Source: an uncultured virus (IMG/VR IMGVR_UViG_3300043094_000104) (lineage: Duplodnaviria; Heunggongvirae; Uroviricota; Caudoviricetes). Taken from it: 20,000 bases of DNA. The notes under the pieces are model-generated. The model was not told the DNA's origin, searched no databases, and saw only the letters and a program-made list of their open reading frames with translations. Position numbers and translations under genes: made by a program. The DNA lies in IMG/VR virus record IMGVR_UViG_3300043094_000104. One strand, given 5' to 3'. Shown here piece by piece: positions 1 to 20,000 of the stretch; positions within the stretch are counted from its first letter, which is position 1, and every line of letters begins with the position of its first letter.

Positions 1-3
1 AAA

Positions 4-528
4 GTGGATGGTACTGATTTTAAGATTTCTAATGAGCTAGCTAGTTTTCTAGAAGCTACTAATAGTCTTAATGATGATACTATCACTAAAACCATCAGCA
101 AAGCTGGTGTAATTACATTGAAAATTAAGAGTCTTACTTACACTATCTGTAATGATAATAAGAAAAAGATCCTTAATATGTACAAAATTAATAATAATGA
201 AGGAGTAATTCATATGAAGACATTTATCAAGTTTATGAAACCAAAGCAGGAAAGTGGTAAGAAGAACCCTTTTAATTCTCTTATTCTAAGAGTACTTAAG
301 CCAGCACTTAATAACGTGGAATTTGAAGATATTGATGCTGTAAGATCTACAGTATATGATACACTTAAGCCACTTATGAGTGAAAATTCTAAGTGGGAAA
401 TTGAAGATAATACTAAGACACTTGGTCTTGTTGTAAAGAATGAGTATCTTAAGGAAGGTAAGGAATATCCTTCTCATAATATCTTCTTTATTAATGTAGT
501 ACCAGAAGAGTCTACAGCATCTGAATGA
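4..528 (+). CDS. Hypothetical protein; the frame is open from the window edge, with a likely internal or alternative start at ATG 214 (104 aa)
   Basis: ORF track. GAAGGAG RBS sits just upstream of the in-frame ATG at 214. The ORF is followed by a terminator hairpin. Confidence 0.6.
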   Translation: MDGTDFKISNELASFLEATNSLNDDTITKTISKAGVITLKIKSLTYTICNDNKKKILNMYKINNNEGVIHMKTFIKFMKPKQESGKKNPFNSLILRVLKPALNNVEFEDIDAVRSTVYDTLKPLMSENSKWEIEDNTKTLGLVVKNEYLKEGKEYPSHNIFFINVVPEESTASE

Positions 529-533
529 TATAT

Positions 534-570
534 AAAAGGTATAAGCTTTAAAAGCTTATACCTTTTTATT
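534..570 (+). terminator. Intrinsic terminator
   Basis: AAAAGGTATAAGCTTT / AAAGCTTATACCTTTT inverted repeat ending in a T-run, right after the stop at 528. Confidence 0.8.
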
Positions 571-615
571 AAACAAATTTTAATTTATATAATAAATTTT
601 AGGAGGACTATTGTC

Positions 616-1071
616 ATGGAAGAAAGAATTGAAAAATTTACAAATAAAGAATTTTATGAGGTAGTTAATAAAATTTCTACTGCAGTTATTAAAAGAGTAT
701 CATCAATTGAAATGAATTCTATTATAATTAGAGCTAATATTAATGATTATTATATTTTTATTGGAAAAAACTTATTTATATTTTCTCTTAAAGAATATAG
801 CGATGATAAATATATTACATTTGAACATATTCTTTTAATTAATAAAAAAAATCATAGTGTAAATAATTTTAATGATATTAAACTAAAAGATATATCAATT
901 ACTGATAATAGCGATACTATTGGTGATACTATTGACGAATTAATAACGGAAATAAACTATCAAAATGATAAAGAATTTAATAATATATTACTATCTCGAT
1001 ATCAAATTTATAAAAAGAATCTTATCTCAGAAATTGAGAAAGTTAAAAATTATATTGAATTAGTGTTTTAA
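616..1071 (+). CDS. Hypothetical phage protein (151 aa)
   Basis: ORF with AGGAGG RBS at 601-606. No recognisable family. Confidence 0.8.
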   Translation: MEERIEKFTNKEFYEVVNKISTAVIKRVSSIEMNSIIIRANINDYYIFIGKNLFIFSLKEYSDDKYITFEHILLINKKNHSVNNFNDIKLKDISITDNSDTIGDTIDELITEINYQNDKEFNNILLSRYQIYKKNLISEIEKVKNYIELVF

Positions 1072-1082
1072 AAGGAGTTATT

Positions 1083-1481
1083 ATGATAATTAAATGTAAA
1101 AAAGATTTTGAAGCTTTTGTAAGTGTTATGATTGCATCTTGTATAAAGAGTGATAAGAAAATTTATATTTATGAAGAAAATAATATAAAAACTAATAATA
1201 TGATTTATAAGCATGTATGTATTGAAAAAGATGTTTTTTCATTTATTTATAGTTTTTCTAAAACATCTAGCCTTCAGTTTGCTCATCAAAAACTTGATTC
1301 AGAAAGAATTTATAATATGTTTAAACAAGGGGAAGAAATTTCTTCTAATATTAATCTTTATCTTATTGATTGTGAACATAGTTTAACACATGATTTTAAT
1401 CTTACTTTATCAAATGAAGAAATCAATAAAGAAATTCATTCAATATGTAATTACATTGAAGTTGTACTTAATGTAATCTAA
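1083..1481 (+). CDS. Hypothetical phage protein (132 aa), possible distant paralog of 616..1071
   Basis: AAGGAG RBS. C-terminus EIHSICNYIEVV resembles EIEKVKNYIELV of the upstream ORF. Confidence 0.8.
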   Translation: MIIKCKKDFEAFVSVMIASCIKSDKKIYIYEENNIKTNNMIYKHVCIEKDVFSFIYSFSKTSSLQFAHQKLDSERIYNMFKQGEEISSNINLYLIDCEHSLTHDFNLTLSNEEINKEIHSICNYIEVVLNVI

Positions 1482-1500
1482 AATAAATAAATTTTAATTT

Positions 1501-1544
1501 AATACATAAGCTTATTTTAAATAAGCTTATGTATTTTTTTTTTT
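1501..1544 (+). terminator. Intrinsic terminator
   Basis: AATACATAAGCTTATTT / AAATAAGCTTATGTATT hairpin followed by a long T-run. Confidence 0.85.
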
Positions 1545-1587
1545 GTATTTAATTATAATGCTGAATATATATTATAATTGCGAATAA
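1544..1587 (+). promoter_or_regulatory. Putative phage early promoter cassette, copy 1 (core TATATATTAT at 1566-1575)
   Basis: 43/44 nt identical to 2319..2362. The core recurs upstream of several + strand genes and resembles phiKZ/AR9-type early promoter motifs. Confidence 0.7.
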
Positions 1588-1630
1588 AGTATTTAATTAC
1601 TTATATTCATACTTAGTGTAGATAATTAAA

Positions 1631-1745
1631 TCCAATAAGCACTTAAATAAATATTGGAGTTTGTATGTTCCCTTCGAAGAAACTCTTGGTTGAAAAGATA
1701 TATACCATATAAGAGATAACAGAGTAAAGGTAAATTAGTACAAAT
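1631..1745 (+). ncRNA. Unidentified structured 5' leader RNA, copy 1
   Basis: Hairpin TCCAATA/TATTGGA, outer stem GTTTGTA/TACAAAT, inner stems CTCTT/AAGAG and GGT/ACC around the loop TGAAAAGATAT. Covaries with the copy at 2402..2508. Confidence 0.6.
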
Positions 1746-1762
1746 ATATCTTGGAGGTCATT

Positions 1763-2230
1763 ATGACTAATCGGGCTAAAGAGAGTAAAGAAAAATGTGT
1801 GAATATGTTCACTTTTCAACTTCCGCTTATCCTGAGTACTTATCAGCTACATGCTAATATGAAAAACACTCAAGAAGGCTTAGCTGAAATACCCGAAATC
1901 AAATTGGATGAAAATATGGCTAAGAGCTTAATCTTATCCAATTCCATTATTCTTGAAAAAGATAATGGAGAAAAAACGATCTATGATTTATCTTATGATG
2001 AGTCTATAGATTGTATTGAGGAGTATGATCATGAAAGTGACGATATTCGCCGTTATTGTGCTAGCGTTGATCGTGATATCGATTATTCTAAGAGAATAAC
2101 AAACGCAACATCAAGTCTTCTTAATCTCATTATGGATAAAAAGCTTTATGTCATTTCCATCATTAATGGTGGAGTATGTCTTAAAGAAAGTGAAGGTGAA
2201 CATGTGTATAGACTGTATTCAAAAGATTAA
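1763..2230 (+). CDS. Hypothetical early protein (155 aa from ATG 1763)
   Basis: The ORF track starts at TTG 1751, but GGAGG (1753-1757) is positioned for ATG 1763. Confidence 0.8.
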   Translation: MTNRAKESKEKCVNMFTFQLPLILSTYQLHANMKNTQEGLAEIPEIKLDENMAKSLILSNSIILEKDNGEKTIYDLSYDESIDCIEEYDHESDDIRRYCASVDRDIDYSKRITNATSSLLNLIMDKKLYVISIINGGVCLKESEGEHVYRLYSKD

Positions 2231-2268
2231 TCAATAAAATGTGTGGAAAGGAGAATGATATTGATGAT

Positions 2269-2302
2269 TAAAAAACGTACTGTAATGGTGCGTTTTTTTT
2301 TT
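2269..2302 (+). terminator. Intrinsic terminator
   Basis: AAAAACGTAC-TGTAATG-GTGCGTTTTT stem-loop with a long T-run. Confidence 0.75.
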
Positions 2303-2318
2303 AGTAAAAATTATTGAC

Positions 2319-2362
2319 TGTATTTAATTATAATGCTGAATATATATTATAATTGTGAATAA
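2319..2362 (+). promoter_or_regulatory. Putative phage early promoter cassette, copy 2 (core TATATATTAT at 2341-2350)
   Basis: Near-identical to 1544..1587. Confidence 0.7.
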
Positions 2363-2401
2363 GAATAATTTATATTCTATTCAAATAAGGATGAGTATGA
2401 A

Positions 2402-2508
2402 TCTAGTAGCCTTATTACTAGAAATTTGTATGTTCCCGAAAAACATGTATGGTTGAAAAGATATAATACCAATATACATGAGAAAAGAGTAGGTAAATAG
2501 TACAAGTT
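2402..2508 (+). ncRNA. Unidentified structured 5' leader RNA, copy 2
   Basis: Hairpin TCTAGTAG/TTACTAGA, outer stem AATTTGTA/TACAAGTT, inner stems CATGTAT/ATACATG and GGT/ACC around the loop TGAAAAGATAT. Confidence 0.6.
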
Positions 2509-2529
2509 AATATTCAAAAGGAGTTTATT

Positions 2530-2937
2530 ATGTTTACTATTAATTCTGTTGAAGATTTCAAAATGATTGTAAAAAGAGTTTTAGAAGTTGCTGCAACAGG
2601 TGAAAAGGACATAAGAACTGTAAAATCCTTTAACGATAACGATGATGACTGGTTTGTAGGAATCGTCATTGAAGATGATGAAGCTCGCAATATGGTTACA
2701 ATTCAGGGAGGAAGAAATAATGACTATATTGTAGCAGATCTTTTCTTTAACGTTAAGGAGAAGGATGTAAATCTTCTTATGAATGAAAAGTATTACGGAA
2801 ACGGTAATCTCTGCCATCTGGTTAGAGTTAATGAAGATTTTACCGCAGTGCTTTCCATTCGCAGATTTATCGACAATGAAGAAGACTTTGAAGCCCTTGT
2901 CGGTACGGTAAAGTTTATGGTTATGAAAACATCATAA
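2530..2937 (+). CDS. Hypothetical early protein (135 aa)
   Basis: ORF with AAGGAG RBS immediately downstream of the structured leader. Confidence 0.85.
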   Translation: MFTINSVEDFKMIVKRVLEVAATGEKDIRTVKSFNDNDDDWFVGIVIEDDEARNMVTIQGGRNNDYIVADLFFNVKEKDVNLLMNEKYYGNGNLCHLVRVNEDFTAVLSIRRFIDNEEDFEALVGTVKFMVMKTS

Positions 2938-2952
2938 TCTAAACAATAAAAA

Positions 2953-3012
2953 ATAACGGCACTCTTACATATTCATCAAGCTGTTTTAAATTGAATTGTA
3001 GAGTGTCGTTAT
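2953..3012 (+). other. Long imperfect intergenic stem-loop
   Basis: ATAACGGCACTCT-TACA-TATTCA ... TGAAT-TGTA-GAGTGTCGTTAT. No poly-T tail. The 3' arm overlaps a TATATTAT promoter-like core. Confidence 0.6.
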
Positions 3013-3061
3013 ATTATTCACATACGCCTAAAAAATTAATTTTATTAAAGGAGAAAAAAAA

Positions 3062-3283
3062 ATGAACAATATCTTTGAAATGAACAACAATAACATGATG
3101 AGTGACCTGAACAAGGTCTTTGAAGCAAACAGAAAGCAGGATGAAAAAATGGCGGAGAATATCCGTAACATGACAGGAAATAAAAAGCCTGCAACTGAAG
3201 CCATCAAAAATCTTTGGGAGCGTTATGCTCTTGAAGGAAATATTGAAGGTATGGAAAAACTCGAACGAGTTTATTCTATCTAA
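3062..3283 (+). CDS. Small hypothetical protein (73 aa)
   Basis: ORF with AAGGAG RBS, followed by a terminator. Confidence 0.8.
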   Translation: MNNIFEMNNNNMMSDLNKVFEANRKQDEKMAENIRNMTGNKKPATEAIKNLWERYALEGNIEGMEKLERVYSI

Positions 3284-3294
3284 CAACTTCAATG

Positions 3295-3326
3295 TACCCC
3301 CTTTAATTAGGGGGTATTTTTTTTTT
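3295..3326 (+). terminator. Intrinsic terminator
   Basis: TACCCCCT-TTAATT-AGGGGGTA plus T-run. Confidence 0.85.
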
Positions 3327-3377
3327 CATTAAAGTTTAAATATTTATATTATTATTAAGCAAAGGAGTTGATTTATA

Positions 3378-4316
3378 ATGTCAAAAAAGTATACTATTGA
3401 TGATATTAAAGAAATGATTTATAATAAATATAATGGAGAATATATTTGTTTATCAAATGAATATAAAAATAATAAAGAGAAAATTAAGATAAAGCATAAT
3501 ATATGTAATAATATATTTGAAATGAGAAGTGGTAATTTTTTAAATAATAATAATCGTTGTCCTTACTGTAAGAATAAAAATGATGGAAAAACTAATAAAA
3601 CAGTTACTAAAATGACTAAAGAAGATTTTATTAAACGTTTAGATAATGATTATGAGTTAGTCAGTGATTTTATTAATTTAAAAACTAATGTAGACTTATT
3701 ACATAAATCATGTGGTAATATTTATAATGTAAGACCCGATAATTTTTTATATAATAATCATAGATGTGAATGTACTAGAGTTAAGCATAAATATACAATA
3801 GAAGATATTCAAAAGTATTTTAATAAAATAAATGACTATGAACTAATTTCTAAAGAATATGTCAATAAAAATGAAAAATTAAAAATTAAGCATTTATCAT
3901 GTGATAATATATTTGAAATGTCATTAAATGATTTTAAGAATAATAATTATAGATGTCCTAAATGTAAAGCATCTAAAGGAGAAAATAATGTAAGAACTTT
4001 TCTATTAAATAATAATATTAAATTTACTGAGCAAAAGCGTTTCAATGATTGTAAAGATAAAAGAACTTTACCGTTCGATTTTTATTTAGAAGATTATAAT
4101 ATCTGTATAGAATATGATGGTGAATTACATTATAATAAAGCTAGATATAAAAATGATGAAGAATATAATCAGGATAAATTAAATATTACTAAAAAACATG
4201 ATGAAATTAAAAATGAATATTGTAGAGTAAATAATATAAGACTTATTAGGATTCCATATACAGAGTTTGGTAATATTGAAAAGATTCTTAAAAAGGAGTT
4301 GAATATTAATGCCTAG
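3378..4316 (+). CDS. Zn-ribbon repeat protein with C-terminal Vsr/DUF559-like (EDxHD-type) endonuclease domain, paralog 1
   Basis: Three ~60-aa repeats (KH..C.NIFEM...F....RCP.C), then SKGE...LPFDFYL..YNICIEYDGELH...HD..KN.YC..NNI.LIRIPY. Confidence 0.8.
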   Translation: MSKKYTIDDIKEMIYNKYNGEYICLSNEYKNNKEKIKIKHNICNNIFEMRSGNFLNNNNRCPYCKNKNDGKTNKTVTKMTKEDFIKRLDNDYELVSDFINLKTNVDLLHKSCGNIYNVRPDNFLYNNHRCECTRVKHKYTIEDIQKYFNKINDYELISKEYVNKNEKLKIKHLSCDNIFEMSLNDFKNNNYRCPKCKASKGENNVRTFLLNNNIKFTEQKRFNDCKDKRTLPFDFYLEDYNICIEYDGELHYNKARYKNDEEYNQDKLNITKKHDEIKNEYCRVNNIRLIRIPYTEFGNIEKILKKELNINA

Positions 4317-5043
4317 AAAATTAACTTATAAAGAAGTTAAAGATATTATAGAAGAAAATGGTGAATATACTTTATTATCTAAAGAGTATTTAAATAATAG
4401 ACAGCATTTATTAATAAGACATAATTGTAATAAATGTAATAATAATATCTTTGAAAGAAGTCTTTATGTATTTCAAGCAGGTAAAAAATGTCATAAATGT
4501 GCTATAATAAATAGAACTAAATTAAAAACTAAAACTACTGAAGAATTTAAAGATGATATTAAAAGAATATTTAATGATGAAATGGAAGTTATAGGAGATT
4601 ATAAAAATAATAAAACTAAAATATTAATGTATAGTAGAAAGTGTGGTCATTATTTTGAAGGGTATCCTATAAATCTTTTAAAAGGTTGTGGATGTAATAT
4701 ATGTACTATAAGATCTAAAGGTAATGAAAAAATAGATTCTATATTAAATGAATTAAATATAAATCATAAGTCTGAATATAAATTTGAAGATTGTAAATAT
4801 AAAAGAACTTTATCATTTGATTTTTACTTAGAAGATTATAATATCTGTATAGAATATGATGGAGAACAACATTATTCTAAGAATACTTTTAGATATGGTG
4901 AAAAATTTGAAGAACAACAAAAACGTGATAATATTAAGAATAATTATTGTAAAACAAACAATATAAAACTTATTAGAATTCCTTATACTGAATTCGATAA
5001 TATTGAAAACATTCTTAAAGAGAATATAAAAGGAGAAAAATAA
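4309..5043 (+). CDS. Zn-ribbon repeat + Vsr/EDxHD-type endonuclease, paralog 2
   Basis: Two Cys/His repeats plus FDFYLEDYNICIEYDGEQH...RD. Overlaps the stop of paralog 1 by 8 nt. Confidence 0.8.
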   Translation: MPRKLTYKEVKDIIEENGEYTLLSKEYLNNRQHLLIRHNCNKCNNNIFERSLYVFQAGKKCHKCAIINRTKLKTKTTEEFKDDIKRIFNDEMEVIGDYKNNKTKILMYSRKCGHYFEGYPINLLKGCGCNICTIRSKGNEKIDSILNELNINHKSEYKFEDCKYKRTLSFDFYLEDYNICIEYDGEQHYSKNTFRYGEKFEEQQKRDNIKNNYCKTNNIKLIRIPYTEFDNIENILKENIKGEK

Positions 5044-5044
5044 A

Positions 5045-5968
5045 ATGTCAAGAAAATATACTATAGAAGAAGTTAAAAATATGATTCATGATAAATATAA
5101 TAGTGAATATATTTGTATATCGGAAGAATATATTAATAATAAAGAAAAGATTAAAATTAAACATTTGAAATGTAATAATATATTTGAAATGAGATTAAAT
5201 AATTTCTTATTAGGTAATAAATGTCCTTACTGTAAGAATAAAAATGATGGAAAAACTAATAAAACAGTTAAGAAAATGACTAAAGAAGACTTTATTAATA
5301 AATTAGACGATGATTATGTATTAATAGGAGATTTTATTAATCTTAAAACTAATGTAAATCTATTACATAAAACTTGTGGCAATATTTATAATGTAAGACC
5401 TGGAAATTATCTTTATAATAATCATCGTTGTAACTGTACTAGAACTAAACATAAGTATACTATTGAAGATATTCAAGAATTCTTTAATAAAATAGATGAT
5501 TATGAATTAATTTCTAAAGAATATGTAAATACAATTAGTAAAATTAAAATAAAGCATTTAAAATGTAATAATATATTTGAAATGAGATTTAATGACTTTA
5601 AAAATAATAATAATAGATGTCCTAAATGTAGTTCTTCAAAAGGTGAAAATATTATAAGAACTTTTCTATTAAATAATAATATTGGTTTTATTGAACAAAA
5701 ATGCTTTGAAGATTGTAAAGATAAAAGAGTATTACCATTTGATTTTTATTTAGAGGATTATAATATACTTATTGAATATGACGGTGAATTACATTATAAA
5801 GAAAGTAGATATAAAAATAGTCAAGATAAATTAAATATTATTAAAAATCATGATAATATTAAGAATAATTATTGTAAGGAAAATAATATAAAACTTATTA
5901 GAATACCTTATATAGAATTTAATAATATTGAAGAAATTCTTAAAAAGGAGTTGAATGTAAATGGGTAA
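5045..5968 (+). CDS. Zn-ribbon repeat + Vsr/EDxHD-type endonuclease, paralog 3
   Basis: Collinear and highly similar to paralog 1. IEYDGELH...HD motif present. Confidence 0.8.
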   Translation: MSRKYTIEEVKNMIHDKYNSEYICISEEYINNKEKIKIKHLKCNNIFEMRLNNFLLGNKCPYCKNKNDGKTNKTVKKMTKEDFINKLDDDYVLIGDFINLKTNVNLLHKTCGNIYNVRPGNYLYNNHRCNCTRTKHKYTIEDIQEFFNKIDDYELISKEYVNTISKIKIKHLKCNNIFEMRFNDFKNNNNRCPKCSSSKGENIIRTFLLNNNIGFIEQKCFEDCKDKRVLPFDFYLEDYNILIEYDGELHYKESRYKNSQDKLNIIKNHDNIKNNYCKENNIKLIRIPYIEFNNIEEILKKELNVNG

Positions 5969-6722
5969 AAAATTTACTTATACAGAGGTTAAAAATATTA
6001 TAGAAAAAGAAAATGGATATATTCTAATATCTGAAGAATATATTAATAATAGACAAAAATTAAAAATAAAACATTTAGAATGTAATAATCTATTCGAAAT
6101 GGCATTTACAAATTTTTATAATTCTGGTAATAGATGTCCTTATTGTGCAAATAAAATAAGAAATAGAAATAATAAATATAAAATAAGTGATATAAATAGT
6201 TATATGAAAAAATTTGGTTATGAATGTTTATCGAAAGAATATCAAAATTACCGACAAAAATTAAAAATAAAACATTTAGAATGTAATAATATATTTGAAA
6301 TGACTTTTGATAATTTTAAAAATGGTAAAAATCGTTGTCCTTACTGTTCTAATCATATTAAATATACTATAGAAGATGTTAAGAAAATAATTAAAGATAA
6401 AGATCCTGATTATGAATGTTTGTCAGAAGAATATATTAACAATAAAACTAATTTAAAAATTAAACATCTTAAATGTAATAATATTTATGAAGTAAATTTA
6501 AATAATTTTTTGAATAAAGAAAATAGATGTCCTTATTGTAAGACTTCTAAAGGAGAAAAAATTATAAATGATTATTTATTAAAGAATAATATAAAATTTA
6601 TAAGAGAATATAAATTTGAAAATTGTAAAGATAAAAGAGTATTACCATTTGATTTTTATTTAGAGGATTATAATATACTTATTGAATATGACGGTGAATT
6701 ACATTATAAAGAAAGTAGATAT
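5712..6722 (+). repeat. 101-bp identical direct repeat (5712..5812 = 6622..6722) in the nuclease cores of paralogs 3 and 4
   Basis: Direct base-by-base comparison, ATTGTAAAGATAAAAGAG...GAAAGTAGATAT. Confidence 0.9.
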
Positions 6723-6881
6723 CGTGATTCTAAATATAATAAAGATAAATTAAATAAACAAATATTACATGATAATATTAAAAATGAATATTGTAAAAAT
6801 AATCATATAAAACTTATTAGAATACCGTATACAGAATTTAATAATATTGAAGAAATTCTTAAAGAAGAATTAAATTTGTAA
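5961..6881 (+). CDS. Zn-ribbon repeat + Vsr/EDxHD-type endonuclease, paralog 4
   Basis: Three KHL.CNN.FEM...RCPYC repeats plus IEYDGELH...HD. Overlaps paralog 3 by 8 nt. Confidence 0.8.
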   Translation: MGKKFTYTEVKNIIEKENGYILISEEYINNRQKLKIKHLECNNLFEMAFTNFYNSGNRCPYCANKIRNRNNKYKISDINSYMKKFGYECLSKEYQNYRQKLKIKHLECNNIFEMTFDNFKNGKNRCPYCSNHIKYTIEDVKKIIKDKDPDYECLSEEYINNKTNLKIKHLKCNNIYEVNLNNFLNKENRCPYCKTSKGEKIINDYLLKNNIKFIREYKFENCKDKRVLPFDFYLEDYNILIEYDGELHYKESRYRDSKYNKDKLNKQILHDNIKNEYCKNNHIKLIRIPYTEFNNIEEILKEELNL

Positions 6882-6883
6882 TA

Positions 6884-6923
6884 AAATTCCCCTAAGACTT
6901 TTATAGTCTTAGGGGTTATTTTT
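6884..6923. terminator. Bidirectional intrinsic terminator between the nuclease array and the capsid gene
   Basis: CCCCTAAGACT-TTTAT-AGTCTTAGGGG flanked by an A-run and a T-run, between convergent genes. Confidence 0.8.
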
Positions 6924-6969
6924 ATAGTTGGAATATTTTTATAATATTTTATAAAAATTCTATATAAAA

Positions 6970-8739
6970 TTAAACTCTATCGTAAACAGAACCATCATTA
7001 TTCTTAATAATGATCTTTGCAATAATAGGTACGTATTCTTCTAATGTATCACGCTTTGTGAGCATTATAGATGGTACATTAGCGTTAACAGTATTTAAAT
7101 AATTCTTAACAACGTTGAATGTATATGGATAATATTCGAATGTCTTGAATTTATCGGTTGTTGGAACGAAGAACATAGTTAACTCGCCCTGTGGAATTAA
7201 GTCAGAAGAAATAATAGTATACTTATTAGCACCAGAAATAGCACCAATAGAATATTGAACTTCTACACCGTTCTGCTGATCATTTACAGAATTAAATGAC
7301 CAAGAAACGTTAGGAAGAATATTTGTATCAATTGGATTACCAATAATTACAAAGTAACCATTATAGCACTTATAATCGCCACGCATCTTAGTAGCAAGTA
7401 AATCAAATAACTTCTTAAGTTCATTTAACCATTCAGAAGGATTCATTGCAAAGTGACCAGAAGGATATACATTAAAGCTCTTTCTATACTGAGCTTCAGT
7501 ACCTTCATAAGCTCTCATTAAGAACTGATAAATTCTCTGGTCTAACTTCTGAGCACAAACATTAGACATGATATCGATTAATTCAGCAGCGCCATCAACC
7601 TGATACATAGCCTTTACGTCCTGAAGGAATTCAAGAGGTAAGGATGCTTCAATGTGTTCGCCTGTTCCGATTTCGATATCCTTCTTATCCATTTCAAAGT
7701 CAACGTTGGTAGACTTCTGATGTGTTTCAGAAGATAAGAATGCCATTACACGAACCTTAGTAGCTCTACCAGACATAGAAACGAATTCTAAGAAACCATT
7801 TTCAAGATCTACAGAACCAAATACAGTATCCTTAACAGGAGTTAAATTACCATCCTTATCATATTCAGTAAAGAATACGTCAGAATAAATTCTTCTGTAA
7901 AGGTCAACCTTTGCATTAACCTTAATAGGAGTTTCTACATAAGTACCATCTGCACCACATACTGGATAGTAAACATCTGTTACAACAAACTTTCTATCTA
8001 CAGCATAACGAGCATCGTTTGTAGGATTCTTATGATCAAAGATTGTAGAACCTGTAAATAAGTTAAATCTTTCAATCTTACCACCCTCTGCAAGAGCGAT
8101 TACACCCTTATCAATAGGAGTAGCAGCTGTCTTATCATCTGTAGCTTCATAAGTATAAGTACCATCAGCTTCAGAAATAGTAATAGTAGAATAGAACTTA
8201 GTTTCTGCAGGATCACCATCAAAATCAGGATTCTGAGCTACACCATCATTCATAGGAAGCTGATAAAGTTCAGCTAATTCATTATCCTGCATATTAATAG
8301 ATTCTGGTAAGTAATGCTTTGTCTTACCATCTGCGCCTAAAATATATGGCTTCATAAATGCTACAGAGAATGCAGGAACTGTTACTGGCTCAGTTGGAAC
8401 TGCATACTTTAAGCTTAAACGTGCCCAAAGCTTAACAAGAATAGGCATTGTTAAAGAAGCATAAGGCTGTACGCCTTCTAAAGATTCAGTTAAAATAGAT
8501 TCTCTTGTAGAATCTGCCATTTCATGGATCTGAGCACATTCAGTAGCTTCAAAACCTTCACAAAGATGGCTCATATAATCCTCATATAAAACATTGTCAG
8601 TTAAAATATCTTCAAAATTCTTACCAATGATGTTTGTCTGATGTCTCTGAGCAAAGTAATCCTGTGTCTCAGAAAGTCTTCTAGAGAAAGCATCCTGTGG
8701 TGAAGATGTAGTAACTTTCTTTTGATAAATTACACTCAT
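6970..8739 (-). CDS. Major capsid protein precursor (HK97 fold, T4 gp23-like)
   Basis: 589 aa. QDVKAMYQVDGAAELIDIMS...LDQRI and the C-terminal YYPY...PSIMLTKR resemble conserved gp23-family segments. Codon usage is visibly biased as for a highly expressed gene. Probable propeptide cleavage near ILTE|S. Confidence 0.8.
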   Translation of the reverse strand: MSVIYQKKVTTSSPQDAFSRRLSETQDYFAQRHQTNIIGKNFEDILTDNVLYEDYMSHLCEGFEATECAQIHEMADSTRESILTESLEGVQPYASLTMPILVKLWARLSLKYAVPTEPVTVPAFSVAFMKPYILGADGKTKHYLPESINMQDNELAELYQLPMNDGVAQNPDFDGDPAETKFYSTITISEADGTYTYEATDDKTAATPIDKGVIALAEGGKIERFNLFTGSTIFDHKNPTNDARYAVDRKFVVTDVYYPVCGADGTYVETPIKVNAKVDLYRRIYSDVFFTEYDKDGNLTPVKDTVFGSVDLENGFLEFVSMSGRATKVRVMAFLSSETHQKSTNVDFEMDKKDIEIGTGEHIEASLPLEFLQDVKAMYQVDGAAELIDIMSNVCAQKLDQRIYQFLMRAYEGTEAQYRKSFNVYPSGHFAMNPSEWLNELKKLFDLLATKMRGDYKCYNGYFVIIGNPIDTNILPNVSWSFNSVNDQQNGVEVQYSIGAISGANKYTIISSDLIPQGELTMFFVPTTDKFKTFEYYPYTFNVVKNYLNTVNANVPSIMLTKRDTLEEYVPIIAKIIIKNNDGSVYDRV

Positions 8740-8846
8740 GGTATCTCACCTAAGATGAAATTATTATCATCTTATTTTTTCCTTTCTTTTAAAGTAATAA
8801 ATTATATAAATAAACTAAAAAAATTATAAATTATATAAATTAATAA

Positions 8847-8858
8847 TAAATTTATGTT
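8847..8858 (-). promoter_or_regulatory. Putative late promoter AACA-N6-TA upstream of the capsid gene
   Basis: AACA TAAATT TA on the minus strand matches the consensus known for AR9 non-virion RNAP promoters. Confidence 0.55.
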
Positions 8859-8869
8859 AAGCTCTTTAA

Positions 8870-10228
8870 TTAGTTAAATATCTTTTTAACAACTGTTTTT
8901 CCTAATTGTTCACCACTACCTCTTAATAATGATTGTTTAAAGGTTTGTGATAAATCATGTCTATCCTGTCTTTTTTCTTCTTCTGCTTCTTCTTTTTTAC
9001 GTTTTTCTCTAAGGTATTCTTTTTTTTCTTCAGCAGTCATATTTTTCATTTTTTCTGCTTCTTTTTTCTTTTCTTCTTCTTTCTTTTTAGCTTTTTCTTT
9101 TTCCATTTCTTCTACTTTAGCTTTTCTCTTTTCTTCTTCAGCTTTAATACCATTTATAGCAGCTTTAGTATAAACAGAAATATGTTTCTTAGCTTGTTCA
9201 AACGCATTTTCATCTAAAGGCTCTAAACCTCTAGATTCCATCATAATACAATATGAATTATATGATTTAATTTTAAAGTTTTCATCATATTCTAATGCTT
9301 CTAAATAATTATCCATATCATAAGAAGATACACTCATTAGTTCTTCACAAACTGGATTTAGATGTTTATTAAATCCCATTTTTTCATATATTTTATTTCT
9401 ATCATGTCTATCTTTCTGATCTTTATCAACTTTTCTATCTAATTTACGATTAGCCCTGCTTGGATCGCCATTTATTTTATGTCTAATTTCATTTCCTGCA
9501 AAAGCAGCACCTAAAGTAGTAGCAGTTCCTAATATAACTTTTTTCTTTAATGCTTTCTTATCATTTTTCCATTCTTTATAAGATTTATAATTTTTATTAC
9601 CTTTAGCTTTTTCTCTTTGTTTATATTCATTATAACTTTCTTTATCTTTAGACTCATTAAAATAATTATTATAATAATTTAATAATTCTGATTCTGTAAA
9701 GTTTTCATATAAATAAATATATAAACTTTCATTTAAATCTTGTTTTAAAGCTTGTTTGGTATCTCTAAATTTTTTCTTTCCTTCTTTTTTTCCAATAAGT
9801 CTACCTGTTTTTGTAGCATATCTTTGTGTCTGTTTTCCATAAGCTCTAATTTGTTTTTCTTGAGCTCTTTGATTAATTCTAGCTTGTTTTCTCATCATTC
9901 TAGCATTATGTGCATTTTGTTTTTTACGTATATTTTCAGCAGTTTTATCTTCATCTTTATTATCATGCATTTTTTTAAGACCAACACCAGTAGCTGCTAC
10001 CGCACCTAAAGCAGCTAATCTTTTTAAACGTTTTTTACGTTTTACTTCATCTTTATAGCCTTCGGGAGATTTAGCTATTTTACCTTTTGCAGCTTGTTGA
10101 TTGCGATAATCTATATATCTAGGATCATTTTCTTTTTTATTTTTTTTAATTCCATGACTTAATAAACCATCATCCTCTTTATCTTCTTCTTTATTTTTAT
10201 TAAAAATACCTTCATTATAATAATACAT
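8870..10228 (-). CDS. Highly charged repeat protein, putative virion/internal head protein
   Basis: Adjacent to and co-oriented with the capsid gene. Two basic modules each end in a Gly/Ala hydrophobic stretch. Recurrent NE|S/G motifs and a Lys/Glu coiled coil. Confidence 0.55.
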   Translation of the reverse strand: MYYYNEGIFNKNKEEDKEDDGLLSHGIKKNKKENDPRYIDYRNQQAAKGKIAKSPEGYKDEVKRKKRLKRLAALGAVAATGVGLKKMHDNKDEDKTAENIRKKQNAHNARMMRKQARINQRAQEKQIRAYGKQTQRYATKTGRLIGKKEGKKKFRDTKQALKQDLNESLYIYLYENFTESELLNYYNNYFNESKDKESYNEYKQREKAKGNKNYKSYKEWKNDKKALKKKVILGTATTLGAAFAGNEIRHKINGDPSRANRKLDRKVDKDQKDRHDRNKIYEKMGFNKHLNPVCEELMSVSSYDMDNYLEALEYDENFKIKSYNSYCIMMESRGLEPLDENAFEQAKKHISVYTKAAINGIKAEEEKRKAKVEEMEKEKAKKKEEEKKKEAEKMKNMTAEEKKEYLREKRKKEEAEEEKRQDRHDLSQTFKQSLLRGSGEQLGKTVVKKIFN

Positions 10229-10267
10229 CTTCTCACCTTCTCCATTTAAAATTAATAATAAATAGTT

Positions 10268-12187
10268 TTAAGCATAAGTACCATCAAAACCACTTAATGT
10301 ATTATTTTTCTTCTCATTGATCTTTGAAAATGGTGAATCTAATTTTAATTCTAGTTTCTGCAATATTTTTTTATCACTAGAAACTTTCATTAATTTTTCC
10401 ATTTTCTTTATTTGTTCTTGAATTTCTTTTTTCTGCTTCGGATTTAATTTATCACCATTTTTATTTAATTCTTGTTTATATAATTCTAATATTTTTTTAC
10501 ATCTTGTAATATTAGAAGGATGACAATCTATAAAATACATTCCCATATAAGATGTAAATAAAGTATATATTTTAGAAAGAGATGTAAGAACATCTAAAGA
10601 ATTCATTGGATTATCTGAAATGGCTTCTAACCCAGTGTAGAGATCTTTACCATAACCATGTTTAGCTGCAAAAGCATCTGCATATTTTTCAGCCTGATAG
10701 TCTAAAGTAAGAAGACCTGCTGAACCAACGTCTTTAAATAAAGATTTTATTACTTTCATTAATATAATTTTAATAACTAATTTTATAGGTGTAAGTATTA
10801 TATTTAATGTTTTATTAATTGCACCAAAGACTTCTCTAAAGCCACCAATAATTTTATTAAATACAGTTAAATTAAGTTGTAATTTATCTCCAATAATATC
10901 ATAAGATCCTGGATTAGATAACCAAACTAAAGTTTTATAAATAAATTCTTTTTGTTTAGTTGGAAGAAATTCTAATGGCATTTTAAATAATGTTTCAATT
11001 AAAAATTCTAATAAATCTTTTGTATATTCTCTAAAAGCACCTTCAGAATTATTTAATAAAAATTTCCAAGTTATTTCTAAAATACCATCGACTATATTTT
11101 TACTACTATTATAACGAATATATTCTTTTCGTACAAAGAAATTATGTCCTATTTCATGAAGAAATATTGCATTAACTTCTTCTTTAGTAAGTTCACCTGT
11201 TAATAATTTAGGATAAATATAGATATTAATTTTTTTATCAGTTGAATCTTTAAATTTAATTCCTTCAGAATTTTCAACTAAATCATAATTCTGCTTTTTA
11301 GTTTTACTAGCAACATTAATCCAATTTATAGTAAAAGCATTTTGAACGCCATAATTACTACCAATATGAATATTTAATTTTTCTAAATTAAAATATTTTT
11401 CTAATTTAGCTTCAGCTTTTCTAATATCATTTTTATATTTATATGGATTTTCATTATGACTAACTGCATAAATAAGTTTTTCCCATAATTCATCTTCTAT
11501 TTCTTTCATTGTATTGGATTTTCCATAGAAAGCTTCATTATAATAATTATCTTCTTTTAAACTTGTTGCAGTATTATAAGCTCCTAATCCAGTAGTGAAA
11601 ACTGAAGCACCTGCAGCAATTGCTAATTGTTTATTTTGTTTCTTTAATTCGTTAATTCTATTATTCTTCCAAATACTAAAGCTTTCTTTTGAACCAGATT
11701 GTTTATAAAGCTTTTTAGCTTCACTATTATTATTTAATAATTTTAATTCTTTATTATTTTTTACTAATGTTTTAAAACTATAAACAGATCCTGCAGCTCC
11801 TGCTCCAGTTATAGCTAAATTTTTAGATACTTTTCCAACATTTCTACCGTTTATATTGAAATTATTAAAATTAACATTTGATATGTTTGGAGCTATATAT
11901 TTACCTTTTTTATTTAAAGTATTATAAGCTCCTAATCCAGTAGCTCCTACTACACCTAAATTACTATATCTTAAATTTTTAATTTGTCCGTTTAAATACA
12001 TTTTTCTTTCTGAAAGCCATTTAGAATAAGGTTTTTCACTTCCAGAATCTCTATATATTTTTTTAGCTTCTGTAGGATTATTTAATAATTTTAATTCTTT
12101 TTTTAAATTAGCAAGTTCTAATGTATTAGCAGCACCTGCAGTAGCAGCCAAACCCATAGTACCTAATCCTATTTGTTGTCTAGTCAT
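10268..12187 (-). CDS. Putative virion protein with N-terminal Gly-zipper repeats and a C-terminal M48-like zinc metallopeptidase domain
   Basis: EEVNAIFLHEIGH (HEXXH at 11144-11158), downstream EKYADAFA and HPSNITR are typical M48/HtpX-family motifs. Confidence 0.7.
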   Translation of the reverse strand: MTRQQIGLGTMGLAATAGAANTLELANLKKELKLLNNPTEAKKIYRDSGSEKPYSKWLSERKMYLNGQIKNLRYSNLGVVGATGLGAYNTLNKKGKYIAPNISNVNFNNFNINGRNVGKVSKNLAITGAGAAGSVYSFKTLVKNNKELKLLNNNSEAKKLYKQSGSKESFSIWKNNRINELKKQNKQLAIAAGASVFTTGLGAYNTATSLKEDNYYNEAFYGKSNTMKEIEDELWEKLIYAVSHNENPYKYKNDIRKAEAKLEKYFNLEKLNIHIGSNYGVQNAFTINWINVASKTKKQNYDLVENSEGIKFKDSTDKKINIYIYPKLLTGELTKEEVNAIFLHEIGHNFFVRKEYIRYNSSKNIVDGILEITWKFLLNNSEGAFREYTKDLLEFLIETLFKMPLEFLPTKQKEFIYKTLVWLSNPGSYDIIGDKLQLNLTVFNKIIGGFREVFGAINKTLNIILTPIKLVIKIILMKVIKSLFKDVGSAGLLTLDYQAEKYADAFAAKHGYGKDLYTGLEAISDNPMNSLDVLTSLSKIYTLFTSYMGMYFIDCHPSNITRCKKILELYKQELNKNGDKLNPKQKKEIQEQIKKMEKLMKVSSDKKILQKLELKLDSPFSKINEKKNNTLSGFDGTYA

Positions 12188-12230
12188 TTATAGTAGCATC
12201 TCCTTTCCATATATTTAATAATTAAAAGTT

Positions 12231-12271
12231 TTTAATTAAAAACCCTAATGAGTATTACACTCATTAGGGTT
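12231..12271 (-). terminator. Intrinsic terminator after recA
   Basis: AACCCTAATGAGT / ACTCATTAGGGTT hairpin followed by Ts on the minus strand. Confidence 0.75.
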
Positions 12272-12290
12272 ACTTTATATAATATTTATT

Positions 12291-12833
12291 TTATTCTTCG
12301 TATTCTACTTCTTCGCCTTCAGATGTATAGAACTTTCCATCAGAACCTTCCCATACATCATTTTCTTTATCAATGCATTTAATAAGTTCAATATCTTCTT
12401 CAACTTCATCTATTACTTCTTCATTATTATCTAAATTTTTATCAATATATAAAGAAGAATTTGGAATAAACTTTACATAGTTTTCTTTAATAAGATCAGC
12501 AACAGCTTTTCTTAATTTTTCATTCTCATTATACTTTTCTTTAAAAGTCTTTAGAGTAAATTTAACTTCAGGAAGTTTTTCTAAATAATAAGCTCTTGGA
12601 GAACCCTTAAGTAGTCCTAATTCCTTGAAATTAACTAAATTACTTAAAACATTGTCAAAACCTGACGACTGTTCAAAAACCATTTCAAAAGTTCTTCCTG
12701 CTTCATTAGATCTTGACTTTATGAACTCACCTTTTACCATAAATCCTTTAACACCATAAGTTGAATCTTCATCAAGCTTTGTTGAAGTTGTACAACGAAT
12801 GATATTATTGGCAAGGTATAGTATTGAAGAACC
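12291..12833 (-). CDS. recA: RecA/UvsX-like recombinase, exon 3 (GSSILYLANN...end, 180 aa)
   Basis: Begins after the intron's terminal G (12834). The first 18 aa of the tracked ORF are intron P3'/P8/P7' sequence. Contains the IKSR motif of the RecA C-terminal core. Confidence 0.85.
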   Translation of the reverse strand, partial: GSSILYLANNIIRCTTSTKLDEDSTYGVKGFMVKGEFIKSRSNEAGRTFEMVFEQSSGFDNVLSNLVNFKELGLLKGSPRAYYLEKLPEVKFTLKTFKEKYNENEKLRKAVADLIKENYVKFIPNSSLYIDKNLDNNEEVIDEVEEDIELIKCIDKENDVWEGSDGKFYTSEGEEVEYEE

Positions 12834-13005
12834 CATAACTAGACTATATCTTAATCCTTTATAAAAAAGGATCGCTCCCATTTCCATTTAATCTGGAATT
12901 ATATGATTATTGCTCAATACCAGAACCCATTAATGGGCTGTACTCTACTTCCTTCGTGTAAGTATTTCAACTTACCTTATTCTCTATATTATAGAGTTAT
13001 ATTTA

Positions 13006-13782
13006 TTATTTGGTTTCGATAGTCGTTGAACTTAAAATTTTTTCAATATTATCTTTATCAGAAATAGTTATAAAATTATAACCATATTTTAAAGCCAATT
13101 CTTTTTTATTTTTGTCTATAAGTTGTCTTTCTTCTAAATCTTTATCTGTCATATTCCATTTCTTTTTATAGTGTTGTTCACCTTGAAATTCTATTAATAA
13201 ATTTTTAGATTCTATAAAAAAATCATATGGTTTATTAAATAAATATTTATCTTCTTTGAGAATATAGTTATGAATATATTTTACATTATTATTATTTAAA
13301 AATTCTGAGATAAATTTTTCTCCTTTACTCATCTTAGACATTTTAGAACATTCTTTACAACCTTGTCCTCTATAATGATGTAGCATATCCATCTCAAATT
13401 CACCATGAATTGGACAAATTATAATACTTTTTGTCTTTCCATTAATATAATTAAATTTAGAATAATCATATTTATTATTATGGATTTTATTAGCTTTCTC
13501 TTTCCAATTAGTATTTCTTTGTTTATTTGCCATATTTTCTTTTCCACATTTTGGGCAACCACATCCATTTAAATGAATACCAGCTACCATTTTAAATTCA
13601 CCATGTTTAGGACAAATAATAATTACTTCAGAATGCCAACTTTTATATTCAGCTTTAGAATAATCATATTTATTATTATGGATTTTATTAGCTCTTTCAA
13701 CAAAAGAATTAGCACAATTTTTTACTCTAGAAATACTACATTTTCTTTTCTGATCAAGAATAGGATTTTTTCCTTTATACAT
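13006..13782 (-). CDS. Intron-encoded homing endonuclease (two DUF723-like Zn repeats + Vsr/EDxHD-like domain)
   Basis: Two ANKIHNNKYDYSK...IICP.HGEF...GC..C repeats, then SKGE...PYDFFI...LIEFQGEQH. Lies between the Q and R elements, and its last codons (SSTTIETK) run through R. Confidence 0.85.
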   Translation of the reverse strand: MYKGKNPILDQKRKCSISRVKNCANSFVERANKIHNNKYDYSKAEYKSWHSEVIIICPKHGEFKMVAGIHLNGCGCPKCGKENMANKQRNTNWKEKANKIHNNKYDYSKFNYINGKTKSIIICPIHGEFEMDMLHHYRGQGCKECSKMSKMSKGEKFISEFLNNNNVKYIHNYILKEDKYLFNKPYDFFIESKNLLIEFQGEQHYKKKWNMTDKDLEERQLIDKNKKELALKYGYNFITISDKDNIEKILSSTTIETK

Positions 13783-13811
13783 TGAATCACAACCTTACTT
13801 TAATAAAATTA

Positions 13812-13823
13812 TAAATTCATGTT
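13812..13823 (-). promoter_or_regulatory. Putative intron-internal late promoter for the endonuclease
   Basis: AACA TGAATT TA, about 30 nt upstream of the ATG and nearly identical to the capsid upstream motif. Confidence 0.55.
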
Positions 13824-14058
13824 AAAAGGTAGTAGATCCTTTTATTTTAAAATTTTTTAGATGCTGATAGTCAATTATAACGATACTTAGAATTTCTTCA
13901 TATATCAACTTTTATATTTTTTCTGATTTTCATCAACATTCACGCTTAGAATTACTTCTTACGTTGTAGTTATAAAAGTATTATGACGTTCCAGCAATTA
14001 AGGAGCTTTATTTTTCGCAATGTTACCATTACGCCAGGCAGTTCGTTCATTTTGTTCA

Positions 14059-14073
14059 ACCTGGAATACTTTC
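14059..14073 (-). CDS. recA: RecA/UvsX-like recombinase, 15-nt micro-exon 2 (ESIPG)
   Basis: GAA AGT ATT CCA GGT lies between intron 1's terminal G (14074) and intron 2's 5' splice site. It restores ...YLKQD-ESIPG-GSSILYLA, equivalent to RecA ETTPGGNALKFYA. Confidence 0.88.
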
Positions 14074-14405
14074 CTTTAAATTTTCATATAAGGTCGTTAA
14101 GCTTATATCGTTCTCTTATGAACTGCTATATATTACTATATAGAAAAGACTATATCTTCATAGAAAATATTTCTATGCTCCCCATTTCGATTTAATTAGG
14201 AATTATAAGATTATTACTCTAAACCTAAACCACTTGGCTCTACTCTACTCCCTTCTTCAGCTATTCAATAATAGCTTATAGTTTCGATAGTCGTTGAACT
14301 TTTATTCTAAGAATTCTTAGAATACTTAGCTGCTGATTGTCCTTGTTTTAAGGAGTTTCCAGCAATTAGAGGAGTTTAGACAGGACTCAAGATTATCGTT
14401 GGTTA
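14074..14405 (-). mobile_element. Group I intron 1 in recA (332 nt, ORF-less, IA-like)
   Basis: P1 ACAGGAU/GUCCUGU; P element AAUUGCUGGAAA; Q element AAUCAGCAG; R element GUUCAACGACUA; S element AAGAUAUAGUCU; P9 CUAUAUA-GUAA-UAUAUAG plus further P9 hairpins; terminal G. Confidence 0.92.
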
Positions 14406-15140
14406 ATCCTGTTTGAGATAGTTTATTGCAGCTTGCGTCTTAGCAAATGCATTTATCTCAATTTTTTGAGTTATATGGTTAATTGCAATTAAGATAATAT
14501 TTCCTCTTTCAAGAGGACCTGCTAATCTCTTAATAATAGAATTATTAATTCTTGCAATAGATGTTGCTGACATCTGACCACTTAATTCATCTTCTTCAGA
14601 AATCCCTTCAGGAATAGTTAAAGCCCAACTATCTAATAAAATTACTGTAGGTGGTAAAACATAAATAGGATTTCCATCACTATCTACTTCACCAGAATCT
14701 AACTTAATTTCATCATAAGTTTCAGGCTTATTCTTAAGCTTATCAATAGATTTAACTAATTTATAAATGCTTTCAGAATAAATATTTCTCTGAAGATTCT
14801 TATACTTCTTTTCAATAGTTTCATCAGACCAACCAGAAATAGTTTTAACCCTAGAAACATTAGTTGCTCTTTCAAAGTCATAATGGAAAATATTACCATT
14901 CTCATATGGTTCAACAATAGAACAAGCCATCTTAATAGCTAACGAACTTTTTCCGCTTCCGCTTTTGCCAATAATGGTAACAATTCTACCACCATCAAAA
15001 CCAGTAGTAACTTTTCCATGTTCAATTCTTCCGTTACGATAATCCATTACATCAATACCACTAGTATAAGTAGGTGTAAATGGAATTTCCTCTCCTAGTT
15101 TTTCCTTCTGAATTGTTTCATTAATAAGATCAAATAACAT
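14406..15140 (-). CDS. recA: RecA/UvsX-like recombinase, exon 1 (245 aa; spliced product about 430 aa)
   Basis: TSGIDVMD, Walker A GKSGSGKS, catalytic DFE, Walker B VILLDS, AR, IAINH. GGAGG RBS upstream. Confidence 0.9.
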
Positions 15141-15196
15141 GATTATACCTCCAAAAATTTTAGATTTGTTATTTATTGTACAAAGTACAATTTTAA

Positions 15197-15208
15197 TATT
15201 TTCATGTT
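15197..15208 (-). promoter_or_regulatory. Putative AACA-N6-TA promoter for recA
   Basis: AACA TGAAAA TA on the minus strand. Confidence 0.5.
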
Positions 15209-15260
15209 ACACCTAGCCTTTTTATTTAAATTCAAAACCGTATTAAACCATAGTCGTATA

Positions 15261-15318
15261 TATATATTATAATTGTGAATAAAAGTAATAAGACACCTTA
15301 AAAACGATTACTTTATTC
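15261..15318 (+). promoter_or_regulatory. Putative early promoter (copy 3) followed by a 5' hairpin
   Basis: TATATATTATAATTGTGAATAA is identical to 2341-2362. Hairpin GAATAAAAGTAAT/ATTACTTTATTC follows. Confidence 0.7.
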
Positions 15319-15343
15319 TAATATAATACATAATAATATTTAA

Positions 15344-15667
15344 ATGGTGGCGGAAAGAAATACTATGAAAAATGTTAACGAAATGTCTGCAATGGAATTC
15401 ATCAACTATGCTTGCGAAGTCGAAGAAGCTAAGAAAGTAAAAGTAGTTAATGGCAAACCAGTTAAGGATAACAATAACAACAAGAAGGTTAACAAAAATG
15501 ATAGCAAAAAGGATAGATATATTTGGATAACAAGATTGATATCAGTATATAACATCCCAAGTAATATTTTGGTTCTTGAAAAGGAACAGATTGAAGTTGC
15601 TGTCATTAAGTATACTGATAGAGAAGAATTTGAAGATAGAGTTTCAAAAATTCTCGGTATATACTAA
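15344..15667 (+). CDS. Hypothetical early protein (start may be ATG 15365)
   Basis: ORF between an early-type promoter and a terminator. Confidence 0.75.
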   Translation: MVAERNTMKNVNEMSAMEFINYACEVEEAKKVKVVNGKPVKDNNNNKKVNKNDSKKDRYIWITRLISVYNIPSNILVLEKEQIEVAVIKYTDREEFEDRVSKILGIY

Positions 15668-15670
15668 TAT

Positions 15671-15711
15671 AAAAAATCACATGCAGTTAATTTGTGTGTG
15701 ATTTTTTTTTT
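15671..15711 (+). terminator. Intrinsic terminator
   Basis: AAAAAATCACATGCA / TGTGTGTGATTTTTT hairpin plus T-run. Confidence 0.8.
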
Positions 15712-15722
15712 CATAAATTAAA

Positions 15723-15760
15723 TATATATTATTTTTTTAGTAAGTAAAACAACTTACTAA
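15723..15760 (+). promoter_or_regulatory. Ligase promoter region with both motif types
   Basis: TATATATTAT at 15723-15732, hairpin TTAGTAAGT/ACTTACTAA, and AACA-ACTTAC-TA at 15748-15759. Confidence 0.5.
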
Positions 15761-15791
15761 TATTTAATACAATTTTTAGGAGGAAATAATT

Positions 15792-17816
15792 ATGACTATT
15801 AATTATGAAAAAGCTAAGAAAAATCTATTAATGAAAAAGGATCTTGAAAAGGTAAAGGAGCTTTTAATTGAATCATCTAAAGCTTATTATAACTCAAGTT
15901 CATTAATTCTTTCAGATGATGAATATGATGAACTTTATAAAGCTTATAAAAGTTTAACAAATGATGAAATTATTGGTGCTGAACCTAATAAAGGTTCAAA
16001 GACTGTTTCAGTCGAACATAGTTACAATAATTTAGTTGGAACACTTGATAAAGCAAAAGATCTTGATGAAGTTAAACCTTTCTTAAAGAGATTTTCTACA
16101 GTAGATATGAAAAATAAAAAATATACTGTAAGAATGTCTTTAAAGTTTGATGGTAATTCAATTACTATTGAATATGATAAAAATGGTGTACCAAAGAAAG
16201 CTCTTACAAGAGGACAAGATGGTAAAGGTAAAGATATTATTAATGTATTTAGTGGAAAAGATGATATTGTTAATATGAATAATTTTAATTTATCTTTACT
16301 AGATTCCGAATTTGCTATCAAGTATGAAGTTATTATAACTTATGAAGATTATGAAAAGCTTTGTAAAGAAACTGGAGAAGAATATGCAAATCCTAGAAGC
16401 ACTATTTCAGGAATTTTGAATAGTAATGAAGGTGTTAATTTTAGAAAATATATGACACTTGTTCCTTTGGAAATGAGAGTTAAAGATGAAGGATTTGCAT
16501 ATGAAAATGGTCTTAAGAAATTATATAGAGATGAAATTAGCGAAATTTATCCTATTAATTATTATGACACATATTTCACTAAAGTAAAGAAAGGAACTCT
16601 AGAAGAAATAGAAGAAGAAATTAAGAAATATTATGATAAAACAAATAAAATGCGTGAAACACTTCCTTTTATGATTGATGGAATAGTTGTTGAATTTCTT
16701 AATAAAGAAATTATTGATAAATATTTCTATGATCCTAGAGGTTATATTCCACAGTATTCATTTGCTGTAAAGCTTCCTTATCTTGAAAAACCTACTGAAG
16801 TTACTGATATTGATTATTGTATTGGTAATAGTGGTAGAATCACTCCAAGAATTTGGTTTAAGGAAGTTCAATTTAATGGCACAACTCATACAAAGCAACA
16901 GATTAGTAATTATAAAAGATTTAGAGAACTAAATCTAGGTAAAGGTAGTAAGATTATGGTAAGCTATCATAATGATTGTCTATCTTATATTACTAAAATG
17001 GAAGAACAACCAGAAGGCATTGAACCATTTAAATTCATTAATAGATGTCCTATTTGTAATACTAAAATTAAAGTAAGAAAGAATGATAATGGAGAACTTA
17101 CATTAGCTAAGTGTCCTAATAAAGAATGCCCAGGACGTCTTAAAGGAAAAATTGAAAATTATTTCATTAAGATGGATATTAAAGGTATTAAAATGAATAC
17201 TATTGAAGATCTTTATGATAATAAACTTCTTACCGATATTCCTAGTATTTATAAAATGAATTATAAAAAGGTAGCAAAATTATTAGGAAATAAAACTGCA
17301 GAAAATATTAAAAATGCTATTGAAGAAAAAGAATTCTATGATTATGAAATCTTAGGATCTCTTGGAATTAATAATATTAGTATTGAAAATGCTAAAGTAA
17401 TTTGTAAGAATTATAATCTTGATGAAATTATTGATCTTTATAATGACGATAAACTTTATGATTCAATTATTAAGTTAGAAGGATTTAGTAATACTAAGAC
17501 TAATAACTTTATTGAAGGATTTGAAGAAAATTCTGATACAATTGAATTTCTATATAGTAAAGGATATAAGAATTATAAAGATAATTTTAAAGATGCTAAA
17601 TTTGATTTAAATATTGTTGTAACAGGTTGGAGACCTGATCCTGTAATGGAAATGAAAATGGAATCTATGGGTATTAAAATTAAATCTTCAGTTTCAAAGA
17701 AAGTTAATTTAGTTGTTTATTCAGATAATCCAGGGGCTACTAAAGTAAATAAAGCTAAAGAACTAAATATCCCAACAATGTATGTAGAAGAGTTCAAAGA
17801 AAAGTATAATATTTAA
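15792..17816 (+). CDS. ligA: NAD-dependent DNA ligase
   Basis: AYY...SDDEYD (domain Ia), KFDG adenylation motif, LTRGQDG, NPR, IDGIVV, GRITP, C4 Zn finger (CPIC...CPNKEC), HhH region, C-terminal BRCT (VVTG...SVSKK...KA..L.I). Confidence 0.95.
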   Translation: MTINYEKAKKNLLMKKDLEKVKELLIESSKAYYNSSSLILSDDEYDELYKAYKSLTNDEIIGAEPNKGSKTVSVEHSYNNLVGTLDKAKDLDEVKPFLKRFSTVDMKNKKYTVRMSLKFDGNSITIEYDKNGVPKKALTRGQDGKGKDIINVFSGKDDIVNMNNFNLSLLDSEFAIKYEVIITYEDYEKLCKETGEEYANPRSTISGILNSNEGVNFRKYMTLVPLEMRVKDEGFAYENGLKKLYRDEISEIYPINYYDTYFTKVKKGTLEEIEEEIKKYYDKTNKMRETLPFMIDGIVVEFLNKEIIDKYFYDPRGYIPQYSFAVKLPYLEKPTEVTDIDYCIGNSGRITPRIWFKEVQFNGTTHTKQQISNYKRFRELNLGKGSKIMVSYHNDCLSYITKMEEQPEGIEPFKFINRCPICNTKIKVRKNDNGELTLAKCPNKECPGRLKGKIENYFIKMDIKGIKMNTIEDLYDNKLLTDIPSIYKMNYKKVAKLLGNKTAENIKNAIEEKEFYDYEILGSLGINNISIENAKVICKNYNLDEIIDLYNDDKLYDSIIKLEGFSNTKTNNFIEGFEENSDTIEFLYSKGYKNYKDNFKDAKFDLNIVVTGWRPDPVMEMKMESMGIKIKSSVSKKVNLVVYSDNPGATKVNKAKELNIPTMYVEEFKEKYNI

Positions 17817-17817
17817 G

Positions 17818-17864
17818 TATATATTATTAAGGTGTAAAGAGTTAAATACTCTTTACACTTTTTT
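17818..17864 (+). promoter_or_regulatory. TATATATTAT motif followed by a hairpin and T-run (ligase terminator and/or early promoter of the next gene)
   Basis: TATATATTAT at 17818-17827, then GTGTAAAGAGT-TAAAT-ACTCTTTACAC and TTTTTT. Confidence 0.6.
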
Positions 17865-17904
17865 ATTATATTAAAATCTTTTTAAATTATAGGAGGAAAA
17901 AATA

Positions 17905-18339
17905 ATGAGTAACAAAAATTTTGATGGAGAAATTATTGAAACTAATGATTTCACAGAGGATGATTTTGATAGCTTCTTAGATTACTTAGAAGATATTGAA
18001 GATCTAGATTTAGAAGATGAAGAAGATGATTATGATGATAATGATGAATATTGTATTGATGTAAAGGAATATAAACCTATGGTATCTAGTAAAAATAATT
18101 TTAATAATAAGCAGATTACACAAAAAAATTATGATAATGCAAATAATCTATCATTTAGTATTAATGATGATTATGGTAGTAATTTATCTATAGGTAATAA
18201 TGGAATTAATTGTAATATTAATCTTAATACATTAGGAAATTTATTTGGTGATATTAATGATAGTATTACAAGAAGACGTTATAGAAAAATGAAAGAAAAA
18301 GCAAGAATTGAGAAAATGAAAAAGAAATATAATAAGTAA
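17905..18339 (+). CDS. Hypothetical protein with a very acidic N-terminus and a basic C-terminus
   Basis: AGGAGG RBS. D/E-rich first ~50 aa and RRRYRKMKEKARIEKMKKK tail. Confidence 0.8.
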   Translation: MSNKNFDGEIIETNDFTEDDFDSFLDYLEDIEDLDLEDEEDDYDDNDEYCIDVKEYKPMVSSKNNFNNKQITQKNYDNANNLSFSINDDYGSNLSIGNNGINCNINLNTLGNLFGDINDSITRRRYRKMKEKARIEKMKKKYNK

Positions 18340-18361
18340 TCTTATATAATTATTTAATTTA

Positions 18362-18403
18362 AAAGGATATATGGGTTAAACCCATATATCCTTATTTTTT
18401 TTT
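18362..18403. terminator. Bidirectional intrinsic terminator
   Basis: AAGGATATATGGGTT / AACCCATATATCCTT flanked by A and T runs, between convergent genes. Confidence 0.85.
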
Positions 18404-18953
18404 AGTTATTATCATTATCTTCTATAGCACTAGTATCAAAAGTAAATTCTTCCACCGTAGTATTATCAATATCATATGAACTATCTAAATCACCTAAATA
18501 ATCAAATAATGTATTTGTATTAATAGCACTTACAGTACTATCAACGCTATTTGATAAAGCATGAACAGCTTCTTCAATTAAAACAGTAAGATAAGTCTTA
18601 ATTGAATCTTCTGAAGTAGAAGATGTAACATTACTAATAATATTCTTTACAATAGAATAAACTGCTTCATAAGTACGCTGGAAAGCTTCCTGCTGCTTTT
18701 CATCTGTAAACTTATTTTCCTTCTTAAGGTCTTCAACAAAAGTCTGATTAGTATATGTTACACAACTATAAACTACACTCTTAATAAAATCTTCTGTAGA
18801 CTGAATCTTAGACTTATCAACAGTATAATTAAGCTTTTTACTAATTACTACAACAAGCTTAGTTACAAAAAATGAAACTACTGCAAAAATAATTGTAATA
18901 ATAACCTTAATAAAATAAGATACAAATGTAGTGTTTGTTAATAATTCTTTCAT
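18402..18953 (-). CDS. Putative holin (LL-H-like, single N-terminal TM helix) with an acidic tail
   Basis: Hydrophobic residues ~10-38, then V..TNQTFV.DLKK...F..E.Q.EAF...LIE.AV, a pattern typical of Firmicute phage LL-H-type holins. Confidence 0.6.
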   Translation of the reverse strand: MKELLTNTTFVSYFIKVIITIIFAVVSFFVTKLVVVISKKLNYTVDKSKIQSTEDFIKSVVYSCVTYTNQTFVEDLKKENKFTDEKQQEAFQRTYEAVYSIVKNIISNVTSSTSEDSIKTYLTVLIEEAVHALSNSVDSTVSAINTNTLFDYLGDLDSSYDIDNTTVEEFTFDTSAIEDNDNN

Positions 18954-18974
18954 AATTTAATACCTCTTTCTAAT

Positions 18975-19994
18975 TTAGTCAATTAATCTTTTATTAGTTG
19001 ATATAATACTATAAAAATCTGGATAAGATATATTAATAACTCTTTTGATAAATGTATCAGGAGAACTTGAAACCATTAAATTCCAACTTTCTAAGAAAGT
19101 ATCAAAATCAATATTATTTTCAATATATTTATATACAGAGTTATAGTAATTATAACACCAACAACTTAGTAAATTAGCATCATAAGCATCTCTATCAAAT
19201 AATACTTCAATGCAATAAAAATAAAGTCTAATCCAAACATTTATAAAATGTTTCTTTTGTTTCTTTCCGTTTTCTAATCCTCTTTTTTTACATTCTTCAT
19301 ATACCCAAATCATATTATTTACATATCCTTCAATTGAATAGAAATAATATTCATGACCATTAATTCTTGTAATAGAATTTGGTTCATATCTCCATAAATA
19401 AACTACTTCATCTATGAAAATGTAATTATCTGTTAGCATTCTAAATAATGTTGTAAAACCATTATCTTCGTTTGCTCTTGTTTCATTAAATGTTAAATGA
19501 TTATCATCTAAAAACTTTTTCTTAAATAATTTTCCAAAAACCCAAATAAAGTTTCTTTCTCTTAATTTCATTTTTTTATTTTCCAATTCTTCATATGCTA
19601 ATCCTGATACCATATTTAAATTTGGATTTTTAATAAATTCTGTTAATAATTTTATAATTGATGTATTATCATAAAATTCATCATCTGAATCTATAAAAGT
19701 TATATAATCTCCTTTAGCTAATTCTAATCCTACTTTTCTTGCTACTCCTGGACCAAAATTATTATCTAACTTTGTATAGTTAATATTTAAATTTTGTTTA
19801 TAGAATTTAATTAAATTTCCATAATTTTCAGTTGAACAATCATCAACAATAATTATTTCAATATTTTTGTAATCTTGTTTTTCAATACTTTGAATACATC
19901 TTTTAAATATATCTGGATTAGTATTATATAAAGGAATTATAATTGAAATTAAATCTTCTCCTAATTCTCTTTTTGGTGTTTTATTATTTCTCAT
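18975..19994 (-). CDS. Glycosyltransferase family 2 (GT-A fold)
   Basis: ISIIIPLYN, IIIVDDCS, N.GPGVARKVGL..AKGDYITFIDSDD (DxD motif), ED motif. Confidence 0.92.
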   Translation of the reverse strand: MRNNKTPKRELGEDLISIIIPLYNTNPDIFKRCIQSIEKQDYKNIEIIIVDDCSTENYGNLIKFYKQNLNINYTKLDNNFGPGVARKVGLELAKGDYITFIDSDDEFYDNTSIIKLLTEFIKNPNLNMVSGLAYEELENKKMKLRERNFIWVFGKLFKKKFLDDNHLTFNETRANEDNGFTTLFRMLTDNYIFIDEVVYLWRYEPNSITRINGHEYYFYSIEGYVNNMIWVYEECKKRGLENGKKQKKHFINVWIRLYFYCIEVLFDRDAYDANLLSCWCYNYYNSVYKYIENNIDFDTFLESWNLMVSSSPDTFIKRVINISYPDFYSIISTNKRLID

Positions 19995-20000
19995 ATTATT

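Follow-up and report, generated by a model that had tools for sequence, protein, structure and literature searches.

The window, a stretch of 20,000 nucleotides from an uncultured tailed phage (IMG/VR record IMGVR_UViG_3300043094_000104), carries two neighboring gene cassettes, A and B, whose features are listed in Table 1. It is part of a 265,109-bp genome of an AR9/PBS1-like jumbo phage from the gut. AR9 is a Bacillus jumbo phage of the same type, as judged by homologs of the capsid protein (44.7% identical to that of AR9) and of RNA polymerase subunits. The latter comprise two beta-like matches to PF00562 above the Pfam cut-off and, for the beta-prime-like part, one match to PF00623 above and a second below the cut-off. 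Genes for tRNA-Lys and tRNA-Asn are also present in the phage genome. At gathering thresholds, the sole Rfam match in the window is a group I intron (14126-14415).

Table 1. Positions of the parts of cassettes A and B in the window
Feature	Position	Strand	Details
Intrinsic terminator of upstream gene, left edge of cassette A	1501..1545	+	16-bp stem 1501-1535, then T run
Early promoter A	1546..1581	+	Upstream element GTATTTAAT; core TATATATTAT 1566-1575; 6-nt spacer; predicted start G1582
5'-terminal hairpin A	1582..1608	+	GAAUAAAGUA / UACUUAUAUUC; from predicted +1; -6.8 kcal/mol
H-type pseudoknot domain A	1615..1658	+	Pseudoknot covariation (4/5 pairs)
Pseudoknot helix (PK) A	1615-1619 with 1639-1643	+	5' strand AGTGT; 3' strand GCACT, in P0 loop
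P0 A	1631-1637 with 1652-1658	+	A-rich loop 3 at 1644-1651
Four-helix arm A	1659..1745	+	Folding and covariation
P1 A	1659-1666 with 1738-1745	+	GUUC junction 1667-1670
P2 A	~1671-1674 with 1727-1730	+	Short, CC/GG
Internal loop A		+	Purine-rich; GAAGAAA facing AUAACAGAGUA
P3 A	1683-1687 with 1711-1715	+	CTCTT/AAGAG
P4 A	1688-1690 with 1704-1706	+	
Apical loop A	1691-1703	+	Contains GAAAAGAUA
Spacer, Shine-Dalgarno and start codon A	1746..1768	+	GGAGG 1753-1757; start codon 1763
Start-codon hairpin A	1756-1768	+	GGUCA-UUA-UGACU; weakly supported
Cargo ORF A	1763..2230	+	155 aa
Intrinsic terminator ending cassette A	2270..2298	+	
Early promoter B	2324..2356	+	Core TATATATTAT 2341-2350; predicted start G2357
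5'-terminal hairpin B	2357..2382	+	GAAUAAGAAUA / UAUAUUCUAUUC; -6.0 kcal/mol
Pseudoknot domain B	2384..2422	+	Partly read from sequence
Pseudoknot helix (PK) B	2384-2390 with 2410-2416	+	5' strand AATAAGG; 3' strand CCTTATT
P0 B	2402-2409 with 2415-2422	+	
Four-helix arm B	2423..2508	+	P3/P4 part z = -3.44
P1 B	2424-2431 with 2500-2507	+	
P3 B	2444-2450 with 2474-2480	+	CATGTAT/ATACATG
P4 B	2451-2453 with 2468-2470	+	
Apical loop B	2454-2467	+	
Spacer, Shine-Dalgarno and start codon B	2509..2532	+	GGAG 2520-2523; start codon 2530
Cassette B cargo	2530..3317	+	ORF 2530-2937 (135 aa); ORF 3062-3283 (73 aa); terminator 3294-3317

Copies of the leader element and their cargo genes

A first-pass annotation of the locus had described an RNA motif duplicated in front of two genes. 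The duplication within the window (~1582-1765 and 2357-2532) is real, and the number has to be raised: the covariance-model search of the genome proposed in that annotation revealed seven copies, all on the + strand, which score 54-170 bits with model R1 and 87-157 bits with model R2. Three further, diverged copies are carried by metagenome contigs (three of three loci in one metagenome scan). The element had also been delimited too narrowly. The region common to the copies begins about 110 nt further upstream, at the shared promoter, where cassettes A and B have an exact 32-mer in common (at 1549 and 2324; 0 expected by chance), and homology between the copies continues in the 3' direction into codons 2-3 of the cargo ORF. 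A putative eighth copy at genome positions 220726-220801 (28.9 bits with R1) was discarded, as it lies inside a coding sequence and is not matched by R2.

The distribution of the element is narrow. With the covariance models it is absent from AR9, which is matched by neither of the two, and from LPJP1, BpSp and PB50; a 26-bit alignment in the Listeria phage LPJP1 comprised neither P1 nor most of the arm and was judged to be a chance match. The element is also absent from a 305-kb relative with an 85% identical capsid protein and from a related 66-kb fragment. Two pattern scans of IMG/VR, in which 14 of 80 and 11 of 63 loci matched R1, did not point to a wider family: nearly all of these matches score identically to the phage's own copies and the rest are near-identical variants.

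The same order of parts is found seven times, consisting of an early promoter, the structured leader, a Shine-Dalgarno sequence, a start codon, and a small ORF of 77-155 aa. That these genes are unrelated, as first proposed, is supported by an all-against-all blastp comparison of the seven ORFs, in which no pair fell below an E-value of 0.1. Pfam matches of the cargo proteins are nil or weak and PHROG matches mostly weak. For ORF A, no Pfam family, no usable ESM Atlas match and one weak PHROG match to a family without assigned function (phrog_4763, E 0.0048) were found, while the ESM Atlas gave YbjN/CesT-like leads for ORF B, all of them sub-threshold. The ORF of copy g107231 clearly matches phrog_4074 (E 7.4e-10), a PHROG without assigned function, and the cargo further includes a small HExxH protein and two small glycine-zipper or membrane-like proteins. 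No common metabolic or transport theme was found among the seven ORFs. Six of the seven cassettes contain a single gene directly followed by a hairpin and a T run; cassette B is the only two-gene cassette.

Fold and conservation of the leader RNA

The leader folds into a 5'-terminal hairpin or an early-starting pseudoknot, followed by an H-type pseudoknot and a four-helix arm. The sequence blocks picked out in the first-pass annotation are located as described, with TTTGTATGTTCCC occurring exactly at 1660 and 2425 and GGTTGAAAAGATAT at 1688 and 2451, and AGAGTA, GGTAAAT, AGTACAA, and ACCA being present in both window copies. Their description as unpaired-looking does not hold for several of them, which are helix strands: TTTGTAT and AGTACAA form P1, and GGT and ACC form P4. 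The pairings proposed at that stage were all recovered. The outer stem corresponds to P1 and pairs in both copies, the intervening stem that differs in sequence and still pairs corresponds to P3, and the preceding, structure-equivalent hairpin corresponds to P0, which is real in both copies. The suggested pairing of the hairpin loop with upstream sequence forms the PK helix, in which four of five pairs (columns 8-12 with 32-36) have changed on both sides and 93.3% of the cells are paired. The P0 loop thus pairs outside its own hairpin, with covariation, as in an H-type pseudoknot.

Covariation was analyzed in an alignment of 12 rows representing ten distinct lineages, which are within-lineage paralogs and the three metagenome relatives. 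Standard pairs occupy 91.4% of the pair cells as compared to 33.5-51.9% after sliding the partners by 1-3 columns. Changes on both sides were found in 18 of 33 pairs, a value that none of 500 shuffles reached (mean 10.2; this control ignores relatedness), which supports the covariation that had been noticed by eye. The PK helix was absent from the covariance model that produced the alignment. In P0, three of six pairs have changed on both sides with 98.6% of the cells paired, and P0 and P1 are also recovered by the structure-blind combination of MAFFT and RNAalifold. P3 folds independently in all ten lineages and P4 at least partly in nine of them. The closing pairs of P1 are G-U in 11 and U-G in 8 of the 12 rows. 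Read on the opposite strand, they would turn into A-C mismatches, which assigns the fold to the sense transcript. The element is very probably a real, selected leader RNA module.

Pairwise identity reaches 1.00 in the GUUC junction and 0.96 in the apical loop as compared to 0.45-0.73 in P0, PK, P3, and P4. The junction is invariant and the apical-loop sequence GAAAAGAUA nearly so, while the surrounding helices drift. The higher conservation of the loops relative to the variable helices points to sequence-specific recognition rather than generic structure; some of it could reflect shared ancestry, the copies being paralogs plus three metagenome relatives. P2 is short, with no more than 2-3 pairs, and part of it is lost in the g258990/L047 lineage. 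Loop 3 of the pseudoknot measures about 3-10 nt in nine of the ten lineages (shortest in L175). In window copy B it shrinks to 2 nt or less, with an overlap of P0 and the pseudoknot at 2415-2416. With loop 3 nearly absent, the hairpin and the pseudoknot of copy B partly compete with each other.

At the 5' side, a hairpin with varying inner sequence and a stability of -4.1 to -6.8 kcal/mol starts from the predicted +1 in 8 of the 12 rows, and in the remaining four (g107231, L174, L175, and L176) the pseudoknot begins at about +4 to +7. The structured leader has a length of about 147-194 nt with a core of about 135 nt. At its 3' side, the arm ends 7-15 nt (mostly 7-11 nt) before the Shine-Dalgarno sequence GGAG(G), which lies outside the conserved helices. 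The start-codon hairpin forms its five pairs in 9 of the 12 rows, with an exchange of U-A for C-G at -5/+3 in two lineages.

Thermodynamic folding of the whole leader in the 12 rows did not consistently reproduce the conserved fold. The unpaired probability of the Shine-Dalgarno sequence ranged from 0.15 to 0.65 across the 12 rows with no common pattern and no consistent alternative helix, and an ON/OFF switch could not be defined consistently from these foldings. Several candidate features were dismissed. Pairing of the apical loop with the spacer (AAGAUAU with AUAUCUU) is significant only where the spacer is shared by descent (p = 0.11-0.50 in five diverged copies). An upstream ORF starting from the invariant AUG in UAUGUUCCC is interrupted by stops after 3 to 15 codons due to indels in four copies, and the GGAG preceding this AUG is not conserved. 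The GA dinucleotides expected for a K-turn at P2 are inconsistently placed, and AGUA opposite GAA in the internal loop, a module-level resemblance to T-box Stem I, has an orientation reversed relative to that of T-boxes.

The motif had not been matched by eye to hammerhead, twister, pistol, HDV-like or common riboswitch consensus, and no Rfam 15 family matches it. In a permissive Rfam scan of positions 1480-2560, the best match was DUF805b with 14.9 bits at a cut-off of 35.6, with nothing credible over the motif, and the eight other loci yielded no match over the leader at E-values up to 5. Models of self-cleaving ribozymes (hammerhead, twister, pistol, hatchet, and HDV-like) and of the T-box (RF00230) gave no match at E-values up to 10 in positions 1480-2560 or up to 5 in the eight other copies. 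Word searches of the literature listed no description of such a leader.

Promoter and transcription

Upstream of the element, TATATATTAT followed by six bases and a G is found in 12 of the 12 rows. According to the AR9 transcriptome study (Lavysh et al. 2017, PMC5312081), the early units of AR9 have the same promoter consensus and start rule, AAATATATATTAT-(6N)-G+1. The earlier assumption that the genes are early agrees with this, and judged by promoter type the seven genes are assigned to the early class. Transcription is predicted to start at the G six nucleotides past TATATATTAT, and with this predicted start the message would begin inside the structure. The same promoter drives other, different leaders in the genome, indicating that promoter and fold are independent parts. 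The AR9 study also notes that 5' UTRs are long and that the UTRs of early genes contain a motif for which no explanation is given (Fig. S3; PMC5312081). Among 17 early leaders of AR9 that were inspected, most are short and none resembles the leader described here.

A transcription start downstream of the motif had been named as an argument against its function. The predicted start lies upstream, and contigs from four animal-gut RNA libraries, which give no strand, true ends or expression level, cover leader and ORFs at 1614-2352 and 2370-3203. Contigs at 1740-2352 and 2411-3062 bridge the leader and the ORF, and a contig at 2480-3203 also spans the ORFs of cassette B. The RNA-library contigs start 13-32 nt downstream of the predicted starts, those of cassette B at 2370 and 2379. 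No contig covers positions 1405-1566 or the 5' hairpin in A-type copies, and these gaps carry no evidential weight. Attenuation, as read from a contig depth that is about 8-fold higher in the leader than in ORF A (runs X1 and X2), was rejected, as k-mers of the leader are common to the copies.

Candidate functions of the leader

The best reading of the element is that of a putative portable module for post-transcriptional control to which a protein or the ribosome would bind, and the leader most likely controls lifetime and translation of the first messages. More specifically, the cassette is proposed to be a portable unit for early expression in an AR9/PBS1-like jumbo phage, with the element as its transcribed 5' leader; this reading as a whole has a probability of about 0.45. 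Jumbo phages of the AR9/phiKZ type begin infection with an injected RNA polymerase. A mechanism combining an operator with a stabilizer is put forward tentatively. In this mechanism, the injected virion RNA polymerase would initiate at the G six nucleotides after TATATATTAT, and the 5' structures would shield the 5' end against 5'-end-dependent decay. The arm would be recognized by its sequence and serve for the docking of a macromolecule, either an RNA-binding protein of the phage or host or the 30S subunit. The docked factor would determine both the translation and the lifetime of these early messages, a subset that would form one regulon, for example with a high output early and a shut-off later.

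The element would offer a concrete handle on the post-transcriptional control of the first messages in AR9/phiKZ-type jumbo phages, with a single fold that is plugged in ahead of seven unrelated early genes. The fold is open to mutation and rescue and could serve to capture its binding partner; it would also be a candidate for a portable expression or stability tag for low-GC Gram-positive hosts. It adds a new pseudoknot-containing family to the catalog of phage RNAs and shows that promoter-leader cassettes are reused modularly, and not promoter-terminator cassettes alone. The immediate reach is limited by the narrow distribution.

Several known systems resemble parts of the element. Translational operators and ribosomal protein leaders, such as the 5' pseudoknot of T4 gene 32 mRNA and the targets of RegA, gp43, L20, S15, and L10, are lineage-specific, protein-bound pseudoknots or irregular hairpins with conserved loops near the ribosome-binding site. 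The element is likewise lineage-limited and places a structure with conserved loops just before the ribosome-binding site; in contrast to these operators, it serves seven unrelated genes rather than the gene of its own regulator, its core of about 135 nt is much larger than classic phage operators, and there is no sequence or model similarity. Stabilizers at the 5' end of mRNAs are represented by the leader hairpins of ompA and aprE, the stabilizer of the Bacillus phage SP82, and the STAB-SD of cryIIIA. Stable structure at the predicted 5' end or within a few nucleotides of it fits this class in 12 of 12 rows and could have a stabilizing effect, and the leader contains a Shine-Dalgarno-like purine tract, AGAGUAGAGGU. 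Unlike in these stabilizers, this tract is paired in P2 of the conserved fold and is absent from the g258990 lineage, and the element is far larger and more elaborate, with near-invariant loops. H-type pseudoknots of the triplex type are known from SAM-II, preQ1-II, and telomerase RNA, and an A-rich third loop is typical of the compact ones. The strand order S1-S2-S1'-S2' and the A-rich loop 3 of 8-10 nt across a 5-bp helix agree with this type, whereas the long loop 1 (~11 nt), the missing loop 3 of copy B, and the lack of Rfam similarity do not.

Repeated regulatory cassettes that flank orphan genes and drive modular shuffling are described for T4-type phages by Arbiol et al. 2010 (PMC2839356). 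In phages RB49 and phi1, these PeSL (promoter-early stem-loop) cassettes consist of a sigma-70-like promoter and a simple stem-loop that terminates transcription (PMC2839356). PeSL cassettes and the element share a short length, a high number of repeats, and a position before small, mostly orphan, non-essential genes (PMC2839356), and both are plausible recombination substrates for the shuffling of cargo. The element is nevertheless not a PeSL cassette. It has an AR9-type promoter, its leader is transcribed, measures about 135-190 nt and combines covarying helices with a pseudoknot, its structure lies downstream of the transcription start and has no U run, contigs join it to the ORF, and separate terminators are located upstream.

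The first-pass annotation had proposed a phage-specific RNA that acts as riboswitch, ribozyme, antiterminator or protein sponge. A structured RNA confined to one phage lineage is supported by the covariation and the pseudoknot, while positive evidence was found for none of the four functions. The element could also be a purely cis-acting stabilizer or translation enhancer, with a 5'-proximal fold that protects the message against 5'-end-dependent decay and 5'-to-3' exonucleases and leaves the ribosome-binding site accessible without any dedicated regulator. In all 12 rows the structure sets in at +1 or about +4 to +7 of the predicted transcript, which agrees with this, as do the position of the Shine-Dalgarno sequence outside the conserved helices and the A-rich loop 3 (UAAAUAAA), which would fit compact triplex pseudoknots. 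In a g258990-type copy, a contig adapter is joined 3 nt upstream of the PK 5' strand, a single weak observation that looks as if a tail at the 5' end had been removed up to the structure. A generic roadblock explains neither the near-invariant GUUC and apical loop amid drifting helices nor the length of the arm (88 nt) and the conservation of its purine-rich internal loop, and the same promoter also yields early messages that lack the element. A role in cis alone appears unlikely. A conserved, covarying, aptamer-like fold in a 5' leader, with a pseudoknot, an irregular arm and near-invariant junctions, is also expected of a riboswitch for a small molecule or ion acting on translation, in which the ligand would stabilize P1/P2 and keep UUCCCU off the Shine-Dalgarno sequence. 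The minimum-energy fold of copy A (1616-1765) does pair CCUUC of the P2 5' strand with GGAGG at the expense of P1/P2, and the P2 3' strand (GAGGU / AAGGU) is Shine-Dalgarno-like; this anti-Shine-Dalgarno pairing is, however, not consistently predicted across the copies, and no Rfam riboswitch family is approached. The downstream genes do not point to a ligand. Their mostly orphan, unrelated nature and the restriction of the motif to one phage lineage, with its absence from the relatives and other phages named above, disfavor a metabolite riboswitch, which is regarded as improbable.

A further candidate is a processing element, either a self-cleaving ribozyme or an RNase target, that would release the leader; once freed, the leader would function in trans as a stable small RNA or as a decoy for protein. 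Two different copies in two runs have adapter-joined 5' ends within the loop of P0, 2-3 nt ahead of the 3' strand of this hairpin (~2413 in X2 and ~1649 in X4), but a handful of reads suffices for such a junction in a contig, and the depth at one of them is 3.5. The summed contig depth is higher in the leader than in ORF A, an invalid comparison given the k-mers common to the copies. Moreover, no self-cleaving ribozyme model matches even permissively, the contigs mentioned above bridge leader and ORF, and a decoy needs no fusion to seven different ribosome-binding sites. Processing is regarded as very improbable. The riboswitch and ribozyme readings are both less likely than that of a control module. 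The position of the element directly behind the promoter would suit a modifier of RNA polymerase like HK022 put, a promoter-proximal RNA with which polymerase passes terminators further along an operon, and the homology edges at the promoter and at codons 2-3, together with the cassette shuffling of T4-type phages (PMC2839356), would suit a PeSL-like DNA recombination cassette with an incidental fold. Six of the seven cassettes have their terminator immediately behind a single short ORF, with nothing beyond it for read-through, which disfavors an antiterminator. Recombination may well spread the cassette, yet it leaves the fold unexplained. Compensatory changes and G-U pairs indicate selection on an RNA fold that a DNA site does not need. 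Both variants have a low probability.

A riboswitch-like ON switch native to the early transcripts of the virion polymerase, which would sense a small signal or an RNA, is similarly doubtful. The signal could be a nucleotide second messenger or alarmone of the infected or defending cell, or a tRNA, and its binding would free the ribosome-binding site of a seven-gene immediate-early orphan regulon, possibly for host takeover or counter-defense. The aptamer-like fold, the anti-Shine-Dalgarno pairing in at least copy A, and the small orphan cargo are compatible with such a sensor. At one position of the conserved 3' internal loop the sequence is AAC or AAA, and the phage encodes tRNA-Lys and tRNA-Asn; this correspondence may well be a coincidence in an AT-rich genome.

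Fold and covariation of the leader RNA

The leader fold was derived with RNAalifold on five copies and from a model-based alignment of 12 rows (10 distinct lineages). It includes a hairpin, P0, and an H-type pseudoknot made by pairing between the P0 loop and an upstream strand. The remaining arm consists of the outer helix P1 (8 pairs), an invariant GUUC junction, a short P2 (CC/GG and one to two further pairs) and a large, purine-rich internal loop with GAAGAAA opposite AUAACAGAGUA; beyond this loop follow P3, a 3' bulge, P4 and an apical loop containing GAAAAGAUA.

Pairs were counted on the 12-row alignment with the pseudoknot added by hand. Standard pairs occupy 91.4% of the cells, compared with 33.5-51.9% in a slid control with partners moved by 1-3 columns. 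Two-sided changes are found in 18 of 33 pairs (shuffle mean 10.2; reached by 0 of 500 shuffles) and the covariation score is 0.383 versus 0.170 for shuffles, shuffle statistics being inflated by relatedness because only ten lineages are represented, seven of them paralogues of one genome. These counts bear out the structured RNA with covariation described in the first-pass annotation. Both sides changed in 4/5 pairs of the pseudoknot, 3/6 of P0, 4/5 of P3 and 1/8 of P1, whose other pairs are invariant or changed on one side. P2 is weak (85% of cells paired) and partly broken in the lineage of genome copy g258990 and IMG/VR copy L047, and P4, which is misaligned here because its length varies among copies, is paired in 62.7%. 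The alignment leans toward nested structure because it was fitted to nested helices; the pseudoknot, previously suggested as a possibility, was absent from the underlying model, and its support is therefore independent.

P0 and P1 were also recovered with covariation by structure-blind MAFFT/RNAalifold on the ten lineages. Folding of single lineages yielded P3 in 10/10 and at least part of P4 in 9/10, with the tip occupied by the conserved loop and z from -0.69 to -3.44. The closing pairs of P1 are G-U in 11 and 8 of the 12 rows, which fits folding of the sense transcript and not of the opposite strand. Pairwise identity reaches 1.00 in GUUC and 0.96 in the apical loop, with 0.75 in the 3' internal loop and 0.45-0.73 in P0, pseudoknot, P3 and P4; thus, certain loops are held tighter than the surrounding helices. 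Copy B has hardly any third pseudoknot loop; its P0 and pseudoknot therefore share positions 2415-2416 and are probably in competition. Conservation continues into the coding region, where a weakly supported small hairpin (GGUCA-UUA-UGACU; 9 of 12 rows, one compensatory change) would enclose the start codon.

Copies, cargo genes and promoter

A reading of positions 1-4000 and an alignment of 1480-1765 with 2240-2532 revealed a common layout of the two window units (see table), in which all sequence blocks quoted in the first-pass annotation are exact at the positions given there. The virus record is 265,109 bp long and has 24.8% G+C; the window corresponds to its bases 81053-101052. Motif searches followed by covariance model R1, built from five copies, placed seven copies in the genome, each on the + strand, and a second model (R2) finds exactly seven. 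An eighth R1 match, at 28.9 bits, falls within coding sequence and is gone with R2. The described duplication before unrelated genes holds as to unrelatedness, whereas the copy number is seven and not two.

Features of the window and genome (window positions unless marked)
Feature	Position	Strand	Remark
Intrinsic terminator of preceding gene	1501-1535 (unit A), 2270-2298 (unit B)		
Upstream promoter element (C)GTATT(A/T)AA	1546-1554, 2321-2329		~22 nt upstream of TATATATTAT genome-wide, ~-38 to -30
AT-rich box common to both units	1549, 2324		exact 32-mer; 0 expected by chance
Stretch with hairpin	between AT-rich box and ~87-nt block		partly divergent between units
~87-nt block of the first-pass annotation	after hairpin stretch		in both units
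Spacer of 7-12 nt, GGAG(G), ATG	3' end of both units		
Block starts of seven leader copies	genome 79937, 82712, 83477, 107231, 147422, 178378, 258990	+	
Adapter junctions	~1611-1614, 1649, 2413	+	in RNA-library contigs
Inverted repeat AACGGCACTCT...AGAGTGTCGTT	2955-3014	+	long, without T run; between ORFs 2530-2937 and 3062-3283
Four tandem ORFs	3378-6881	+	244-312 aa
ORF with zinc-ribbon-like repeats	13006-13782	-	downstream of the intron
Group I intron	14126-14415	-	RF00028, 79.6 bits, E 4.4e-19
RecA/UvsX-like ORF fragment	14403-15140	-	directly before the intron
20-nt string AGTTCAACGACTATCGAAAC	~14299-14280, ~13031-13012		within the intron; after zinc-ribbon-like ORF
Second early leader class	15261-15343; genome 106303, 158748	+ (window copy)	
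tRNA genes Lys-UUU, Asn-GUU, Gln-UUG, Tyr-GUA, Ile-UAU	genome 27389-28963, 182981-183068, 261715-261791		outside window

The seven cargo ORFs (77-155 aa) are unrelated, with no pair below E 0.1 in all-against-all blastp. ORF A (1763-2230, 155 aa) and ORF B (2530-2937, 135 aa) match no Pfam family; ORF A has one weak PHROG match of unknown function (E 0.0048). The cargo of copy g107231 matches phrog_4074 (E 7.4e-10), likewise of unknown function, one ORF carries an HExxH motif with weak M48 and metalloprotease matches, two encode small glycine-zipper or membrane-like proteins, and the others have weak matches or none. In 6/7 cassettes a hairpin and T run directly follow the sole ORF; unit B has two ORFs ahead of a terminator at 3294-3317. 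The inverted repeat between the latter is crossed by RNA-library contigs 2411-3062 and 2480-3203, so that it is not an efficient terminator; it may serve in processing or stability. Cargo genes of all seven cassettes (in the window 1763-2230, 2530-2937 and 3062-3283) have 33-38% G+C versus 24.8% for the genome. Among five neighbouring small ORFs, four have 18-21% and the fifth (4-528) 30.7%; the capsid gene, at 34.7%, is similar to the cargo genes. Codon adaptation for high expression or foreign origin could account for the higher values.

In IMG/VR pattern scans, R1 was matched by 14/80 and 11/63 loci, nearly all with bit scores identical to the phage's own copies, besides two near-identical variants (L047, L009/L113); these loci are the same phage in other samples. 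All three loci returned by a metagenome scan match (L174, 97.8 bits; L175, 46.9; L176, 99.4); they are clearly diverged, retain the promoter box and each precede yet another ORF. A 305-kb relative (G001) with an 85% identical capsid protein has about 50 matches to the promoter pattern and no leader copy among the scored first-look candidates (150/180 for R1, 150/587 for R2). The leader was not found in a 66-kb related fragment (G002); AR9, Listeria phage LPJP1 and Staphylococcus phage PB50 gave no credible match to R1 or R2, and Bacillus phage BpSp none to R1. The best candidate among named relatives, in LPJP1 (26 bits), lacks P1. From this pattern, the leader family is real but narrow.

The capsid protein shares 44.7% identity with its counterpart in Bacillus phage AR9, and the genome has two beta-like and one beta-prime-like RNA polymerase matches over the Pfam cut-off and a second beta-prime-like match below it. 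For AR9, Lavysh et al. 2017 (PMC5312081) describe early promoters with the consensus AAATATATATTAT-(6N)-G+1 that serve the injected virion RNA polymerase. By analogy, the box TATATATTAT plus six bases and G, shared by 12/12 rows, predicts starts at G1582 (copy A) and G2357 (copy B). Contigs from four animal-gut metatranscriptome runs, which carry no strand, true ends or level, cover 1614-2352 and 2370-3203 with leader joined to ORF, and this fits the predicted starts. Leaders would then measure ~147-194 nt. A hairpin begins at the predicted +1 in 8/12 rows (-4.1 to -6.8 kcal/mol; inner sequences differ in copies B and g147422), and in the other four (g107231, L174, L175, L176) the pseudoknot 5' strand starts at ~+4 to +7; in every lineage, structure would thus set in within the first nucleotides of the message.

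At least a dozen occurrences of the promoter core were counted across the genome, among them some with short leaders and some with a second, different conserved leader, so that promoter and fold are separable modules. The additional upstream element accompanies most early-promoter copies, including those that lack the folded leader, and is absent from the AR9 consensus as given in PMC5312081. In the second leader class, 3/3 copies end in a common G-rich block (GGTGGCGGAAAG or GGTGCGGAAAG) immediately ahead of the ATG, and two share AATAAGACACC..AAAAACGATT; the window copy precedes ORF 15344-15667 (107 aa, no Pfam match). In G001, long, G+C-richer, apparently structured non-coding stretches follow several early promoters (L216, L218, L234, L235, L237), one of them closed by a hairpin and T run in the manner of an independent small RNA; the seven-copy leader is unrelated to any of them.

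Possible function of the leader

We tentatively favour, at a probability of about 0.4-0.45, a post-transcriptional module on early messages, in which a macromolecule would recognise the arm sequence-specifically and the 5' structures would protect the message. This reading is based on a single lineage-specific fold, a junction and an apical loop that hardly vary while the helices drift, recurrence before seven unrelated early genes, structuring of the extreme 5' end, and the closeness of the fold to the Shine-Dalgarno sequence (7-15 nt, mostly 7-11). A purely cis-acting stabiliser or enhancer would account for the 5' structures, but it leaves the near-invariant junction and apical loop unexplained and is considered unlikely.

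A metabolite riboswitch is improbable: the 5' strand of P2 in copy A could pair with the Shine-Dalgarno sequence instead of its P2 partner, but the cargo genes have no common theme, the family does not extend beyond a single phage lineage, and no consistent switch emerged when whole leaders were folded. Terminators directly after single ORFs and selection acting on RNA pairing make antitermination or a DNA-only recombination role more doubtful still. The least probable explanation, a ribozyme or processing role, has only a handful of contig ends joined to adapter within the P0 loop in its favour, and no ribozyme model matches. Of the adapter junctions, one follows closely on the 5' hairpin of a g258990-type copy, and the other two fall within the P0 loop, 2-3 nt ahead of the P0 3' strand; they may be processing sites or fragment ends only.

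The Rfam scan proposed in the first-pass annotation gave no matching family in Rfam 15, and word searches of a paper library retrieved no description of such a leader. The leader is classed as a structured cis-regulatory leader within a reusable cassette. The closest systems include 5' mRNA stabilisers as well as translational operators, for example the leader pseudoknot of T4 gene 32. AR9 early transcription units share the promoter but lack the fold; Fig. S3 of the AR9 paper (PMC5312081) concerns a motif in early UTRs. The PeSL promoter-plus-terminator cassettes of T4-type phages, as outlined in PMC2839356, resemble the phage leader in modular reuse before orphan genes but differ in their kind of promoter and carry a simple terminator, whereas the structure here is a transcribed leader with a pseudoknot.

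Further features

Outside the cassettes, the tandem ORFs carry repeated Cys-pair or zinc-ribbon motifs, one with a weak DUF2726 match, and resemble an array of paralogues of nuclease or homing-endonuclease-like type. Five phage tRNA genes are encoded. Since AGTTCAACGACTATCGAAAC recurs after the zinc-ribbon-like ORF as in the group I intron, the sequence suggests a putative second intron with a homing-endonuclease-like ORF at 13006-13782.

Follow-up and report, generated by a model that had tools for sequence, protein, structure and literature searches.

How is one recombinase made from a jumbo phage gene in which open reading frame (ORF) callers see one ORF of 245 aa and another of 198 aa? The question arises in the 20,000-nucleotide stretch analyzed here (the window), which belongs to the 265-kb virus record of an uncultivated AR9/PBS1-like jumbo phage, and where 1572 nt separate the two recognizable parts of a minus-strand gene for a UvsX-like (RecA-family) recombinase. 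The original prediction, made from the letters of the DNA alone, held that an exon of 15 nt, encoding ESIPG, lies between two group I introns that both sit in phase 0. Its coordinates and letters were all confirmed on the sequence (Table 1), and the two-intron reading was upheld, although the second intron stays below threshold in Rfam. The gene was very probably invaded, at points 15 nt apart, by two group I introns that are related yet not the same, and both are spliced out while the micro-exon between them is retained.

The interrupted recombinase gene

Exon 1 matches the UvsX-like profile phrog_97 (E = 5.4e-31), and exon 3 matches positions 357-476 of the same profile (E = 6.4e-7). The Pfam RecA model reaches only 30.6 bits on exon 1, where the cut-off is 27. 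Together with the profile match, a Walker A motif and an L2-GG segment colinear with homologues place the product among the RecA/UvsX-family recombinases; the gene, called recA at first, is a phage UvsX-like member of this family and not a cellular-type recA. Exon 1 shows 60% amino acid identity to the homologues of Bacillus phage Internexus/AR9, and AR9 gp086 can be aligned to Escherichia coli RecA as far as ...INQIRMKIGV.

Because the length of each of the three exons is a multiple of three, both junctions are in phase 0. The product spliced in silico has 430 aa and is colinear, without gaps, with AR9 gp086, BpSp gp154 and LPJP1 gp183, all three encoded by intron-less UvsX genes. The string KQDESIPGG is the same in the spliced product and in the AR9 and BpSp homologues, and ESIPGG is kept in all close homologues. 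An exact 30-nt pattern made of the end of intron 1, the micro-exon and the start of intron 2 matched nothing in either viral_contigs or metagenome_contigs, so that these searches yielded no further near-identical copy. For annotation, the consequence is that gene callers return a pair of ORFs that look unrelated and miss five conserved residues; jumbo phages rich in introns call for splice-aware annotation.

Table 1. Features of the interrupted recombinase gene, numbered by position in the window.
Feature	Position	Strand	Description
Exon 1	14406..15140	-	245 codons; Walker A GKSGSGKS; ends ...KQD (nt ...CAGGAT at 14406)
Intron 1	14074..14405	-	332 nt, ORF-less group I; in-frame TAA at start, terminal G at 14074
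Intron 1 internal guide sequence	14380..14386	-	GUCCUGU; pairs with exon 1 end ACAGGAU (14412-14406)
Micro-exon	14059..14073	-	GAAAGTATTCCAGGT; 15 nt, encodes ESIPG; in-frame TGA next
Intron 2	12834..14058	-	1225 nt, group I; in-frame TGA at start, terminal G at 12834
Intron 2 internal guide sequence	14034..14044	-	GAACU + GCCUGG; P10 with GGUUC (12833-12829), P1 with CCAGGU (14064-14059)
Intron 2 ORF (putative endonuclease)	13006..13782	-	258 aa; phrog_559, E = 1.2e-47; sits in P6 loop
Exon 3	12291..12833	-	180 codons + stop; starts GGTTCT / GSSILYLANN

Two introns with a common core

Intron 1 is recognized by Rfam model RF00028 with 79.6 bits (gathering threshold 50) and E = 4e-19, in a match that runs from 14415 to 14126 on the minus strand and covers the full model (1-253). 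A scripted helix check found its P1 paired at 7 of 7 positions, with a U.G pair at the splice site (14406). P3, P4, P5, P6/6a, P7, P7.1, P8, P9, P9.1 and P9.2 are fully paired, and there is no P2. P10 amounts to 3 bp only, offset by two positions and formed with nucleotides 3-5 of the micro-exon; a weak P10 had been anticipated. In an alignment of five related introns, 87.5% of paired cells keep their pairing, as compared to 40-47% when the partners are slid, and none of 500 shuffles reaches 87.5%. Across this intron family, 27 pairs have changed on both sides. Covariation is found in P3, where three of six pairs are compensatory, in P6a and in P8, while P7 is invariant.

Intron 2 scores below the gathering threshold of RF00028; its 3' part alone (12941-12821) earns 19.3 bits, with E = 0.044. 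The low score is explained by the 777-nt ORF in P6, which parts the two halves of the core by a distance the model cannot bridge. By the same scripted check, P1 pairs at 6 of 6 positions, with U.G at 14059, and takes up the last six nucleotides (10-15) of the micro-exon, confirming the proposal that the micro-exon serves as P1 strand of this intron, from which the original prediction suggested that the order of splicing may be constrained; P10 pairs at 5 of 5. P2 (with a GUAA loop), P3, P4, P7, P7.1, P7.2 and P8 are fully paired, and P6 pairs at 6 of 7 positions. There is no P9 hairpin, the 3' strand of P7 being separated from the terminal G at 12834 by 8 nt.

The blocks P3/P4, P7, P3'-P8 and P7' are common to both introns, in unchanged order. 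Identity between the two cores is 100% over 21 nt (5' strand of P7) and 78% over 79 nt (P3'-P8), above chance; the P4 and P7 strands of intron 2 are identical to those of intron 1, and its P8 is different yet fully paired. Both introns thus show a P1 with U.G and a guide sequence, a terminal G, a P3-P4-P6/P7-P3-P8 core and the P3/P7 pseudoknot (P, Q, R, S), and the P1 U.G pairs and P/Q/R/S elements of the original prediction do pair.

These two complete sets of elements bear on a different reading of the 1572-nt insert, as one composite element (a twintron, or an intron with debris) or as the mark of a fractured gene that produces two polypeptides without splicing. The two ORFs returned by ORF callers and the single above-threshold Rfam match are what such a reading would lead one to expect. 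Two P1/guide pairs and two sets of P3-P8 core are present, however, and relatives carry single introns, either at the first site or 3 nt from the second. Excision of a single element would also remove ESIPG, which is found in the RNA join described below and in all homologues, and this argues against a composite element. Twintron, single-intron and fractured-gene readings are contradicted by the alignment, the RNA join and the helix check alike, and their probability is close to nil.

Splicing in RNA libraries

Evidence on splicing came entirely from assembled contigs of RNA libraries (metatranscriptomes) in four runs, X1 to X4. In two of the four runs, X1 and X2, which belong to two studies, contigs join 14406 to 12833 through exactly the 15 letters of the micro-exon. 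The joint is unambiguous in position ('both' = 0) and agrees with the predicted CAGGAT-GAAAGTATTCCAGGT-GGTTCT. The joining contigs show zero differences from the window over 643-669 nt of exon 1, and on the exon 3 side they extend for only 30 letters, one fewer than the tool's bridging rule asks. RNA contigs begin or end exactly at 14406, and contigs from X1 and X2 end exactly at 12833. Both introns are therefore removed from RNA at the predicted junctions with the micro-exon kept, as seen in contigs from RNA libraries alone. The two refuting conditions named with the original prediction, junction reads at other positions and intron-less homologues without an ESIPGG-like segment, both left it standing.

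Contig depth serves as a rough measure of how much of the RNA is spliced. The exon 3 contig of X1, at 21.9, roughly equals the sum of its spliced and unspliced branches (7.3 + 14.2), as does that of X2, at 14.9 (11.2 + 4.4), which puts the share of the spliced branch at about one third in X1 and about three quarters in X2. Contigs that run across unspliced junctions, 12804-13485 and 13862-14196, also occur in X1 and X2. Over 4.5 kb, cover is 0 in bins 11500-11801 and 15124-15274 and 7-22 on exons, and in run X2 it is 160 on intron 1 compared to 11-15 on exons. Cover this uneven is a better fit to RNA than to DNA. The small share of run X4, in which a variant junction was seen, and the uncovered bins were left aside as measures of expression.

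The character of the cover matters for the possibility that the joined contigs derive from a contaminating intron-less DNA allele of the same phage, in which case the copy in the window might be unspliced and inactive. RNA libraries can hold DNA, the comparison covered RNA runs only, intron-less alleles are known in relatives, and the same two runs hold contigs with unspliced junctions. Yet the joined contigs are identical to the window over all 643-669 nt, whereas the known intron-less relative has 83% amino acid identity. The empty flanking bins and the excess on intron 1 in X2 are unlike DNA, the spliced share varies by run, and both introns have complete catalytic cores with guides matched to the exons now present. 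We consider an intron-less contaminant extremely improbable, and read the joined contigs as spliced RNA.

A further alternative is that the micro-exon is often skipped, so that a recombinase without ESIPG would be a main product or a regulated one. Two reports (PMC10136302, PMC11878797) describe such skipping where similar group I introns sit in tandem about a short exon, in Twort orf142 and in a SIOphi gene, and introns 1 and 2 have the common core and 5' exons that both end in CAGG(A)U that might permit it. No direct join of 14406 to 12833 is listed in the four runs, where every listed joint contains the letters of the micro-exon, although rare variants are lost in contigs. As paired by eye, the guide of intron 1 is not complementary to the first letters of exon 3, and that of intron 2 is mismatched to the end of exon 1 beside the U.G pair. 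Conservation of ESIPGG in the close homologues likewise speaks against skipping, and frequent loss of the micro-exon seems very improbable. With retention of the micro-exon as the preferred reading, the locus is of use for the study of how ribozymes work: related group I introns here form a natural pair that appears to include a 15-nt exon accurately, and they can stand beside the tandem-intron systems engineered for work on exon skipping (PMC10136302).

Run X3 has no joint. One of its contigs, 14074-14394, stops at the very letter where intron 1 is predicted to end on its 3' side; as a single contig of a single study, it is no more than a weak hint that the intron exists in excised, linear form.

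The ORF of intron 2

The intron 2 ORF encodes two CapR/DUF723-like zinc-ribbon repeats followed by a predicted C-terminal Vsr-like nuclease domain, and its last codons overlap the J6/7-P7 part of the core. There are 6545 relatives with DUF4379/DUF723, some of which carry the source name very-short-patch-repair endonuclease. A sequence search of the ORF against PDB gave nothing relevant. An AF2 model (pLDDT 85) was compared by Foldseek, and the best two matches were Vsr (1cw0) and I-Bth0305I (3r3p), with probability 1.00 and E = 6e-3, above the tool's line of 0.001; the match has a TM score to the target of 0.67 and an rmsd of 3.5 over 104 columns. The architecture agrees with that of the 'outgroup' in PMC12350094. 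On the strength of the model, the product is a putative homing endonuclease of Vsr/EDxHD-like type.

Comparison with published introns

The rarity ascribed to a tandem pair in the original prediction has to be tempered, as there is precedent. In Twort orf142, introns 2 and 3 flank an internal exon of 23 nt (Landthaler & Shub 1999), which is skipped as seen by RT-PCR, as reported in PMC10136302. Both loci have two similar IA-type group I introns around a very short exon in one phage protein gene, and in both the exon is the 3' exon of one intron and supplies the P1 strand of the next. They differ in exon length (23 nt compared to 15 nt) and in host gene, a tail tube protein gene in Twort and a recombinase gene here. 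Skipping was seen in Twort, whereas here only the inclusion product was seen, in contigs; and here, unlike in the Twort description, one intron has a putative endonuclease ORF, whereas that of the other is gone.

Two other cases are mentioned in PMC10136302 and PMC11878797. In the 23S rRNA of Coxiella burnetii, two group I introns flank an exon of 34 nt; the host is an rRNA gene and the introns are of different subgroups, unlike the pair in the recombinase gene. The ribonucleotide reductase gene of phiNIT1 has a 'small exon' between group I introns, its size absent from the text. The arrangement is thus already known, and 15 nt is the shortest internal exon among the published cases compared, as these sources describe them (Twort 23, Coxiella 34, phiNIT1 size unstated).

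As to the place of insertion, the closest likeness is the recA gene of phage 0305phi8-36, with a group I intron in the L2 region that carries I-Bth0305I, an endonuclease of Vsr-like (EDxHD) fold (PMC3239194). A related intron occurs in recA of the Bacillus cereus group, where most strains have derivatives without the homing endonuclease gene (HEG) (PMC2504315). The present locus likewise has group I introns within the L2-coding part of a RecA-family gene, a putative endonuclease with a predicted Vsr-like fold, and a HEG-less derivative. The 0305phi8-36 intron is single and lies between FGD and PNVTTGG, five codons before GG, whereas the sites here are four codons before GG and between both G codons. 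The cores have only conserved motifs of 14-21 nt in common, the DNA-binding modules are NUMOD in 0305phi8-36 and CapR/DUF723-like here, and the host protein here is a distant UvsX-like paralogue. Introns of the AR9-like phage lineage resemble intron 2 in having several CapR/DUF4379/DUF723-like domains of about 60 aa followed by a Vsr-like nuclease, and the present locus in having multiple introns per gene; their host gene is different, and the passages that treat them describe no micro-exon.

Occupancy of the L2-coding region

Relatives of the recombinase gene show this region empty or with a single intron. It is uninterrupted in 57 of the 61 relatives; in one of these phages (L008, 83% amino acid identity) both sites are empty. 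L009 has only an intron at the first site (site A), homologous to intron 1 and with a 316-aa ORF in P6, and L010 (99%) has an ORF-bearing intron there, again with its ORF in P6. In L031 and L035 an intron lies 3 nt upstream of the second site (site C), and the guide sequences co-vary with their own exons. In AR9-like UvsX genes, a span of 15 nt takes in three insertion points, between D and E, P and G, and G and G; the recA of a distant phage has a fourth, one codon upstream of these. An intein has been added in a relative of 99% identity.

On the explanation that we prefer, the two introns have entered DNA that encodes the end of the DNA-binding loop L2, and each has a guide that defines it. 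The guide of intron 1 forms a 7-bp P1, with U.G, on the last letters of exon 1. That of intron 2 forms its P1, also with U.G, on the final 6 nt of the micro-exon, and its P10 on the opening 5 nt of exon 3. Removal of both introns gives a 430-aa protein with ...KQD-ESIPG-GSS.... Intron 1 is an ORF-less derivative of a mobile intron whose endonuclease gene survives in relatives, and intron 2 is presumably still mobile through the gene in its P6 loop for a putative homing endonuclease of Vsr/EDxHD-like type. The anatomy, the homology, the empty and singly occupied sites of relatives and the spliced join in RNA libraries are observed directly; beyond these, we infer that splicing is autocatalytic and GTP-dependent, that homing is driven by the endonuclease, and that the two splicing events are independent.

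A broader proposal can be made only tentatively, and its parts are rather doubtful when taken jointly. DNA that encodes L2 in RecA-family genes may serve repeatedly as a landing pad where group I introns with endonucleases of Vsr/EDxHD type insert. Intron 1, which has no ORF, would be maintained and spread by hitch-hiking, as a break made by the intron 2 endonuclease 15 nt away would co-convert both. A doubly occupied allele would resist both endonuclease lineages, and the differing guides would enforce exclusive inclusion of an internal exon which, at 15 nt, would be shorter than any yet seen between bacterial or phage group I introns. One small region presents empty, singly occupied and doubly occupied sites, endonuclease loss and an added intein, and so gives a compact natural series in which to follow how mobile elements home, co-convert and compete at an L2-coding hotspot that is common to 0305phi8-36 recA.

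A second tandem pair was considered in the RNA polymerase beta gene, with junctions placed by eye, none of which satisfied the rules for U(-1), terminal G and reading frame unambiguously for the first intron. In four further intron regions of the same genome (L072-L075), an E-value scan with Rfam gave 0 matches, although a separate search had found RF00028 at two of these places.

Structure of the split recombinase gene

The window spans bases 81053-101052 of a virus record that is 265,109 bp long and rated complete. A query with exon 1 of the interrupted gene matched 24 phage records overall, the top ones being UvsX-like recombinases of Bacillus jumbo phages of the AR9/PBS1 group (60% amino acid identity), with lesser matches in Listeria phage LPJP1 and Staphylococcus jumbo phages. 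The original prediction named the gene recA. Alignment to the RecA family upholds that broad assignment, but the protein is better called UvsX-like, because its profile match to phrog_97 reaches E 5e-31 whereas Pfam RecA scores barely above threshold. The proposed layout of exons and introns agrees throughout with the minus-strand sequence, and the length of each of the three exon pieces is divisible by three.

Coordinates of the split gene, its neighbours, and recurrences of the intron 1 core motifs (G000:C1 is the complete genome of the same phage)
Feature	Position	Strand	Description
Exon 1	15140-14406	-	245 codons; ends ...AAA CAG GAT, TAA directly after
Intron 1	14405-14074	-	332 nt to terminal G at 14074; insert between exon 1 and micro-exon
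Micro-exon GAAAGTATTCCAGGT	14073-14059	-	15 nt, TGA directly after
Intron 2	14058-12834	-	1225 nt to terminal G at 12834; insert between micro-exon and exon 3
Exon 3	12833 to stop at 12291	-	frame picks up with GGT TCT TCA
NAD-dependent DNA ligase	15792-17816	+	adenylation, OB and BRCT domains; neighbour of recombinase gene
639-aa large protein	10268-12187	-	only a weak Peptidase_M48 match; neighbour of recombinase gene
Intron 1 core-motif recurrences	G000:C1 about 57.3, 122.5-123.6, 129.8, 141.0-142.3, 143.9-144.3, 144.6-145.9, 223.3-223.6 kb		

Joining the three exons by coordinates in a script yields a 430-aa product that aligns end to end with the uninterrupted homologs AR9 gp086, BpSp gp154 and LPJP1 gp183. 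This colinearity bears out the expectation that splicing restores a conserved segment. The segment spanning the junctions is KQD-ESIPG-GSSILYLANN in the window, KQDESIPGGTSCIYLAN in AR9 and KQDESIPGGGSAIYLAN in BpSp. AR9 gp086 was aligned to E. coli RecA as far as ...INQIRMKIGV; the GG that follows we take to be RecA G211/G212, at the end of the DNA-binding loop L2.

Splice junctions in metatranscriptome assemblies

Four public metatranscriptome runs (X1 to X4), each from a different study, contain portions of this stretch; all RNA evidence consists of assembled contigs, which were placed on 11500-16000. The predicted joint of exon 1, micro-exon and exon 3 is present in the RNA-library contigs of X1 and X2. 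In one contig from each run, exon 1 matches without differences (643 nt in X1, 669 nt in X2), the match halts at 14406 and restarts at 12833, and exactly 15 letters lie between, equal to the reverse complement of the micro-exon, and the positions are unambiguous. On the exon-3 side these contigs extend for 30 letters, one below the bridging rule, as expected at a branch of the assembly graph into spliced and unspliced paths; in both runs the depth of the exon-3 contig is about the sum of the two branches. The X4 contig has the same architecture with a second junction that differs synonymously, GGC GGA AGT vs GGT GGT TCT. These differences would abolish the U.G pair and P10 of intron 2, and the contig is read as coming from a relative without that intron. 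No joint was found among the contigs of X3, and none that skips the micro-exon is listed in the contigs of the four runs.

The flanking bins 11500-11801 and 15124-15274 have an RNA cover of zero; the exons have 7-22, and intron 1 has 160 in X2. Such uneven cover is more in keeping with RNA that includes a stable excised intron than with DNA.

Predicted structure of the two introns

For intron 1, the Rfam group I model matches 14415-14126 over its full length with 79.6 bits (threshold 50). Only the 3' part of intron 2 was detected (19.3 bits, E 0.044); a 258-codon ORF (13782-13006) separates the two halves of its core. The introns share core blocks in identical order: the 21 nt around P7-5' are 100% identical, the 79 nt from P3' to P8 78%, and the 21 nt at P3/P4 90%.

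Helices were laid out by index and every pair was checked by script, which bore out P1 with its U.G pair and a group I core in both introns. Intron 1 has 7/7 pairs in P1, with U.G at 14406, and fully paired P3, P4, P5, P6/P6a, P7, P7.1, P8, P9 (GUAA loop), P9.1 and P9.2; it lacks P2 and has a P10 of just 3 bp. Intron 2 has 6/6 pairs in P1, with U.G at 14059, and fully paired P2 (GUAA loop), P3, P4, P7, P7.1, P7.2 and P8, with P6 at 6/7. Its P10 (5/5) is made by the nucleotides immediately 5' of the P1 guide, and it lacks a P9 hairpin, with only 8 nt from P7-3' to the terminal G.

Covariation was assessed in an alignment of intron 1 with three further introns of this genome that lack an ORF, plus the intron of a relative, L035. 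Paired cells make up 87.5% vs 40-47% with partners slid, a percentage favoured by drawing the structure from one alignment row, and 27 pairs are changed on both sides vs 4-13 when slid; none of 500 shuffles reached the observed values. In P3, 100% of cells are paired and 3 of 6 pairs are compensatory.

The observation of two group I introns around a 15-nt exon is confirmed and its interpretation supported: both are very probably true group I introns that are spliced out, with the micro-exon between them retained.

Each intron would fold on its own core and select its own 5' splice site by a distinct guide, GUCCUGU pairing with ACAGGAU in intron 1 and GCCUGG with CCAGGU in intron 2. Intron 2 would align both exons on one continuous guide (P1 plus the 5-bp P10); intron 1 has little P10. 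Since the micro-exon nucleotides used by intron 1 (positions 3-5) and intron 2 (positions 10-15) do not overlap, the anatomy forces no splicing order. A stop codon directly follows each 5' splice site, in line with a view cited in a review (PMC3984707): a stop codon early in the intron halts the ribosome and thereby favours intron folding.

Insertion sites in relatives

An exon 1 profile retrieved 61 loci from viral contigs, and each was compared with the spliced protein; in 57 of the 61 the L2 region is a single colinear match. Both the first site (D|E) and the second site (G|G) are empty in locus L008 (83% identity). Locus L009 (79%) carries a 1266-nt insert precisely at the first site and has an empty second site; on either side of a 316-codon ORF, this insert matches intron 1 with 78-86% identity, and the ORF stands where intron 1 has the 22-nt palindromic P6a hairpin. 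Locus L010 (exon 1 99% identical) has a first-site intron with an ORF, within which the contig stops. In L031 (972 nt, with ORF) and L035 (363 nt, RF00028 80.4 bits) an intron separates the P/S codon from GG; it lies 3 nt upstream relative to the second site in the window, and its guide fits the ends of its own exons (CUCCCU/GGGGAG and UUGUCU/GGACAA). From these positions, three insertion points fall within 15 nt, and among these loci the window's gene is the only one in which two of them are seen to be occupied. No other viral or metagenome contig was found to contain the exact 30-nt tandem junction.

The intron 1 P6a (14303-14324) is a perfect palindrome with a 9-bp stem and a 4-nt loop, at the position where an endonuclease gene takes up about 950 nt in L009 and L010; the palindrome may be a scar of ORF loss. 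Gly-Gly-Ser is encoded GGA/GGC GGC/GGA AGT where intron 2 is absent (L009:8002-8030 and the X4 variant), and GGT GGT TCT in the window (14059, 12829-12833) and at the empty L008 site. The exon after the first-site intron opens with GAAAGT in the window, L009 and X4; intron-less L008, AR9 and BpSp have GAGTCT or GAATCT instead. Either co-conversion or selection for P1/P10 pairing may account for these allelic codon differences. L010 also has an in-frame 349-codon insertion (L010:4954-6000) in the Walker A motif of the recombinase gene, GKSGSGK|AQPLY...FIVTHN|TSLAIK, an insertion that the window's gene lacks. It contains a LAGLIDADG_3 domain (E 1.3e-14) and hence resembles an intein beginning with Ala.

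The intron 2 ORF

The ORF of intron 2 belongs to a family of 6545 proteins at E <= 1e-5, with DUF4379/DUF723 domains, some labelled very-short-patch-repair endonuclease by their source. Built on an alignment of 20 rows, an AlphaFold model reaches a mean pLDDT of 85, and its top structural matches are E. coli Vsr and the I-Bth0305I catalytic domain (TM to target 0.67, E 6e-3). The ORF fits the CapR-like plus Vsr-like endonucleases that PMC12350094 describes for introns of AR9, PBS1 and LPJP1. The nuclease domain shares 58% identity with its counterpart in the first-site ORF of L009, and the N-terminal parts are unrelated, which indicates related nucleases with different DNA-binding modules at sites 15 nt apart. 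The putative intron 2 endonuclease may act in homing, and intron 1 may be co-converted along with it.

Comparison with known tandem introns

In the recA of phage 0305phi8-36 the intron falls between FGD and PNVTTGG, 5 codons ahead of GG, compared with 4 for the window's first site; PMC3239194 assigns that intron site to L2. Short exons between tandem group I introns have precedents. PMC10136302 describes Twort orf142 (23 nt exon, with exon skipping) and Coxiella 23S rRNA (34 nt exon), and PMC11878797 a small exon with an intron on either side, within the phiNIT1 ribonucleotide reductase gene and exon skipping in a SIOphi gene. The window's 15-nt exon is the shortest among these cases for which an exon length is given. 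Among the papers listed by our literature searches on group I introns with microexons or short exons, none was on a phage micro-exon. What is new here is the host-gene lineage; the location is the L2 hotspot already known from phage recA.

Other introns in the same genome

Core motifs of intron 1 recur, with order and strand kept, at about ten further places in the phage genome, three of them within 5 kb, at 141-146 kb. Judged by sequence, the genome is riddled with one group I intron family whose members occur with and without ORFs. A genome search gave RF00028 scores of 43.2 and 40.9 bits at G000:C1:57316-57619 and 143924-144282; an Rfam E-value scan of four regions (L072-L075) returned 0 matches, though it covered both places.

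The RNA polymerase beta-subunit gene (G000:C1 about 197,627-199,470, minus strand; L072) has about 1.85 kb between ...SSLNPSLE and EAYTTRTRGY..., where the intron-less homolog of a Staphylococcus phage has 18 residues. A homolog-matching stretch, ...RMGTASMKGLAGINVN, lies between two group I cores, and the region is therefore read as a second tandem intron pair, around an exon of roughly 48-54 nt. The second of these introns holds a 334-codon ORF between its 5' splice site and guide sequence.
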